From: an uncultured Verrucomicrobiae bacterium | GTDB lineage: Bacteria; Verrucomicrobiota; Verrucomicrobiia; Limisphaerales; Palsa-1400 | Direction of reading: 5' to 3' | DNA length: 64,000 bases | Assembly (NCBI GenBank): GCA_963764165.1 | Contig: CAVXRD010000002.1 | Location: 3,296,001-3,360,000, forward strand | Part shown: one piece after another, positions 1 to 64,000 of the stretch | Numbering within the stretch: the stretch's first letter is position 1 | Layout: each line of letters begins with the position of its first letter | The notes under the pieces: generated by a model | The model's database searches: none | Told to the model about the DNA's origin: nothing | What the model saw: the letters and a program-made list of their open reading frames with translations, nothing else | Program-made: the position numbers and the translations under genes

Positions 1-2
1 AT

Positions 3-809
3 TTTACTCGAGTTGGCCGGCATGTCCCGGTGCTGGCGGATTTGAAACCGAGCGGACGTTTCTTGATGTCCGAATTGGTTGCCATAGGCGGAATCCAGCC
101 ATTGATGAAAATGCTGCTCGACGCGGGCTTGCTGCACGGCGAGTGCATGACTGTCACAGGCAAAACTATGGCCGAAAATCTGGCCAACGTTCAACCGTAT
201 CCGGCTGGCCAGGAAATCGTTCACTCGCTGGATAACCCGATCAAAAAGGACAGCCATCTGGTCATCCTGCGCGGAAATCTTGCGCAGGAGGGCGCGGTGG
301 CCAAAATCACCGGCAAGGAAGGAATGCGTTTCGAGGGGATCGCCCGGGTTTACAATTCCGAGGAGCAGGCGCTCACAGCAATCCTGAATGGAACGATCAA
401 AGCGGGCGATGTGGTCGTCATTCGCTTCGAAGGCCCGAAAGGCGGCCCGGGCATGCGCGAAATGCTCGCGCCCACCAGCGCCATCATGGGCAAGGGCCTT
501 GGCAAATCAGTGGCGCTCATTACGGACGGACGGTTCTCCGGCGGAACGCATGGTTTCGTTGTCGGACACATCACGCCCGAGGCTTACACAGGCGGATTGC
601 TGGCAGTGGTGAAGAATGGCGACAAAATTATCATCGACGCCGAGAAGCGGGAATTGACCCTGGCAGTCCCCGCAGCCGAACTGAAGAAACGGCAAAAAGC
701 CTGGAAACCGGTGAAGCCCCGCTACACTAGGGGTGTGCTGGCGAAATACGCCAGCGCTGTCACTTCCGCGTCCCTCGGCGCGGTGACAGATTTGAACATC
801 GCGCCGTAA
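3..809 (+). CDS. ilvD: dihydroxy-acid dehydratase, 5' truncated by window edge
   Basis: Motifs [40 protein letters not shown]; frame is open back to position 3. Confidence 0.95.
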
Positions 810-1265
810 TCAGCGCCCGACGAGGTACGATTCCATCTGGTCGATGGCGGCGCTTTGGGCGGAAATGATCGAATTAACCATGTCGCCAATCGACACGAAC
901 CCGACCATGCGGCCGCTGTCCATGACGGGCAAATGGCGGACCCGATTTTCCGTCATCAAGCGCATGCCGTCCTCGACCGAATCTTCAGGCGAGATGGTTG
1001 CCACGTCCGGGGTGAGGATGTCGCGCACCTTCGTGTTTTGAGAGGTTTTCCCTTCCAGCGCCACCTTGCGGGTGTAATCGCGCTCGGAAAAGATGCCGAT
1101 CAGCCGGTCGCCATCCACGACAGGAAGGGCGCCGATGTTCTTTCGCGCCAGCAGTTCAATAGCCTCGAATACCGTGGCATGTGGAGAGATCGTCCAAATA
1201 GCCGTGCCTTTGCGGTTGAGTATCATGCCGATTGTTCCGCTCGTTGTAGTAGTCATGCTTTCCAT
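810..1265 (-). CDS. CBS domain pair protein
   Basis: IGALPVVDG..LIGIFSERDY and VRHLPVMD..MVGFVSIGD are two CBS repeats. Confidence 0.9.
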   Translation of the reverse strand: MESMTTTTSGTIGMILNRKGTAIWTISPHATVFEAIELLARKNIGALPVVDGDRLIGIFSERDYTRKVALEGKTSQNTKVRDILTPDVATISPEDSVEDGMRLMTENRVRHLPVMDSGRMVGFVSIGDMVNSIISAQSAAIDQMESYLVGR

Positions 1266-1447
1266 GGAGCATACTCGTGGGCGGAGCGTTCGCCAAGAGC
1301 ACTATCCACGATAGTTTTGTAGTCTAATCCATGACATAAGTGAATCGAGAAATAGGCCGAATATGTGGAATGGGACTCATATGCAAACCCGACGCGGACA
1401 TGCGTTTCGCCGCACAGGGGTGAAAATCGAGCAAAAGCATTGGCAGC

Positions 1448-2989
1448 GTGTCCAATTCCCATTACCCTGTAGAACACAGTTGGATGAGCAACGGTCGATT
1501 ATATAAATTTGTGCTGGCCGCCGTGGCGGTCGTGCTGCTGCTGGTTTCCTCGACGATGCAGTCGCGGATGAATGTGGCGCGGGCCGAACTCGGCCTGACG
1601 ACATTGCCCCCGCTGAAAAATGCGCCGCCGCTTCTCGCCTTCACGACGGTTGCGCTGGGCGGTTTTCGCGGTTTGATCGCCAATGCGCTGTGGCTCCGCG
1701 CAGGTGAAATGCAGGATGCGGACAAGTATTACGACATGGTCCAATTAGCCGATTGGATTACTGCCCTCGAACCCCACTTCAGCCAGGTTTGGACGTATCA
1801 AGCCTGGAACATGGCTTACAACATTTCCGTCAAATTCAAGGATCCGGAAGATCGCTGGCACTGGCTGCGGCGTGGCATCGTTCTGCTGCGCGACCGGGGC
1901 ATCCCGCTGAATCCAGACACGGCGATGATGTATCGCGAGCTCTCGTGGCTTTACCAGCACAAGATGGGACAGAACCTCGACGATGCCCACCTGACCTACA
2001 AAATGCGCTGGGCCGAGGAAATGCAAAAGATGGTGGGCGGGCGGGTGGATTACGAGGCGCTGGAACATCCCAAAACCGAGGCCGAAAAGCAGCGCGCCCG
2101 AATGCTCCGCGAGGATTACAAGCTCGATCCCGAGGTGATGAAGTTTGTGGACAAGGAATACGGGCCGTTCGATTGGCGGCTGCCCGACGCGCATGCGGTC
2201 TATTGGGCGGAACTATTTCGGCAGCATTCCAAGAAAAGCACGGACGACATGGATTTTCTGCGCCGCTCGATTTTCCAGAGCATGCGCATGGCGTGTTTCC
2301 GCGGCGCGCTTTCCCCGGCGGTGACCAACGTCACCGACCGCAATTTCATGCTCTGGCCAAATCTGGATTTGTTCCCCCGGGTCAACGCTGCCTACGAATC
2401 GATGATCAAGGAGAATCCCACCAACAATTTCCAAAACGCGCATAGGAACGATTTGAAGGAGGTCATCCCTCTGCTTTACATCAACGGCCGCATTGCGGAG
2501 GCAACGAAGTGGTTCAATTATCTGAAAGACACCTACACCAACGCCTTCGTCGGAAGGCAGGCAAATTTGACGCTGAAGGATTTTGTGCTCGGCACGGTGG
2601 CTACGGACAATGAGGAAACCGACCAGAATCGCGTCATCGGCAACCTTCGCGGTTTGTTTGTGATGGAATGCCAATGCTTGATCCGCGATAACGACGATGA
2701 CGCGGTGAATTATCGCAATCTGGCCAAGGATGTCTACGAGCATTACTTCAAGAAAATTGGCGCTGTCTCCGTGAACCGCCTTACCTTGCCCTCGCTGGAC
2801 GAGATTCAACGCGGGACATTGATCGAATTGCTCGATCCGCAAAACAGCCCGCTTGATCCACTGGCCCAAAAATTACTTATGACAAAGCTTGGTTTAAAGG
2901 AGCGGCCCTTGCCGGATCCCAAATTGAACGCGCCGAGTTCGACCGCTCCACCGCCGCGAACCAAACAGGGCGCGACCACGCCGCAGTAA
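1448..2989 (+). CDS. membrane-anchored hypothetical protein of a PVC-type family (helical/TPR-like)
   Basis: 513-aa ORF with an N-terminal hydrophobic helix and block LGGFRGLIANALWLRA...WITALEPHF..VW..QAWNMAYNISV that I recall from Planctomycete/Verrucomicrobia proteins; function unknown. Confidence 0.7.
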   Translation: MSNSHYPVEHSWMSNGRLYKFVLAAVAVVLLLVSSTMQSRMNVARAELGLTTLPPLKNAPPLLAFTTVALGGFRGLIANALWLRAGEMQDADKYYDMVQLADWITALEPHFSQVWTYQAWNMAYNISVKFKDPEDRWHWLRRGIVLLRDRGIPLNPDTAMMYRELSWLYQHKMGQNLDDAHLTYKMRWAEEMQKMVGGRVDYEALEHPKTEAEKQRARMLREDYKLDPEVMKFVDKEYGPFDWRLPDAHAVYWAELFRQHSKKSTDDMDFLRRSIFQSMRMACFRGALSPAVTNVTDRNFMLWPNLDLFPRVNAAYESMIKENPTNNFQNAHRNDLKEVIPLLYINGRIAEATKWFNYLKDTYTNAFVGRQANLTLKDFVLGTVATDNEETDQNRVIGNLRGLFVMECQCLIRDNDDDAVNYRNLAKDVYEHYFKKIGAVSVNRLTLPSLDEIQRGTLIELLDPQNSPLDPLAQKLLMTKLGLKERPLPDPKLNAPSSTAPPPRTKQGATTPQ

Positions 2990-2996
2990 TAATTAG

Positions 2997-3413
2997 TCAA
3001 CTCGACCGGAACGAAATGCGTTTCACCGTGTTGCGGCCGAAGCAGTTTTGCAATTGCTCCAGAATTTCGCGCCGGCGATAGCGCACAATCTCATCCAGCC
3101 AGACGTTGCTGTCCACCGTGACGAAGAGCGTGCCGTTATGCAAGCCGGTGGGCTGCGCGTGGGCGGTGATGGTGGGATCGATTTGGTGTTTCCAGACTTT
3201 GACGATTTCCGCCTCCGCCTGGCGCTGCTCCAGGCGCAAGCCCGCCAGCACCTTCGGCATCACGTCCCGCGCGGATTTTGCCGACGGGCGCCGCGCCTTT
3301 TCATCCGCCGACGAATCCCAGCCCCGCCACATCGCCAGCACGCGCTCGCGCGCTGAAGTTGGCGGCGGAGCGGAGCGGGCGTTGCGAAAGCGATTTGGGA
3401 ACGGGCGTTCCAT
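2997..3413 (-). CDS. DUF721/DciA family protein
   Basis: IVKVW..IDPTITAHAQP..LHNGTLFVTVDSNVW...ILEQL...VKRISFR pattern. Confidence 0.8.
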   Translation of the reverse strand: MERPFPNRFRNARSAPPPTSARERVLAMWRGWDSSADEKARRPSAKSARDVMPKVLAGLRLEQRQAEAEIVKVWKHQIDPTITAHAQPTGLHNGTLFVTVDSNVWLDEIVRYRRREILEQLQNCFGRNTVKRISFRSS

Positions 3414-3587
3414 GCCACTACGTTAACCGCGCGCCCCAAAGTTTCCAAGCATGACTTCAACAAATGCCTGGAGAAGGCGCGCAGGGCGAGGCTCCTGCCG
3501 CACTCCGGTTCAGGCCAAATTTCGCCCATAGTTCTGCAATAAAGGTGGAGTCCCGTGCTGCCGCAACTCCGATAGTCATGGTGTTGC

Positions 3588-6089
3588 GTGAGTAACACTA
3601 TTCGATCGACCGAAATTGCCCGCGGCGAGGATTGCGCGAAAGCAATCGAAGCCGGCCCCGCATGCTTTCATTGCGGCGAACTGTGCCGGGATGGCGTTCA
3701 TCGGTCGCACGACAAGAATTTCTGCTGCGGCGGATGCCAGACGGTCTTCGAGCTTTTGACTGAGAACGGGCTGGACCAGTTTTACAGTTTCGAAGCGGCG
3801 GCGGGCGTCAAGGTCCGCGCCTCCGGCGAACGCAGGGCGTTCGATTATCTTGATGATCCGGCGCTTCAGCGGCGCCTGGTGGATTTCTCCAACGACTGCG
3901 TGACGCGGGCCACCTTTCGCGTCCCGGCCATGCACTGCATCGCGTGCGTCTGGCTGCTGGAAAATCTCTTCCGCCTGAATCCCGGCATCGGCTATTCGCG
4001 CGCGAATTTTCCGCGCAAGGAAGTGTTTGTTTCATTTGACAATGCAAAAACAAAATTGAGCCAGGTCGTGGCGCTGCTGGCTTCCCTGGGATATCCGCCG
4101 GAATTCAATTTCTCCGACACGGATCAACAACCCCGCCCAAGCACCTCCCGCCGGTTGTGGCTCCAAATGGGTGTGGCGGGATTCGCCTTCGGCAACATCA
4201 TGCTGATGAGCATCGCGTCGTATCTAGGGCTGGATGCGTTTGCGGGTCCGGCGCTCAAAAAAATGTTCGGCTGGACAAGCTTGATCCTGGCTGCCCCGGC
4301 GCTGGTCTACAGCGGGGCGGATTATTGGAGGGCCGCAATGCTTGCCTGGCGCAGGAAGATTTTCACCATTGAAGTTCCCATCGCGGCGGGATTGGTGGCG
4401 CTGGCCGGTTGGAGCGCGAGCGAGGTGTTTACCGGACGCGGGCCGGGTTATTTTGATTCGTTGTCCGGACTGCTTTTCTTCCTGCTGTGCGGGCGGATGT
4501 TCCAGCAAAAGACCTTCGACCTTCTGGCCTTCGACCGCGATTACAAGTCATTTTTCCCGCTTTCCATTTTGCGAGTCAACGGCGGCCGTGAGGATTGGAT
4601 TTCGCTCTCGCATTTGAAAGTTGGCGATCAACTGCTCATCCGCAACGGCGAACTTATTCCAGCCGACGCCAAGCTGATCTCCGGCGCGGGAATGATTGAT
4701 TACAGCTTTGTCACCGGCGAAGCCGTGCCGGTGGAAAAACATGGGGGCGACCACATTTACGCGGGCGGACGCCAAATGGGCGGCACCATCACCATCGAAA
4801 CGGCGAAGGATGTTTCACAGAGCTATTTAACCTCGCTTTGGAATCAGGACGCGCTCGGCAAGGAGAAGAAGACTTCGCTTGACACGTTGACGAACCGTTA
4901 CAGCCAGCGGTTTACCAAGATCGTGCTGGCGGTGGCCATCGGGGCCGGGCTTTTTTGGTGGTGGAGCGATTCCTCGAAGGCGCTCGGCGCGTTCGTCTCT
5001 GTCCTGATTGTCGCCTGCCCCTGCGCTCTGGCTCTTGCCGCGCCGTTTGCGCTCGGGACGGCCCAGCGCGTGCTCGGACGCCGCAACGTTTATTTGAAGA
5101 ATTCGAGCGTGATCGAAACGCTGGCGAAAGTTGAAACTGTTGTATTTGACAAGACCGGCACGCTGACGGCGCAAGGCGCGGGCGCGGTGGCGTTCTGGGG
5201 CGATCCGCTGCGGGCGGCTGAGAGAGCATGGATTCATGCCGTGGCGCGGCATTCGACTCATCCGCACGCGGTCAGCGTAACGGCATTCACGGCGACAAAT
5301 TACGTGGTGGATGAAGCCCGGTCCTTTGCGGAAACGGCCGGCTGCGGAATGGAAGGGATCGTCGCCGGGCGCGAAATCTGGATTGGGTCGGCCACCTGGC
5401 TGAAATCGCGCAAGGTCGAGTTCAGAATGCCGCCCAAAGGCGGCGGCGCCGTCGTTGTCGCGATAGATGGAATTTATCGCGGCTGTTTCACGCTGGCCAG
5501 CGCCATCCGGGCGGATGTTGCCGAGGCCATCCGCCAGCTTGATCCGGATCACGAATTGGCCCTGCTCAGCGGCGACAACGAACGCGAGCGCGAGCAGTTC
5601 GCCGAAATTTTTGACCGCGCCAGCGAAATGCGCTTCAACCAAAGCCCGCTGGACAAACTCGAATTTGTGCGCCGGCAAAAAAAAATGGGCCGCAACGTCA
5701 TGATGGTCGGCGACGGCCTCAACGACGCCGGGGCGCTGAAGCAGAGCGACGTTGGAATCGCGGTGGTGGAGAACATGGGCGCGTTTTCACCGGCCAGCGA
5801 CATCATTATGTCTGCCCGCATGGTGCCGCGGCTGCACGAGATTTTGCGGTTCGCCAAATCGTCGGTGCGCATCGTTCAAATCAGCCTGTTGATTTCCACT
5901 CTTTACAACGTGGTTGGCCTGGCCATCGCGGCGCGCGGGATGCTGTCGCCGGTGATTTGCGCGATCTTGATGCCGGTGAGTTCCGTGACGGTGGTGGCTT
6001 TTGCCTGCGGCATGACGGCGCGATTGGGCAAGCGGATTGGGAATGCGGCGAACGAGATGCAGGCGAATGAGGAGGAAGCGGCGGCATGA
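3588..6089 (+). CDS. ccoI: P1B-type heavy-metal ATPase, cbb3 assembly (CcoI/FixI)
   Basis: CFHCG/FCCGGC N-terminus, MHCIAC, TGE, ACPCAL, DKTGT, GDGLND; first gene of the cco cluster. Confidence 0.92.
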   Translation: MSNTIRSTEIARGEDCAKAIEAGPACFHCGELCRDGVHRSHDKNFCCGGCQTVFELLTENGLDQFYSFEAAAGVKVRASGERRAFDYLDDPALQRRLVDFSNDCVTRATFRVPAMHCIACVWLLENLFRLNPGIGYSRANFPRKEVFVSFDNAKTKLSQVVALLASLGYPPEFNFSDTDQQPRPSTSRRLWLQMGVAGFAFGNIMLMSIASYLGLDAFAGPALKKMFGWTSLILAAPALVYSGADYWRAAMLAWRRKIFTIEVPIAAGLVALAGWSASEVFTGRGPGYFDSLSGLLFFLLCGRMFQQKTFDLLAFDRDYKSFFPLSILRVNGGREDWISLSHLKVGDQLLIRNGELIPADAKLISGAGMIDYSFVTGEAVPVEKHGGDHIYAGGRQMGGTITIETAKDVSQSYLTSLWNQDALGKEKKTSLDTLTNRYSQRFTKIVLAVAIGAGLFWWWSDSSKALGAFVSVLIVACPCALALAAPFALGTAQRVLGRRNVYLKNSSVIETLAKVETVVFDKTGTLTAQGAGAVAFWGDPLRAAERAWIHAVARHSTHPHAVSVTAFTATNYVVDEARSFAETAGCGMEGIVAGREIWIGSATWLKSRKVEFRMPPKGGGAVVVAIDGIYRGCFTLASAIRADVAEAIRQLDPDHELALLSGDNEREREQFAEIFDRASEMRFNQSPLDKLEFVRRQKKMGRNVMMVGDGLNDAGALKQSDVGIAVVENMGAFSPASDIIMSARMVPRLHEILRFAKSSVRIVQISLLISTLYNVVGLAIAARGMLSPVICAILMPVSSVTVVAFACGMTARLGKRIGNAANEMQANEEEAAA

Positions 6090-6313
6090 TCGTTCTGTTT
6101 CTTTTGATTCCGCTGAGCGTGCTGATTGCGGGAGTTTTTCTTGGCGTATTTATTTGGGCGGTGCGCTCAGGCCAATTTGAAGACACCTGTACGCCTGCCC
6201 TTCGGGTTCTGTCGGAGGATCGATCCCTGCCCATCGGCAAACCCGCATCCGGGCAAAACGCAAATTTTACGAAACCTATGGCAAAGGATGCAAAGCGATC
6301 AAAAACAAGCTGA
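6086..6313 (+). CDS. ccoS: cbb3 oxidase maturation protein CcoS/FixS
   Basis: LIPLSVLIAGVFLGVFIWAVRSGQFED..TPALRVL signature; ATGA overlap with ccoI. Confidence 0.9.
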   Translation: MIVLFLLIPLSVLIAGVFLGVFIWAVRSGQFEDTCTPALRVLSEDRSLPIGKPASGQNANFTKPMAKDAKRSKTS

Positions 6314-6331
6314 GGCATTTAAATACCAATT

Positions 6332-7267
6332 ATGAAATACACACATACCCCCAGTATGAGTCTTATAACTGACAACAAATTGGCATGGACAGTCGCGCTG
6401 GCCTCCATGTTCGCCGTGCAGGCGGTTCGCGCCCAAGCGGCTGACGCGGATTGGAAAGACAAGACGATCTCGCCCGTGGCCAATCCCATGTACTTCGAGG
6501 ATCCGCAGATCAACAGCGAAATCCGCCCGATCTACATGGATCAAATTCTGCCAACCTCGTTTCACGCCAAGGGCGGCACGCTTCCCCTGGGCGGCGATAT
6601 CCAGGTGATCGCGGCGGAACTGCGCTACAAGCTGACCGACAGGCTGGCTTTGATTGCCTCCAGGGACGGTTACATTGAGTTCCAGCCCGACCATTCGGTT
6701 TCCCACGCTTACGGCTGGGGCGATGTCGGTCTCGGAGCCAAATACGCGCTGATTGACGACAAGAAGGACAGCTTCATCTTGACGGCCGGGTTTACCATTG
6801 AATTGCCGACCGGCAACCAGAATGTCTTCCAGGGACGCGGCGACGGATTATGGAATCTGTTCACCTCGGCGGAGAAAGGCTGGGGCGATCTTCACCTGAC
6901 CGGCAACGTCGGCTTCCTGATTCCTGATGACTTCAGCGAACAGACCGCGCAAGCCCATTACAGCGCGCAATTGGACTATCACGTTTGCCAATGCTTCATC
7001 CCGTTTGTTGTGGCCAACGGCTACACCGTTTTGACGGATGCCGACCACAATTATCTCTCGGGTGTTCCGCTCACCACTGAGCTCAACGACTTGAGCGACC
7101 TGGGCGGCACTGCCGGATCCGGCCGCACGCAAGTCATGGTTGGCGGCGGTTTCCGCAGCCGTTTGTTGAAGTCCGTTGATATTGGCGTCGCCTACGAGTA
7201 TGGCGCGACCAATCCGCAGGGCATTTTCGGCGAAAGAATCACGACCGACGTGATCTGGCGCTTCTAA
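6332..7267 (+). CDS. putative outer-membrane beta-barrel protein
   Basis: Signal peptide, GWGDVGLGAKY and ELPTG motifs, alternating beta-strand pattern, C-terminal aromatic residue (VIWRF). Confidence 0.65.
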   Translation: MKYTHTPSMSLITDNKLAWTVALASMFAVQAVRAQAADADWKDKTISPVANPMYFEDPQINSEIRPIYMDQILPTSFHAKGGTLPLGGDIQVIAAELRYKLTDRLALIASRDGYIEFQPDHSVSHAYGWGDVGLGAKYALIDDKKDSFILTAGFTIELPTGNQNVFQGRGDGLWNLFTSAEKGWGDLHLTGNVGFLIPDDFSEQTAQAHYSAQLDYHVCQCFIPFVVANGYTVLTDADHNYLSGVPLTTELNDLSDLGGTAGSGRTQVMVGGGFRSRLLKSVDIGVAYEYGATNPQGIFGERITTDVIWRF

Positions 7268-7309
7268 TCCAACTGCGCACGTGACCACTCCAATTCCCAA
7301 ACTCATCCA

Positions 7310-9526
7310 ATGAACGCAGCCAGCCCAACCCTAGAACCCGATCTCGGCCAGAGCCGCGGCGACGTGGAGACGTTTCGCTATGATAACACCATTGTAAGGG
7401 CATTCGCAATATGCACCGTTATTTGGGGCATTGTCGGAATGACGGCTGGATTGCTCTGCGCCGTCCAGCTTTTTTTCCCAAACGCGAATCTGAACCTGCC
7501 GTTCGTGACCTTTGGCCGGCTGCGGCCCGTCCACACGAACGCGGTGATCTTCGCGTTTGTGGGCAACGGCATGTTCATGGGCATCTACTATTCACTGCAG
7601 CGCCTGTGCAAGGCGCGGATGTTCAGTGACAAGTTGAGCTGGTTGCATTTCTGGGGGTGGAATGCCATCATTGTGGCGGCGGCCATCACGCTGCCGCTCG
7701 GCTTCACCACCAGCAAGGAATACGCGGAATTGGAGTGGCCCATCAAAATCGCCATCGCAGTGGTCTGGGTGGCGTTCACCATCAACTTGCTTGGCACGAT
7801 CATCAAGCGCCGTGAAAAACATCTTTATGTCGCGATCTGGTTTTACATCGCCACGGCCTTGACGGTCGCCGTCCTGCACATTGTCAACGGGCTGGAAGTT
7901 CCCGTCACGATGTGGAAGGGCTATTCGATTTACGCCGGCGTGCAAGACGCGCTGGTGCAATGGTGGTACGGCCATAACGCGGTGGCCTTCTTCTTGACAA
8001 CGCCCTACCTCGGCATGATGTATTACTATCTGCCGAAGGCGGCCAATCGCCCGATTTTTTCCTATCGCCTTTCGATCATTCACTTTTGGGCGCTGATTTT
8101 CATCTACATCTGGGCGGGGCCGCACCATTTGCTTTACACCGCGCTGCCGGATTGGGCGCAATCGCTTGGCATGGTGTTTTCGATCATGCTGATCGCGCCG
8201 TCCTGGGGCGGCATGTTGAACGGCTTGCTGACCCTGCGCGGCGCGTGGGACAAGGTTCGCCAGGATCCCGTTTTGAAATTCATGGTGGCGGCGGTGACGG
8301 CTTACGGCATGGCGACTCTGGAAGGCCCGGCGCTGGCGATCAAGACCGTCAATTCGCTTTCGCACTATACGGATTGGACGATTGCCCACGTTCACACCGG
8401 CGCCCTTGGCTGGAACGGCATGCTGACGTTCAGCGTTTTGTATTGGCTCTACCCGCGCATGTACAACACGAAACTTTGGTCGGCGAAATTGGCCAATTAC
8501 CACTTCTGGCTCGCGCTGGTCGGCATGATGTTCTACGTGGTGCCAATGTATATCGCCGGCATCACCGAGGGCATGATGTGGAAGCAATTCACCAAGGAAG
8601 GTTTCCTGCAATATCCGAATTTCCTCGAAACCGTGCAGCAAGTCCTGCCGTTCTACCGCATGCGTTCGGTGGGCGGAACGCTGTATATCCTTGGCGTCTG
8701 GCTGATGGCATATAATTTGTGGAAGACGGCGCGCGCCGGAAAATTCGCGCCGGAGGAGGAAGTGCAGGCGGTTTCGTTTCGCACTCAGTTGGCGCAGCAT
8801 GCTGAGCCGGCGTTCACCCACCGCTGGCTCGAATCCAAGCCGATGCTCCTCACCGTTTGCGCGCTGGTGGCGGTGCTCATCGGCGGCATGATCGAAATTA
8901 TCCCGATGATCGTGGTGAAGGAAAACGTTCCGACGATCTCAAGCGTCAAACCATACTCGCCGCTGGAGTTGCTCGGCCGTGACATTTACATTCGCGAGGG
9001 CTGCCTGGCCTGCCATTCGCAAATGGTGCGTCCGTTCCGCTCGGAAACGGAACGCTATGGTGAATACTCGAAGGCCGGCGAATTCGTTTACGATCATCCG
9101 TTCCTCTGGGGTTCGAAACGCATCGGGCCGGATTTGCATCGCGTCGGCGGCAAGTATCCGAACGCCTGGCATTACAATCACATGGATGATCCGCGCTCCG
9201 TTTCGCCGGGTTCGATCATGCCTCGTTATCCATGGCTGCTTTCGCAGGAATTAGACACGACATCCCTGTCGGCTCGCATCAGCGCGTTGCGCCGCGTCGG
9301 CGTGCCTTATCCCGCCGGCTATGAAAATACGGCGCTTGGCGACTTGAACAAACAGGCCGACAAAGTGGTGGCCGATCTCAAGAGCGGCCAGGTCACAGCC
9401 AAGCCGGATCGCGAAATCATCGCGGTGATCGCCTACCTGCAGCGCCTCGGCACGGACATCAAAGCGGCTCCGAAACAAACCGCCAGCGCGAGCGCCGCCA
9501 CAACTCCGCTGCGCGCGGGCAATTGA
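7310..9526 (+). CDS. ccoN: cbb3-type cytochrome c oxidase, fused subunits I and II (CcoN-CcoO)
   Basis: GRLRPVHTN, WWYGHN, WAGPHH, HVH in the N part; REGCLACHSQMVRP and WGSKRIGPDL in the O part; one 738-aa ORF. Confidence 0.97.
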   Translation: MNAASPTLEPDLGQSRGDVETFRYDNTIVRAFAICTVIWGIVGMTAGLLCAVQLFFPNANLNLPFVTFGRLRPVHTNAVIFAFVGNGMFMGIYYSLQRLCKARMFSDKLSWLHFWGWNAIIVAAAITLPLGFTTSKEYAELEWPIKIAIAVVWVAFTINLLGTIIKRREKHLYVAIWFYIATALTVAVLHIVNGLEVPVTMWKGYSIYAGVQDALVQWWYGHNAVAFFLTTPYLGMMYYYLPKAANRPIFSYRLSIIHFWALIFIYIWAGPHHLLYTALPDWAQSLGMVFSIMLIAPSWGGMLNGLLTLRGAWDKVRQDPVLKFMVAAVTAYGMATLEGPALAIKTVNSLSHYTDWTIAHVHTGALGWNGMLTFSVLYWLYPRMYNTKLWSAKLANYHFWLALVGMMFYVVPMYIAGITEGMMWKQFTKEGFLQYPNFLETVQQVLPFYRMRSVGGTLYILGVWLMAYNLWKTARAGKFAPEEEVQAVSFRTQLAQHAEPAFTHRWLESKPMLLTVCALVAVLIGGMIEIIPMIVVKENVPTISSVKPYSPLELLGRDIYIREGCLACHSQMVRPFRSETERYGEYSKAGEFVYDHPFLWGSKRIGPDLHRVGGKYPNAWHYNHMDDPRSVSPGSIMPRYPWLLSQELDTTSLSARISALRRVGVPYPAGYENTALGDLNKQADKVVADLKSGQVTAKPDREIIAVIAYLQRLGTDIKAAPKQTASASAATTPLRAGN

Positions 9527-9533
9527 GGGGTTT

Positions 9534-9734
9534 ATGATGCAACTAATCGAGAAAATGGGCGGCATCCGGACCTTTGGCATTCTTTCGATCTGCCTTTTCG
9601 TCACGGTTTTCACCGCGGCCATGGCGCTCGCGTTTTGTGTCAAGAAACAGTTCCTGAGCCAGATGAGCGCGCTGCCTTTGGAGGATGAAGAGCGCGAGCG
9701 CCGGGACAACCCATCCAATAAATCCGAGTTATGA
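9534..9734 (+). CDS. ccoQ: CcoQ-like small membrane subunit
   Basis: 66 aa, one TM helix, MSALPLED motif, located between ccoNO and ccoP. Confidence 0.7.
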   Translation: MMQLIEKMGGIRTFGILSICLFVTVFTAAMALAFCVKKQFLSQMSALPLEDEERERRDNPSNKSEL

Positions 9735-10324
9735 AAGAACCGTACGATCCATTCAAAGATCCCCTGTTGATGGACCACGAAGCCGACGGCATTCGCGAGT
9801 TGGACAATAATTTGCCGCGCTGGTGGGTCTGGCTGTTCAACCTCTGCATTCTCTTTGCCATTGGTTACCTGCTCTACTACCACGTTTTCCATGCGGGCAA
9901 TCTGCAGGCGGCCCAATATGCCGAGGAGAGCAAGATTGGCGATGCAGTCAAACAAAAGGCGCTGAAGGAGTTTGAGGATTCGCTTCCAAACCTCGTGCCC
10001 TCCAAGGAAACCGCGATTATCGAGCACGGCCACGGCATCTTCCTGAAGAATTGCGCCCCGTGCCACCGCCCGGACGGCGGCGGACTGGTTGGCCCCAACC
10101 TTTGCGACGATTACTGGATTCACGGCTCCAATTTTGTTGACAACCTTCACACCATCGTCAACGGCGTTCCCGCCAAGGGGATGCTGACCTGGCGCGGCGT
10201 GCTCAAGCCCAATGAAATTTATTCGGTGGCCAGCTATATTTACACGCTGCGCGGCACGCATCCGATCAATCCAAAACCGCCGGAAAATCAAAATCAGCCT
10301 GCCGCGCCGAACGCGTTCGAGTGA
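9731..10324 (+). CDS. ccoP: cbb3 subunit III, short monoheme form
   Basis: HEADGIRELDNNLPRWW N-terminus, single CAPCH, GPNLCDDYWIHG. Confidence 0.92.
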   Translation: MKEPYDPFKDPLLMDHEADGIRELDNNLPRWWVWLFNLCILFAIGYLLYYHVFHAGNLQAAQYAEESKIGDAVKQKALKEFEDSLPNLVPSKETAIIEHGHGIFLKNCAPCHRPDGGGLVGPNLCDDYWIHGSNFVDNLHTIVNGVPAKGMLTWRGVLKPNEIYSVASYIYTLRGTHPINPKPPENQNQPAAPNAFE

Positions 10325-11770
10325 GTGAGCCAACTGCTGATGAATTCCGCCTCGCCCATTTTCAAGCCGGAGACCCCCGATTTTCGGGATCACCTGGCGA
10401 CAGCGGACGACACGGGGCGGCGGAAATGGGTTTACCCGCGCCAGCCGGAAGGGCGGTTCTACGAACGCCGCAAATATGCAAGCTGGGCGCTGCTGGGAAT
10501 TCTCTTTCTGGCGCCATTCATCAAAATCAATGGCAACCCGATGCTGATGATCAACGTGGTCACGCGCCGCTTTTCGATATTGGGCCACATTTTCTGGCCG
10601 CAGGACATGGTGCTGGTGGCCGTCTCGCTGCTGCTTTTCTTCACCGGCATCATGATATTCACCGCCGCTTACGGGCGGCTCTGGTGCGGCTGGGTTTGCC
10701 CGCAAACGCTGTTCATGGAAATGGTTTTTCGGCGGCTTGAGTACGCCATTGAAGGCGATGCCCGCTCCCAGCGCGCTCTCGGCTCCGCGCCGTGGACGCA
10801 GCGGAAGATCGGCATCAAAGTGTTCAAGCACGCGGTTTTTTTCGCCCTTTCCTTTGCCATCTCGAATCTCTTGCTAAGCTATATCATCGGAGTTGATCAG
10901 CTCTTTGCCATCGTCGCAGACGCTCCATCGCGGCATTTGAGCGGGCTGGCCTACTTGCTTGTGTTTGCCGGGGTATTCTATCTGGTTTTCGCGCGGTTTC
11001 GCGAGCAGGCCTGCACCTTCATTTGTCCTTACGGCCGATTCCAATCGACGGTCATTGATGAAAACACCATCGTCGTCGCCTACGATCACAAACGCGGAGA
11101 AGGCCGCGCCCGGCAGCAAAGCGGCCAGACTGAAACGGAGCGGCGCGGCGCGGGGCATGGCGACTGCATCGATTGCGGCATCTGCGTCCAAGTCTGCCCG
11201 ACCGGCATCGATATCCGCAACGGCATCCAAATGGAATGTGTCAACTGCACGGCGTGCATTGATGCCTGCGATTCCGTGATGGACAAGACGTTCCGCGAGC
11301 GGGGATTGATCCGGTATGCCTCGGTGAACGGAATCGAGCGCGGTGAACGGTTCCGCTGGACCCCGCGCATGTCCGCCTACGCGGGAATTCTGACCGTGCT
11401 GATCAGCCTGTTCCTGTTCCTCATTCTGATGCGCTCCAATGTCGAAGCCACGCTTTTGCGCGCGCCGGGCGCGATGTTCCAGCAATTGCCCAGCGGCAAT
11501 CTCATCAATCTCTACACCGTCCAGCTTGTCAATAAAACATCCAAGCCGCTTCCGGTGCAATTGAAGCTGGAGGATGTGCCCGGCAAGCTATCGATCATGG
11601 GCGACCCGAATCCGGTCGTGCCCGGCGAGCAGCTCGCGGAAACTTCCATATTGATCGAACTCGCGCCGGAATTGCTGCGGGACGGGCCGAAGCGATTTGA
11701 TGTGGGCGTTTATTCCGAAGGCAAGAAAATCCAGACTGTCCACACAACGTTCATTGGCCCGCGCAATTGA
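10325..11770 (+). CDS. ccoG: cytochrome c oxidase accessory protein CcoG/FixG
   Basis: GRLWCGWVCPQT, CPYGRFQ, CIDCGICVQVCPTGIDIR, ECVNCTACIDAC. Confidence 0.95.
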   Translation: MSQLLMNSASPIFKPETPDFRDHLATADDTGRRKWVYPRQPEGRFYERRKYASWALLGILFLAPFIKINGNPMLMINVVTRRFSILGHIFWPQDMVLVAVSLLLFFTGIMIFTAAYGRLWCGWVCPQTLFMEMVFRRLEYAIEGDARSQRALGSAPWTQRKIGIKVFKHAVFFALSFAISNLLLSYIIGVDQLFAIVADAPSRHLSGLAYLLVFAGVFYLVFARFREQACTFICPYGRFQSTVIDENTIVVAYDHKRGEGRARQQSGQTETERRGAGHGDCIDCGICVQVCPTGIDIRNGIQMECVNCTACIDACDSVMDKTFRERGLIRYASVNGIERGERFRWTPRMSAYAGILTVLISLFLFLILMRSNVEATLLRAPGAMFQQLPSGNLINLYTVQLVNKTSKPLPVQLKLEDVPGKLSIMGDPNPVVPGEQLAETSILIELAPELLRDGPKRFDVGVYSEGKKIQTVHTTFIGPRN

Positions 11771-11782
11771 GCATTTCGAGTT

Positions 11783-12263
11783 ATGAGAATTTTTCCAAAA
11801 GTCAAAAACTGGTGGCCGGCTGGCCTCGTGATATTTTTCATTTTGTTCGGCGGATACATTGCCGGTTTTGTCATCTTCGCCAGCAGCCAGAGAATGGATT
11901 TGGTGCGCGAGGATTATTATGACCAGGAGATTCGTTTCCAAAAGCAAATAGACCGCGTCAACCGCAGCGCGCCCGTTCTTGCGGACGCCTCCATCGTTTA
12001 CAGCCCCGCGGCCGCGCAAATCACCGTGAGCCTGCCATCTGTCAATCAAAGCAATATACTCGGCACGATCACCTTCTACCGCCCGTCCGACGCCGGAATG
12101 GATGCGAGCGTCAAACTTGGATTGAACGCGGCAGGTTCGCAGAGCCTGGGCGTTGGCAATCTCCAAAACGGTTTGTGGAGAGTGCGCGTGCAATGGACGC
12201 AAGGCGGGCAGGAGGTACTTTTTTGAGAAGCCGATCACCATCGGCGCGGTGGCATCATCGTGA
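11783..12263 (+). CDS. ccoH: FixH/CcoH family protein with an apparent +1 frameshift near its 3' end
   Basis: DLVREDYYDQEI, FYRPSDA, GLWRVRVQW. As read it stops at 12226; removing one G at 12215 gives EYFFEKPITI... ending at TGA 12261-12263, overlapping the next start (GTGA). Confidence 0.85.
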
Positions 12264-12955
12264 ACCTTGTCGCGGCATTTGTTTTGGGGCTGGCCGGCAG
12301 TCTGCACTGCGCGGTGATGTGCGGCCCGCTTCTGCTCGCCGTCCAATCCGCCAGGAAAACCAGCCACCAATCCACCCACCACCTCGCCTACCATTCCGGA
12401 CGCCTCGCCATCTACGCGGCGCTGGGGGCGATCTCCGGTTTAATCGGCGCTGCTGTCATTCTGGCAGGATTCCAACGCTGGCTTTCAGTCCTCGCCGGAG
12501 CATTGATCCTGATCGCGCTATTCATCAGCGCCCGCGCAAAATGGACCGGCCTCGCCGGACGCGCTGTGATGGCAGTCAAATCGAAATTTGGCGCGCTCCT
12601 TCAACGTCGCACGATGGGCGCGACATTCCTGCTCGGCGGCTTGAATGGCCTGCTTCCTTGCGGCCTGGTCTACGTCGCCTGCGCCGCCGCGTCCTCTTCG
12701 GGAACCGCGTCGGGCGGCGCGACCTCCATGCTGGCCTTCGGCCTTGGCACACTGCCAGCGCTTGTGTGCGTCACCGCCGCCGGAAAAGTCTTCCGCTGGA
12801 CGAACCCGCCCGGCATGCGCCGCATTGTCGTTGCGTTCGCGGCGATGGCGGCGCTGCTGCTCATCGTCCGCGGCCTCTCGCTGGGAATCCCTTTCGTCAG
12901 CCCCAAATACAGCGCCAGCCGCGGCCCCGCCTGTCCCCTTTGCGAATCGCGCTGA
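12260..12955 (+). CDS. DsbD_2/TauE-SafE-like membrane protein typical of cco clusters
   Basis: GSLHCAVMCGP, YHSGR, NGLLPCGLVY, MLAFGLGT. Confidence 0.88.
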   Translation: MNLVAAFVLGLAGSLHCAVMCGPLLLAVQSARKTSHQSTHHLAYHSGRLAIYAALGAISGLIGAAVILAGFQRWLSVLAGALILIALFISARAKWTGLAGRAVMAVKSKFGALLQRRTMGATFLLGGLNGLLPCGLVYVACAAASSSGTASGGATSMLAFGLGTLPALVCVTAAGKVFRWTNPPGMRRIVVAFAAMAALLLIVRGLSLGIPFVSPKYSASRGPACPLCESR

Positions 12956-12966
12956 GACGCTTCCCA

Positions 12967-14289
12967 TTACGGAACAACCGGAAAGGCGGGGGCGATCCAA
13001 TCGTAAGTGGAGCGGGTGGAGCCGTCACGGAACGTGACGCCATGCGGATTGAATCTCATTCGATCGGGCGCGGTTTGCCCGCGGCAATCGATGGACCCGA
13101 TTCCGAAATCGGTGACCGGCCGCACTTCTCCTGGTTCGCAAATTCCATTGCCATTAACGTCCTGCCAGAGACAAATGCCATCCAACTCGGAGCCGCTCAG
13201 GACAAAATCGCCATTATCATCGAGCGACGAAAGGGCCTCGTATCCATCGCGCCAGAATATCCAGAAGGTCACTTGGCCAAACATTTGCAAACCGGACGTG
13301 ATGTGGCGCGAGCCGGTGTGATCGTAAACGAGCCATGCCGCGTTGGTCGTGACCCAGCCCCAGCGGCGCGGCAGCCCGCTGCCGTCAAGGTCGAACTGGA
13401 CGCTGGCGTTGGAATTGACGAGTTCAGAAAATGTTGAATTGGGTTTAAGAGGGACAAGGATTGGTGTCATGGCACGCCCCATCGAATTGAGCGACTTTTC
13501 ATCAGACGAGAGTTGCGCGATTTCTTTGGCATCTTTGACGGGATCCAGAAGTTTCTTCAAATAGCCGATGATTTCCTCGGAAAAACAAATCCCCGGTCCG
13601 AGGGAAGCCTTCGGACGCGTAAACGGATTACTTTTGCCACGCAACCGATACCATGACCACGAGATCTGCTCTTGGAGGGTGATATCGGGATCAACCTCTG
13701 CCTTCCACGCCAATTGCAGCGCCCGCCGGTAGGCTACGATTGCCTCCTGTTTCCTCCCGGCTTGATCAAGCGTCCAGGCAAGGCCAGCGTGAATCGGCAA
13801 TGAAGTCCAGCGATCTTTCTCAGAACTCTCGGAAACGGCTTTGGATGCCATTTGAAAAAAGGAGATGGCATTGCTCAGGTGCTGGAGTGCGTTTGTTTGG
13901 TCTGAGGGAGAGCGTTTTGAAAAGTACTCGCGCGGATCTCCTATTTTGCGCCAATCGGGGTAGCGGCTTTTCTTGGAAAACAATTCGATGGTGGCTGGCG
14001 TCCCGCCATCGGAACCGTAGCCATAATAGGGAGTGTGCAAGCGCTTATCCCAAGGAATTTCAGTCAAGTTGGTGGCATAAGCCATGGAATGGACACGGGC
14101 GAGCGCATACAGCCAAGCGGGATTTGAAGGTTCATTCCTGTGGAATCGTTCGAGATTCGCCAAAGCCCGCCCAATGGGCACCGCTTCGAGATCCGGCCTC
14201 ATAAACATGGCCTTCGCGCCATTGGCGGCCACGCAAAGAAAAATGAGCACCCAGCCCCGCAGCGATCTCATGGGAACGGACTTAAACAA
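12967..14289 (-). CDS. secreted protein with TPR-like region and C-terminal Ca-binding (DxDGxG/EF-hand-like) domain
   Basis: Signal-like N-terminus; FDLDGSG, LDDNGD, WQDVNGNG motifs. Confidence 0.65.
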   Translation of the reverse strand: MFKSVPMRSLRGWVLIFLCVAANGAKAMFMRPDLEAVPIGRALANLERFHRNEPSNPAWLYALARVHSMAYATNLTEIPWDKRLHTPYYGYGSDGGTPATIELFSKKSRYPDWRKIGDPREYFSKRSPSDQTNALQHLSNAISFFQMASKAVSESSEKDRWTSLPIHAGLAWTLDQAGRKQEAIVAYRRALQLAWKAEVDPDITLQEQISWSWYRLRGKSNPFTRPKASLGPGICFSEEIIGYLKKLLDPVKDAKEIAQLSSDEKSLNSMGRAMTPILVPLKPNSTFSELVNSNASVQFDLDGSGLPRRWGWVTTNAAWLVYDHTGSRHITSGLQMFGQVTFWIFWRDGYEALSSLDDNGDFVLSGSELDGICLWQDVNGNGICEPGEVRPVTDFGIGSIDCRGQTAPDRMRFNPHGVTFRDGSTRSTYDWIAPAFPVVP

Positions 14290-14370
14290 ATCGAAGACCG
14301 CATGCCAATTCTAAAAAAACTGGATTATGACCGGCTGCGCCAGCTGCTGCTAACTGCATCAAGCAAAGAA

Positions 14371-14446
14371 TGGGGTGGCCAACGGGACTCGAACCCGCAA
14401 CAACAAGCTCCACAAGCTTGGACTCTACCATTGAGCTATGGCCACC
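14371..14446 (-). tRNA. tRNA-His(GUG)
   Basis: Reverse complement folds as a cloverleaf: G-1, acceptor GTGGCCA/TGGCCAC, anticodon arm CAAGC-TTGTGGA-GCTTG, GGTTCGAGTCC T-arm, encoded CCA. Confidence 0.97.
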
Positions 14447-14570
14447 AGACCGATGATCACTTTAATTTCCAGATACCCTCCAGTCAAGCCGCGACATCAG
14501 CCCCGAGGCGAGGCGTCCCTGCCTTTAATGCGACGTAAAACTTTGAACATCGCGCACTCTCCATTAAGTT

Positions 14571-17060
14571 ATGGCCATGTCGTCGATGGCCGATCAGTTG
14601 GACAATCTCGCTTCGCTCCAGCGGGTCGCCATTCCCGACCTCTGGCAGCAGCAGGCCGTCGCCGCGCTGCGCGACGGCAGCGACGTGGTCGTTCACGCGC
14701 CAACCGGCTCGGGCAAGACGCTCATCTTCGAATTGTGGTCCAACCAGGGACGGAATCGTGGCCAGGCGATTTACACTGTTCCCACTCGCGCGCTGGCCAA
14801 CGACAAACTGGCCGAGTGGCGCGCGCGCGGCTGGGATGTCGGCATTGCCACTGGCGATTTGTCGGAAAACCTCTCCGCGCCCGTCATCGTGGCGACGCTT
14901 GAGACGCAAAAAAATCGCCTGATTCAAGGCGATGGCCCGGCGCTGCTGGTTGTCGACGAATATCAAATGCTGGGCGATGTGGATCGCGGCTTGAATTACG
15001 AACTGGCTCTCGCGCTGGCGCCGCCGAAAACGCAATTGCTGCTCTTGAGCGGCAGCGTCGCCAATCCGCAAAACGTGGTGCAATGGCTGCAGCGGCTCGG
15101 ACGCAAAGCGACTCTGATCCGCCATGATCTTCGCCCGGTGCCGCTGGAGGAAGTTCACGCCAACAATTTAAATTATCATGTTCCCTCGGAAATTCGCGGT
15201 TACTGGCCGCGCCTTGTGGCCAAGGCGCTGGCGGAGGATTTGGGGCCGATCCTCATTTTCGCGCCACGACGCCAGGCCGCTGAATCAATGGCTTCCGAAT
15301 TGGCGCGAACGCTTCCGACTCCAAATCCGCTGAGCCTCAGCGCCGAACAAAAAGCGCTCGCGGGCGATAATCTCGCGCGAATGCTCAAGGCGCGCGTCTG
15401 CTATCACCACAGCGGGTTGAGCTACGCGGCGCGCGCGGGCGTGGTGGAACCGCTGGCCAAGGCGGGGCAATTGCGGGTGGTGGTTGCCACGATGGGATTG
15501 GCCGCCGGCATTAATTTTTCGCTCCGCAGCGTGGCGGTGGCGGCCGATTCCTATCGCCGCGACAACGTGGAGCATATGTTGCGGGCGGATGAAATTCTGC
15601 AAATGTTCGGACGAGCGGGTCGGCGCGGGCTGGACGAAACCGGTTTTATTCTGATCTCAGCCAACGAACTTCGTTTGCTTGACGCTCGTCCGGGCCATTT
15701 GTCGCGCGGCGGATCCGTTGATTGGAACGCGCTGCTTGGCTTGATGGACGCGGCGGCGGCGCGCGGACTGGAACCGTTTCAAGAAGCGGTGCGCGTGCAG
15801 GAGCGTTTGTTCACGACCAAGCCCATTGCGCTCGGCATCGAGGAATCTGTCAAACATCCAGTGACGCCGTGCGGCTTGAAGACAGACGCCGAACGCGCCC
15901 GCCATGTCCGCACTCAGGTCCGCCAAATGCTCAACAGCCGCGGCGAATGGGAAAATTTTCCGCCCGCGAGCGAACGCCCGGCCCGCGACGTCGTCGTGAC
16001 GGAGAGCGCGGAAACTTTGAAATGCCACAGTGTTCTTTCGGAACCGGCGGCGATGGACAAGCCAAGCCTCGGCCGGCTCTGTGTGTTGCAGGATGACGAG
16101 CGCGGAAAAGTTTACGGACGCGCCACGACGGTCGCCGATTTGCTCAACGACAATCGCGTGCTGCTGCACAAATGGGTGCGCCGCCTCGTCAATTGGAACG
16201 GGCGCCAGGTGCCGCGGGAAGTTTGGGACCTGGAAATTGTTCCGTTGCTCAACGGGAAATTCGCCGCGCAGAAAACGCCTGTCGTGCGGATGTTGCAGGA
16301 GGAGCAACACATCGTCGCCCATCTCAGCCTCAATGAAACGCCGGTCAGATGTTTTATTGACAGTCATGGCGTGGCGTTTTGGAAACAGATCGAACGGGAA
16401 GTGATGCCGCCCGATTGCGCTCGCTGCGAGCTTGTTCCCGTGTGCCAAAGCCTTCCCACCAGCACCGGCGTGGCATTGCTCTGGCGGCGGCTGGGTTTGG
16501 TTGACACAGCGGGCGTGCCAACACGGCGAGGAAAAATCGCGAGCTATTTTTCACAAGGAGACGGTCTGGCCATCGCCGCCGCTTTGGAGGACGAGTCGTA
16601 TCCCATCAGCGAACTCATCTATGACCTCGCCAATCTCGACGCCAGTTTTCGCTTCGCTGGCGAGGACAGCCGCTGGGCCGGGCGGTTGGCGACTGCGTCT
16701 CGCAAAGTTTATGGCTTGCAGAGTGTTGCCGGCTATCTCGATGCGGGCATTCCGCCCAGGTACGGTTCCGGCGCGGAACAGGTGGTGGCCGCCGTCCACA
16801 AAGATCCGCTGAGCAAGCACGGGTGGACGAATGAGATTTTGGGGGCAGGGGACATTGACCGCGTCATTATCGAATGGCGCAGCCTGCTGCGGCAAACGGC
16901 GCATGCGCCGGAACTGGACTGGTCGCGCTGGCGTCAACTACAGGAAGCGGCGAAGGGAATTTTGCAGGAAACGGAATCGCCGACGATCACGACCCTGCCG
17001 CCGTTGGAATATCACCAGACGAAGCGGGTAAGCCACCGGCTTATACTCCGGCGGCATTGA
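14571..17060 (+). CDS. Ski2-like SF2 DEAD/DEAH-box helicase
   Basis: APTGSGKT, VPTRALAN, DEYQ, LSGS, YHHSGL, QMFGRAGRRG. Confidence 0.9.
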   Translation: MAMSSMADQLDNLASLQRVAIPDLWQQQAVAALRDGSDVVVHAPTGSGKTLIFELWSNQGRNRGQAIYTVPTRALANDKLAEWRARGWDVGIATGDLSENLSAPVIVATLETQKNRLIQGDGPALLVVDEYQMLGDVDRGLNYELALALAPPKTQLLLLSGSVANPQNVVQWLQRLGRKATLIRHDLRPVPLEEVHANNLNYHVPSEIRGYWPRLVAKALAEDLGPILIFAPRRQAAESMASELARTLPTPNPLSLSAEQKALAGDNLARMLKARVCYHHSGLSYAARAGVVEPLAKAGQLRVVVATMGLAAGINFSLRSVAVAADSYRRDNVEHMLRADEILQMFGRAGRRGLDETGFILISANELRLLDARPGHLSRGGSVDWNALLGLMDAAAARGLEPFQEAVRVQERLFTTKPIALGIEESVKHPVTPCGLKTDAERARHVRTQVRQMLNSRGEWENFPPASERPARDVVVTESAETLKCHSVLSEPAAMDKPSLGRLCVLQDDERGKVYGRATTVADLLNDNRVLLHKWVRRLVNWNGRQVPREVWDLEIVPLLNGKFAAQKTPVVRMLQEEQHIVAHLSLNETPVRCFIDSHGVAFWKQIEREVMPPDCARCELVPVCQSLPTSTGVALLWRRLGLVDTAGVPTRRGKIASYFSQGDGLAIAAALEDESYPISELIYDLANLDASFRFAGEDSRWAGRLATASRKVYGLQSVAGYLDAGIPPRYGSGAEQVVAAVHKDPLSKHGWTNEILGAGDIDRVIIEWRSLLRQTAHAPELDWSRWRQLQEAAKGILQETESPTITTLPPLEYHQTKRVSHRLILRRH

Positions 17061-17081
17061 TCGCGGCGGGTGGGACGGAAA

Positions 17082-17513
17082 TTACTTGGCGCCCTGGTCG
17101 ATCCATGCGCGGATCAAACCTATTTGCTCCGGCGTAAGCGGCGCGATGTTGCCCTTGTTCTTGGGCGGCGGCATGTAATCGTCCGCGTCGCCCTGGTGCG
17201 AAACCATGATGACGACGTCGCTCTTCCCGCTGTTGCCGACAATGACGCATGGGCCATCTTCTCCGCCTTTCAAAACCGCTTCCAAACTGTCGGCGCGAAA
17301 TTTTCCCTTCGGCTTTTGCGTTTTGGGGCCGTGGCAGGGGTAGCAGGACTTGGCGAAAATGGGTTGAATATCGTTCGTGTAGGTCACGCCCTGCTTGGTG
17401 GAAGCAGGAGGAAGCAATTTCGGATCGACGGCTGTTTTGTCTCCGGCGAACGCGACCATGGCGATCAGCGAGCAACCGGCAGCGGCACAGAAAATCAATG
17501 ATTTCGACAACAT
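17082..17513 (-). CDS. planctomycete-type cytochrome c domain protein
   Basis: Signal peptide, DIQPIFAKSCYPCHG, MPP, LIRAWIDQGA. Confidence 0.88.
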   Translation of the reverse strand: MLSKSLIFCAAAGCSLIAMVAFAGDKTAVDPKLLPPASTKQGVTYTNDIQPIFAKSCYPCHGPKTQKPKGKFRADSLEAVLKGGEDGPCVIVGNSGKSDVVIMVSHQGDADDYMPPPKNKGNIAPLTPEQIGLIRAWIDQGAK

Positions 17514-17574
17514 GGACCTGAGTTAAACCAGAGAATTCGCGCCGCGTAAAGTTTATTTGAGAGCCGGAACTTTC

Positions 17575-17643
17575 ACAGAAGATAACGAAGCGAACGAAGA
17601 AGTCCGTATTCCCATCCTCTTCGTTGCCTTCGTGTTCTTCTGT
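17575..17643. repeat. inverted repeat built from 9-bp periodic units
   Basis: ACAGAAGATAACGAAGCGAACGAAGA (17575-17600) versus TCTTCGTTGCCTTCGTGTTCTTCTGT (17618-17643). Confidence 0.6.
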
Positions 17644-17714
17644 TGAATTTTCACAGCCGCCGTACGCCGTTCGACGTAATGACGGCATGCCGCGCACTCG
17701 CTAGAGTCGGCACC

Positions 17715-20700
17715 ATGAAAAGTAATCTAATTGACACACTCACGCTCGCTCGCCGAGCGAATCGGGGAACCAACGGGCCACAGCCAAATGAGCCATTTCG
17801 CTTTGCCAGCTGCTTCCGAATTCTCAGCCTGCCACTTCAGTTTCTCGCCGCCTTGATGCTGGTGACAAATGCCATCGCGGCACCGGCGTTGAAGATCACG
17901 ACCAAGTCGCTGCCCAACGCCACGGTGGGCACGCCGTATCTTCAAACACTGTCCGTCTCCGGCGGCGCGCCGCCTTACACTTGGGCCGTGCAATCGGGCG
18001 GACTGCCGAGTTTGCTGACCCTTAATCCGACCAACGGACAAATAACGGGGATGCCCACCGCCTCGGGTTCTTGGGTCTATAGCTATCCGTTTTCCGTCTA
18101 CATCAGGGTTGCCGACGCGAATTCGAACACGGCCTTCGCCAGTTACTCGTTCTACGTTGTTCCCCCCTCCAACACTTACTACCAGTTGACCGTCAACAAC
18201 GGCACGGGCGGCGGGTTTTACACCTCGAATACATCTGTCGCCATTTCGGCCAACAATGCCCCGGCTGGCCAGGCCTTTCAGCAATGGGTTGGCGCGCCGG
18301 TCGGTTCGCCGACTTCCGCATCCACGACTCTGTTGATGCCGGGTTCGAACGTCACCGTGACGGCGACATACGCGCCTGTCAATCAAACCTACGCGCTCAC
18401 GGTGGTCAACGGCACGGGGAGCGGTTCCTACGCCTCGAATGCCTCCGTGACCATCACCGCCAATCCCCCCGCCGCCGGCCAGGTGTTCCAATCGTGGACC
18501 GGCGCGGCGGTGGCCAATCCACTCTCGGCGACCACGACGCTCGTCATGCCCGCGGCGACCGCGAAGGTGACCGCCAATTATGCGGCAATTCCGTCACTCG
18601 CGATTGTCAAACAAACGCTGCCGAGCGCGGTTGTCGGCGTGCCGTATTCACAGGCTCTGAGCGCCACGGGAGGGTTTCCGCCTTACACTTGGAACGTGCA
18701 GTCCGGCGCATTGCCGGATGTTCTGACGTTGAATTCGACCAACGGGATTATTTCGGGCATCGCGACGGCGGCCGGATCATGGGTATTCACATACACCAAC
18801 CTCGCTTATGTCGTGGTGACCGATTCGGCCTCCAACACCGCCGCGGCCACCTTCGCAATACCGGTGGTTCCCGCGCCCAACACATATTTCACATTGACAG
18901 TCTCCAACGGAACTGGCGGCGGGTTTTATTTGACAAACACGCAGAACGGAATTTCCGCCAACGCCCCGGCCGCCGGGCAAATTTTCCAATACTGGACCGG
19001 GCCGGGCGTGGCGAATCCCAATGCAGCCAACACCTACGTCACGATGCCCGCGTCCAACATCACCGTGACGGCGGTTTATGGCACGGCTCCGCCGCCTCCG
19101 CCAACCTACGCGCTGACTGTGGTCGGTGGAACCGGCGGCGGCTCCTACGTGGCGGGCTCCACGGTGACGATTACGGCGAACACGCCGCCCGCGGGCGAAG
19201 TGTTCCAGGATTGGACGGGCGCGGCGGTCGGAAACCTGCTCGCCAGCACGACAACCATCATCATGCCGGCGGGCCCGGTAACGGTGACCGCCAATTTTGG
19301 CGCGCCGATTCCGACCTATTCGCTTACAGTGGTCAACGGCACGGGCAGCGGAAATTTCCCAGCCAACGCCACAGTGACGATTACTGCTAACTTTCCCTCC
19401 AGCGGCCAGTCGTTTGCCGGCTGGAGCGGCGCGAGCGTGGCCAGTGCAAGTTCGCTGACCACCACCCTCGTCATGCCGTCCAACAATGTGATTGTGACGG
19501 CAAATTACGGATTCCCGCCGCCTGCGGTCACCAACGTGCCGCAGCCGATTGCCAGCCATCCGCGTTTGTGGATCACGCCAGCCGACTTGCCGCGTTTGCA
19601 AAGCTGGGCCGTGGCGTCCAATGCCATTTATTCGCAGGGCCTGAAGCTCCTGGCCGATAAATGCGTTTACGATTTCCAGACGCAATTCTTCCCCGGCGGC
19701 CAGCCGAATCCGAATTATCCGGACCCGGGCGACACCCAGGGTTACGTCGGGTTGATCTCCGAGCAATACATGCTGGTGCTGGCGTTCAACGCCTTGATTG
19801 ACCCAAGCCAATCCAACCGTGTTCTATACGGCCAATGCGCGCACGACTTGATGATGTATGGCATCAACCAGGCGGCCCAGGGAGTGGCCCCCAACCTGCC
19901 ATTCCGGGATCGGCTGTTCCCAACTTACAATCGCGCGAGCTGGACTTCGGAAGCGTGGCCATTGACGCTCGATTGGCTCTACGACGCCACCAACGCCAGC
20001 GGACAGCCCATGTTCTCAGCACAGGACAAGGCAACGATCCGCAATGTGTTCCTGACGTGGGCCAGTGAATGCTCGACAGCGGAGACCACTGGCGGGGACA
20101 GTCCGTATCCGGTAGGTGTGTTGAATGATCCCAGCCTCCTGCCCGGCGGCAACGCCTACCGCTTTGCGGCCAACAATTATTACCAGGCGCACGCGCGGCT
20201 GCTGGCTATGATGTCGCTCTCGATTGACCCGGCCGACGACGCGCCGCTCAACACAAACCAGCCGCCGGCCCAGCTCGGCAACACGCTGCGCAGCTATATA
20301 CTTGACGTTACCGGCGCTTGGCTCTACCAGCAATTCGCCATGTTCGGCGACCCGGATGCGGTGGAAAGCGCCTACAATCTGCCCGCGACGGCTTCGGTCG
20401 GATTGGCCAGCGGCGGGCTTCCGCCGGAAGGCATGCTCTACGGCGATTCCGTCCGCTCCATCGCGGAGGAATTGCTCGCGCTCAAAACGGCGGGCTTCGG
20501 CGATCCGGCCCTCTCCGGCCCGCAAATCGCGCTGGCCAACAATGCGCCGGTTTGGTCGAGGTTCGTCACCGGTTTCATTTCTTCGCTGGTGCCGCAGCAG
20601 GCCGTGCCCTCCGATGAAAGCTACCTTGGCGAAGTTTACCAATTCGCCAGTTACGGCGATGTGTTGCGGATGTTCGCCACGCCGGACATGGTGACCGTGT

Positions 20701-21983
20701 TCGGATCGCTCAGTTTGCTTGACAGGCAGAATAACGACCTCTCGCGCCTGAACGCGGATCGCTGGTTTGCGATCAACGCTGTTCAAGGCGGCGCAGCGAG
20801 CCTGATGACGCGCGTCCAAGATCCGTGGACGTGGGGTGTGCAGGATTCGATCTTCCTGTTTCTGTTGCTTGATCCATCCGCCACGACGACGGATCCGCGT
20901 CCGAATTATTCAACGTCGTTCTATGACCCGGGGCAGGGCCGGTTGGTGGACCGCACGAGTTGGGCGCCGAACGCAACGATGTTCGATTTCCGTTGCAGTT
21001 GGGAATCGATCAACCACCAGCAGGCGGACGCCAACCAATTCGAGTTTTATCGCAACGGCGAATGGCTGACCAAGGGCGTGGCCAACTATGACAACAACGA
21101 CAATGGCCAATCCTCGCTCTATCACAACACGCTGGCGTTGCATAATTGGTGCTCCGGCGGTATTCCCACCAACCTGGATTGGTCCCTGCCGTTTTGGACA
21201 AACGGATCGCAATGGCCGCTGGGCTTGAACAATGGCGACCCGGTCACCTATGCCAGCGTGCAGGCCAATTATGACTACGCGTTCGGCGATGCCACGCAGC
21301 TCTACAACAAGCCCGAGTATTGGATTCCGAGCAGCGCGGCGCTGGATATCAAGGAAGCGAGCCGTTCCATTCTTTGGCTCAAGCCGGACCACATCGTGAT
21401 CTACGATCGCGCCACATCGCACACGGCGGGTTTGTTCAAGGAATTCAATCTGACCTTCCCGAACCTGCCGACCGCGAACAGCAACGTCATCACGACAACG
21501 ACGCCGGGTGGACAGCATCTGTTCATCACCTCGCTCCTGCCGGCTGATGGTGTTCTTTCGGTCAATTCCATCGACGGATTGTTGACAACCTACGCCGATC
21601 TCGAGCCGTGCCATTACCGCATGGCAATCCAGGATCCGTCCAGCCCGACGAACTCACGCTTCCTGCATGTCTTGCAGGGGACGGATGCGAACGCCACGCC
21701 GGACGATGCAACGCTCGTGCAGAGCACCGGAGGAACACCAATGGACGGCGCGATCTTCGGAGAGAACGCAGTGATGTTTGCGACGGATTCGCAGGCCGCC
21801 TTTACCGGTGTCACATACACGGTGCCTGCGAATGTCACCCAGCACTTTGTGACGGGGTGCGTTCCCGGAGCGTTTTATAATGTGGTCACGGGAATCTCGG
21901 GCGCTGGACTGACGGTGACGATTACGCCGGCCGCCGCAGGTTTCCAAGCGGACTCGGCAGGCGTTTTGCCGTTGAGCTTCTAG
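17715..21983 (+). CDS. large secreted protein: putative-Ig and InlB-B-like repeats plus heparinase II/III or alginate-lyase-like C-terminal region
   Basis: Two LPxAxVGxPY..L...GG.PPYTW repeats, five YxLTVxxGTGxG repeats, then HPRLWITPADLPRL and HQQADANQFEFYRNGEWL. ATG 17715 preferred as start. Confidence 0.75.
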   Translation: MKSNLIDTLTLARRANRGTNGPQPNEPFRFASCFRILSLPLQFLAALMLVTNAIAAPALKITTKSLPNATVGTPYLQTLSVSGGAPPYTWAVQSGGLPSLLTLNPTNGQITGMPTASGSWVYSYPFSVYIRVADANSNTAFASYSFYVVPPSNTYYQLTVNNGTGGGFYTSNTSVAISANNAPAGQAFQQWVGAPVGSPTSASTTLLMPGSNVTVTATYAPVNQTYALTVVNGTGSGSYASNASVTITANPPAAGQVFQSWTGAAVANPLSATTTLVMPAATAKVTANYAAIPSLAIVKQTLPSAVVGVPYSQALSATGGFPPYTWNVQSGALPDVLTLNSTNGIISGIATAAGSWVFTYTNLAYVVVTDSASNTAAATFAIPVVPAPNTYFTLTVSNGTGGGFYLTNTQNGISANAPAAGQIFQYWTGPGVANPNAANTYVTMPASNITVTAVYGTAPPPPPTYALTVVGGTGGGSYVAGSTVTITANTPPAGEVFQDWTGAAVGNLLASTTTIIMPAGPVTVTANFGAPIPTYSLTVVNGTGSGNFPANATVTITANFPSSGQSFAGWSGASVASASSLTTTLVMPSNNVIVTANYGFPPPAVTNVPQPIASHPRLWITPADLPRLQSWAVASNAIYSQGLKLLADKCVYDFQTQFFPGGQPNPNYPDPGDTQGYVGLISEQYMLVLAFNALIDPSQSNRVLYGQCAHDLMMYGINQAAQGVAPNLPFRDRLFPTYNRASWTSEAWPLTLDWLYDATNASGQPMFSAQDKATIRNVFLTWASECSTAETTGGDSPYPVGVLNDPSLLPGGNAYRFAANNYYQAHARLLAMMSLSIDPADDAPLNTNQPPAQLGNTLRSYILDVTGAWLYQQFAMFGDPDAVESAYNLPATASVGLASGGLPPEGMLYGDSVRSIAEELLALKTAGFGDPALSGPQIALANNAPVWSRFVTGFISSLVPQQAVPSDESYLGEVYQFASYGDVLRMFATPDMVTVFGSLSLLDRQNNDLSRLNADRWFAINAVQGGAASLMTRVQDPWTWGVQDSIFLFLLLDPSATTTDPRPNYSTSFYDPGQGRLVDRTSWAPNATMFDFRCSWESINHQQADANQFEFYRNGEWLTKGVANYDNNDNGQSSLYHNTLALHNWCSGGIPTNLDWSLPFWTNGSQWPLGLNNGDPVTYASVQANYDYAFGDATQLYNKPEYWIPSSAALDIKEASRSILWLKPDHIVIYDRATSHTAGLFKEFNLTFPNLPTANSNVITTTTPGGQHLFITSLLPADGVLSVNSIDGLLTTYADLEPCHYRMAIQDPSSPTNSRFLHVLQGTDANATPDDATLVQSTGGTPMDGAIFGENAVMFATDSQAAFTGVTYTVPANVTQHFVTGCVPGAFYNVVTGISGAGLTVTITPAAAGFQADSAGVLPLSF

Positions 21984-22027
21984 CGAAACAAGATTGGGTC
22001 ATCGGCCAAAGTGCCGTTGAGAGGTCG

Positions 22028-22068
22028 GCCTCCGCCGTGGAGCAATCTGCGGCGGAGGCTTTTTGTTT
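22028..22068 (+). terminator. intrinsic terminator
   Basis: GCCTCCGCCGTGGA-GCAA-TCTGCGGCGGAGGC followed by TTTTTGTTT. Confidence 0.85.
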
Positions 22069-22073
22069 CAAAA

Positions 22074-22173
22074 GGTAGGGACGCCTCGCCGAGGCGTCCA
22101 GGGTGAGGCGCTCTATATGCGCAAGCCGTGGCACGAGTCCGCGCAACCGGACGGCTCGGCGAGGCCCCCTGCC
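22074..22173. repeat. GTAG-type REP doublet, family A
   Basis: GGTAGGGACGCCTCGCCGAGGCGTCC (22074-22099) with a degenerate inverted copy at 22149-22173. Confidence 0.8.
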
Positions 22174-22196
22174 GCGTTTCGCGCTCAGAAATCGAT

Positions 22197-23972
22197 TTAC
22201 TCGCCCGGGGTTGTCGGCAGCGGCACGGCGCGGTACATCTGGCTGTTGAAATTCGTTGCGTTCGGATCGATGAACTCAATCATGCCGTTGACAACTTGGT
22301 TCGTGCAAATTGGAGTCCACGTCGCGAGGTTTGTGCTGCCATCAATGCGGAACCATGCGCCATCGGGGCCGGCAAGGTTCATCGAGAACGAGCGATCCGG
22401 CAGGAAGCCGCCCGGAAGGTTGTTGGTCATGTTGCCAATGATAATCGCCTCTGCCCGCGGACCAATGGCGAAGTAGGCCGGCGGCACGTTCGTGTCTGGA
22501 TTCACTCCGATGATTACTGTGGAACTCGGCGAGTCGGCATTGGTGTCTGCCGGGATAATGGTGATGGCGGCTTCAGTCTGGCCGGCGGGGATGGTCACCG
22601 AGCCCGGCAAAGCCGCGTAATCCACGCCGTTGGTGGCGGTGCCGCCTAATGTATAGTCAATCACAAGATCGGCGTTGGTGCTGCCATACCGGCGGACAGT
22701 GAAAATGGCGTCCTGCGGCCCGCAGTTGGTCACCCATTGCCATGCAGCATTCGAGGAAATCCAATTGCTCCACGTGATCGGCCCGCCCAGATACGTCCAG
22801 CAATTCGTGCCGTCAATCGCGACGGGAGAGGTCGCCGAAACGGTGACAAACGTCGGCAGGTTGGTTGGCGGAGGCGGAAGCGGCCCAAGGACGGTGATGC
22901 TGACCGGCGTTGAAGTCGCCGCTCCGCCGTTTGACGCCGTCGCCACCGCTGTCACAGAATATCCGCCAGGCGGGGGATTGCTCCAGACGAGGCGATAGTA
23001 ATTCGCCAGCCCGGGCTGAGGCGGGAAAATTGGCGCGACGGGCGAAATCGGCTGGCCCGCTCCCAGAAAATTGGATCCGGCGTAAAATCCAACATTCGAA
23101 ACGGCCTCGTACGGTCCGTCGGCATAGGCAACCAAATCGATATTCACCGGCGAGCGAAAGACGCTGTAATTGGGAGGGCTCGTGATGCGAACCAGCGGAG
23201 GAGTGGGGGGCGGGGGATTGGTGGACGCACTGACGATGATCGTCTCCGTCACTTCCTTCATCGTGGCAAGACCCGTGTTATCGAGCGTGAAAGTTCCACT
23301 TGCTGTCAAACGATACGCGCCTGCGGAAGCGTTGCTCCACGTAAATAGATAATCGCGATCAGGCGGGTTGGAGACATAATTTGTCTTCGTTTCGCGAAAT
23401 ATCGGAATCCCGACTGGGTTGAGCAGGATGGGCGCAATCGATACCGATACTTCCGCTTGGTAATTCGATGGGACAAATGCGGAAATGTCAATCGGCACGG
23501 ATGCATGAAGTGGAAATCCGCTTCCAGACGCCGGGCTGGCGATGGCAATGGACGGCAATTGCGAGACAGTGACTAAGACTGCCGGGGAAACAAAGGAATG
23601 GCCGTTGGTGTCTACTGCCGTGGCCGTCAAGCTATGAACGCCGGCCGGCGGATTGGACCAGGTCAAAAAGTATGCGCGCCCGCCTCTCGGATTGATCCCG
23701 GGGCCGCCTGGGTCGACGATCGCGAAATTTGAGACAACGCCCAGCGGCTGGAGGCCGTCAAAAAACTCAACGAAAGCCGCCAGATCGTTTGTCGTCGGAA
23801 CAATGGCGGTGATGCCTATGTTCGTAGGGCCGGCAAAAACTGAGCCATTGGTGGGAGTTGTTATCGTGACAGCCAGAGAATTGGATTGAGCCTGGCTCGC
23901 CGCCGGATTCAGGACACTCGCAAGGAAAATGCCAAAACAGAATGTCTGGCAACAACGCAGAAGAGTTTTCAT
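22197..23972 (-). CDS. secreted protein with bacterial Ig-like repeats and a Calx-beta-like domain
   Basis: Signal peptide; three VxITxPxNxSxF...WSNxxxGxYxLTA repeats; YTLGGTATNGVDY..LPGSVTIPAG. Confidence 0.8.
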   Translation of the reverse strand: MKTLLRCCQTFCFGIFLASVLNPAASQAQSNSLAVTITTPTNGSVFAGPTNIGITAIVPTTNDLAAFVEFFDGLQPLGVVSNFAIVDPGGPGINPRGGRAYFLTWSNPPAGVHSLTATAVDTNGHSFVSPAVLVTVSQLPSIAIASPASGSGFPLHASVPIDISAFVPSNYQAEVSVSIAPILLNPVGIPIFRETKTNYVSNPPDRDYLFTWSNASAGAYRLTASGTFTLDNTGLATMKEVTETIIVSASTNPPPPTPPLVRITSPPNYSVFRSPVNIDLVAYADGPYEAVSNVGFYAGSNFLGAGQPISPVAPIFPPQPGLANYYRLVWSNPPPGGYSVTAVATASNGGAATSTPVSITVLGPLPPPPTNLPTFVTVSATSPVAIDGTNCWTYLGGPITWSNWISSNAAWQWVTNCGPQDAIFTVRRYGSTNADLVIDYTLGGTATNGVDYAALPGSVTIPAGQTEAAITIIPADTNADSPSSTVIIGVNPDTNVPPAYFAIGPRAEAIIIGNMTNNLPGGFLPDRSFSMNLAGPDGAWFRIDGSTNLATWTPICTNQVVNGMIEFIDPNATNFNSQMYRAVPLPTTPGE

Positions 23973-24049
23973 ATAACGCCTTAGGTTCGTAGAGTCTGCG
24001 AAAGCAATCTCTATCACCTCGGAGCCGCTCTGTCAATTAACCAAGCGAA

Positions 24050-24325
24050 TTATTTCTTCTTGTCCGCAGCCGCAGTACGCCGGGCAAAGATGAAACAGGC
24101 GAATGACCCAAGCCCTGAGAATTTAAAGCCAGGATTGATGTAATGCTCTATCACGTAGAAGGCGAAATAGTAGAGGCGGCAGAATGACCAAATGGCGACG
24201 GCGAGACAGATCGCGATGTTCCAAGACTGCGTTTCTTCGATGATAAATGCGACCGAGCCAAAGCCAAGCAGCAGAAAAAGCGCTGCCTTCACCTTCATCC
24301 AAAATGGGTCAACGAGATCGTGCAT
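24050..24325 (-). CDS. small membrane protein
   Basis: Hydrophobic 91-aa ORF with W.FCRLYYFAFYVIEHYI.P..KFSGL, co-oriented with its neighbours. Confidence 0.6.
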   Translation of the reverse strand: MHDLVDPFWMKVKAALFLLLGFGSVAFIIEETQSWNIAICLAVAIWSFCRLYYFAFYVIEHYINPGFKFSGLGSFACFIFARRTAAADKKK

Positions 24326-24345
24326 AGAAATTCAAGACGACAGCT

Positions 24346-24798
24346 TCACTCGCCTGTTTTTGGCTTCGAGGGTGCGCCAGTCGGCGTGATTTGCAGCGTC
24401 AACGAGTAATCCCGATAGCCCATCGCGCGCCAAAAGTTGACAGCCGGTTCGTTGTGCAGGAGAACCGAAACGGTCATTCGCCGGCCCGCCGGCCAGATTT
24501 CCCGGCGCAACATTTCGATGGCTCTCCGCCCAGCGCCAATCCGCCGCCGATGCCGGACGACGAAAAAATGCCGCAAGTAAATCTCGGAAGGGAGTATTCG
24601 GTAGAGGGCGTAGGCAACCAATTCGCCGCCGTCCTCAAACAGGATGGCTTCGTACTCGCTGTGAATCCACTCCAGCATCCGCGCTTCCAACTCGGGGACG
24701 GTCATGTCGCTGTGGTGGCACTCGTCCTCGATGAGTTGATGGTTCAACTCCGCCAGCAATTTGCAGTCGCGTTTGGTTGCCAGCCGCCAGTTCATCAC
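24346..24798 (-). CDS. GNAT family N-acetyltransferase
   Basis: FFVVRHRRRIGAGR acetyl-CoA motif A; NEPAVNFWRAMGY motif B. Confidence 0.85.
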   Translation of the reverse strand: MMNWRLATKRDCKLLAELNHQLIEDECHHSDMTVPELEARMLEWIHSEYEAILFEDGGELVAYALYRILPSEIYLRHFFVVRHRRRIGAGRRAIEMLRREIWPAGRRMTVSVLLHNEPAVNFWRAMGYRDYSLTLQITPTGAPSKPKTGE

Positions 24799-24801
24799 GC
24801 G

Positions 24802-25440
24802 TTAATTTGCGGTAATGGATTGGGCCAGCCGCATGGCGACGCCCTCGAGCCACAAATCCCGGTCACCGTCCGAGGCCAGATCATTTTGGCCCAGCACGGA
24901 CACGCCCGGCAGCATATCGGATTCGACGAGAAACAGGCGGTAATTATGGACGAATACAGCCACGCCCATTTTTGGCGCGGCCGGACGCAGGTAGATGAAG
25001 GTCAGCATTCCTTCGCGCACGTCAGAATGGTAATGGGGCTCGATCATATCGCCGTATTCGCGGTGCGCGAATTCAGTCAGCGCTTTTTCGCGGCCCTGGC
25101 TTTCCACCATTTGCATCATGGTGCTTGTCGGCAAAATCGGCTGGGAAGTAAAGCTGATCCGGCTGCCCCAATTGTCCGTGAAGGTGACCGTTTGGGGGCC
25201 ATCGCGCAACACTCGGCCGCCGACTTCCGGGCTTACCGGAACCGGCACGGAAAAGCCGCCTTCCGAGGAGGTGTAGGCAGATGCCTTGATGGAGCCGACA
25301 AGGTGAACTTTGGGGGTTTTTCGTGGCTTAGGAGGTGGCGGGTTCTTGTCCCCGCTGACACATCCGCTGGCCATCACGGCAAAACTGATCGACAACGCCA
25401 CACTGGCGAATTTGTTCGTCACAGACATCTTCGATTCCAT
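24802..25440 (-). CDS. putative lipoprotein
   Basis: Lipobox MASGC after a hydrophobic stretch; the longer ORF call (to 25785) runs through REP and ncRNA sequence. Confidence 0.65.
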   Translation of the reverse strand: MESKMSVTNKFASVALSISFAVMASGCVSGDKNPPPPKPRKTPKVHLVGSIKASAYTSSEGGFSVPVPVSPEVGGRVLRDGPQTVTFTDNWGSRISFTSQPILPTSTMMQMVESQGREKALTEFAHREYGDMIEPHYHSDVREGMLTFIYLRPAAPKMGVAVFVHNYRLFLVESDMLPGVSVLGQNDLASDGDRDLWLEGVAMRLAQSITAN

Positions 25441-25492
25441 GTGTAAAAAATGATAACTCCGGGAGCGCCCGAACCAAAAGCCCCATTTTTGA

Positions 25493-25573
25493 GGTAGGAA
25501 CGCCTCGCCGAGGCGCCCGGGTTGAGGCTTTATTTGCGCGTAGGACCGGACGCCTCGGCGAGGCGTCCCTACC
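25493..25573. repeat. REP doublet, family A
   Basis: GGTAGGAACGCCTCGCCGAGGCGCCC (25493-25518) and inverted GGACGCCTCGGCGAGGCGTCCCTACC (25548-25573). Confidence 0.85.
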
Positions 25574-25643
25574 TTTCTTAGTCCACGCCCCGATGCAGGC
25601 TTCAACACCGGAGGCCGCGAATGGTCGCGGAGGAATGAATGAT

Positions 25644-25686
25644 AAAAACAATAAGCCCCCACCCGGCCTTGCGGCCGAATGGGGGC
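25644..25686 (-). terminator. intrinsic terminator closing the candidate large ncRNA
   Basis: Minus strand GCCCCCATTCGGCC-GCAA-GGCCGGGTGGGGGC followed by TTATTGTTTTT. Confidence 0.8.
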
Positions 25687-26524
25687 AAATTGGGGGCTGG
25701 GAGTTCGCCAATCTCTCTTTCCCACGCTGACATTAGGCGCACCCAACTGGGGCTGCCAGCTTCCCGACGCCATTCTCCACGGCAAGCGGAGTTTTGCGGC
25801 CTCATAGCAGGGCCGTCCAGCGCCTTGCGGTCACTGAATTTATTGAGTGAGGCCTCTTGGCTCGCTTGGGCTGGCGTTTGCAGCGCCGACTTGCGAACCA
25901 GGTTAAGACACGTTTGCGATTTCGATTCCGCGTCTTAACCATTTTGCGCCGGGACGGCCACCGTTTTTGGCGGTGCGTTGGCCCGGTGCTACGGGTCTGA
26001 CCTCTTAACTCTCAGGTTGCTTCTTTTCACAAGCCAGCGGTGCTGTTTTTAACATCGCCGACGTTTCGGAAGGGTTTTTACATGCCTTGCCTGGGCCGTG
26101 TTTCCTTCCCGCTGCGCGCGCTCACTTTGTCCCGCCTTTCAGCGTCTTTCTTTGGGCCGGCCTTCGTTGGAAGACCGCCAGAGTCGCGCACATCGTGCTG
26201 ATCCACAGTAGCAACCGTCTACCCTCTGGGTAACTGCGATTCACTCAAGCCTGAAACCGTCTTGAGTTACTTGACTCGGCTCGATGCAGTTTCTTTATCT
26301 TGCATTTAACCGCTCAGTTCCTGCTTCGCGTCACTGACAGCGTGCGAGCGCTGCCAGAGGAACTGGTGAATCCTGCCTCCGGTCTCCGAACCTTGCGATC
26401 CAGACTTAGAGGGGTTGAGCCAACCAGCCTGGCCCAGCCTTTCCCCAGTCACCTGGGATTATCCTTGGAATGTTTGCAACTTTCTTTCGTCCGCCACTCC
26501 CACTCCAGCTCTTTCAATGAACTG
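25644..26524 (-). ncRNA. candidate large ornate structured RNA (~880 nt; GOLLD/ROOL-like or new class)
   Basis: No credible ORF; upstream extended -10, boxA-like leader, several GNRA-capped stems with minus-strand G-U pairs, A-rich linkers and a terminator. Confidence 0.7.
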
Positions 26525-26538
26525 TTAAGAGAATAGCA
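26511..26538 (-). promoter_or_regulatory. extended -10 promoter and boxA-like leader
   Basis: TGcTATTCT at 26538-26530; GTTCATTGAAAG at 26522-26511. Confidence 0.5.
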
Positions 26539-26564
26539 GATTTCTGTGGCCTGAACATCAATTC

Positions 26565-26706
26565 TTGTTCACCGAGTTATTCACTTTCGGGAAAAATTAT
26601 TCACCACCTCGCAATCGCGTAAAGCATTGCGCATAAATCATTTGAGACATGCGTGTGAATAGCATGTCAGGGTGGCCGAACGGGCAAGAAAGGGGACGGT
26701 GGATAA
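26565..26706. promoter_or_regulatory. cluster of five DnaA-box-like nonamers
   Basis: TTGTTCACC 26565, TTATTCACT 26577, TTATTCACC 26597 on plus; CTATTCACA 26662-26654 and TTATCCACC 26706-26698 on minus; 1-2 mismatches to TTWTNCACA. Confidence 0.5.
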
Positions 26707-26965
26707 GTTCTTCACGCTAAAGCCGCAAAAATCTGCAAATCCGCGCGAATTCAGTTTAGTCAAATAGAAGTTTGATTGAGCGTGGCGCGAGGGGAATCCG
26801 TCCGTGGCGTGCCATGCTTCCTGTCGCTGCCCGGGCGTTCCGGCGGCGGCTGGCCGGAGATTCTCACCAACTGCAATATCGAGAGAACGCCTATTGCCTC
26901 TAAATTGGTGTGGCCTCCAAACCTTCTGCTTGGCAGACCAAGAACGCGATGCCTAAGATGGTTCC

Positions 26966-27502
26966 GTGATAGGTTTCCTGAGATTCGTGGGGATTTTGAA
27001 TGCCGCCATTTGGTGCGGCTCCTCCATCTTCCTGATGATCGAGTTGCCGGCTGTTTTTTCTCCTGAGCTCAAGAGGATGCTGCAGCCGGCAGGGGTGGGA
27101 TTCGCGGCGGAAGCGATCGTGGCGCGATACTTCTGGGTGCAATATGTGTGCGGTTCCATCGCCCTCCTCCATTTGCTCGCGGAATGGGTTTATTGCGGCA
27201 AGCCCGTCCGACGCTTCAGTGTCATGCTCGCTGCCAGCATGCTTGCGATTGCCATGGCGGGCGGCCTTTGGCTGCAGCCAAAAATGCGCGTCTGGCACAA
27301 GGCAAAATACTTTGGCGCCACAACCGATGTGCAAGAGCATGCCAGCCAATCTTTTGCCCGGTGGCATGCGGTTTCCGAGAGCGTAAACCTTCTCGTTGTG
27401 GCCGGTCTTGTGATATATTTATGGCGGGTCAGCATGGCTGGGGAAACTCCAAGATTCGGTGGTTTTCCCACTAATCCGGGGTTGACAAAAGAGCGTTTGT
27501 GA
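26966..27502 (+). CDS. DUF4149-like four-TM membrane protein
   Basis: IWCGS..F......PAVF, LQPKM, FARWHAVSESVNL pattern. Confidence 0.7.
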   Translation: MIGFLRFVGILNAAIWCGSSIFLMIELPAVFSPELKRMLQPAGVGFAAEAIVARYFWVQYVCGSIALLHLLAEWVYCGKPVRRFSVMLAASMLAIAMAGGLWLQPKMRVWHKAKYFGATTDVQEHASQSFARWHAVSESVNLLVVAGLVIYLWRVSMAGETPRFGGFPTNPGLTKERL

Positions 27503-27573
27503 CAAACTTTAAGAGGTGAAAGCTAACGGCGTCGCAAACAATAAGGGGCGCAGTGTTAAAGTGAAAGAGTATT

Positions 27574-27867
27574 ATGATTTCAAATGAACGTCCGTCGCAT
27601 TCGGGCGGATACCGGTCTTACAGCGCTGGTCCTCCCAAACCACCAGTCAACGAAGATACACTAAGGACAGAAAAAATTCAGATCGAACGAAAGACCTTTA
27701 TTTTTACGCTGAAGGAAAATCCGCGCGGTCGTTTTCTCCGCATCACGGAAGACGTCAATGGCCGCCGCGATAACGTCATCATCCCCTCCACGGGTTTGGA
27801 AGAGTTCCGCAAAGTTCTTGAAGAAATGGCGAAGACGTCCGCCGAAATGCCTCCCAAAAATCAGTAA
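27574..27867 (+). CDS. PUR-repeat (Pur-alpha/DUF3276-like) ssDNA/RNA-binding protein
   Basis: LRTEKIQIERKTFIFTLKENPRGRFLRITEDVNGRRDNVIIP..GLEEF is one PUR repeat. Confidence 0.85.
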   Translation: MISNERPSHSGGYRSYSAGPPKPPVNEDTLRTEKIQIERKTFIFTLKENPRGRFLRITEDVNGRRDNVIIPSTGLEEFRKVLEEMAKTSAEMPPKNQ

Positions 27868-27902
27868 CGCGGCTCCAGCCGGAAAATGGCTGGCTCGCGG
27901 AG

Positions 27903-28286
27903 TCATTTGGCTTCGGCTTCAGGCTTGGCTTTTTTGCGCCGAGCCTTCGCGGCGCCCACTCGCGGCGCATCTCCCCACAAGCTCTCCAGGTCATATTTCT
28001 GGCGCGCATCGGTGCGCATAATGTGGACGATGACGTCGAAAAAGTCCAACACCTGCCAAGAGGTGGCGTCGCCCTCGACAATGCGCGGGCGCAAATGCTC
28101 CTCATCCCGCAAGCGGTCTGTGAGTTCATTTGCGATGGAGCGCAAATGCGGCTCGTTGTTCCCGGACACGATCACAAAATAGTCGGTCACGGATGACACC
28201 TTTCGCACGTCTAGGACAACGGTGTTCTCGGCTTTTTTGTTTTCGGCCAGTTTCTTGCAAAGGAGGGCCAGTTTTTTGGAATCCAT
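27903..28286 (-). CDS. rsfS: ribosome silencing factor
   Basis: KKAENTVVLDV..VSSVTDYFVIVSG, WQVLDFFDVIVHIM, YDLESLWGDA; follows nadD. Confidence 0.93.
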   Translation of the reverse strand: MDSKKLALLCKKLAENKKAENTVVLDVRKVSSVTDYFVIVSGNNEPHLRSIANELTDRLRDEEHLRPRIVEGDATSWQVLDFFDVIVHIMRTDARQKYDLESLWGDAPRVGAAKARRKKAKPEAEAK

Positions 28287-28315
28287 TTTTGTAAGGGAAG
28301 CTTAATCCAAACGCT

Positions 28316-28888
28316 TCAAAGATAAAGGCCATTGTTAGCCAGCGCTTCCGCCACCGCCGGAGGGGTCAGGTGCGTCACGGGCAATCCAGCTTTCAGCCGG
28401 GCGCGAATCTCCGAGGACGAAATCCCCATCGGCACGCCGCGCAAAACCTGTCCTCGGAATGGAGCGGCCAGTTCCGGCGTAGTCTGCCCCGGTCGCGGCA
28501 CAACCAGAAAATGAACGAGCGACGCCAGTTCATTGGCCTCGCGCCAAAGATGCAACTGGCTCGGTTGATCGGCGCCTATCAAGTAGAATAATTCCGCGCC
28601 CGGAAACCGCTTCTGGTAAGCGCGGACGGTATCGATGCTGTAAGAGGGCCCTTCGCGGTGCGTTTCCAGGTCGTCAACGAAACATTTTGTTTCACCCGCC
28701 AGCGCGAGCCGCAGCAAGCGCAGCCGCTCTGCCGCCAGCGCGGGCTTTATTCCCGGCTTGAACGGAGACTGGCCCGCTGGAATGAAAAACAGCGCGTCCA
28801 AACCAACCTCCTCCCGCGCTGCTCGCGCCACGAGCAGATGCCCCAGATGCACTGGATCAAACGAACCGCCAAAAAGTCCAATCTTCAT
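28316..28888 (-). CDS. nadD: nicotinate-nucleotide adenylyltransferase
   Basis: MKIGLFGGSFDPVHLGH, SYSIDTV, LIGAD, ISSSEIR. Confidence 0.95.
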   Translation of the reverse strand: MKIGLFGGSFDPVHLGHLLVARAAREEVGLDALFFIPAGQSPFKPGIKPALAAERLRLLRLALAGETKCFVDDLETHREGPSYSIDTVRAYQKRFPGAELFYLIGADQPSQLHLWREANELASLVHFLVVPRPGQTTPELAAPFRGQVLRGVPMGISSSEIRARLKAGLPVTHLTPPAVAEALANNGLYL

Positions 28889-28904
28889 TTCGCTCGCGAT
28901 ACTT

Positions 28905-31130
28905 TCAACAGCAGCGGTTGACGCCGTCAAACCGCTTTTTTGCAACTTCCAAATATGCCTCGACTCGCGCGTCCTTCGCTTGTTGGCAATCACAGGACGA
29001 TTTTGCGGTGGCGCGATCAATGGCCGCATGCCCGGACCATTCCCGCAGCATGAGGAATCCAAAAAGCAACACCCCGGCAAAACCGCGCGGACGGGATTCT
29101 GCAACTTCGTAATCGGCCAGCCACGACGGCTCTGTTTCGCTCAATTTGGCGGCACGCTTTTGTGACAATAACAAAATCCACTCTCGAACACTGAAAACGA
29201 CAATCGCCAGGATCATGACGAGAAACAAAACCGTCACCGCAGCGTCAAGTAGAGAATTGAAGCGGATGCGCGGATTGGTGGTTGTGGCCGCCGCCGCCAG
29301 AAAGCCGATCTTCGGATCACTGTGCCAGATCTTTTCAACTGATGCCGCAACGGTGACCGTCAACAGCCAAAGCAACGGCCCCAGCGTGATCCACGCAAAA
29401 CCGAGGCGCCCGCGTTTCGGCTCGCGCAGTTGCATTTTCAAAATCACCGTGGTCGCGAGGCAAAGGGCAATGGCGGCGAGCAGTTGGTTGGCGATTCCGA
29501 AGAGCGGCCAAAGCGAATTAATCCCGCCCAGCGGATCGCGGACGCCTTGAATCAGAAACCAGCCCCAGCCCGACACAATGAGAAAGCTCGCCAGCCAGGC
29601 GGGACCGGTCTTTTTGGTTTCGCCGAGCGGCTTCCAAATTTGGCCGAGCAAATCCTGCAGCAAGTAACGGCCCACTCGAGTTCCCGCATCAATAGTAGTC
29701 AAGATGAATAACGCCTCGAACATGATGGCGAAGTGGTACCAAAGGTCCAAGCCGACTCCTCGGAAAACTTTGCCAAAGACCGTCGCCATTCCCACCGCCA
29801 GCGTCGGTGCGCCTCCCACCCGGCCAAACAGCGTTGTTTCGCCCATCGATGCCGCGAGCTGGTGCATTTGGCCCGCGTCCACGCTGTAACCGAGCGCGGA
29901 AACTTTGGCGATGGTATCGGCTTCGGGGCCTTTGATATTGAGGCTGAAATAAACTCCCGGGTCGAGCGAGCAGGCGGCAATCAACGCCATCATCGCCACC
30001 AGCGACTCCAGGCACATCGCGCCATAACCCACCGCCCGAGCATGCCCTTCGCGCGTCAGAATTTTTGGAGTGGTCCCGCTGGCAATCAGCGAATGAAATC
30101 CCGAGATCGCCCCGCAGGCGATGGTGATGAAACAAAACGGGAACAGCTTGCCTGCAAACACCGGCCCCTGCCCGGTCGAACCGAACGGAGTCAAACGCGG
30201 CATTTGCAAGCTCGGCAGCAGCACGACGATGCCGAGCGCCAGCAGGCAGATCGTCCCGATCTTCATGAAGGTGCTCAAATAATCGCGCGGCGCGAGCAGC
30301 AGCCAGATCGGCAAAATGCTGGCCGCAAATCCATAAACAATCATTCCCCACGCCAGTGGTTCGGCATGAATCGTCAGCGGGCCGGACCAGGCCGCATTCT
30401 TGTAAACAAGCTGCCCGCCCCACACGGCCAGCAGCAGCAGAACCACGCCAATCACCGTCGCTTCAAAAACCTTCCCCACTCGCCACGAACGCAAATAGCC
30501 GCCCATGAACAGCGCAATCGGAATCGTCGCGCCTACTGTAAAGACGCCCCACGGACTTTCCGCTAGCGTGTTGACCACGACCAGCGAAAGCACCGCCAGC
30601 AAGATGACGAGAATCGCAAGAATGGCGATCAGCGCGATAAATCCCGTCGCGGAATTCAATTCGTCTTTGACCATTTGCCCGAGCGAGCGACCGTCACGCC
30701 GCAATGAACAAAATAAAATGACGAAATCCTGCACCGCGCCGCCGAGGACGACGCCGATAAGGATCCAAAGGACGCTTGGCAGATAGCCAAATTGCGCGGC
30801 CAGCACCGGCCCCACCAACGGCCCCGGCCCGGAGATGGCCGCAAAATGATGGCCAAAGACAATCCACTTGTTCGTCTTGACGAAATCTCTTCCGTCATCA
30901 TGCACCATGCAAGGAGTCGCGCGCCGGTCGTCCAGCGCCAGCACGCGGGCCGCGATCCATTTCGAATAAAAGCGATAGCCAATGGCGTAAGTGCAAAGGG
31001 CGGCGGTGAGAATATAACCGGAGCTGATGCGTTCCTGATGAGGCAGAGCCAGTACAAGGAACGCCCATGCCCCGAGCAACGCCACCAGCGGCCACAAAAT
31101 CCAAACAACGACTTTCTTCACCGGTTGCAT
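28905..31130 (-). CDS. cstA: carbon starvation protein A (peptide/pyruvate transporter) with YbdD/YjiX-like C-terminal extension
   Basis: FGHHFAAISGPGPLVGP, LLAPRDYLS, IACGAISGFH, LWPLFGIANQ; ends ...RFDGVNRCC. ATG 31130 preferred. Confidence 0.93.
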   Translation of the reverse strand: MQPVKKVVVWILWPLVALLGAWAFLVLALPHQERISSGYILTAALCTYAIGYRFYSKWIAARVLALDDRRATPCMVHDDGRDFVKTNKWIVFGHHFAAISGPGPLVGPVLAAQFGYLPSVLWILIGVVLGGAVQDFVILFCSLRRDGRSLGQMVKDELNSATGFIALIAILAILVILLAVLSLVVVNTLAESPWGVFTVGATIPIALFMGGYLRSWRVGKVFEATVIGVVLLLLAVWGGQLVYKNAAWSGPLTIHAEPLAWGMIVYGFAASILPIWLLLAPRDYLSTFMKIGTICLLALGIVVLLPSLQMPRLTPFGSTGQGPVFAGKLFPFCFITIACGAISGFHSLIASGTTPKILTREGHARAVGYGAMCLESLVAMMALIAACSLDPGVYFSLNIKGPEADTIAKVSALGYSVDAGQMHQLAASMGETTLFGRVGGAPTLAVGMATVFGKVFRGVGLDLWYHFAIMFEALFILTTIDAGTRVGRYLLQDLLGQIWKPLGETKKTGPAWLASFLIVSGWGWFLIQGVRDPLGGINSLWPLFGIANQLLAAIALCLATTVILKMQLREPKRGRLGFAWITLGPLLWLLTVTVAASVEKIWHSDPKIGFLAAAATTTNPRIRFNSLLDAAVTVLFLVMILAIVVFSVREWILLLSQKRAAKLSETEPSWLADYEVAESRPRGFAGVLLFGFLMLREWSGHAAIDRATAKSSCDCQQAKDARVEAYLEVAKKRFDGVNRCC

Positions 31131-31412
31131 GATAGGAGGCGCCGCTGCGGATTCAACGCCGGATTGCCGAAAACCTGTTTTGGAGGGTGCAAACTGGGCG
31201 CAAAAAAACGTAGGTGAAATAGGGTGCAATAGAGTGCAACGACCCTGAGGCAAAATCGGCCCCGCCAGCCCCGGTTGGACCTCCGTCCTTGGTCCTAGTC
31301 TCTCAGTCTGGTCATAAACAGCCATGGGCGCACTTTGGCACGGATGTCGCCGCATTGAAAACCTACCAGAGTGTTTTCGGCACGATTTTTCGGAAAGAAA
31401 TGCTGATGATTG

Positions 31413-31743
31413 AATCTGGAACGACCGAACGCAGGAAAAAAGACCGAAGTCGGTTTCAAACGCATCGTCAATTCGTATCCGGTGCTGACCCGTCATGCTG
31501 GCCTCTTTTCCTGATTTCCAGACTTCCAGATCATATAGTCTCAAAAATGCCGCAACACCCTGCATCATTGAATATCTACGAGATAAAGTGCCAATAATGG
31601 TCGTGATGAGAATAGTGTCGATGGCGAGTCGATGCGGGACACCACAAAACAGGGCGCCTCTTTTCCTGATTTCGTGAGTTCCAGATGATATAATCTCAGA
31701 AAACCCGCTACACCCGCTACATTGTTGATTATCAACAAGATAA
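31413..31743. repeat. imperfect inverted repeat plus ~85-bp direct duplication at the left edge of the accessory region
   Basis: ATCTGGAA..CAGGAAAA (31413-31440) is inverted to TTTTCCTG..TTCCAGAT (31506-31531); 31501-31586 resembles 31656-31743. Confidence 0.6.
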
Positions 31744-31786
31744 ACCGCTACACTGGGCGCTACAGAGCCGCTACACGCCCGCTACA
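31706..31786 (+). repeat. six CGCTACA heptamers around a palindrome (iteron-like)
   Basis: Copies at 31706, 31715, 31746, 31758, 31769, 31780; TTGTTGAT-T-ATCAACAA at 31722-31738. Confidence 0.75.
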
Positions 31787-31892
31787 TTTCGGGCGAAGGG
31801 ATCCAGCTTCAACAAATTGTATGCCGGGTCCCCCGACCCGGCGTCCAGAGCGATCGCAGAGCCAGGAAAAGATGGAGTGACGTTCCGAACTC

Positions 31893-32078
31893 ATGCACCA
31901 CTTTGAAACGCAATTGCACAAACGCGAAGGCAAAGCCGTCTCCAGCTTTCAACGCACACCGCAGCCACCGAGTTCGATTTCGCTGAACAAACGCTCAATG
32001 ACCCATACAATTTCGATTTCCTCACCATCAGCAGCCACGCTCACGGGCGCGACTTCAAACAGGGCCTGCTCGGCCATG
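31893..32078 (+). pseudogene. internal fragment of a YhcG/DUF1016 PDDEXK-nuclease family gene, frameshifted
   Basis: MHHFETQLHKREGKAVSSFQRT, then in a shifted frame DFAEQTLNDPYNFDFLT....RDFKQGLL, matching the family's QGKAxxNF...LKDPYxFDFL motif. Confidence 0.75.
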
Positions 32079-32125
32079 GGATTCAACGCGCTTGCGCAAT
32101 TTAAGAAACTAAGGACAATACGGTC

Positions 32126-32335
32126 ATGAAGAATTACACCGCCGTGGTGGAACGCGACCCGGAGACGGGATTTCTTGTGGGCTATGTGCCAGGGTTCCCT
32201 GGCGCTCATTCTCAGGCGGAGTCGCTCGACGAACTCCAAGCCAACCTTCAGGAAGTGATTGGCATGCTGCTGGAGGACGGGGAACCGCTCTTGGAAGCCG
32301 AATTTGTCGGCACGCAGAGCATCGTTGTGGCCTGA
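32126..32335 (+). CDS. hicB: short HicB-family antitoxin
   Basis: YTAVVERDPETGFLVGYVPGFPGAHSQAESLDELQANLQEVI. Confidence 0.88.
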   Translation: MKNYTAVVERDPETGFLVGYVPGFPGAHSQAESLDELQANLQEVIGMLLEDGEPLLEAEFVGTQSIVVA

Positions 32336-32337
32336 CT

Positions 32338-32562
32338 ATGGGCTCCGTGCCGGTTCTCAAGCCCATCGAGGTATGCCGCTTGCTCGAAAGGCTGGGATTC
32401 GCCTCTGTGCGCCAGCGCGGTTCGCATATCCAGTATCGCCACGCCGACGGGCGTGGCACAACCGTGCCAATGCACAAAGGCCGTGATATTGCCCCATCCC
32501 TGTTACGGAAGATCGCCCGCGACATTGGTTTGACGGTCGAGGAACTTTTGCTGAACCGTTGA
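32338..32562 (+). CDS. hicA: HicA-family mRNA interferase
   Basis: LERLGFASVRQRGSHIQYRH.DGR.TTVPMH.GRDI...LLRKI. Confidence 0.92.
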   Translation: MGSVPVLKPIEVCRLLERLGFASVRQRGSHIQYRHADGRGTTVPMHKGRDIAPSLLRKIARDIGLTVEELLLNR

Positions 32563-33268
32563 TCGCGCCCACTCATACTTTCACCTCCACGGTAACGCGG
32601 AGCCGCCACAAAACCATCCTCCAAACGACGCTAGGGTGCCTATCTCCATAGTAGCTTCGCTTCGGATGAGAAAGACTTCGCCGAACCCAAATATTGCCCT
32701 GTCCCAATGCCCCGCGTGAAAGCACTCAGCCTACAGACTCAAGCTTCAATAAATTGTAGGCCGGCCCTCCCCCGACGCAGCGTCCAGGGGGATCGCAAAG
32801 TCAGCGGCAGATGGAGTCACGTTTCGAACCGTTTGCGAAAAACAAAAAGTGCAAAAAGTGACACAGGAATACAACCGTGCCAATGCACAAAGGCCGTGAT
32901 ATTGCCCCATCGCTGTTGCGGAAGATCGCCCGCGACATTGGTATGACGGTCGAGGAACTTCTGTTGAACCGTTGATCGCGCCCACTCATACTTTTTGCCT
33001 CGACGGCAATGTGGAGCCGTCACAAAACCACCCCCAACACCCGACGGGTGATGGCACGCAGCCTACACGTTCCAGCTTCAACAAATTGTAGGCCGGGTCC
33101 CCCGCCCCGGCGTCCAGCGGAATCGCAGAGTCAGCGACTGACGGATCCACGTGTCGAACATTTGCGAAAAAGAAAAAGTGCAAAAAAGTGGGAACGCGAA
33201 TGGCGCTTACGCAAAGTTGGCCAGAAAGACTTGAAACTTGCATGGGTGGATGCGATTGTTTGCATTGT

Positions 33269-33691
33269 ATGTCAGCGATGACTAAAGATGAGAGCGTCAC
33301 TCTCCGTTTGACAAAACCTGAGAAGGCGGATTTGGAAGCGGCCGCGACTTTGACGGGCCAACCGCCGGGTACTTTGGCGGCTATTTACGTCAAAGAGGGT
33401 GTAAAACGTTCGCGTTTCCCCGTTGTCGAGTTTCGCGACGGCGCTCCGGGCCGGGTGGCTTACGTAACCGGCACGAGGTGGCCGGTCTGGATGGTCGTGG
33501 ATTTGGTCAAAGATCTGGGCGGGAACACGACGAAGGCGGCTCAGCGAATGGACAAACCCGAACCGGTCGTCAAGATGGCACTGGCCTACGCGGAGGCCTA
33601 CTCGGAGGAGATCGCCGCGAGCCTGACACTGCACAAGCACCGGGACTTCGAGGGGCTTAAAGCTGTTTCGCCCAACCTTGAGAAGGTGTGA
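33269..33691 (+). CDS. DUF433-type antitoxin with N-terminal RHH-like segment
   Basis: VTLRL N-terminus; FRDGAPGRVAYVTGTRWPVWMVV...ALAYAEAYSEEI; GTGA overlap with a PIN-like gene. Confidence 0.8.
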   Translation: MSAMTKDESVTLRLTKPEKADLEAAATLTGQPPGTLAAIYVKEGVKRSRFPVVEFRDGAPGRVAYVTGTRWPVWMVVDLVKDLGGNTTKAAQRMDKPEPVVKMALAYAEAYSEEIAASLTLHKHRDFEGLKAVSPNLEKV

Positions 33692-34041
33692 GGCTGCTGC
33701 TGGACGAGCACATCCCTCGCGAAGCAGCCGAGGCGCTCCAAAGAAAGTTTCCGGCATTGGAGGCGGTTTCCATTTACGATACGTCCTGGCGGGGGCTGCC
33801 AGACCCGCCGCTGCTCGAAACGCTTGATCGCGAAGGCTGGATCCTTGTCAGCCGCGATGTGAATACGATCCCGGAATTCGTCAAGGCTCGTTTGGCGGCA
33901 GGTTTCACTCATGGCGGAGTGATTTACGCCGACAGCAAGCGACTCCGCCAATCGGATGTGCGCGGCCTGATTCGGAAGCTCATCGCCTTCGTCGAAAAAC
34001 ACGCAGATGAAGATTGGACCTGTCGCGAGGGCTGGCTTTAG
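33688..34041 (+). CDS. DUF5615 PIN-like toxin
   Basis: MRLLLDEHI, GLPDPPLL, ILVSRD, HGGVI. Confidence 0.85.
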   Translation: MRLLLDEHIPREAAEALQRKFPALEAVSIYDTSWRGLPDPPLLETLDREGWILVSRDVNTIPEFVKARLAAGFTHGGVIYADSKRLRQSDVRGLIRKLIAFVEKHADEDWTCREGWL

Positions 34042-34620
34042 GTAGGTTCAGGCAGGATATTGCCCATCGCTGTTACGGAAGATCGCCCGCGACATTGGTT
34101 TGAAGGTCGAGGAACTTTCGCTGAATCGTTGATCGAGCCCGCTCATTCTTTCACCTCGCCGACAACGCGGAGCCATCACAAAACCACCCGCCAAAAATAA
34201 CGGTAGGGTGAGGCTCAGCCGAACCCAAATATGCCATGCCCCAACGCCTGCCGCGCGAGGGCACTCAGCCTACGGGCTCCAGCCTCAACAAATTGTAGGC
34301 CGGGTCCCCCGACCCGGCGTTCAGGGGAATCACAGAGTCAGCGGCGGATGGAGTCATGTATCGAACCATTTGCAAAAAGCGAGTGACACCTGCCCCCCAA
34401 AACAGAGCGCGAGCGAAATAACCACTTGGGGGGCGAATGTTAATGCAGCATTCCATTTGGCACATAAGCCGCTTGAACATCGACACCTCGGGCATCGCAA
34501 TAGTCGCTATCATTCGTCTCATTTTATTACCGAATTAAATCCAGTTTCATTTCACCAACAGCAACCTCCGTCGAGCCGCAGAGCGTAAAGTTTTCCTGAC
34601 ACCAAGTCTGGTTATTTGAT

Positions 34621-35077
34621 TCATCGATCACGCCCTGCGACAAATGCAAAATATCCGATATAATTCGTTCGTTTATCAAAGAAGATTGATAACGATCCGT
34701 TGCCTTCGGACGCCTCAGAAACACCAACAACCTCACATTGATCCGCCGCCGATAATCTTTCCAAAATGTCCGTTGGGCGGGCTCGTACGTTACCGCTTAC
34801 GGTTGCGAAAATCGGTTGCAAGGGTCTGTAACGAATCAATTTCGGCCTGCCTTAGAAAATGTCTTTCGTTCAGTTTCCACTGCTGCAACTGCCAGTGGCC
34901 CATTTTCCCATACATTGCAACAAGTTTTTGAGCCACGTCCTCCTGAGAGGAATTTAGGGGAACGTCATTTAACACGTTTACGACATTTCTCACGCTAGGC
35001 ATGCATCCACCTGCTGTTCCAGACAGCAAGACTACAATCAGAAGTTTTCTTAACGCGGTTCGTATCGTAGCGTACAT
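34621..35077 (-). pseudogene. putative immunity-type lipoprotein, possibly frameshifted
   Basis: ATG 35077 lies 4 nt after the upstream stop; signal/lipobox-like LLIVVLLSGTAGGC; stops at 34790 with a plausible continuation in the 34621-34839 frame; AT-rich. Confidence 0.4.
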
Positions 35078-35081
35078 AAAT

Positions 35082-35591
35082 CTAGTGCTGCAAAAAGGCT
35101 CCAGCGGCCCCATCCCAAGTACTACCAAATCCCGGTTGCGGATGTCGGGCCCCATTCCAAGTAGACGTGACATCCAAATTCGGGTTTGAAAATAGCAACC
35201 ACTGTGTCGCCCTGGAAATCGTGCTCGTAAACTCACCAAAGAACCAATAACTTGGGCTCAAATTAAGACTCATATTGGCAACATTATTATAGTATCCCAC
35301 TGCCGGCCCCCGTGCCGAGAAATTCTGATACACGCCGATACCGTAATACCCTAAATACCTGGAGCCCTCCAAACCCCTAAGGACGCCCCCACTATGATCC
35401 AGTTGATCGATGGTACTGTCTCCATAAACTATATCAGCGACTTGGGAAGCATATTCTAACCCCGGCGCCGTGTCTCCCAAAAACGCCTCTGCAAATACCT
35501 CCATAATACTGGCACCTACATACGGCGCCGAAACCTGATCGGACAATCCCAGCGCATTTCCGGCGCGGTTATCAAGCGCGAGTGTCAGTCC
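35082..35591 (-). pseudogene. 5'-truncated fragment, possibly a polymorphic-toxin (Rhs-like) C-terminal domain
   Basis: Frame is open from inside the repeat motif (35591) with no ATG at its 5' end; DHSGG resembles a hydrolase nucleophile elbow; low GC; followed by a lipoprotein-like gene. Confidence 0.4.
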
Positions 35592-35925
35592 TCACCTTTT
35601 GCACTTTTTGCTTTTCTGCTCTTATCCGTTGTCCGGTGGCCCGGGAACCCTAGTCCAAACGCCCGCCGGTGGATGGCTAACCGCTACCGCGAAATCTGCT
35701 GGACCTCGCCCACCGACGGCACCATCTGCAGGACAATGACATCTCGAGGGCATTCGGTGCGGAGGGTCGTGGGCTGCAAGTTTGTGAAGGTGGTCAAATC
35801 GAGCACGACACGGTGTTCCTTTTGGCTCGGCTGGAACAATGCCGGATCCCTGCCGACGGCGGTGACCACAACTTCCTCAGGACTGAGACTGAACGAATGG
35901 GTCTCCCCTTCGGCGAATTTTGTCG
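35581..35925 (-). pseudogene. diverged duplicate of the ybbR 3' half and its downstream flank
   Basis: Aligns by eye to 36729-37386 once the MITE is removed; encodes VGRDPALFQPSQKE.RVVLDLTTFTNLQPTTL...VQQISR with an in-frame 6-bp deletion. Confidence 0.9.
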
Positions 35926-36050
35926 ATTCGGTGTTAGACCTTCACTTTTTGCACTTTTGTTTTTCGCAAAGATTCGACACATGGCTCCAATTGCCCATTT
36001 CCTCGATGGCGCGTTGAATCCAGAAAGCTTTATATGACAGCGCATCCAAT

Positions 36051-36467
36051 TCAATGCAGCAGTTCCACCAGACCCGTTTCATCCGCAAAGCTTTTTGCCA
36101 GCGGTTCATCGAGAGTTGCCAGACTGAATCGATGTTGCCGGGCGAGCGCAACAAGATAGCGGTCGGTGATCTGATTTGCGCCAGCCATCAGTTCCGTTCG
36201 CACGGCGCGGTCGGTGCAGCTCAAGTCGTCGGAAATGAATTCATGGCGCGGGTCACTGATGAATTGGCGGAGAACGCCAAACGCCAGTTCGGGCGTCAAG
36301 CCGTAACCGAGCAGGGGATGCGAGGAGACGCGCGCAAAACCAAGCTGGACAACCGGGCAGGTCGCAAAGGCGGAAACGCCCCTGAACCACGAACGGGCCC
36401 GGGAGTGATGCTCGTGATTTTCCCAAAGCAACGCCATGAGCAAATTGACATCAAGCAATCGGGTCAC
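36051..36467 (-). CDS. vapC: VapC-type PIN domain toxin
   Basis: LLDVNLLMAL, TCPVVQLGFARV, QITDRYLVALA, LATLD. Confidence 0.9.
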   Translation of the reverse strand: MTRLLDVNLLMALLWENHEHHSRARSWFRGVSAFATCPVVQLGFARVSSHPLLGYGLTPELAFGVLRQFISDPRHEFISDDLSCTDRAVRTELMAGANQITDRYLVALARQHRFSLATLDEPLAKSFADETGLVELLH

Positions 36468-36673
36468 GGGGTCCGGCTTTCAATCTCGTGAACAAGTTGC
36501 GAAGTGATGGTTCGGCCGTCGGCGCGGATGACGGGCAAACCGTCCCCTTCGGTGCCAACGGAAAAATGGTGGCGCGTCATTGAACTGCCGTTTTCTGCGA
36601 TAAACTGCGCGACTCGCGCCTGTTCGTTCGCGGACAATTCTTTGATTCGCTCAATGATTTCAACGGCACTCAT
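36464..36673 (-). CDS. putative antitoxin of the PIN toxin
   Basis: 69 aa, 4-nt overlap with vapC; DGLPVI...TITSQLV resembles VapB C-termini. Confidence 0.7.
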   Translation of the reverse strand: MSAVEIIERIKELSANEQARVAQFIAENGSSMTRHHFSVGTEGDGLPVIRADGRTITSQLVHEIESRTP

Positions 36674-36800
36674 GGGTTAATTGTCCGGAAAAATTCATTT
36701 TTGGCAAGCGCATTGCCCTTCGCACGCAAGTGTCGGCCATTACTTTTTGCACTTTTGCTTTCCTGCTCTTATCCGTCGTCCGGTGACCCGGGAACCCTAG

Positions 36801-37104
36801 TGTAGTGTCTCTTAAATAACTGGAGATTCGTTGCGCCGCCTTTGGCCTGTGGCTAGCAGCCCGCCTGGGGCGGGCAGCGCATCTCTGTTCTGACTCGACG
36901 AAGGAGCATCCCCTCATGGGGCTGTGACTGAGGAGCAACGACGCCACAGGCCAAAGGCAGCGCAACCCGCAGGGCGGCAGGTCTTTTTGACGCAGGCCAC
37001 GTTGCTCGCTCCTCACAGATCCTTTGGGATATGCTCGTCGTTCGCGCCTTGCCTGCGTCAAAAATCCCTTGCCGCGAATCTCCAGCTATTTAAGAGACAC
37101 TACA
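36801..37104. mobile_element. MITE 1 (304 bp), CTAG target duplication
   Basis: 30-bp terminal IR TGTAGTGTCTCTTAAATA(A/G)CTGGAGATTCG (29/30); CTAG at 36797 and 37105; empty site at 35650. Confidence 0.92.
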
Positions 37105-37138
37105 CTAGCGCAAACGCCCGCCGGTGGATGGCCATCCG

Positions 37139-37525
37139 CTACCGCGAAATCTGCTGGACCTCAACCACCGACGGCACCATTTGCAAGACAATGACATCTC
37201 GAGGGCATTCGGCGCGGAGGCGAAGGGTCGTGGGCTGCAAGTTCGTGAAGGTTGTCAAATCGAGCACGACACGGACTTCTTTTTGGCTCGGCTGGAACAA
37301 CGCCGGATCCCTGCCGACAACAGTGACGACAACTTCCTCGGGACTGAAACTAAACGAGCGAGTCTCGCCTTCGGCGAATTTTGTCGTGATGGGCACGCGA
37401 ATGTAGGCGGGCGTGAGCGAGTTAGACTCGTCGTGGATGCTGTAATGAATCAACATCCAGATCACTGTCGCCAGCGTGATCGAGAACAGCTTCAGCCAAA
37501 AATTGCGGAGAATCAGGTCGCGCAT
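37139..37525 (-). CDS. ybbR: short YbbR/CdaR-like protein
   Basis: LRNFWLKLFSITLATVIW N-terminus, PEEVVVTVVG; immediately downstream of dacA. Confidence 0.75.
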   Translation of the reverse strand: MRDLILRNFWLKLFSITLATVIWMLIHYSIHDESNSLTPAYIRVPITTKFAEGETRSFSFSPEEVVVTVVGRDPALFQPSQKEVRVVLDLTTFTNLQPTTLRLRAECPRDVIVLQMVPSVVEVQQISR

Positions 37526-37534
37526 AGCAGCGAG

Positions 37535-37804
37535 TACTGTGACAAAGAAATTTCGACACGCGCGTTGCGCCGATTTTGGCTTGGGGCAAGGCGCGAGGAG
37601 CGAGCATACCCTTCATGGGTCTGTGAGCGACGAGCAACGCGGCCCCAAGCCAAAATCGGCGCAACCCTCCGGGCGGCAGGTCTTTTTGGGCCAGACTTCG
37701 TTGCTCGCTCCGTGCAGATCCATGAAGGATATGCCCGTCGCTCGCGCCTCGTCTGGCCCAAAAATCCCTTGCCGCGCATGTATCGAAATTTCTTTGTCAC
37801 AGTA
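37535..37804. mobile_element. MITE 2 (270 bp)
   Basis: Perfect 22-bp terminal IR TACTGTGACAAAGAAATTTCGA; same internal architecture as MITE 1; abuts the dacA stop codon. Confidence 0.85.
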
Positions 37805-38668
37805 CTAAATTTTCTGCCCGGGAGAGGCGAGGGCGTGATTCTCCTTCGGCGCGGCTTTGTCCCTTGGGCGGAACAGGCGCAAAATTCCGTGCGACTTGCT
37901 TGGTTTCACGAGCACGGAAGTCAGGAAGGCGCGCAATTGCTCCGCCGAGATGCCGCGCTGCAACTGTCCTTTGTATGCGTAGGAAATCGATCCCGTTTCC
38001 TCCGAAACGACCACCACCACGGCGTCTGTTTCTTCGGACAATCCAATCGCGGCCCGGTGCCGCGTGCCAAGCGAGGCGTTCAAATCCTGCCGCTGCGTCA
38101 GGGGGAAAATGCAGGCGGCGAAGGCAATTCGATCCCCTTTCAGAATCACGCCGCCATCGTGGATCGCGTTGTTCGGAAAGAAAATGGCTTCCAGCATTTC
38201 GGGCGTTGCTTCGCAATCGACGGGCAGGCCGGATTCGGTGGCTTCCTGCAAATTGATCGTTTGCTCGATGGCCATAAGGGCGCCGATGCGGACTTCCGCC
38301 AGGCGCTCGGATGTTTGGATGATGACTTCAATGTTCTCGCGCGCTTCATGGCTGGTGGCGAAGAGCGGATGTGTTCCTAGCTCCGCGAGAATGCGGCGCA
38401 GCTCAGGTTGGAAAATAATGAGAATCGCCACCGCCGCAAACGCGACGAAGGAGCGGATGAGCCAGCTCAAAACCTCCAGCTTCAAAAAATAGGCGACGAC
38501 AGTGAGGCTCAGCACGAGCAGGACGAACCCGTAAACCACCGGCGCGCCGCGCGTTCCGCGAATGAACTTCAAGCTGAAGTAAATGCCGACCGAAAGAATG
38601 ATGACCTCAAGCGCCGGCCGCCAGCCGCGCTGAAGTGTCTCAGTCAGGAATGTGATTACTTCCGGCAT
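37805..38668 (-). CDS. dacA: membrane diadenylate cyclase CdaA/DacA
   Basis: Three N-terminal TM helices, IFQPELRRIL, HDGG, GTRHRAAIG, VVSEETG. Confidence 0.95.
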   Translation of the reverse strand: MPEVITFLTETLQRGWRPALEVIILSVGIYFSLKFIRGTRGAPVVYGFVLLVLSLTVVAYFLKLEVLSWLIRSFVAFAAVAILIIFQPELRRILAELGTHPLFATSHEARENIEVIIQTSERLAEVRIGALMAIEQTINLQEATESGLPVDCEATPEMLEAIFFPNNAIHDGGVILKGDRIAFAACIFPLTQRQDLNASLGTRHRAAIGLSEETDAVVVVVSEETGSISYAYKGQLQRGISAEQLRAFLTSVLVKPSKSHGILRLFRPRDKAAPKENHALASPGQKI

Positions 38669-39506
38669 TTTGTTGTTGTTTCATTAGGGCTTCCGTCATT
38701 CGAACGGCGTGGCGTGTCGCGGCCACATCATGGCAGCGAATGATCGCGGCTCCATGCTGCGCGCCCCAGCAGGCGCAAGCCAGCGAGGGTGAAAGGCGCT
38801 CCTGTACCGTCGCGCCCGACGCGGCACCGACAAACGATTTGCGGGAAGCCCCTACCAGCAACGGACGCCCCATCATTGTAAACCGCGCCAGCCCGGCAAG
38901 CAATTGCAAATTGTCTTCCAGCCGCTTTCCAAATCCCAGGCCCGCGTCCAAAATAGTCTGCTCTGCATTGACACCGCACTCGCGCAAACGTTCTAAACGA
39001 TCTTCAAAAAAATCCTGCACCTCGGCAAGAACATCTTTGTAAACAGGATTTTTTTGCATGTCGGCGGGGGTGCCCTGCATGTGAACAATCACGTAACCCG
39101 CGCCGCCCTCGGCGGCCACACGCCACATTTCGGAATCGTCGCGATTGGCCGCGATGTCATTGACAATCGAGGCGCCCATTTGCAACGCTTTCCGCGCCAC
39201 CGCCGGTTTGACGGTGTCAATCGAGATGGGAATTTTCACCGTGCCAGCCAGGGCTTCGATTACAGGGATCACCCGCCGCAATTCCTCCTCTTCGCTGACC
39301 GGCGACGCGCCCGGCCGCGACGATTCGCCGCCGATGTCAATCATATCAGCGCCCTCTTCGACCAGGCGCAGGGCTTGCGCCACGGGGTCCCGCCCGCTTT
39401 CGCTGCGAGCACCGGCGTAAAAGGAATCCGGGGTCGCGTTAACCACGCCCATCACGAGGGACGGGCGTGGAAACGTGAAAACAAATTGGCGCGCGCGCAA
39501 AAGCAT
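38640..39506 (-). CDS. folP: dihydropteroate synthase
   Basis: MGVVNATPDSF, DIGGESSRPG, ISIDT, GFGK, SRKSF, RCHDV. Confidence 0.95.
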   Translation of the reverse strand: MLLRARQFVFTFPRPSLVMGVVNATPDSFYAGARSESGRDPVAQALRLVEEGADMIDIGGESSRPGASPVSEEEELRRVIPVIEALAGTVKIPISIDTVKPAVARKALQMGASIVNDIAANRDDSEMWRVAAEGGAGYVIVHMQGTPADMQKNPVYKDVLAEVQDFFEDRLERLRECGVNAEQTILDAGLGFGKRLEDNLQLLAGLARFTMMGRPLLVGASRKSFVGAASGATVQERLSPSLACACWGAQHGAAIIRCHDVAATRHAVRMTEALMKQQQNAGSNHIPD

Positions 39507-39532
39507 TGGTTCTCCCACCCTTAGCGAATTTC

Positions 39533-39637
39533 GGTAGGGCGAGGCTCCCGCCGAGCCATTCCCATTATTCTCATCAATCCCATCATCATGCGAAAAATAG
39601 GAATAATGGGACGGCTCGGCAGGAGCCTCGCCCTGCC
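39533..39637. repeat. REP doublet, family B
   Basis: GGTAGGGCGAGGCTCCCGCCGAGCC (39533-39557) with an inverted copy at 39613-39637; the spacer is also partly self-complementary. Confidence 0.85.
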
Positions 39638-39678
39638 GGCCCTCACCTGCACGGACGCGCCAGTTCGAGCAGGCGCGG

Positions 39679-40305
39679 TTACTTGGCCGCGGAGAAATTC
39701 TTGGCCACTTCGGACCAATTGACCGCGCCCCATATCGCTTTCAGATAATCCGCGCGGCGGTTCTGATATTTCAAGTAATAAGCGTGCTCCCAGACGTCGA
39801 TGCCGAATATCGGCGTGCCTTCGCAGCCAGCGATGGCTTTGCCCATGATTGGACTGTCCTGGTTGGCGGTGGAGCAGACTTCGAGCTTCCCGCCGTTGAC
39901 GACGAGCCAGGCCCAGCCGCTGCCGAAACGGCTGACGCCGGCGGCTTCGATTTTTTCTTTGAAGCCGTCGAAGCTGCCGAATGCCGCATTAATTGCGTCG
40001 GCGAGCGGGCCGGTCGGAGCGCCCCCGGCTTTCGGGCCGAGGAGCTTCCAGAAGAACGAGTGATTGGCGTGGCCGCCGCCGTTATTGCGCACCGCACCGC
40101 GAATATCAGCGGGAACCGCATCGAGATTGCTGATGAGTTGTTCCACCGTTTTGGATTCGAGCTCGGGCTTGCCCGCGATGGCCTTGTTGACGTTGGTCAC
40201 ATAAGCGGCGTGATGCTTGTCGTGATGAATCTCCATCGTCTTCGCGTCGATGTTCGGTTCCAGGGCGTCGTTCGGATAGGGGAGCGGTGGTAATTCGTAA
40301 GCCAT
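39679..40305 (-). CDS. sodA: superoxide dismutase, Mn-type signature
   Basis: [31 protein letters not shown]. Confidence 0.95.
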
Positions 40306-40486
40306 AGTATGTCTCTCTTTCCAATTTCCAATTTATATTGTGCAACTGTTTGTGTTCTAAACCCGTTTGTAAAAAATGACAACCAATTGAGTAAACTACA
40401 ACCGTACACTAACAAAGGCCGCCCAAAAGACAAGGGACGGAATTTTGGGGGGCGCAAATCAATAGTGTGAACCGTTCGGTTTGCGC

Positions 40487-40544
40487 GGCTCGGCAGGAGC
40501 CTCGCCCTACCGAGCGCTTGGTAGGGCGAGGCTCCTGCCGAGCC
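40487..40544. repeat. REP doublet, family B, back-to-back
   Basis: GGCTCGGCAGGAGCCTCGCCCTACC, 8 nt, GGTAGGGCGAGGCTCCTGCCGAGCC; perfect 25-bp inverted repeat. Confidence 0.88.
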
Positions 40545-40552
40545 GGGGCTCC

Positions 40553-40587
40553 AAAAAGCAAAAGGAGCCGGGATTGCTCCCGGCTCC
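40553..40587 (-). terminator. intrinsic terminator
   Basis: Minus strand GGAGCCGGGA-GCAA-TCCCGGCTCC followed by TTTTGCTTTTT. Confidence 0.8.
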
Positions 40588-40613
40588 ATTGCGATTGCGG
40601 CCTTGGCTCCTGC

Positions 40614-43600
40614 CTACGGCAGGACCAGGCGATAAAATGCCGTCGACGTCCCCGGGGTCAGGATGACCTCGTTGTTGGAGTTAACAATCTGGGACGGTGT
40701 GATCACGTTTTGCCACGGGCCGGTCAGATTGGTGGTTTCTTGAAGTCCGAACAGCGTCGAGACTGAAATCGGCCATGTAATGACCGTGCTCCCTGCCGCT
40801 CCGGCCTTCAAAGTCAGAACGGGAGGTGTGGTGTAGGAAAACACGAAGTTCGAGACGGTCTGATTGGCACTCGCACCGCCAGTGCCGCCGGTGAACCCAA
40901 TGTAGGCGCTGCTGCCACCGACGAGCGCAGGCAGATTGGTCAGAGCCAGGGAAGTGGTGAAGTTGCTGCCAGTGGCTGTATCCACCAAGGCGACGTTCAT
41001 TGTGTTTTGCATGTAATAGAGCTGAACGTAGATGGGATCGCCGGAAACGATGCTGACCGGCGCTGTGTTAATGGACGGAGCCGTCAACGTTCCGCCGTCC
41101 GGAGCGGTTCCATCGACGCCCATTTGAATCCCAACATTGCCCGCGCCATACGGATAGATGTTCATCTCAAAGGCAGCGCTGGGAGCGATGCCGGTGTAGC
41201 CCAAATCTCCTCCGCCAGCACCGACCGCCGTCGGGCCCACCGGGGAATTCTGCATGCAGAACGTGATGCCATCAGCCAGGGTGCCGCCGCCATAATTGGT
41301 GGCGGTGTAGGTGTAGGAGGCGAAAAACCCGCCGATGTATTGGACTGTGTTGAAGAACGCGCTGGACGCCTCGCTGTTGTTGCCGTCGGTCAGCGTGAGC
41401 ACGTTGTCACTGATGTAAGGCTGGATGTTGGCGCCGTCGTTGAGGGACCAGTTATCGCCGTTCGTATAGAAGGAGATGACGGGCGGCGGATTGGTCAGGC
41501 CGACCACGGTCGCGAGGGAGCTGTTGGTCGTGCCGTATGAATTGTGAATGGCGACCGAATAAGTGTTCGTTCCAGCGAGCGCGTCAAACGTGTAACTGGA
41601 GTTTGTCGCATTCGCAATGGCGCCGCTTGCGCCGCTGGACCATTGGTAGGTGAACGGCGGTGTCCCGGCAGCAGTGACTGACAGCGTGACCGGCACTCCG
41701 GCAGGAACCTCGGTCAGCGGGATGACATCCGTCTCCGTCAGCGGCAAAAGGTTCAATCCAGCGTAAAGCCCCGACACCTGGCTGGGAGTCAGCGCGTTGG
41801 TGAGGATGGCCACTTCAGCGATATTGCCCGCAAAATTGCGCTGATTCGCGTAATCAGGAGCGCCGGCGATCCAGACATCGTCGCCGCTGCCGCCGGGATT
41901 GCCGGGTTCAATCTGGCCGGTTTGCTGTCCGTCGGCGTAGACATACTGGTTCGTGCCGTCATAGACACCAACGATTTGATGCCAACTGCCGTCACCGACA
42001 TTAACGGTGCCGACAGCGTCAGGCCCGGCATCCGCAAATCGCGGGGGATTGCCCACAACCGAAAGACGGTAGCTCTGGTCGGAATGACCGACGACCGTTC
42101 CGAAATGACCGCCCGCCTCCCCCACCGAAGGCGTCTCGGATCCAGGCGATAACGGTGATGGGTCCAGTGATATTCAGATTGCCCACCGGAATGTCCACAT
42201 ATCCACTGGAGCCATCGAAGCCTGCGGAGTAATTCGTCGCGCCGATGCTGGCGGCGGTGGCGGGAATGCCAGGCTGGCCCAGCGTGTAACCGCCTTGATA
42301 GGTGCCGTCGTGTCCGCCCGCATAGTCGAAGGCTGTGTTGCCACTGGTTTCGTTCAGCGGCCAATACGCCACTGGCTTGTAGGCCAGGAGCGCCGATTGA
42401 TACGATGAAGGCGTGATGAGGTTCAGGGTCACCGGGCTGCTGGTGGCCGTGCCGACGAAGTTGGAGACAATCACAGAAATAGTGACGTTCGATGTGTTCA
42501 AATTGGCATAGGTCGCGTTGGTCGCTCCGGGAATAGCCGTGGCCGGGCTTTGCGGCAAACCGCTGTACCATTGATAGCTGAAGGGCGGCGCGCTCGAACC
42601 GTCAATGACGACGGAGAACAGAGTGGTCTCGTTGGCAAACGCGTTGACCGGTGAAACGGGGGGCGTCTGGGAATCGATGATCGGCGCGCTGGGTGTGCCG
42701 GAGTTGATCGTCAGAGTCGCCGGTGTGCTGATCGCGCCGCCAAAGGCGTTGGTGGCTTCAAATTCGTATTCAGTGCCGTCATTGATGCTCAAATTGCTGA
42801 TCGTCAGAGTTGTCGTGCTGGAGCCGGAAATAACGGATCCGTTGCCATCGACGCCGTCGGTTAGCGGATAAAACGCGCCGTTGCTCTGCACGAGCCAGAT
42901 ATTGGTCAGTGGCGCCGTGCCGCTCACTTCGGCGGAGAACGTCGCCGTTTGGCCAGGATACCAAGTCTGGTTCGCGGGCAGCGGATTTTGCGTAATGACC
43001 GGTGGAACTCCGCCCGCCGTGGCGCTGACGGCCATGATGAAAGTGGTCGAGTTGCCCGCGGGGAGGGACACGTTTTTGATGATGATATTGGTCACTGGGC
43101 TGGTCGTGTCGCTCAGCGTAAAGTATGTCTCAAACAGGTAAGGCAGCCCTTGGTTGCCGATCGTATTGAAGGACCGGTCGCTCATATTGACGCGGCCATT
43201 GGCTTCCCAAGCGATGGCACCGGGAACGGATTGCTCAAACCAATCGTAGCCGTAAAAAAGGTTGGTTTCATTTTTTCCATCCGCGTGTTGCAGGATGCAA
43301 ATGTTGGTCATTTTGTTGCCCGCGCCGATGTCGCCGCCAGCCGTCAGGAACGCAAAAGCGGAATACGGAGTCGGCGAAGCCGGAGTGATGTTGGCTGTCA
43401 AATGATTGGTGTCGATCAGAATGGCGTTGTTGTTGGAGTAATTGCCCATCTGATATTGGTGGGTCGGCTGGCTGTAGCTGCTGAAGATGGAACCGGAGGG
43501 AGGCAATCCATAACCGCTGTTGTATGGATAATAGCCTTGCTCAAACCAGGTGTTGCCGACGCCCGAGGAGCTGAGATTGGTGCCATTGTCCATGGTGGCG

Positions 43601-44412
43601 GTGACCGGCCAAGGGAGAGCCGCAGGCACCGTGGCAATCACATTGAACCCGCCCACCGGAATGGGAGACCATTTTGCCCCCGATGCATTGCCGCTGACGG
43701 CAAAAAGGTTGGCGTGGGCGCCTGAACTAAACGTAAACGAAATGCTCGTAATCGGGGTCAGGCCGGAAACGGTGATATTGTCGCTGTACAGATACGGCGG
43801 CTGATTGTTCTGGCTGCTGGCGTTGAAATTTTCCTCGCCCCCGCCCGCTGTCACACGGCCATTGGCTCCCCAGGCGACAGTTGAGCCGCCGTTAAACCAA
43901 TCGGGCATGCTAATCGAGCCGCTTTCGGTGGAATTATCGCTGTGCGTCACCACGTAATTGAGAGTGGTCGACCCGCCGCCGCCCGTGCAAAGAATCGCCA
44001 GGTTCGTGGCTGTCGTGGCGGACTCAAATGTAAAGGCGCCACTGGTAAAAGTGGAATCAATCATCAGGACGTCATTGGTCAAGTAGGTCGAAGGCATCAA
44101 ATAGGTGATGTTCGCATTGTTGCTGGCCACAAAAGTCGTGTTGTGGACTGGAACGCCGGAATTGCCGCCGGTCAGGCCCGGATGGGCGTAAAACCCCTGC
44201 TCATAGACGCTGGTGTCGCCGAGGCCGGCACCGTTGCCGGTGGTTGCGGTAATGCAATACGGCAAAGCGGGCACGGTATTGGCGGGGACCACAATGCCAT
44301 ATGTATAGCTGTTCGACGTCAGTGGAACAGGGTTGAAGTCCGCGCGCGCCAGACCTGCGGCGAGACAAAGGAACGCAATGGAAGTTAGTTTCAATTTCAT
44401 AGTAATCATCAT
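40614..44412 (-). CDS. large secreted multidomain protein (tandem unknown domain, Ig, LamG, Ig, legume-lectin-like) split by one frameshift near 42113
   Basis: ORFs 42019-44412 and 40614-42125 join inside a LamG domain (PVAYWPLNE...WHQIVGVYDG) if one G at 42112-42114 is removed; signal peptide at the N-terminus. Confidence 0.8.
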
Positions 44413-44746
44413 CCTTTAAGCACGGAGGCAACTCTCCCATGAATAAAATTCTGAGGGACATCACCGCCTTCTTGTTCAAAAGTGCTTGGGCTCCAGATTA
44501 ACCCTTCATTGAGTCCGCCGAAAGGGAATTTCGGTTGTCTTGAAACAAAACAACTCGGCGAACGGGAATTCGTTATGGAACCGCCGCATTATTTTTTAAT
44601 TGCACCCTCAAGCCACGCCGTCGCGATACGCTAACAAATCCACGACCGGGAAATCGCCTGCGTCAACAACCATTAGCGATTGCCATTTTCCAAACGCTTC
44701 CACTATATTCCCCCGCCTTAACGCCGCCGAAGAAACCAAAGAACAC

Positions 44747-46636
44747 ATGATGGATGATGCCGCAGAGCGTGAACCAGCCGCCGCGGAAAAACCATCGGCA
44801 AAACCGAACTGGCTGCCGCGCATCGGTTCACCCGGCTACCACATCATGCTTTCGGCGGTGGCGATTCTCATCCTTGGGCCGCTGGGCGGAATTTCCGCCG
44901 CGTTTATGGATTTCTCCATTGGATTTTTTGTGGGCGGGCAGGTGCTGGCGGGAATTCTCGGAAGCGTCGTCACCCTGCCCTATGGGCCGGAAGGAAAACA
45001 CGGCGCCAATTACATGCAAACCATGGCGGCGTCGGTCGCCGGCATGTGCGCCATGTCCGCGCTGGTTCAGGCAATGGTGTGGATGGGCTTGCCGCGTCCG
45101 CCCGCGTGGCAGCTCGTGCTGTATTTCATGTGCATCGGGATGTTCGGCGTCGGGCTGGGGATGTTGTACACGCCAATTCTGGTGGACCGCCTGCAATTGA
45201 CATACCCCTCGGGTCTCGCGGTGGCGAACATCCTGCGCGCCATGACAGACCCGGTGCTGCTGCGGAAATCCATTTTCAAATTATTCGGCAGCATGGCGGG
45301 TTCGTTTGGTGTTGCGCTGGCCGCAACGCTCAAAATGGAATATTTCCTGTCGTTTCTCAACAAGCTCACTTTCGTTCCTTCGGGAATCATGTCGGGCGCT
45401 TCGAGTTTCATATCGGACTTGTCCATGTCCACTCTCGGAGGCGGAATGATCGTCGGCGCGCGCATCGCGCTGCCCGCCCTTTGGGTGGGGTTAATTGGCG
45501 CCCGGATGACTCCATACTTGACAAGAATTGGCTGGCTGGACGAAGGCGACCATTATCGAAAAATCGGCTTCATCATCTCGCTCGGAGCCATCATGGGCGC
45601 GGCAATTTTGGATGTTGGCATTATCTTGTTTCAGGCTGTTGGGCGCATGCGCAAAATGAAAGCCGCAGTGGCGCCGCAAGATTCGGATTGGCAAAAAGTG
45701 GGGATGATGCGCCTCGTCGCGTGGGTGCTTTTTTGGGCGGCGGCCACCGTTGTCATGGGGCATCAGGTGCTGCGCCAACCCGTATTCTATCTTGTCGTTG
45801 CGATTCTGCTTTGTTTCGTGTTTGTGCTTGTGAACGGGATTGCCCTTGGCATTTCCGACTTCAACCCGATTTCCAGCGCGTTTGTGATGTCCGTTTTCAT
45901 CATGGCGGGGCTGGGTCTGCGCGATCCAGTGGCGGGATTGTTTTGCGCCGCCATCCTTGCCATTGCGACGTCGGAAGGCGGCGACATGCAGCAGGATCGC
46001 TCCACCGGCTGGCGCTTGAAGACGAATCGCGCCGTGCAGTTCCGCTATCAAGTGATCGGAATCGCGATGGGCGCATTACTGGCGGTCGTGCTGGCCAGCA
46101 TCTTCATGCGCGCTTACCCGGTATTGAACATCGATCAGTTGACTCACAAAAACCTGCCGGAAACGAAGCACTGGCAATCCGCTTTTACTTACAAAATGGT
46201 CGGAGCCTTGCGCGGCATCGTGGTCTTCAAGCCTCGCACGATGCAGGCGCTTGGCCTCGGGGTGAGCATTGGGCTGGTGATCGAAATCTTGCGGAAATTG
46301 ATTCGGAATCGCGCGAGCTACCAGGCGTTCGCACAGCGAAGCTGGCTGGGAAAATCGGTTTCGTTTCTTCTTGACGCTGTGTTTCTGCCGAGTCCCTATG
46401 CGTCGGCCTTTGGGGGATTCGTCGAGTTGCCGACAATTCTTTGGTGGGCTTTTGGTGGAGTGATTTCGTCGCTATTCGAAACCGCCTCGAAACGCTTTGC
46501 CGACACCGAAGTTCAACCCGAGGGCGAATTGCCGTCGGACATGAGCACGATGTCGCTGGTGGGCGGCGGTTTCATTGCAGGCGATGCGCTGGCGGCGCTG
46601 GCGGTCGGAATGTGGGGAATTCTCCACGCGGGCTGA
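44747..46636 (+). CDS. OPT/YSL family oligopeptide or metal-chelate transporter
   Basis: NYMQTMAAS, LTYPSGLAVA, GDMQQDRSTGW, GGGFIAGDAL; many TM helices. Confidence 0.85.
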   Translation: MMDDAAEREPAAAEKPSAKPNWLPRIGSPGYHIMLSAVAILILGPLGGISAAFMDFSIGFFVGGQVLAGILGSVVTLPYGPEGKHGANYMQTMAASVAGMCAMSALVQAMVWMGLPRPPAWQLVLYFMCIGMFGVGLGMLYTPILVDRLQLTYPSGLAVANILRAMTDPVLLRKSIFKLFGSMAGSFGVALAATLKMEYFLSFLNKLTFVPSGIMSGASSFISDLSMSTLGGGMIVGARIALPALWVGLIGARMTPYLTRIGWLDEGDHYRKIGFIISLGAIMGAAILDVGIILFQAVGRMRKMKAAVAPQDSDWQKVGMMRLVAWVLFWAAATVVMGHQVLRQPVFYLVVAILLCFVFVLVNGIALGISDFNPISSAFVMSVFIMAGLGLRDPVAGLFCAAILAIATSEGGDMQQDRSTGWRLKTNRAVQFRYQVIGIAMGALLAVVLASIFMRAYPVLNIDQLTHKNLPETKHWQSAFTYKMVGALRGIVVFKPRTMQALGLGVSIGLVIEILRKLIRNRASYQAFAQRSWLGKSVSFLLDAVFLPSPYASAFGGFVELPTILWWAFGGVISSLFETASKRFADTEVQPEGELPSDMSTMSLVGGGFIAGDALAALAVGMWGILHAG

Positions 46637-46648
46637 ATCGCGAAGCGA

Positions 46649-46812
46649 GGTAGGGACACCTCGCCGAGGCGTCCGATGCCGTGGAGGTTTTCGACCGCGA
46701 TCTTCTTGTTGGAAGCTTTGCAAAAAAATCCTTCGACCTGCCAGATCTCCGCGCGATTTTAAGCGCCCGCAAACCTCCGCATCCCCGGACGACTCGGCGA
46801 GGCGTCCCTAGC
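46649..46812. repeat. REP doublet, family A
   Basis: GGTAGGGACACCTCGCCGAGGCGTCC (46649-46674) with an inverted copy at 46787-46812, between convergent genes. Confidence 0.85.
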
Positions 46813-48876
46813 TTATAACTGCTCAATAAACGCCTTCATCACCGAATCATACCAGCTCGTCGCCCCCGGCTCGGTGATTTCGTGGGAGCGCGCAATGTCC
46901 GTCTCGAATAAATCGTGATTGAGCTGGGCGACAGCCTTCGGGTCGGAAAACGCCAGGTCCAATTCCTGGTTCACGCGCAAACTCATCTTGTTGAAATTGG
47001 CCGAGCCAAGGCAGGCCCAGCCGTCGTATACCGCGGCTTTCAAATGCGTCATTCCCGGATACGCGTAAACGCGAATGCCCGCCCGAATCATCCGCCCGGC
47101 GATGAGCGAATTGCCAACCTGCATGATGCCACTGTCGTTCTGCGCCGGCAAAATGACGCGGACATCGACGCCGCGATACCGCGCGCGAATCAACGCGCGC
47201 AGGCACGTCTCGTCGTCGAAGTAAGGATTCTCAATGTAGATATATTTTTGCGCGTTCTCGATGGCGTCGTACTGCGCCCGGTAAATCTCCAATTTCCAAG
47301 TCGCTGTGCGCAGCACGCGAATGTCGTAGGGATCATGCACAATATTTTTGCGCGGCGACGTGTGGTCAAAAAGCCAGTACCAGGCGTAGGCGAAATCGCC
47401 TCCCGGCCCGGCATGCGCCCACGCCAGGCGAAATTCCCGCTCCAGATGCCCCACCACCGGGCCGGTCACGCGCACCATCAAATCGTGCCAGTCGTAGCGG
47501 TAGCTGCGCCCGATATTCATCCCGCCAACGTAGGCTTCACGGCTGTCCACCACGATGCATTTGCGATGATCCGCAGTCAGCCAGGGATTGGCGGAAGCGC
47601 GCACGCTGACCCACGAATCGCGCAGGTAGGATTTGATGTTGGAGGGTCGTTGAAAATCCGGCGACATCGGAGACTCCGGCGCAACCTGGGCGGCGAAAAG
47701 CGAACCCATGTCGTCCAACAGCACCTTCACTTTCAAATCAATCGAGCGATCCATCAGCAAATTGGCGATGCGGACGGCGTAATCGTCGGTGTCAAAAATA
47801 AACACATGCACATTGACGCTGCGGACGGCGCGCGCCACTGAGTCGATCAGCGCCGGATAGAACTTCTCTCCGTCAATAAGAAGATCAATCCGTCCTTTGT
47901 GGCGGCGTTCGGAAACGGCGTGATCGAGATGCTTCTCCCACTCTGCCATGTCCATTGCCGGCCCGTTCGTGAGCGGGGGTGGCGGTCCCTCCGGCACGCT
48001 GCCGGCGCGTTCCAGGGCGGTGGCGCCGGAAGTCCCGATATGCCAGATGCCCCGGCACACCAGCGTCACCGGATTTTTGATTGCGGTGATGATGAGGCTC
48101 TTGATCAAAAGGGAATTGAGCGCCTTGACCGCGAACCATACCGGCACCGGCTGCGATTCCGGGTCGGACGAGTAATCCAAAAACACCATCAAGCGCTGCT
48201 GCGAATCGACAAACACAAACGCGGGATCCGTCCCCGACACAAATAGAAACTGCGTCTGGCGGTGATCCAGCATCGGCAGCGCTTCGCGAAGGAAATCTGC
48301 GTCATCGCAGGTGCGGTCGACGGCGACGCCCGCGGGCTTTTCCTCCAGCTTGACGATCCGCAATTTTCCGGTGGCGTCGTGAAACAAGGCCATTTCCTGA
48401 TTCTGCACGAGCATCACCACCGCGTGATTGGCCTGGCTCGGCGCGAGGCTGGCGAAGACTTTCTGCACGATTTGCTGCCACTGTTTGTAATCATGCACGG
48501 CCACACGGTTGGTCTTGGTGGTTGTCGCCCTGCGAACGCCGCGTTTTTCCTCGCCGAATTTGAGCAGGGAAAACCGGTGTTGGTAATTCGTCGAGCCGGG
48601 ATCCACCGGCGCCCATGAAGCATGGGCAAAGGCATCCTTGCCACGCAGAGGAATGCGTATATCGAGGTTCGTCCCAAAATGGTAAGCCAGCAGATTCGTC
48701 TGCGAAGACGCCTCAATTTGTTCGAGATAGCGCGTGCGCGGACTTTGCCCCGCACACCCTGAAAGCCAGAGAATCGCGGCCCATCCAAAAATGAAATGGA
48801 TGAGCCAACCGGAAGCGAAGACTCGCCGCCCGCCCGCTTTGCAACCGACGCCAAGCCTGGAAATCAAGTAACTCAC
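46813..48876 (-). CDS. phospholipase D/cardiolipin synthase-like protein, probably a lipoprotein
   Basis: Two HxKxxxxD motifs (HRKCIVVD, HLKAAVYD), GGMNIG, GSAN; LSGC lipobox. Confidence 0.88.
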   Translation of the reverse strand: MSYLISRLGVGCKAGGRRVFASGWLIHFIFGWAAILWLSGCAGQSPRTRYLEQIEASSQTNLLAYHFGTNLDIRIPLRGKDAFAHASWAPVDPGSTNYQHRFSLLKFGEEKRGVRRATTTKTNRVAVHDYKQWQQIVQKVFASLAPSQANHAVVMLVQNQEMALFHDATGKLRIVKLEEKPAGVAVDRTCDDADFLREALPMLDHRQTQFLFVSGTDPAFVFVDSQQRLMVFLDYSSDPESQPVPVWFAVKALNSLLIKSLIITAIKNPVTLVCRGIWHIGTSGATALERAGSVPEGPPPPLTNGPAMDMAEWEKHLDHAVSERRHKGRIDLLIDGEKFYPALIDSVARAVRSVNVHVFIFDTDDYAVRIANLLMDRSIDLKVKVLLDDMGSLFAAQVAPESPMSPDFQRPSNIKSYLRDSWVSVRASANPWLTADHRKCIVVDSREAYVGGMNIGRSYRYDWHDLMVRVTGPVVGHLEREFRLAWAHAGPGGDFAYAWYWLFDHTSPRKNIVHDPYDIRVLRTATWKLEIYRAQYDAIENAQKYIYIENPYFDDETCLRALIRARYRGVDVRVILPAQNDSGIMQVGNSLIAGRMIRAGIRVYAYPGMTHLKAAVYDGWACLGSANFNKMSLRVNQELDLAFSDPKAVAQLNHDLFETDIARSHEITEPGATSWYDSVMKAFIEQL

Positions 48877-48960
48877 GACTGAAGCCCGAGGGCTTTGTCA
48901 CTGTTTGGCTCCGATTTGATAACGTGAGCCACCATTTTGTTCAACTTTCGCTTTTGCTTG

Positions 48961-49107
48961 GCCACAGATTAACACAGATCAACACAGATAAATACAGGGA
49001 AGGAATGAAACAGGCCGGAGGCCGAGCACCCATCACGCCATCGGCGCGAAATATGTCAACCAAAGGTCTCCTCAGAAAATCTGTGTTGATCTGTGTTAAT
49101 CTGCGGC
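48961..49107. repeat. inverted repeat of 10-bp periodic ACACAGAT units
   Basis: GCCACAGATTAACACAGATCAACACAGAT versus ATCTGTGTTGATCTGTGTTAATCTGCGGC (28/29); solo related arm at 50867-50896. Confidence 0.85.
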
Positions 49108-50693
49108 TATGAATCTGGCAGGCTGAAATAAAAGGTGGCGCCCTTTTCCGGCTCGGCTTCGACCCAGATTCGGCCGCCGTGGCGCTTGATGATCCGCTGG
49201 ACAATCGACAATCCCACGCCGGTTCCTTCGAATTGCTCCTCGGAATGCACACGCTGAAAAACGCCAAATAATTTGCTGGCGGCTTTCATGTCGAATCCCG
49301 CCCCGTTGTCGCGGACGAAATAAATTTTTTCTTTGTCGGCGCAGCGGCAGCCGATTTCGATCACCGCCGGGTCGCGGTCCCGCGTGAATTTGAAGGCGTT
49401 GGACAACAGGTTGACCAGCACCTGGCGGAGCAGCGACGGGTCAGCCTGGCTGTTGGGCAATTCACCAAGGCGGACGACAATGGCGCGCCCGTCATGCTGC
49501 TGGCGAAGATCCGCCACGATTTCTTCGACCATGCCGGCAATCCAAACTTCCTGTTTTTCCAGCGAGGCGCGCCCCATCTTCGACAGGCGCAGGAGATCGT
49601 CAATGAGCCGTCCCATCTTTCGCGTGCTGCCAACAATGATATTGACCAAACGCTGGCCGTCGCTCGAGATCTGGCCGGAATACTCGTTGAGCAGAATATT
49701 CGAAAAACCATCCACCGCCCGCAGAGGCGCCCGCAAATCGTGCGAAACGGAATAGGAGAAGGCTTCCAATTCCTGGTTGGCGGATTCCAATTGGTCGGAG
49801 TGAAGTTTCAATTTGGCGTTCAGCAGGCGGATTTCCTCTTCAGCCAGCCGCCGCGCTTCCTCGGCTCGTTCCATGGCAATGGCATTGAAAGAAATCAGGG
49901 CCGCGAAACAAACCATCGTCGCCACCACCATGAGTGAAATCCCAAACGCCCCATCGAAGAACCTCGCGCGCTCTCCCTCCATTCGCATTAATTCCAACAC
50001 GACCGGCACGACCAGCGCCGCCGGCAAAAGACGCCGCATCGTCACCCCGCCTGCGCCCGGACTGCGCAAGAGCCGGATAAAACCACGCTCGGGACGCGCC
50101 ATGACAATCCCCATCGACAGCACCAAAAATCCAAAGGCCGCGTGAAGCGCCATCGGGATGTAGGCGGTGACCCGATAAAAGCTGGTGGCGTTCAGCAAGT
50201 AGCCGGTCATGGCCAACAGGGCCACCATGCCCATCACCAAACTCAAGAGTTCGGAAGGATGCCATCGGCTCCGCGCATTCCAATCCAGGACGCACAGAGA
50301 AATCCCGCCAAGCAGGAAACAAAACGCCGTATTTGGAGCCATTTTGCTGACGATCCCAGGCTGGGCGTCATTGAGTTTGCTGGCGAAAAGAAGCTGGTCA
50401 ACGACGGCGTTGTAACCAAACAAATAAGTCAGGCACGTCCACAAGCCAACCGCCGCGGCCAGCGCCCCGCAGGCGGCACGAGCGCGATTTTTCCACTTCG
50501 GAGGCGATTCGCCGCAGGCAGAGAAAAATAGCGACGTTCCGCAGGAGAGGAACAACACAGCCGTGACAGGATTCATGGTCACAAGACCAGGAATCACACG
50601 TTTCAGCACTTCCACATCAGTGGCCCAGCCGAGCAAAACAACCGCGCCGATTCCGGCGAGCATTGCTCCGCAAACACGCGTTGCAGATTTCAT
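49107..50693 (-). CDS. membrane sensor histidine kinase (orphan)
   Basis: Multi-TM N-terminus; FSYSVSHDLRAPL, NLLSNAFKF, DNGAGF, GTGVGL. Confidence 0.92.
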   Translation of the reverse strand: MKSATRVCGAMLAGIGAVVLLGWATDVEVLKRVIPGLVTMNPVTAVLFLSCGTSLFFSACGESPPKWKNRARAACGALAAAVGLWTCLTYLFGYNAVVDQLLFASKLNDAQPGIVSKMAPNTAFCFLLGGISLCVLDWNARSRWHPSELLSLVMGMVALLAMTGYLLNATSFYRVTAYIPMALHAAFGFLVLSMGIVMARPERGFIRLLRSPGAGGVTMRRLLPAALVVPVVLELMRMEGERARFFDGAFGISLMVVATMVCFAALISFNAIAMERAEEARRLAEEEIRLLNAKLKLHSDQLESANQELEAFSYSVSHDLRAPLRAVDGFSNILLNEYSGQISSDGQRLVNIIVGSTRKMGRLIDDLLRLSKMGRASLEKQEVWIAGMVEEIVADLRQQHDGRAIVVRLGELPNSQADPSLLRQVLVNLLSNAFKFTRDRDPAVIEIGCRCADKEKIYFVRDNGAGFDMKAASKLFGVFQRVHSEEQFEGTGVGLSIVQRIIKRHGGRIWVEAEPEKGATFYFSLPDS

Positions 50694-50947
50694 CTATATT
50701 TTGGTCAGGGGATCGCCGGGCTGCTCGGACCCGACACACGCAATGAACCACAAAACACGCCACGAGTCAAAAAAAACGTTCTGTTGACTCTCTCATGCTG
50801 TGGGAAATCTGGGAAACATGAACGACAGCGAAAGTCGTTTTGCCCATCAATTTTTGAAATCATTTTATCGGTGCTGATCTGTGTCCATCTGTGGCCATGA
50901 ATTCTGCTGGCGATCAATGTGGCGCATGGCACTTGTCGCCGGTTCGG

Positions 50948-50976
50948 TTGACATTGAAAACTCGCGCGCCCATAAT
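50948..50976 (+). promoter_or_regulatory. sigma70-type promoter of pckG
   Basis: TTGACA (50948-50953), 17 bp, CATAAT (50971-50976), ending ~20 nt before ATG 50996. Confidence 0.7.
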
Positions 50977-50995
50977 CGCTTTGCCCGATGGCTTT

Positions 50996-52756
50996 ATGAC
51001 CACTCCAAACACTCCGAATCCCTCCGTCGTCCAATGGGTGGAGGAAATGACGCGCTTATGCCAGCCAGAACGCGTCTTCTGGTGCGACGGCTCGGAGGCT
51101 GAGAAGGAAGTTCTGCTCAACGAAGCTCTGGCCAAAGGCATTTTGATCCAGCTCAACCCGGAGAAATTGCCAGGGTGTTATTATCATCGATCCACCATCG
51201 ATGACGTGGCCCGCAGCGAAGATCGCACTCTAATCTGCACGCCAACGGCTGAGGAGGCTGGCCCCACCAATAATTGGGCCGAGCCCGAGGCAACTTACGA
51301 AAAGCTACGGAAACTTTCCGCAGGCGGCATGCGCGGACGCACCATGTATGTCGTTCCGTATTTGATGGGGCCGCTCGGTTCCCCGCTGACAAAGGTCGGG
51401 CTGGAGTTGACGGATTCCATTTACGTCGTGCTCAGCATGCGGATCATGACACGGATGGGCCAGGTGGCTTACGCGCATCTGGGCGCGAGCGAGGATTTCA
51501 ATCGCGGGCTGCACTGCATGCTGAAGATGGATGCGCGCGACCGTTACATCGCCCATTTCCCGCAGGATAACGCCGTCATTTCCACCAGTTCCAACTACGG
51601 CGGCAATGTGCTGCTCGGGAAAAAATGCCTTTCGCTCCGCATCGGCTCGTGGCTGGCCAACAAAGAAGGCTGGCTGGCGGAGCACATGCTCATCCTGAGC
51701 ACCGAATCTCCCAGCGGCGAAAAAACCTACGTCACGGCGGCCTTTCCCAGCGCGTGCGGGAAAACGAATTTCGCCATGCTCGTGCCGCCGCCGCACTTTG
51801 CCGGCTGGAAAATTCGCACGGTCGGCGACGACATCGCCTGGATGAAACCAGGGGAAGACGGCCGCCTCTACGCGATCAACCCGGAGAACGGCTACTTCGG
51901 CGTCGCGCCTGGAACCAACGAGAAGACAAATCCCAACGCGATGGCATCCATTTCGCGCGACACGATTTACACCAACGTCGCCCTAACGTCCGATCTGGAC
52001 GTGTGGTGGGAAGGCAAAACCGACTCGCCGCCGCCGGACTTGACGGATTGGAAGGGACGCAAATGGACGCCGGAATCAAAAGAGCCGGCCGCCCATCCCA
52101 ACAGCCGTTTCTGCGCGCCGATGAAAAACAATCCCGCCTGCGCGCCGGAAGTGGACGACCCGAACGGCGTGCCGATCAGCGCGATTATTTTCGGCGGACG
52201 CCGCGCCAATACCATCCCGCTCGTTTATCAGGCCTTCAACTGGATTCACGGCATCTACATCGGCGCGACGATGAGCTCCGAAACAACTGCCGCCGCCACC
52301 GGCGAAGTCGGAAAAATCCGGCGCGACCCCATGGGAATGCTGCCCTTCTGCGGTTACAATATGGGGCATTATTTCCATCATTGGCTTCGCATGCGAAAGA
52401 AACTCGCGAACCCGCCGCGCTTTTTTTACGTGAATTGGTTTCGCCGCGATGAAGCGGGAAAATTCCTGTGGCCCGGCTTCGGCGAAAACATGCGCGTGCT
52501 GAAATGGATCGTCGACCGCACGCGCGGACGGGCCGACGCGTGGGAGGCGCCGCTGGGCTGGGTGCCCGGCCCGCGCGATTTTGATCTCGATGGCATGAAG
52601 GATTTCGATTCCGCCCGCCTGGCCAAAGCCCAGGAAATCGACATGGAAGAATGGCGCCGCGAAGCCCTGCTGCACGACGAGCTTTTCCTCCGCCTTTACG
52701 CCGATTTGCCCAAGGAACTTATTTTTCAGCGGGAGTTGCTGGTGGCGAGGCTATAA
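50996..52756 (+). CDS. pckG: GTP-dependent phosphoenolpyruvate carboxykinase
   Basis: YGGNVLLGKKC, WLAEHM, FPSACGKTN, VGDDIAW, HPNSRF. Confidence 0.97.
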   Translation: MTTPNTPNPSVVQWVEEMTRLCQPERVFWCDGSEAEKEVLLNEALAKGILIQLNPEKLPGCYYHRSTIDDVARSEDRTLICTPTAEEAGPTNNWAEPEATYEKLRKLSAGGMRGRTMYVVPYLMGPLGSPLTKVGLELTDSIYVVLSMRIMTRMGQVAYAHLGASEDFNRGLHCMLKMDARDRYIAHFPQDNAVISTSSNYGGNVLLGKKCLSLRIGSWLANKEGWLAEHMLILSTESPSGEKTYVTAAFPSACGKTNFAMLVPPPHFAGWKIRTVGDDIAWMKPGEDGRLYAINPENGYFGVAPGTNEKTNPNAMASISRDTIYTNVALTSDLDVWWEGKTDSPPPDLTDWKGRKWTPESKEPAAHPNSRFCAPMKNNPACAPEVDDPNGVPISAIIFGGRRANTIPLVYQAFNWIHGIYIGATMSSETTAAATGEVGKIRRDPMGMLPFCGYNMGHYFHHWLRMRKKLANPPRFFYVNWFRRDEAGKFLWPGFGENMRVLKWIVDRTRGRADAWEAPLGWVPGPRDFDLDGMKDFDSARLAKAQEIDMEEWRREALLHDELFLRLYADLPKELIFQRELLVARL

Positions 52757-52923
52757 GCTGTAATATTGACTCGATGAGCCGTGAGCCTGGGCACCGCCGT
52801 CAAAAATCCCGAAGGGAGAATGGCGCTTGGATAAGGAGTTGACATTTGATGTCCTTCCTGAGTGTCGCGGCAAGCAACGGCTGCTCGCTCTTTGAGTGCA
52901 GGGCGGATTTATCCCGTGTTTTC

Positions 52924-53090
52924 CTCTGCGCGCTCATCTTCTCTGCGCGAGAGTTCTTTTCCCTCTGGCAGGCCGTTGAGGATGCGCATGAAACCGTCCC
53001 TTGATTTGTGCAATCCAGGGTTAATAAAAACGATTGGGCTTCATCGTGGAATTAAAACCATATCGCGCAGAGAAGGCGGAGAGCGCAGAG
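52924..53090. repeat. imperfect inverted repeat of CTCTGCG periodic units
   Basis: CTCTGCGCGCTCATCTTCTCTGCGCGA versus TCGCGCAGAGAAGGCGGAGAGCGCAGAG. Confidence 0.6.
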
Positions 53091-53385
53091 TTTTCTCGCT
53101 GGAATGAATCAAATGGGCCGCTGCTGCTCCGCCTAAATCGTCAAGGAACCCACCGGACCACGAGTTAGAAATCGGAATGCACCCCCATGCTCAACTCCGG
53201 GTGATTTTTCCCTTTGGCGAACATCGTTAGCTCGCGCATGTGGATACCACACAAAGCGGGTGTGAGACAGAATTCTTCTGGCGGGAATTTTGTCCCGCGC
53301 TCACCACCCGCGACCGGCCGGAATTTAGTTGGACGGAGTCCCCGCGTTGTTTCAGACTGGCCCGCGATTTGAAAAGCGCCTGTTT

Positions 53386-55077
53386 ATGAAACATGCCGTC
53401 GCCTTTGCCGCCTTAATGGCCGGTTTACTGCCTATGTCGTCTCTCGCCCAAAATCCAGATGATGCCTTGAAGTCGCGTGCCGAATTGTCGAATTACGAGG
53501 AGACGAGCCGTTACGCGGACGTGATCAACTTCTTCGACGAGCTGCAGCGGCGCAGCCCGTTTGTGCGGATCGAAACGTTCGGTCATTCGAAGGAAGGCCG
53601 CGCGCTGCCGTTGGTCATCTTGGCCGATCCTCCCGTCTCCCAGCCCTGCGAGGCGGCGGCCTCCGGCAAGCCGGTGGTGTTCGTCATGGCGAACATTCAC
53701 GCCGGCGAGGTCGAGGGCAAAGAGGCGATGCAAGCGCTGTCCCGGCGCATCGCGACCGGCGGCCTGCGATCGCTCCTAAAAGATTTGGTGATCCTGATTG
53801 CGCCCATCTACAACGCGGATGGCAATGAGCGGATTGATGTGAAACATCGCACCGACCAATATGGGCCGATTGGCGGCGTGGGCGTGCGGGAAAATGCGTC
53901 GGGGCTGGATTTGAACCGCGATTACATGAAGATGGAAGCGCCGGAAACCCAGGCCTTGGTGGCGTTGTTCAATCGCTGGGATCCGCTCCTGACCGTCGAT
54001 TTGCATACCACAGACGGTTCTTATCACGCCTATCATTTAACATATTCGCCACCGCTGAATCCAATGGCTGATCCGAAGCTGATCGAGTATGAACGCGCCA
54101 AAATGCTCCCTTCGATCACAAATGCGATGCAGGTGAAGCATCATTACCGGACCTATTACTACGGAAATTTTTCAACGAAAGAAAAGCTGGATCAAGAGCT
54201 GGATCGCTTCGCCGAGCCAAAGGCTGGCGAACCGGAACCGACCCGGATTTGGCGGACGTTTGATCACCGCCCTCGATTTGGCAATAACTACGCCGGGCTG
54301 CGCAACCGCCTCGCGATCTTGTCCGAGGCTTACAGCCATCTGGACTTCCGCGGGCGCGTGGAGTCGACGGAGGCATTTGTGGAGGAAATATTCAACTACA
54401 CAGCGGCGCACGGAACCGAGATGATCGCCCTCACCCGGGAGTTGGATGCCGCGACGGTGGAGCGGGGATTAGACGGGACGGGGCGGCCGTTTAGCGCGGA
54501 GTTCGAGATGCGCCCGCTTCCGGAACCGGTGAATTTGCTGGTCGGCGACGTCACGAAAATCAAAAATCCGAAATCGGGCATCGATATGATTGCAATGGTG
54601 GAGGACAAGGTCACGCCGATGCGCATGCCGGACTTCGGAATTTTTGCCGCAACACGCCAGACGATTGCGGCTTCAGCGTATTTGATTCCGGCGGAAGCCG
54701 GGCTGCGCGTGGCGGTGGAAAAAGCGAGGATGCATGGAATCGCGGTCGAGGAATTGACGGCGCCAGTGGAAATGGAAGTGGAGACGTTCGCGATTGATTC
54801 ACTCCAGCACGCGGCCCGCCCCTTCGCGGGACACGCCGCGACGAAGCTAACCGGACATTACCAGCGCACGACAATGAAATTCCCGCAAGGAACATTCCTG
54901 GTGCGCGCGGCGCAGCCGCTATGGCCCCTGGCACAGTATCTTCTCGATCCCGAAAGCGACGATGGCCTCGTGGCGTGGAATTTTCTGGATGCTGATCTCG
55001 CCGCTGGCAAATTGTATCCCATTCACGCGGCGGCCAAACCCGTCAGCGCATCCGCCCGCATGGTGGAGAAACCATAA
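53386..55077 (+). CDS. secreted M14 family zinc carboxypeptidase
   Basis: Signal peptide, IHAGE (HxxE), NADGNE, DLNRD, VDLHTT. Confidence 0.9.
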   Translation: MKHAVAFAALMAGLLPMSSLAQNPDDALKSRAELSNYEETSRYADVINFFDELQRRSPFVRIETFGHSKEGRALPLVILADPPVSQPCEAAASGKPVVFVMANIHAGEVEGKEAMQALSRRIATGGLRSLLKDLVILIAPIYNADGNERIDVKHRTDQYGPIGGVGVRENASGLDLNRDYMKMEAPETQALVALFNRWDPLLTVDLHTTDGSYHAYHLTYSPPLNPMADPKLIEYERAKMLPSITNAMQVKHHYRTYYYGNFSTKEKLDQELDRFAEPKAGEPEPTRIWRTFDHRPRFGNNYAGLRNRLAILSEAYSHLDFRGRVESTEAFVEEIFNYTAAHGTEMIALTRELDAATVERGLDGTGRPFSAEFEMRPLPEPVNLLVGDVTKIKNPKSGIDMIAMVEDKVTPMRMPDFGIFAATRQTIAASAYLIPAEAGLRVAVEKARMHGIAVEELTAPVEMEVETFAIDSLQHAARPFAGHAATKLTGHYQRTTMKFPQGTFLVRAAQPLWPLAQYLLDPESDDGLVAWNFLDADLAAGKLYPIHAAAKPVSASARMVEKP

Positions 55078-55129
55078 CGGTTGCGCCTGCTGCGCGGCCA
55101 TTTCCACTCTCCACTCCACCTCGCCCTAG

Positions 55130-55950
55130 GGCCTGTTAACACTAATTGACATTTTATAGGCGACAAGGCAAAATGGCTGGGTGGAGCTTACAGAGAGTCA
55201 ATATCAGCGGGTTGCTGATTGTCTGCCGCGGCAGCGCGGCAACGTGAGCATGACCAATCTGCAACTTCTCAACGCCCTGCTCTATGTGGTGGAGCATGGG
55301 TGCAAATGGCGCGGCCTGCCAAAACATTTTGGCAACTGGCATACGATCTACACCCGCATGAACCGCTGGAGCAAAGCGGGCGTGCTGGATCGAGTCTTCG
55401 CCCGGCTCCAGCAGGAGCAAATCCTGGCGATCCGGATCGAGCAAGTCTGCTTGGACAGCACGACGATCAAGGTTCACCCCGACGGCACCGGGGCGCTAAA
55501 AAAAACGGCCCACAGGCCATCGGGCGCTCCCGAGGCGGTTGCACCACCAAAATTCATCTGGTTGCCGCGAATGCCCAGTGCGCCTTAATGCTCAAGCTTT
55601 CCCCCGGCCAGGCGGGGGACGCGCCGCAAGGACGCGAGCTTTTGCAGGCGGGCGGGCCGGTTCCGGCAGGGCTTCCACTCATCATGGACAGCGCCTATGA
55701 AGGGGACGAGACTCTGCAACAGGCGCGGGAATTGGGCTACGCTCCAGTGGTTCCTCCTAACCCCCGACGCTTAAATCCGTGGGAGTATGACCAAACCCTT
55801 TACCGACGCCGCAATGAGATTGAACGGCTTTTTCGCCGACTCAAAAGCTACCGCCGAGTCTTCAGTCGCTTCGACAAATTGGATGCGTTGTACTCCGGAT
55901 TCGTCGTCCTCGCGCTCATCGTGGAGGCGTTACGTTAGTGTTAACAGGCC
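55130..55950 (+). mobile_element. IS5-family (IS427-like) insertion sequence, 821 bp
   Basis: Perfect 16-bp IR GGCCTGTTAACACTAA, flanked by CTAG on both sides (55126, 55951). Confidence 0.95.
55181..55938 (+). CDS. IS5-family DDE transposase, two ORFs joined by a -1 frameshift at A8 (55498-55505)
   Basis: GCKWRGLP..FGNWHTIYTR, LDST, IGRSRGGCTTKIH, DSAYE, YRRRNEIERLF. Confidence 0.92.
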
Positions 55951-57243
55951 CTAGCGCAGCCGGCCAAGTTGAAAGTCCAAGGCGGAGCGTTGAATTTGGT
56001 ATTCGTAGCGGGCCCCGGCGGCGTTGATTTGCGCGGAGGTCAGGTTTAATTCTGATTGACTCAATTCGATGATGGAGCTGATGCCGTTTTTGAAACGCGC
56101 TTGAGAGAGTTCCGCCGATTCCCTGGCATTTCGCAACAGTTCGTCGGTCAAGGCCAGCCGCTGCCATGCATAATCCAAATTGAGGCTGGCAACCTGGACG
56201 TCGCGGGCAATGTTGTCTTCCTGGCCGCGCAGCGCCTCGTCAGCCGCTCGAGCGCGCAACTGGGCTTCCCTCCTGTGGCCGGCGTTGAGCCCGCCTTCGT
56301 AAAGAGGCACGCTCAAGTTGATGCCCGCTGCCGCGTAATCAGGGCCGAGATGCGAATTGCCGGTGGGAACTTCTCCTGCCACGCCGATGGCGCTGATCGT
56401 CGGATAATTCAACTTCTCCTGCGCGCGCGCGAATTCCCGCGCGGCGTCCCGCTGATAGCGCGCCTGCGCCAGGTCGGGCCGCTGCGCGAGCGCTTCGAAT
56501 ATCAGGGCGGAATAATTATTGGTGACATAGGCGGGCATGGCTTCATCGACAAGTTGATAAGTCTTGGCGCGGCGTTCGCCCAATACGTCCGATAAAATCG
56601 CGAAGCCCGATTGCACATCGTTTTTTGCCTTGGCTAGAAGTATTTTGGCTTGTGCGTAGTCCACGCTGGCAAAACTGACATCCAGTTCGGAACGCATTTT
56701 GTTGGTGGCCAGGGCTCGCGTCTGTTCCAAGACCAAGAATCTATTGCTCACGGTTTCCTGCGCAACGTTTAATACCGACTGCGCGGCCAAGGCGGAAAGA
56801 AAAGCATTGTCCACCTCCAGTAGGATTTGGGCGCGAGTGGCTTGCACGTTCATCTTCTCGGAGCGCTCGCGCATTTTGGCGCTTTTGGTTAAATCCCAGG
56901 AGCGGCCAAAGTCGGTGATGAGCTGGCTGATGGAAACCCCCTGGGCTTCGCGCTCGTAGATGAGCGGATTGTTCAATCCCCCGGCGGCGATGCGGGTGTT
57001 GTTCGGATCGGCATTGCCGACGGCGGCGGCGTAGCCGAACACGTTCGGCAGGAGGGCGGACCGGACTTCCTTGGTGACTTCACGCGCGGCCAGCGCGGTC
57101 AGGTCCGCCACGGAAATCCTGGGATGCTGCTTGAGCGCCAGCTCGCGCGCCTGGGCCAAGGTCAATGTGTTGGTGGACGCATCCTCAGCACGGAGATGTG
57201 ATGCGACGCAGAGCAAAACGGCCAGGCAAAAAGCGGGTTTCAT
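55951..57243 (-). CDS. TolC-family outer membrane efflux protein
   Basis: Signal peptide, two OEP-type repeats, last gene of the RND operon. Confidence 0.9.
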   Translation of the reverse strand: MKPAFCLAVLLCVASHLRAEDASTNTLTLAQARELALKQHPRISVADLTALAAREVTKEVRSALLPNVFGYAAAVGNADPNNTRIAAGGLNNPLIYEREAQGVSISQLITDFGRSWDLTKSAKMRERSEKMNVQATRAQILLEVDNAFLSALAAQSVLNVAQETVSNRFLVLEQTRALATNKMRSELDVSFASVDYAQAKILLAKAKNDVQSGFAILSDVLGERRAKTYQLVDEAMPAYVTNNYSALIFEALAQRPDLAQARYQRDAAREFARAQEKLNYPTISAIGVAGEVPTGNSHLGPDYAAAGINLSVPLYEGGLNAGHRREAQLRARAADEALRGQEDNIARDVQVASLNLDYAWQRLALTDELLRNARESAELSQARFKNGISSIIELSQSELNLTSAQINAAGARYEYQIQRSALDFQLGRLR

Positions 57244-60200
57244 GTGGCAGAATTTGCCGCGAGCTTGTTTGACCGGCGGGCGTGAAGGATTCCGTGAATC
57301 AACAAGTAAGCGCATGGAACAAGGAAAATGGTTTGGACGGCGGAGACGGCCAGACCGCCGATCACCGCTCGCGCCAGCGGCGCATAAGCTTCGCCACCTT
57401 CACCCAGTTTCATCGCCATGGGAATGAGCCCGATCAAAGTCGCCAGAGTCGTCATCAAGACCGGGCGCAATCTCACTCGAGGTCCGAGCGTCACCGCTTC
57501 ACGCAAAGTCTTCCCCTCCTCACGCAGCCGGTTGATAAAATCCACGATGAGGATGCTGTCGGAGACGGAAATCCCAACCACCAGAATCATCCCCATTAAC
57601 GCCATCACGCTGATCGGCGTATTCGTCAAATACAGAATGAGCATGACGCCGGTCAACCCAGGCGGCACCGCCAGCAATATCAGAAACGGATCCACGAAGG
57701 ATTTGAATTGCGCCACCAAAATCAGATAAACGAGGACTACCGACAAAGCGATTCCGATGGAGAAACTGTGGAATGACTCGCGCATCGACTGCACCGAACC
57801 GCGCACCGCTATTTTCATGTTTTCCGGCAAATGAGTCCGGCCAATGATTTTTTGCACCCCGTCGTAGATCCTGCTTAAATCTTCGCCTTTGGGGGCAACA
57901 TAAACGTCCACCGTTTTCTGAATTTGATAATGATCCACCTCGGTGGGAGCAAGAATGTGCGAGAAATGCACCACGGAATCCAGCCGGGTCGGCGCAGTGT
58001 CATGCGGGTCTTGAATGCTTCTGGAATCAAAGTCGGAGTGGCGATGCATTGGCGACGCCGGGCCGGGCGGGTTGAGGGATCGCAAGGGCATGGAGCCGAG
58101 ATCCTCGATGCTCCGAACCAGATTTTCCGGGTATTGCACGGACAGGAAATACGGGTTGCCGCTTTTTGGATCAATCCAATAGCTGGGTGCAATCATCACG
58201 TCGGAACTCAGCGAGGTGATCAAGCTATCCACCACTTCCTTCGCGCTCAGACCCAGTTCGCTGGCGCGCTCCCGATCCACGTCCATTTTCAACGATGGAT
58301 AATCCACGTCTTGAGGCACCAGCACATCCCCAACTCCGTCAAGCTTTCTTGCCTCGCGGGCGATTTGGGTGGCGATGGCATGGGCCGCATTCATATCCTG
58401 GCTGCTAATCTGAACATCCACCGGCGCGGGCATGCCTTGATTGACAATCGCGTCCACCAAACCGCCCGTCTGAAAATAGCCGCTGACCTGGGGCAATTCG
58501 CGCGCCATCCTGGCCCGAACGCGGTCCATGTATTCGAAACTGCTCAGGGCATGCCCTGCATTTAATCCCACCTGCACGAATGCGGTGTGCGGGGCCGAGT
58601 TCGGTGTCAGGATGGCGGAAAAACCCGGTTGGATTCCGATGTTCGACACGATGATTTTAATCTCGTTCGTGGGAACCACTTCACGGATGATTTGTTCCAC
58701 TTTTCCCACGAGTTCGTCAGTCAATTCGATGCGGGTGCCAGAGGCCGCTTTAACGTTGATGACAAATTGACTTGGGTCAGTCCGTGGAAAGTAGGATTTT
58801 CCAATAAGAGGATAAAGCAACAAGCTTATTAGGAATAGTCCGGTAATGAGAAGAATGGTAACAATAGGCCTCAACAACGCAAAACTGAGCGCGCGATCAT
58901 AGGTTGCTAACAAGCGGGCGAATTTTTTGTTGAACCACGCATTGAATCGAGCGCCCCATCCTTTGGGTTTGGGGGCATCTTCGCGCGGAGGAGTTCCCAG
59001 TTCTTCATCGGCTTGATGGGCCTTCATGAGATTGGCGCAAAACAGCGGCACGACTGTCATGGCTACAAAGTAGGACGCGAAGAGTGACAGCACCAAAGAG
59101 AGGCCCAGCGCGCTAAACAAGTATTTGCTCACACCATAGAGCATGATGACCGGAAACAACACCACCACCAAGGTCAGTGTGGCTGCCAGCACGGGCAAGG
59201 CAACCTCCTCCCCGCCGCGTTCGGCAGCGGCTTCAGGCGGCGCGCCCATCTCCAGGTGCCGGAAAATGTTTTCCAGCACGACTACTGAATTGTCGATAAG
59301 CCGTGAAAATGCCAATGCCAGGCCGCCCAGGATCATAGCATTGACAGAGCTGCCTCCCAGCGCCAGCGCGATGAAGGTGGCCAGCGCGGAAAGTGGAATG
59401 GAGAGGAACACGGCCAGCGTGGCGCGCGGGCTGCCCAGAAACACCAGGATCATAATTCCGGTCAGCACCAAACCAATGGCGCCTTCGTGAATCAAATTCT
59501 CGATGGCTGCCTTCACGAACACAGATTGGTCAAAGACCACCTGCGCAACCAATTGCTTGGGAACGTTGACAAGATTCTTAATGCCCTCCGAGATGCCGTC
59601 GACCACCTTGATCGTGTTGGCATCACCGCCGAGTTTCAAAACAGGCAAATACACCGACGCCTGGCCGTTGATCCTCACTTTGTTCACTTGAATCTGTGAG
59701 GAATCCACCGCCTTCCCGACGTCGGCCACCAGCACCGATGCCTCACCCTCCGTTTTAAGCGGCACCATGTTGATGTCCTTCATGGCGTTGATCTGGCCGT
59801 TGGCGTAGACGTTGTAATCATACGGGCCGATTTTGATGTCGCCGGATGGAAGAATGAGATTGGCTTCGTTTACTTTATGAACCACGTCCATGACGCTCAA
59901 TCCGTGCGCCTCCAATTTGGCCGGGTCCACATACACCATGATCTGGCGATACTTTCCGCCAAAAGCTGGTGGCAATGAAGCGCCGGGGACGCCAGCCAAT
60001 TGGTTGCGAAGATTAAACTGTCCCTGTTCGCGCAACTGCGATTCGCTTAATCCTTCGCCTTTGAGCGTCACCAGGCAGACAGGCAAACTCGAAGCATCAA
60101 ACGGCATGACAATCGGCGGCAATGTTCCCGGCGGCAGATAACGCAACGTAGCCAATGACAAATTCGCCACCGCAGCCGCGTCCGATTGCGGATCGGTGCC

Positions 60201-60485
60201 GGGCTGAAAATAAACTTTGATCAGGCTCACGCCAGTCAGTGATCGCGACTCCATGTGGTCGATGCCAGAAGCCAATGTGAACATGCGCTCGAACTGTCCG
60301 GTGATGTCGTTTTCAATCTGCTCCGGCGGCATGCCCGAATAAAAGGTGGCGACAACGATGACGGGAATTTTAATCGGTGGGAACAAATCCACTGGCATTC
60401 TCATCAAACTCACCACGCCCACCACGCAAGTAATGAGGCAGATGACAATAATAAAATACGGGTAACGAATGGCGAACCGTGACAT
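57240..60485 (-). CDS. RND efflux permease (AcrB/CusA superfamily)
   Basis: MPVDLFPPI, IDNSVVVLENI, RLRPVLMTTLAT; 1081 aa. Confidence 0.95.
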   Translation of the reverse strand: MSRFAIRYPYFIIVICLITCVVGVVSLMRMPVDLFPPIKIPVIVVATFYSGMPPEQIENDITGQFERMFTLASGIDHMESRSLTGVSLIKVYFQPGTDPQSDAAAVANLSLATLRYLPPGTLPPIVMPFDASSLPVCLVTLKGEGLSESQLREQGQFNLRNQLAGVPGASLPPAFGGKYRQIMVYVDPAKLEAHGLSVMDVVHKVNEANLILPSGDIKIGPYDYNVYANGQINAMKDINMVPLKTEGEASVLVADVGKAVDSSQIQVNKVRINGQASVYLPVLKLGGDANTIKVVDGISEGIKNLVNVPKQLVAQVVFDQSVFVKAAIENLIHEGAIGLVLTGIMILVFLGSPRATLAVFLSIPLSALATFIALALGGSSVNAMILGGLALAFSRLIDNSVVVLENIFRHLEMGAPPEAAAERGGEEVALPVLAATLTLVVVLFPVIMLYGVSKYLFSALGLSLVLSLFASYFVAMTVVPLFCANLMKAHQADEELGTPPREDAPKPKGWGARFNAWFNKKFARLLATYDRALSFALLRPIVTILLITGLFLISLLLYPLIGKSYFPRTDPSQFVINVKAASGTRIELTDELVGKVEQIIREVVPTNEIKIIVSNIGIQPGFSAILTPNSAPHTAFVQVGLNAGHALSSFEYMDRVRARMARELPQVSGYFQTGGLVDAIVNQGMPAPVDVQISSQDMNAAHAIATQIAREARKLDGVGDVLVPQDVDYPSLKMDVDRERASELGLSAKEVVDSLITSLSSDVMIAPSYWIDPKSGNPYFLSVQYPENLVRSIEDLGSMPLRSLNPPGPASPMHRHSDFDSRSIQDPHDTAPTRLDSVVHFSHILAPTEVDHYQIQKTVDVYVAPKGEDLSRIYDGVQKIIGRTHLPENMKIAVRGSVQSMRESFHSFSIGIALSVVLVYLILVAQFKSFVDPFLILLAVPPGLTGVMLILYLTNTPISVMALMGMILVVGISVSDSILIVDFINRLREEGKTLREAVTLGPRVRLRPVLMTTLATLIGLIPMAMKLGEGGEAYAPLARAVIGGLAVSAVQTIFLVPCAYLLIHGILHARRSNKLAANSAT

Positions 60486-60491
60486 AAAGAG

Positions 60492-61691
60492 TTATTGCTC
60501 CCCTTTCGGAATGGCCCAGTTCGTCTGCGCGCCCGGCCAAGGTTTGGTTGCCACTTTGTCGCCCGCGTGAAGTTGGGATTGATTGCCGATCACGACTTTT
60601 TCTCCCTCCTTCAACCCTCCCGTCACTTCGTAGCGGTTGGGCGTTTCCAACCCCAGAGTGACGACGCGCTCCTCGATTTGATTGTCCGAGTTAACCACAT
60701 CCACCGTGCTTCTCCTTGCGCTGGCCACCGCCTCGGTGGGAATAGCCAGCACGTTGGAATGATGTTCCACCTCCAAGACCACCGAAGCATACATGCCCGG
60801 CTTGATTTTTAGATCCGGGTTCTTCACCTCGATTTCGGTCGTCATCGTCCGTGTGGCATCATCGACCTGTTGCGTGAAGCGGGTCACTTTGGCTTCGAAT
60901 GTTTCGTTTCCCAGGGATTCCACCCGCACCGTCACCGTCGCGCCAAGCTCCACGTCCTTCACGTATTTGACTGACACTGGAAAATCCAGCCGCAGCAGGT
61001 AATTGTCGGCCACGCGAACCAATGCCCGCGCTTGGCCGGAGGAAGTGCCCGCCTGGATGAGCGCGCCGGGGTCGGCCGACCTCCACGTGACCACGCCGTC
61101 AAAAGGCGCGGTAATTTGCGTGTAACCGAAGAGTGTTTGATATTTCTCCACATCTGCTTTGGCGGAAGCCACTGCCGCCTGATTCATGCTGTCCTTGGCT
61201 CGCGCGGTGTCGATGTCCTGCTCGGCGACAAGATTGGGATGCTCCTTGTTGACATCAACAAGGCGGGTATAGATGAGATGGGCGTTGGTGTAATCGGCTT
61301 CCGCGCGATGTTCGGCGGCAATGGAGGCATCCAACTCGGCCTTCAATTCGGGAACTTCGAGCACGGCCAGCAATTGATTGGATTTGACCACATCACCAAA
61401 ATCGACGGTGATCGTTTTCAGGTAGCCCGACACTTTGGCATTCAACTCGGCTTCGACATAGGGGCGGAACTCGGCGGGTATGGTGACTTCGTTGTACAAG
61501 TCCTGGCGCTCAACGGTGGCTACCGCCACGGTGCGCTCAGGCGTTTCCGTTGGGCGGGCAACGGCATCGCGTCTTCTCAACATCCACACGCAAAACACCA
61601 CCAGCGCGAGAATGACGATGGCAATGGTCCACGAAGTTTTGCGACTTCGCCGCGGATGAGTTGTGTCTGGCTGAGGTTCGTGCTCGCTCAT
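60492..61691 (-). CDS. RND membrane fusion protein
   Basis: AKVSGYLKTITVDFGDVV, ITAPFDGVVT, IKPGMYA; start overlaps the kinase stop. Confidence 0.92.
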   Translation of the reverse strand: MSEHEPQPDTTHPRRSRKTSWTIAIVILALVVFCVWMLRRRDAVARPTETPERTVAVATVERQDLYNEVTIPAEFRPYVEAELNAKVSGYLKTITVDFGDVVKSNQLLAVLEVPELKAELDASIAAEHRAEADYTNAHLIYTRLVDVNKEHPNLVAEQDIDTARAKDSMNQAAVASAKADVEKYQTLFGYTQITAPFDGVVTWRSADPGALIQAGTSSGQARALVRVADNYLLRLDFPVSVKYVKDVELGATVTVRVESLGNETFEAKVTRFTQQVDDATRTMTTEIEVKNPDLKIKPGMYASVVLEVEHHSNVLAIPTEAVASARRSTVDVVNSDNQIEERVVTLGLETPNRYEVTGGLKEGEKVVIGNQSQLHAGDKVATKPWPGAQTNWAIPKGEQ

Positions 61692-63112
61692 AGGTATTTT
61701 TTTGAAGTGACTTGAGCCAGCGGCAACTCGATTCGGAAGACGCTGCCACTCCCTTCGTTGCTTGTCACATCCACCCGGCCGCCGTGGGCCACGCAAATCG
61801 ACTTGACAATGGCCAGCCCCAAACCGGCTCCGCCCGCATCGCGCGAACGCGCTTTATCCACGCGATAAAAACGCTCGAAAATATGCGGCAGCGCGCTGGC
61901 TGGAATGCCAATGCCCGTATCCTCCACTTCGATGACGGCTTTGCCATCGCGGGCATGCACGCGAAGATGGATCGACCCGCCCGCCGGCGTGTATTTGATG
62001 GCGTTGTCCAACAGATTGACCACGACCTGTTTGATTCGGGCGCGGTCGCCTTCCACGCTAACGTCACCCTCCGCCTGGCAGGCCACGGCCACTTCCTTGT
62101 CTTCCGCCAATAACGACATTTGCTCAGTCGTGCCGGCCGCCAGCGAAGCCAAATCGAATCGCTCCCATGTTTGCTGCGCCTCCCCGCCGTCGAGCCGCGA
62201 AATGGCAAACAGGGCGTCCACGATTTTTGCCAGGCGGTCCACTTCCTCCAAAGCGCTGCCTGCCCGGTCTCTCAATTCCGGCAAGGCGCTGGCTTGCTCC
62301 ACGACGCTTTCCATTTCGCCGCGCAAGGCGGCCAGCGGTGTGCGAAGCTCGTGCGATGCATCCGCCAGGAAACGGCGGTTCTGCTCCAGCGCCTCGCTCA
62401 AACGGACGATCATGCGGTTGAGCGCCAGCGACAATCGCTCCAATTCATCGCCGGTGTTGGTGAGCGCCAGCCGCCCGTTCAAATTATGCAGAGTGATTTG
62501 TTCGGCGCTGCGGGCAATTTGCTCCACGGGCGCCAGCGCGCGGCCGACTAATACAAAACCGCCTCCCACCGCCACCAAACCCAGCAGAGGCACGCCGAGC
62601 AGCAGCGACATTCGCATGTGGGACAAAGTTGTTTCGATGGGCGCCATAGGTCCGGCACTCTCAATAAGCAAACGCCTCCCACTGCTCGCCGGCACGACCC
62701 TGAGTGTCACCATCAATTTGCTTTCATCTGCAAGCGGCTCTTTCACGACTGCGCCGTCGCGAACCACAGTGGCCGCCAGCGGCCGCAAACTCGATGGATC
62801 AAAACTCGCTGTCCGCCCGGAAGCGTAGAGCACGCTTCCATCCGGGCGGGTGATGCGAATGAATCGATCCGATTTCTCCGGCGCATAGCGAGTCGCAATC
62901 TGCTCAGCGACATAACGCTCGCCTGTCTTGTCGATCTCGCTCAGCAGCGAAAGAGCGATCTGATCTGAGCGCCGGAAAAGCAACTGCGCCAAATTGCTCT
63001 CCAGATGATCCCGAAGAACCTGGTAGAGCGCGACGCTGAATAACAGGAACGCGCCTGTCAACAACCCGGCGTACCAGATAATCAAGCGAAAGCGAATGGA
63101 ACGGGGATTCAT
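61688..63112 (-). CDS. CusS/CzcS-like sensor histidine kinase with HAMP domain
   Basis: Two TM helices, DELERL, ADASHELRTPL, NAIKY, FYRVDKARSR, GLGLAI. Confidence 0.93.
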   Translation of the reverse strand: MNPRSIRFRLIIWYAGLLTGAFLLFSVALYQVLRDHLESNLAQLLFRRSDQIALSLLSEIDKTGERYVAEQIATRYAPEKSDRFIRITRPDGSVLYASGRTASFDPSSLRPLAATVVRDGAVVKEPLADESKLMVTLRVVPASSGRRLLIESAGPMAPIETTLSHMRMSLLLGVPLLGLVAVGGGFVLVGRALAPVEQIARSAEQITLHNLNGRLALTNTGDELERLSLALNRMIVRLSEALEQNRRFLADASHELRTPLAALRGEMESVVEQASALPELRDRAGSALEEVDRLAKIVDALFAISRLDGGEAQQTWERFDLASLAAGTTEQMSLLAEDKEVAVACQAEGDVSVEGDRARIKQVVVNLLDNAIKYTPAGGSIHLRVHARDGKAVIEVEDTGIGIPASALPHIFERFYRVDKARSRDAGGAGLGLAIVKSICVAHGGRVDVTSNEGSGSVFRIELPLAQVTSKKYL

Positions 63113-63789
63113 GCCGCGCCTTCATCGCTGATGGAATATCCGACGCCGCGCACCGTTTGGATCAGTTTTTTCGCATGCGGATCATCCAGCTTGCTCCGCA
63201 AGTGGCGGACATAGACATCCACAATATTGGTGAGGCCCTGGAAGCTTTCATCCCAAACGTGCTCAATGATCATCGTTCGCGAAACGACCCTGCCCGCGTT
63301 CGCGGAAAGGTATTCGAGCAGGCTATATTCCTTGGGCGTGAGTTCGATCCGTTTACCGGCCCGCCTTGCCTGCTGTTTTTGGCGGTCGATTTCCAAATCG
63401 CCTATCCGAAGAAGGCTGGCCCGGTCCGGGGACCCGCGCCGCAATAGCGCCTTGACGCGCACCAAAAATTCGTCAAAAGCAAAGGGCTTGGTCAAATAAT
63501 CATCGGCTCCCGCCTCGAAATTTTCCACCTTTTCGGCGGTGCCGGCGCGCGCGGTCAGCACCAAAACCGGCACTTGCGAACCTCGCCGCCGGATTCGCTT
63601 AAGAACTTCGAGTCCGCTCAAGCCAGGCAGCATCAAATCAAGAACCACCAGATCGTAGCTGCACGTGCTGGCCATGTCCCAGCCGGATTGGCCGTCATTG
63701 ACCACATCCACGGCGAACCGCTGGTCGCGCAACCCCCGCGCGACAAATTCAGCCACCTTCCGCTCGTCTTCGATCACCAATATTCTCAT
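63109..63789 (-). CDS. OmpR-family (CusR-like) response regulator
   Basis: IED, LDLMLP, GADDYLTKPF, TNIVDVYVRHLR, TVRGVGY. Confidence 0.95.
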   Translation of the reverse strand: MRILVIEDERKVAEFVARGLRDQRFAVDVVNDGQSGWDMASTCSYDLVVLDLMLPGLSGLEVLKRIRRRGSQVPVLVLTARAGTAEKVENFEAGADDYLTKPFAFDEFLVRVKALLRRGSPDRASLLRIGDLEIDRQKQQARRAGKRIELTPKEYSLLEYLSANAGRVVSRTMIIEHVWDESFQGLTNIVDVYVRHLRSKLDDPHAKKLIQTVRGVGYSISDEGAA

Positions 63790-64000
63790 GCCTTTGCACT
63801 ATCTGACAGGATGGACATTAAAACCTGCTGAATAATACATTAAATTCCATTCAGAATTCGATTGTGGAGTGAAGCGGCGCCAAGCCAGGGCATGGCCTGT
63901 CCGAAGTTGCCCTTTGAAATCGCTGTTGAGCAAGAATCCGATGCTCAACGGTTGGTGAAAGCCCCTGCCGCCCCTAAAGGAACGGATTTGTGGGCGATGA

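Follow-up and report, generated by a model that had tools for sequence, protein, structure and literature searches.

A full-length MISL RNA gene in a Limisphaerales chromosome, with seven covarying non-nested pairings and DnaA-type boxes ahead of its promoter

Which RNA is encoded by the roughly 0.9 kb without a credible reading frame that lie within an otherwise gene-dense 64-kb window (the whole stretch of DNA analysed here) of an uncultured Verrucomicrobiae bacterium, and what might this RNA do? A preliminary description had proposed a stand-alone, large structured non-coding RNA of ~880 nt on the minus strand of the chromosome, and had seen in it either a divergent GOLLD-like RNA or a new class. 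When the whole window was scanned against Rfam 15, two matches were obtained, namely a tRNA and MISL (RF03079), the latter spanning the complete model with a score well above the gathering threshold of 274.6 bits (Table 1). We thus regard it as virtually certain that the locus is a MISL RNA gene, present as a single match in this genome. As the match is full-length and MISL is already catalogued in Rfam, the observation is confirmed while its novelty is lost: a large RNA of the proposed kind is indeed encoded there, with a conserved promoter and terminator, yet it is a typical MISL RNA and no discovery of a new class. MISL is typed in Rfam as Gene; sRNA, is said to stem from the survey by Weinberg and colleagues of 2017, and has a range that we take to be the Verrucomicrobiota. 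Nothing excludes membership of the locus: homologs occur throughout the order and class of the window, and the consensus stems of RF03079 are kept, with compensatory changes in 105 homologs. Two features go beyond the model, as the transcription unit reaches ~60 nt further in the 5' direction (two extra hairpins) and seven non-nested pairings are missing from the Rfam structure line. Of the other families that had been named for comparison (ROOL, OLE, HEARO, RNase P, tmRNA, group I/II introns), none was recovered; in particular, the seven matches at E<=10 on the locus included no GOLLD, ROOL, OLE, RNase P, tmRNA or intron model.

Table 1. Features of the MISL locus, in window positions. Boxes, promoter and transcript ends are predicted. 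For PK1-PK7, values give the share of paired alignment cells, the number of within-clade shuffles reaching the observed value, and double-compensatory events in the tree reconstruction.
Feature	Start	End	Strand	Evidence
Distal DnaA-type box GGTGGATAA	26698	26706	+	box search
DnaA-type box GGTGAATAA	26597	26605	-	box search
Tandem DnaA-type boxes, directly upstream of the -35 region (predicted sites)	26565	26585	-	conserved in homologs
Extended -10 TGCTATTCT	26530	26538	-	TGnTAnnnT in 42/59 clade-A homologs at the same leader distance
Predicted MISL transcript, ~880 nt; putative +1 near A26523, 3' end in terminator U-tract	25645	26523	-	promoter, leader and terminator positions
boxA-like leader with small 5' hairpin (GTTC/GAGC), loop TGAA in PK1; beyond Rfam model	26508	26522	-	conserved motif
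Second 5' hairpin, sequence-variable; beyond Rfam model	26466	26507	-	covarying pairs 26507-26466, 26505-26468, 26504-26469, z 7-12
Rfam MISL match, RF03079 model 1-751/751	25700	26464	-	580.1 bits, E 1.5e-175
PK1: TGAA 26516-26513 / TTCA 26370-26367	26367	26516	-	99.5% of cells paired; 0/1000; 7 events
PK2: loop CTGGT 26427-26423 / ATCAG 26202-26198	26198	26427	-	98.9% paired; 0/1000; 8 events
PK3 (H-type): loop TCGC 26347-26344 / GCGA 26329-26326	26326	26347	-	95.0% paired; 0/1000; 3 events vs 8 breaks
PK4: GGTTGC 26216-26211 / GCAACC 26020-26015	26015	26216	-	97.6% paired; 0/1000; 21 events
PK5: TTGTGA 26032-26027 / loop TCGCAA 25919-25914	25914	26032	-	97.5% paired; 0/1000; 17 events
PK6: loop TGCTA 25809-25805 / TGGCG 25772-25768	25768	25809	-	105/105 paired at all 5 positions; 0/1000; 3 events
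PK7: CGCC 25739-25736 / loop GGCG 25709-25706	25706	25739	-	105/105 paired at all 4 positions; 0/1000; 2 events
Intrinsic terminator: 14-bp hairpin, GCAA loop, T-tract	25644	25686	-	terminator scan; covarying stem, z up to 17

The comparative work is based on an alignment of 105 full-length copies with a mean identity of 67% (~72 clusters at 90%), composed of 36 of the 38 loci from the genome search, two at contig ends being dropped, and of 69 loci among the at least 80 flanked ones that a pattern scan recovered in species genomes. Grouped by similarity, 62 homologs are window-like (clade A; titles include Limisphaerales and Pedosphaera), 34 are Opitutaceae-like (clade B), and nine are divergent (clade C). 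Conservation reaches at least 97% at 182 of 883 positions, a figure that is inflated since the pattern scan fixes 20 bases by construction in 69 of the 105 sequences, and that lies far above the 10 such positions quoted for ROOL in the accessible text of PMC5737381. Altogether 92 positions are invariant in the 105 sequences, with a dense invariant core in the 3' part, and for many of the conserved single-stranded residues no partner was found. Among the matches listed, record titles are nearly all Verrucomicrobiota; MISL copies filed under other titles (L086, an 858-bp scaffold labelled Stutzerimonas, as well as L061, L076, L077, and L088) are likely due to contamination, mis-binning, or loose names rather than to an extended range.

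Since the leader, the 5' hairpin, the -10 element, and a covarying terminator are all conserved, the transcription unit is predicted to run from about 26523 to 25645, that is, over roughly 880 nt; from the leader to past the terminator, the 105 homologs measure a median of 881 nt. The Rfam span would cut off PK1, and the full limits (26523-25645) matter for in vitro constructs. When the letters were rechecked, the stems of the preliminary description were all found on the minus strand (26457-26444, 26401-26388, 26365-26315, 26267-26243, 26144-26133, and 25940-25901), along with 12 GCAA motifs in 879 nt, and the covariation that it had put forward as a check is evident from compensatory changes in the nested stems of the 105 homologs. 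The extended -10 at 26538-26530 is likewise in place, conserved mainly in clade A, and the terminator at 25686-25644 was also called by a terminator scan (14 pairs) and has a strongly covarying stem. Folding is stronger than expected by chance on the minus strand (z -4.41, compared to -2.89 for the plus strand, each against 20 shuffles). The absence of credible protein-coding capacity was borne out as well: none of the ORFs overlapping MISL is kept among the 105 homologs. A hidden ORF was rejected on these grounds, and also because the most shared stop codon, an antisense one (79/105 homologs), closes open frames of 3-190 codons in differing registers. Directly downstream of the terminator lies a REP-like inverted repeat (25492-25575, core CGCCTCG[GC]CGAGGCG), which recurs at ~22063-22150; its core is found in 340 copies genome-wide, three of them in the window.

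In the alignment, seven non-nested pairings covary (PK1-PK7, Table 1). Each is paired in 95-100% of cells, and in no case did any of 1000 within-clade shuffles reach the observed value; the helices were picked with the data in view, and within-clade shuffling, with three coarse clades, leaves some relatedness in place. PK4 is entirely exchanged in the divergent clade C, and the loop that takes part in PK5 belongs to the 12-bp stem of the preliminary description. PK3, the weakest of the seven, as well as PK6 and PK7 rest on few events. An eighth candidate (GGCA 26091-26088 with TGCC 25784-25781) was dropped as unsupported, given that 409 of 1000 shuffles reach its value; the GGCA loop could moreover pair just as well with a second partner at 26377. 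Isolated high-scoring pairs that track the clade split were set aside as phylogenetic noise. The loop of the first hairpin is a GNRA tetraloop in 102/105 homologs. MISL, as read from these pairings, is more knotted than the catalogue model shows. As pseudoknots lie outside what a covariance model can display, PK1-PK7 may already figure in the drawing by the original authors.

The element at the very 5' end, GTTCATTGAAAG (26522-26511, minus strand), had been described as a boxA-like leader. This holds insofar as it resembles the boxA of rRNA leaders in this genome and in relatives, but it is incomplete, as the TGAA within it also pairs with 26370-26367 to form PK1. By eye, the rRNA operon leader of this genome consists of a -10 followed after 6 nt by GTTCTTTAGAAAG, an arrangement similar to that of MISL; boxA-like elements precede both 16S and 23S, the pre-16S one also pairing with the spacer, and in four of five relatives GCTCTTTGAAA or TCATTGAAAA is located ahead of 16S. 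Given these similar elements and the presence of an encoded NusB, a boxA role for the MISL leader appears plausible. In contrast to MISL, however, none of the rRNA leaders of the five relatives has DnaA-type boxes within 1 kb, and the MISL element differs from that of the rRNA leader in staying within the folded RNA as PK1. The leader motif GTTC[ACT]TTGA is exact in 101/105 homologs, and its TGAA changes jointly with the PK1 partner (TGAA/TTCA, TGAT/ATCA, TGAG/CTCA, TGAC/GTCA), which makes the leader part of the folded RNA. In the Opitutaceae-like homologs it reads TGAT and tracks the PK1 partner, not the rRNA boxA, so that structure by itself could account for it. The leader may serve as boxA and as PK1 strand in turn during transcription, or structure alone may explain it. 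The small hairpin GTTC/GAGC, paired in 98.6% of cells without a double change, is a stem without covariation support.

Upstream of the leader, a TAnnnT at a distance of 6-8 nt is present in 52/59 homologs of clade A, 2/34 of clade B, and 3/8 of clade C. Similarly, the tandem boxes occur in 45/59 homologs of clade A (44 occurrences at -63 to -61 from the leader), 7/34 of clade B, and 0/8 of clade C. Both the -10 and the tandem box are thus mostly clade-A features. The 26538 site is absent from the list of a generic promoter scan, and the support for it is its conservation. DnaA-type boxes were scored as 9-mers within one mismatch of what we take to be the DnaA box consensus. At least one of these is found within 200 nt upstream of 67/100 homologs compared to 2/100 in a control window (-600 to -400), and the cluster at MISL is the densest in the genome with four boxes in 300 bp. 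In this 7-Mb genome, the tandem form occurs eight times: three of these occurrences precede dnaA, mraZ, and MISL, two lie in other intergenic regions, and three are poor matches; dnaN has single boxes upstream, and a DnaA-type motif was present ahead of dnaA in six of six genomes examined. The MISL promoter hence shares with dnaA 9-mers that match the presumed consensus, as would a site of the DnaA regulon. DnaA is also known to control division genes in other bacteria. Most likely, the protein that binds these boxes is DnaA, with either sign of control conceivable, but it could be another regulator, for example, MraZ itself. Besides those of dnaA, mraZ, and MISL, the tandem DnaA-type boxes that precede genes at G000:C2:3499109 and C2:3472469 mark candidate regulon members.

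MISL was found in 44/61 relatives, in 88/150 genomes of the order, and in 9/150 of a phylum sample, nearly always with one match each; a search with a model of the 3' core for more distant homologs returned the same nine phylum genomes as the Rfam model. No match was obtained in three low-fragmentation relatives, each searched with 150 candidates scored: G228 (one contig, 96% complete), G232 (two contigs, 95%), and G004, which belongs to the same genus (10 contigs, 93%). Many other misses concern fragmented assemblies and prove nothing on absence. Considering these three genomes and the partial carriage within the order, MISL looks dispensable. In one genus the RNA appears to diverge fast (L246 and L247, from G263 and G046; also G312): promoter boxes, leader, and 5' domain are kept, while the middle and 3' parts of L246 and L247 drift, and G290 of the same genus scores normally. 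A second match to the 3' end of the model (76 nt, 40.4 bits) was detected in G007 (C1:3154355-3154430), apart from the full copy.

The genes next to MISL are specific to the clades, with an M23 peptidase, a PALP enzyme, and rho in clade A and a HrpB helicase and typA in clade B, and among 69 loci with flanks of up to 5 kb no conserved partner gene was found across clades. Single copy and clade-specific synteny fit vertical descent with loss and without a dedicated partner gene. In the window itself, the neighbours are DUF4149, a PurA-family gene, rsfS, a cytidylyltransferase-family gene, and cstA. The PurA-family gene (27574-27867, plus strand, Pfam E 2e-11), located 1 kb from the MISL promoter, encodes a small protein of a family that binds ssDNA/RNA; it is not among the shared neighbours of the homologs in the 69 flanked loci. 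Downstream of MISL, 24802-25440 (minus strand) is a gene of 212 aa whose product looks, by eye, like a lipoprotein at its N-terminus and has no Pfam match. A role as a replacement for a housekeeping RNA was rejected, since the genes for RNase P, 6S, SRP, and tmRNA are all present elsewhere in the genome.

Homologs of MISL are also found in RNA libraries. Twenty metatranscriptome runs, drawn from 13 studies on peat, soil, wetland, and mine drainage, contained 41-56% of the words that were sampled, and in four of four metatranscriptomes examined at the level of contigs, homologs were recovered with contigs that cover only bins 25636-26573 and a summed depth of 10^5-10^6 over the MISL body. Being unstranded contigs of community homologs, these data speak for presence in RNA libraries and not for strand, ends, or rank, and the zero depth of the flanks is no evidence of transcript ends, as the flanks are unconserved and these runs may lack the exact organism. 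The bacterial group that hosts MISL thus has homologs in peat, soil, and wetland transcriptomes.

As to function, no functional or structural study of MISL was found in the open literature. The name does not occur in the main text of PMC5737381 or in the accessible parts of PMC12286853, PMC12990946, and PMC13081860, and the accessible part of the Ribonanza report, the sole place where MISL was encountered, names it twice, as a chemical-mapping example. GOLLD (RF02032) and ROOL are, like MISL, large, pseudoknot-rich, and non-coding with no known function, a likeness in manner of working only. According to the accessible text of PMC12286853, loop pairings of GOLLD and ROOL that covariation had brought to light turned out to bridge separate molecules, and ROOL was non-essential in one strain. 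MISL differs from both in its single chromosomal copy outside any prophage or tRNA array, its conserved 5' half, its DnaA-type promoter, and the lack of a match to their models; cage formation is a feature of GOLLD and ROOL. A second point of comparison is the raiA motif RNA, for which the accessible parts of PMC12968392 describe an abundant, single-locus RNA that acts in trans and has growth-transition phenotypes, but no known biochemical function. It shares with MISL the single chromosomal locus and a pseudoknotted core, and differs in size (~200 vs 880 nt) and in occurring in other phyla; the locus has no match to the raiA model.

Our tentative proposal is that MISL could be a stable scaffold or self-assembling RNA that acts in trans, with a synthesis that depends on replication or growth state; this guarded assessment covers the functional steps jointly, that is, box-linked control together with scaffolding or self-assembly in trans. 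A sigma-70-type promoter would start the ~880-nt transcript at about 26523 and the intrinsic terminator would end it. A regulator of GTGAATAA-type boxes, most likely DnaA, would occupy the sites immediately ahead of the -35 region and might thereby tie MISL output, in either direction, to replication or growth state, as it would for dnaA, dnaN, and mraZ. The first 12 nt, an rRNA-type boxA, might recruit NusB/NusE for antitermination; once a further ~150 nt have been made, these bases would be captured into PK1, a pairing evident from covariation. The RNA presumably folds up into a compact particle of several domains, in which at least seven covarying non-nested pairings and GNRA loops keep the parts together. 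By analogy with GOLLD and ROOL, this seemingly dispensable, non-coding scaffold would act in trans, would probably self-assemble via some of its loop pairings, and might store or sequester a partner across growth transitions. The proposal starts from an apparently stand-alone non-coding unit with long-range pairings and with boxes common to dnaA, dnaN, and mraZ, which is found in RNA libraries and seems to have been lost from relatives; multimer, partner, and phenotype would be added by analogy. Against scaffolding and self-assembly speak that all seven pairings could be intramolecular, that there is no symmetric-loop signal (in the 105-homolog alignment, adjacent loop bases showed no convincing covariation indicative of symmetric kissing loops), and that sequence and model similarity to cage-forming RNAs is lacking. 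The high conservation would fit a catalytic or binding core equally well. In its boldest and, to our judgement, unlikely form, MISL would be a chromosomal, replication-initiator-controlled RNA-only nanocage or multimer that is unrelated in sequence to GOLLD and ROOL and whose rRNA-type boxA is switched off by a pseudoknot. If true, this would be a host-encoded and not phage-borne RNA compartment with a synthesis coupled to the cell cycle. Whatever its function, predicted transcript limits, seven mapped long-range pairings, promoter boxes common to dnaA, dnaN, and mraZ, and natural losses open to comparative genomics now provide handles, and MISL is an obvious next target for cryo-EM after GOLLD, ROOL, OLE, and raiA.

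It is also possible, if rather unlikely, that MISL is instead a monomeric regulatory RNP in the manner of the raiA motif RNA, OLE, or a protein sponge, which would bind a specific protein or complex and modulate the transition to stationary phase. The single chromosomal copy and the apparently stand-alone, vertically inherited gene recall the raiA motif RNA as described in the accessible parts of PMC12968392. The conserved single-stranded residues without a found partner and the missing symmetric-loop signal point in the same direction. On the other hand, OLE is associated with the conserved protein gene OapA, whereas MISL has no conserved neighbouring protein gene; furthermore, the MISL consensus revealed no protein-binding motif that recurs in the manner of CsrB, and the genome has its 6S gene.

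Less probable still is a catalytic role, with MISL as a ribozyme or as the active core of an RNP that has an unspecified substrate. The size of MISL, its at least seven pseudoknots, and the dense invariant 3' core would suit such a role, and large complex bacterial RNAs are often catalytic according to the accessible text of PMC5737381. However, none of the ribozyme models, those of RNase P and group I/II introns among them, matches at E<=10, the locus has no exon junction, ORF, or mobile context, and some close relatives appear to have lost the RNA.

That MISL is a selfish mobile element, or else a divergent form of GOLLD or an RNA of phage origin in an unusual setting, is very improbable and as a reading largely refuted, even though size and ornateness are similar and the distribution is patchy in the order and in the phylum sample. 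Identity with GOLLD was rejected: neither the locus nor 20 homolog fragments match the model, and the fragments gave no match to the other large-RNA and ribozyme families (ROOL etc.) at E<=10 either. The GOLLD-like reading of the preliminary description is thus not sustained. GOLLD was found in 0/150 genomes of the phylum sample by a search without positive control, and 22 stretches from viral contigs were sought as GOLLD loci, of which 20 were scanned and had no Rfam match; kinship was judged from models and not from real GOLLD sequences, which leaves room for a remote structural relationship. The setting typical of GOLLD, tRNA arrays or prophages, does not apply, as the nearest tRNA is 11 kb away, the neighbours are cellular, and no phage copy was found. 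A phage origin was rejected as well, given that blastn against phages yielded only 29-nt chance matches, and single copy and clade-specific synteny point to vertical descent. In IMG/VR, MISL has five matches on short contigs, of which the four that were read (L039, L040, L041, and L043) carry apparent RNA-virus genes (families assigned by eye). Since two of the IMG/VR contigs have one and the same viral ORF fused to MISL, but in opposite orientations, these four are probably assembly chimeras of RNA virus and MISL from metatranscriptomes. Such chimeras could mislead searches for phage-borne RNAs. Elsewhere in the genome (G000:C2:1559019-1561230, minus strand), nine closely spaced tRNA calls, among them a second tRNA-His and one with a stop anticodon, form what looks like the tRNA array of an island or prophage.

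That the locus is a replication origin or the cis-acting leader of a downstream gene is scarcely credible despite the densest box cluster of the genome and a dnaA 45 kb from MISL in G007, since the conserved terminator closes the RNA, downstream genes vary, and an origin was rejected in two complete relatives, where the GC-skew origin switch (20 sampled stretches each) lies more than 1 Mb from MISL (~3.8-4.0 Mb vs 2.45 Mb in G120; ~3.8-4.1 Mb vs 0.38 Mb in G211). In both of these complete genomes dnaA (G120:C1:2292810, G211:C1:1854483) is nearer to the terminus-type than to the origin-type skew switch, and in the genome of the window dnaA and dnaN are on separate contigs (G000); oriC seems to be uncoupled from dnaA in this group.

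Follow-up and report, generated by a model that had tools for sequence, protein, structure and literature searches.

Toxin–antitoxin cassettes, gene-end copies and a fixed +5 junction at TIRtron ends in a Verrucomicrobiae genome

How could toxin–antitoxin and toxin genes become stacked behind a recurring short motif at a locus that encodes no recombinase? The question is raised by two mutually facing arms within the 64,000-nucleotide stretch of DNA analysed here (hereafter the window). A first-pass annotation had described these arms as a recombinase-less array in which new DNA starts 3′ of the motif while the DNA upstream of it is regenerated downstream, and had attributed the array to a trans-acting enzyme of the HUH/RAYT type. 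All parts that it listed were recovered from the window sequence at the positions it gave (Table 1), and HUH/RAYT proved to be the right enzyme family: the transposase in question is a Y1/HUH enzyme of the TIRYT type, with gene copies on C4 of the same genome.

Architecture of the array

The 16-nt motif matches the window four times at up to two mismatches, against 0.04 matches expected; the copy at 33174 has one extra A and the one at 34371 is degenerate, as is visible in the sequence. Three long gene-end copies are present (316, 323, and 345 bp), with 87, 86, and 90% of the aligned bases matching the respective source. Two of these three, as well as the Rhs tip, begin 5 nt beyond TGACAC (the +5 point), with window junctions measured at +5 and +5/+6. 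The claim that new DNA starts 3′ of the motif thus holds in that there is a fixed start point, but this point is set by TGACAC and not by the 16-mer, and the start of the third copy, the 3′ junction of vapBC, and both yhcG junctions lie off the motif.

The nick site of E1 would lie after 32869 and that of the right-arm remnant after 35926. The copy following E1 is 95% identical to its source in the hicA part (four synonymous changes, one non-synonymous) and 85% in the end unit. On the right arm, the cdaR/ybbR-like copy starts exactly 5 nt past the preceding repeat, and the homology of the Rhs tip begins at residue 399 of the 565-aa protein, which coincides with the putative nick. The third copy starts directly after the DUF5615 stop codon, with no motif preceding it, and the sequence behind E2 is an IS4-like end; like the other off-motif joints, both count against an array built by the enzyme. 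The outermost left unit ends before its terminal repeat, and its upstream neighbour is an unrelated high-copy repeat (31164–31790). The MITE lies inside the original ybbR-like gene, is missing from the copy, and bears no relation to the array.

The cargo has counterparts elsewhere, at nucleotide identities of 71–82% to pairs from other genera for hicB-hicA and 88% to one pair from another genus for DUF433/DUF5615. A second vapBC copy (96.5%) is found in the same genome at C2:1043285-1044139, and other genera carry copies that are 90–92% identical. The label DUF433 follows the source names of homologues and the label ybbR only the position behind cdaA, both genes being without a Pfam match.

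Table 1. Features of the two-armed array, in window coordinates
Feature	Position	Strand	Basis
Truncated end unit: GTAG-type hairpin and first codons of transposase C-terminal remnant	31802..31890	+	Breaks off before terminal repeat
Frameshifted yhcG-like fragment	31893..32077	+	Pfam YhcG_C, E 0.002, below cut-off (weak)
hicB-hicA toxin–antitoxin pair	32126..32562	+	HicB, HicA by Pfam
End unit E1: hairpin, transposase C-terminal codons (GRWSHVSN..KSAKSD), shortened terminal repeat, 5-nt tail	32739..32869	+	
Copy of hicA 3′ end and flank, with end unit E2	32870..33197	+	Begins at putative nick
Likely leftover of IS4-family element end	33198..33209	+	In relatives, an IS4-family element inserts inside such terminal repeats
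DUF433-like gene and DUF5615 (PIN-like) gene	33278..34041	+	DUF5615 by Pfam
Third copy: hicA 3′ end, flank, degenerate end E3	34056..34394	+	5′ junction off motif
Lower-GC stretch (46%) separating both arms	34395..35081	.	No family match (Pfam)
Rhs-type polymorphic toxin C-terminal tip, 5′-truncated	35082..35576	-	Homology to 565-aa Rhs protein
Copy of 3′ part of cdaR/ybbR-like gene and flank, with consensus-like terminal repeat (35577-35612)	35577..35925	-	
Transposase C-terminal remnant (WIQ..MGNWSHVSNL), terminal repeat, 5-nt tail	35926..36022	-	
vapBC-type pair	36051..36673	-	PIN by Pfam
Variant terminal repeat with 5-nt tail, preceding vapBC	36725..36761	-	
MITE, 312 bp, 34-bp inverted repeats, CTAG on either border	36797..37108	.	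Two further genome copies, 98%
Host gene behind cdaA, cdaR/ybbR-like; right-arm anchor	37139..37525	-	Position

The motif is the end of a TIRtron

The array motif is the terminal inverted repeat, together with the last codons, of a TIRtron, whose gene encodes a Y1/HUH transposase of the TIRYT type (subclass 2.1). Read together with the “GGAGxCAyGTxTCGAA leader”, it is the 3′ end of the transposase coding sequence (WSHVSN...KSAKSE). The region is recombinase-less in that it contains no recombinase gene, but its motif and leader are themselves pieces of a transposase gene. In a Y1_Tnp gene on C4, the motif forms both ends and the last codons; three copies of this inverted-repeat-flanked gene are present on C4. 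The motif is thus a known kind of element end, the terminal inverted repeat described for the TIRtron (PMC3733652), and the first-pass annotation had itself named recognition of the repeats as known IS ends among the observations that would speak against its reading.

All three cognate transposase genes of this genome are damaged, the defects comprising an NYFH motif, frameshifts, and a deletion. NYFH is found in none of 80 relatives, and the full-length copy that carries it is likely inactive. No intact cognate enzyme was found in this genome, its remaining Y1 genes belonging to other types; the array is therefore likely a fossil here. Among the relatives, Y1_Tnp was detected in 76 of 76 aligned proteins, NHFH in 76/80, and YVHLNP in 80/80, motifs which agree with those of subclass 2.1 in Table 1 of PMC6006769. 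A structure model of the transposase aligned with TnpAREP (4er8) over 158 residues (Z 15.7, rmsd 2.5), and its C-terminus (residues 238–318) with DnaA domain IV over 72–78 residues at a middling Z of 6.9–7.8 (rmsd 2.8–3.4), in agreement with the helix-turn-helix of Bac_DnaA_C/HTH_23/HTH_28 type that marks this subclass; Pfam HTH profiles gave no match at E 0.05. A pair of terminal inverted repeats, matching at 18 or more of 23 positions, flanks 64 of the 80 related loci. Their terminus reads TGACCCC in many relatives (inward GGGGTCAG), this genome carrying the one-mismatch variant GTGTCAG; the repeat contains a GGGGWSAS-like motif. The GTAG hairpin of the left-arm unit lies upstream of the transposase remnant, and the C4 genes are not bordered by it.

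One-sided duplications at the +5 point

The same junction recurs in relatives (mostly Verrucomicrobia). Exact duplications on the inner side, ending at TGAC[AC]C+5, were found at 19 of 143 ends, against none at offsets −12 to +3 and a background of 26/7150. These counts are not independent, since the relatives are kin to one another and some of the loci come from the same genome. With a length limit of 200, 20 of the 143 ends carry an exact +5 duplication, spanning 5–144 bp, with no microhomology in 17 and 1 nt in three. Tandems on the outside only number 0–1 per offset. Lengths are continuous from 5 bp upward, duplications among the elements' own ends fall at ten right and five left ends, and informal inspection revealed no shared motif where the duplications begin on their variable 5′ side. 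The longest of the exact duplications (L093) comprises 144 bp at 100% identity. Among longer copies, that of L104 covers 502 bp (95%) and comes behind two short duplications, that of L101 covers 372 bp (99.7%) at a left end carrying a 117-bp insert, and that of L105 covers 267 bp (89%). Repeated sequence past the putative nick occurs at 13/143 ends vs 10/286 random places; this excess is weak, and simple repeat runs contribute to it.

The long copies at L104, L105, and L158 are consistent with local duplicates decaying while the source remained under selection (p 0.26–0.7). The ybbR-like window copy, in contrast, differs from the resident gene by 15 synonymous and 7 non-synonymous changes (9 to 4 among private changes) and departs from neutral decay (p 0.0007–0.003); given this excess of synonymous changes, the copy probably represents a displaced allele and not a recent local duplication. 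This pattern of an older functional allele is weak for hicA (4 to 1), unneeded for L104, L105, and L158, and the ybbR-like copy on C2 shows 20 synonymous to 16 non-synonymous changes. Regeneration of upstream DNA downstream is thus seen, but of 39 ends in this genome just two, both in the window, precede a long copy of their own flank, and the ybbR-like copy does not look like a fresh local duplicate.

Ends and cargo across the genome

Genome-wide, this family comprises about 41 ends in 16 clusters. Toxin–antitoxin loci lie within 1 kb of 6 of these 16 clusters (5/15 without the window) vs 3 of 154 control repeat clusters (1/58, 1/82, and 1/14 for the three control families of the same genome), which bears out the enrichment predicted by the first-pass annotation. 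From the opposite perspective, 47 of 56 toxin–antitoxin loci are far from any end, and the same cassettes in other genera have a clear repeat near their border at 1 of 12 loci. Internally deleted mini-elements occur at C2:2346369-2346555 and C3:181900-182087. Clean interruption of a single gene by an element was seen in none of 13 informative cases (low power), and breakpoints inside genes fall at the nick position.

A nick-primed copying model and its alternatives

We consider it moderately probable, judging from these sequence footprints, that the TIRtron enzyme nicks at TGACAC+5, that upstream duplications arise by nick-primed copying, and that this nick is also where toxin–antitoxin and Rhs-tip DNA is joined on. 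The enzyme would cut five bases beyond TGACAC and remain on the 5′ end of the strand reading into the repeat. The free outside 3′-OH would then prime displacement synthesis inward and be re-joined after 5 to about 500 nt, leaving a duplication of the sequence upstream of the repeat. If a 3′-OH of foreign DNA were joined instead, toxin–antitoxin or Rhs-tip DNA would be captured; we infer that the enzyme itself performs this step. With a donor from a close relative sharing the upstream gene, host recombination could anchor the other end and displace the old gene end downstream, as for the ybbR-like copy, and where a far end lacks a repeat, illegitimate recombination or deletion by the host may have produced the joint. 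Each arm would be one such stack, and the two face each other, as ends do in 7 of the 8 clusters of this genome that contain both orientations.

Host homology-facilitated illegitimate recombination could act alone, a donor being anchored in the shared upstream gene and the old end displaced downstream with the repeats as passengers. Such a model is published for Vibrio T6SS and Rhs arrays (PMC5361080) and would account for the synonymous excess of the ybbR-like copy, for the similar tendencies of the C2 and hicA copies, and for the repeat-free joints at which the third hicA copy and the C2 copy begin. It predicts neither the exact +5 start of two long copies and the Rhs tip nor perfect duplications without microhomology, and the three long copies in relatives fit local decay, so we regard it as unlikely. 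Somewhat less likely still are single-strand circles, extending from a loosely specified second cut to +5 and re-inserted at any repeat, by which copies and cassettes would travel between loci and cells, as in the TnpAREP model (PMC3333891 Fig. 7A) and IS91 (PMC13181058). The unit formed by ybbR end, repeat, vapBC, remnant, and repeat is indeed present again 2.3 Mb away; over the 565 bp that follow the repeat there are 2 mismatches, vs about 22% just before it. Several loci of genomes G018 and G013 share a 103-bp vapC tail with a TIRtron end behind it. However, such a step in identity is also expected from ordinary allele replacement stopping where homology ends, circles of 5–12 nt are implausible given the continuous lengths, and the variable starts show no evident shared motif.

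TIRtrons might instead be ordinary IS-like elements that accumulate in tolerant variable regions, where deletions leave orphan ends and addictive toxin–antitoxin genes persist without any role in capture. The mini-elements, the many toxin–antitoxin loci far from ends, and cassettes without ends elsewhere speak for this view, as does the placing of RAYT group 1 among the most IS-like groups (PMC5581495). We judge it improbable given how rarely the three control families adjoin such loci, the lack of clean single-gene interruptions among the 13 informative cases (low power), and the coincidence of gene-internal breakpoints with the nick. Toxin–antitoxin-rich arrays are typical of integrons, and one related TIRtron (L105) lies beside an integron integrase. 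The region itself encodes no integron integrase; the 22 tyrosine-recombinase matches elsewhere in the genome form an unsorted set that may include one. A simple pattern search found no attC-core pair in 31701–37500 (0.9 expected in shuffles), in line with the claim that the array is unlike attC arrays. An assembler would not produce copies at 86–90% identity with private indels and a private MITE, and the architecture is shared with independent assemblies; an integron cassette cluster or an assembly artefact is accordingly very improbable.

Under nick-primed copying, the +5 footprint names a site and a strand that are testable with oligonucleotides, and accounts for orphan gene ends and short stutters of a kind that annotation takes as noise. 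About 15% of strains have Y1 proteins of subclass 2.1 (PMC6006769), and the published accounts, in the parts consulted, give no substrate, cut site, or role for them. If the enzyme also joins foreign DNA at +5, accessory-gene arrays would have a way of forming other than through integrons, and homology-anchored gene displacement would gain the far joint that it lacks. More tentatively, TIRtrons may constitute an integron-like gene-capture system without a tyrosine recombinase, in which the Y1 enzyme ligates incoming DNA at +5 and solo repeats serve as entry points stacking toxin–antitoxin, Rhs-tip, and immunity genes in Verrucomicrobia and beyond.

Relation to known systems

The element resembles the TIRtron/TIRYT (Di Nocera et al. 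2013, PMC3733652), also classified as TnpA-Y1 subclass 2.1 (Quentin et al. 2018, PMC6006769) and RAYT group 1 (Bertels et al. 2017, PMC5581495), in its Y1 gene of ~310 aa between terminal inverted repeats overlapping the gene's 3′ end, NH[YF]H and Y[IV]HLNP motifs, DnaA-IV-like C-terminal domain, dispersed solo, dimeric, and clustered repeats, and terminus near the GGGGWSAS consensus, although the repeat of this genome reads GTGTCAG instead of GGGGTCAG. The parts of the published TIRtron accounts consulted describe no cut site, one-sided duplications, or cargo arrays, and a literature search found neither TIRtron stutters nor cassette junctions described.

As in the arrays that T6SS and Rhs loci form by sequential displacement (Kirchberger et al. 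2017, PMC5361080), a new module arrives with a new gene end, the old end is displaced downstream, and toxin tips are among the cargo; there the far joint is illegitimate with no enzyme implicated, whereas here it is often a fixed transposase-repeat site. Same-subclass C-terminal fragments (tnpAREP subclass 2.1) are likewise scattered through accessory-gene clusters, among prochlorosin genes, and a diversifying role was proposed there, a causal claim later softened; Laurenceau et al. (bioRxiv 10.1101/2020.03.09.984088) found no inverted repeats or cut site, whereas inverted repeats and a putative cut site are seen here. IS91/ISCR one-ended rolling-circle transposition (PMC13181058) shares an HUH enzyme, one fixed end, a variable far end, and co-mobilised adjacent DNA. 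IS91, however, has dissimilar ori and ter ends, no inverted repeats, and a tetranucleotide target, while here the ends are alike, both duplicate, and new DNA arrives at the element's own end; membership was rejected as both ends are inverted copies.

The REPtron, TnpAREP with its REP/BIME sequences (Ton-Hoang et al. 2012, PMC3333891), has the same fold (4er8), and the nick-prime-rejoin model published for this sister enzyme (Fig. 7B), in which the 3′-OH primes synthesis and then attacks the 5′ end held by the tyrosine, agrees with the duplications seen here. REPs fold into stable hairpins, carry a guide tetranucleotide, and are cleaved at CT on either side, whereas the repeat here barely folds, with one fixed junction, and genes are duplicated or joined in addition to repeats. 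REPtron membership was rejected on the absence of such hairpins, since in 7 of 8 folds the repeat was no more stable than its shuffled versions (z +0.4 to −0.9; −2.3 in the other), a result that also weighs against the nicking model, the enzyme being one that acts on single strands. In some E. coli strains, a hicAB pair stands in place of the REPtron (PMC3333891).

Origin of the array motif

All the parts that the first-pass annotation had listed for the array (31803-37386) are present as described. If up to 2 mismatches are tolerated, the window contains the 16-mer motif four times, where 0.04 occurrences would be expected; two further degenerate copies are visible by eye, and a search of the whole genome with its 13-mer core returned 27 matches. 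Three Y1 transposase genes stand in tandem on contig C4, with single cargo modules between them; the motif bounds them on the left in inverted form and on the right as coding sequence (KSAKSED-stop). The motif is thus the end of a transposase gene, and its supposed leader consists of codons for WSHVSN of the same C-terminus. The protein matches Y1_Tnp, and its structure model (pLDDT 85) has E. coli TnpAREP as best structural match and a C-terminal domain that resembles DnaA domain IV with a middling Z and is matched by no Pfam HTH profile. Relatives were found in 37 of the 41 genomes searched; among the 80 best named related loci, mostly from Verrucomicrobia, the inverted-repeat pair is present at 64, NHFH in 76 and YVHLNP in all 80. 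TIRtrons, in which a Y1/HUH transposase gene (TIRYT) lies between terminal inverted repeats, are an already known class, and their published features (PMC3733652), like those of subclass 2.1 (PMC6006769), fit these elements as far as excerpts of both papers go. That the motif is the terminal repeat of a TIRtron is near certain.

All TIRtron gene copies in this genome are damaged (NYFH, frameshifts, a deletion), and the remaining Y1_Tnp matches are fragments or belong to short proteins of different types. Folding gives no support for recognition of the repeat as a hairpin. Of the changes that separate copies 1 and 2 of the tandem TIRtrons, 21 are synonymous and 16 non-synonymous, and a second TIRYT subfamily is present as 3' halves only, two of them in tandem and two with common downstream sequence. 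At one related locus (L107), a decayed version of the element's own right end lies directly against its left end; duplication of the whole element, or a circle, would give such a head-to-tail joint.

Within the array, a repeat finder recovered both the left-arm and the right-arm repeat families. The three long copies (316, 323 and 345 bp) match their sources at 86-90% identity and carry indels of their own, and the right-arm original contains a 312-bp MITE that is not in its copy. Given this divergence, misassembly seems unlikely. By sequence, the truncated right-arm ORF is an Rhs C-terminal tip (55% identity to residues 399-565 of P0003, a protein with an Rhs core). An Rfam search gave two matches at chance level, under gathering scores, and a search of the array for an attC-like pair gave none. 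A high-copy repeat family unlike the array repeat borders the left arm as well as three further end clusters.

Locations of features in the window, elsewhere in the genome (contigs C1-C4) and at loci around related transposase genes (L-handles)
Feature	Location	Basis or remark
HicB, HicA, DUF5615, PIN	window array	Pfam matches
DUF433	window array	source names of homologues
ybbR label	gene behind cdaA	position
High-copy repeat family	window 31164-31790	82-102 matches per segment; iterated CCGCTACA and GGGTGCAA units
GTAG-type REP-like hairpin	window 32760-32785, 33088-33112, 34295-34320	upstream of, and fused to, transposase remnant
Same hairpin-remnant fusion	C1:315-318 kb; C2:941 kb	
Related MITEs	window 36797-37108, 37533-37806	on either side of cdaR/ybbR-like gene
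98% identical copies of MITE 36797-37108	C2:2138476, C2:2836286	
Sequence after second left-arm end unit	window 33198-33209	looks like IS4-family end
IS4-family element or its end	L093:8072-9936, L124, L127, L140, L112	
Three tandem Y1 transposase genes	C4:237.8-242.5 kb (L004:3800-8500)	
Lower-GC modules between these TIRtrons	L004:3800-8500	resemble toxin-tip, immunity and RHS fragments
Second TIRYT subfamily	C2:138545, C4:165344, C4:166648	
Second vapBC set	C2:1043285-1044473	gene end, repeat, vapBC, remnant, repeat
Integron integrase and TIRtron	L105:7870-11228	
Left end against right-end copy	L107, 5354-5447 region	
Immunity-gene array	L114:9009-13499	

A fixed junction beside the repeat

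The claim that new DNA begins on the 3' side of the motif is borne out in the window, where the ybbR-like copy and the Rhs tip begin five bases beyond TGAC[AC]C (+5, the putative nick) and the hicA copy either there or at +6. Offsets were scanned at 143 anchored ends from 62 loci, with ends less than 120 bp apart merged and two mis-anchored loci (L108, L146) and ends at locus edges left out. Exact duplications of inner-side sequence, 5-60 bp long, end at +5 at 19 of the 143 ends, at +4 at 3, at +6 at 11 and at none of the offsets from -12 to +3, against a background of 26/7150; the loci are kin, some from one genome, so that these counts overstate independence. At lengths up to 200 bp there are 20 cases at +5, of which 17 have no microhomology (0 nt) and 3 have 1 nt, and replication slippage is ruled out as their source for this reason. 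These inner-side duplications occur at left and right ends alike, and outer-side duplications were at background level at the 143 ends. In the genome under study, a tolerance of up to 2 extra bases gives short duplications at 6 of 39 ends.

Longer copies occur in relatives: L093 has 144 bp at 100% identity that start exactly at +5, L104 has 502 bp behind two short duplications, and L101 has 372 bp, in this case at a left end. The source of a 267-bp copy in L105 lies 2.4 kb away, and a copy of 224 bp in L158 does not start at a repeat. The 267 bp in L105 come from the 5' part of an integron integrase gene that lies 1.1 kb from the TIRtron left end, and their copy directly follows the right-end nick. 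Four joints in the window also do not fall at a repeat. An IS4-family element (about 1.86 kb, NF033592 above cut-off) is found directly after TGAC[AC]C within TIRtron repeats, where some 10 bp of repeat sequence occur twice, and may target these repeats; 8 of the 143 ends in relatives begin with its first bases, 4 with the full 1.86-kb element. Clean IS-style interruption of a gene was seen in 0 of 13 cases, none being colinear, in a test of low power (60 elements, 20 with matches on both flanks, 7 of these being duplicates and left out).

Proposed mechanism and origin of the copies

One-sided copying of the inner side without microhomology is the footprint expected from nicking, copying and rejoining, and it is on this footprint that we propose such a mechanism. 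The Y1 enzyme would nick the strand that reads into the repeat and remain attached to the 5' end, and the outside 3'-OH would prime displacement synthesis inward, then attack the phosphotyrosine. Nick and phosphotyrosine chemistry is established for HUH enzymes. Were a foreign 3'-OH accepted by the same intermediate, new DNA would be placed at +5 with an arbitrary break, a pattern that the Rhs tip shows, as do a few breakpoints within genes of relatives (of 13 flank matches examined, about 4-5, the rest being near gene ends; frames judged by eye). A close nick-prime-rejoin model was proposed for TnpAREP in Fig. 7B of PMC3333891, in which, unlike in our scheme, a second cut frees the 3'-OH; by analogy, we infer that a model of this type may carry over to TIRtrons. 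We consider nick-copy-rejoin, capture included, moderately probable, and capture in a strong, integron-like sense doubtful. Reverse-transcribed cargo was considered and dropped: conserved cassette stretches reach 30-50 bp upstream of start codons, over promoter-like sequence (by eye).

Not all copies appear to be local, and alleles of other strains probably took part, given a synonymous excess in the ybbR-like copy and the identity pattern of a second set on C2. Between the ybbR-like copy and the resident gene there are 15 synonymous and 7 non-synonymous differences; of those private to the copy, 9 are synonymous and 4 are not, a share above the 24-29% synonymous predicted for neutral decay (p 0.0007-0.003). 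The C2 set is about 78% identical to the window just upstream of the repeat, then shows 2 mismatches in 565 bp, 8 in the next 170 bp and about 80% identity in the remnant. We add another route, in which the shared gene would anchor donor DNA, the nick would determine where that DNA stops, and the old allele would be displaced downstream; a homology-anchored displacement model is outlined in PMC5361080. Later replacement of the resident allele would leave a similar ybbR-like pattern, and the long copies in L104, L105 and L158 do not require a foreign allele. A sister strain was sought in 40 genomes and none was found, the YbbR-like protein being at most 58% identical. In 24 short and two 16-kb loci from relatives, no repeat was detected behind the YbbR-like gene, save one pattern match inside cdaA, and these loci lacked cstA, so that an empty site could not be defined.

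Cargo of end clusters

A weight matrix trained on 22 of the sites recovered 32 sites at 17 bits or more in the genome, compared with 1.0 per shuffled genome (two shuffles); including 9 degenerate ends added by hand, 41 ends fall into 16 clusters. Eight clusters contain ends in both orientations, and in 7 of these the outermost ends are convergent (p 0.035, or 0.06 if the window is left out), so that convergence is the usual layout in this genome. The stacking of toxin-antitoxin (TA) cassettes suggested by the first-pass annotation held in part: ends are enriched near TA loci, with one within 1 kb in 6 of 16 clusters, but only 2 of 39 ends carry a long copy of their own flank. Five TA families account for 56 loci, most of them away from ends; 9 are found in the 0.85% of the genome that is no more than 1 kb from an end. 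Clusters of three other repeat families had a nearby TA locus in 1/58, 1/82 and 1/14 cases, and with the window left out the comparison is 5/15 end clusters vs 3/154 controls (p 1e-4). Genes near the ends also encode DUF4062, DUF4132 and surface proteins, and many have no family, in a survey of 59 ORFs hand-picked from 133 listed, two of them from the window.

In a search of main texts, partial for subscription literature, we found no paper on where TIRtron enzymes cut, on one-sided duplication at TIRtrons or on the stacking of cargo there; supplementary files may show duplicated ends. The nearest published work to TIRtron cargo arrays is the prochlorosin preprint. The vapBC and DUF433/DUF5615 pairs move horizontally, since they show 88-92% identity in other genera, where that of the YbbR-like proteins is 37-53%; a clear repeat lies near the borders of these cassettes at only 1 of 12 loci in other genera. 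In two of the genomes compared (G013 and G018), a vapC tail is followed by an end of another subfamily, recurring at 4 of 8 such loci. The clearest cassette-like case observed is a related locus (L114) at which single immunity-type genes (SMI1/KNR4 and others) lie between back-to-back repeat pairs of about 100 bp, in an array that surrounds one intact TIRtron.
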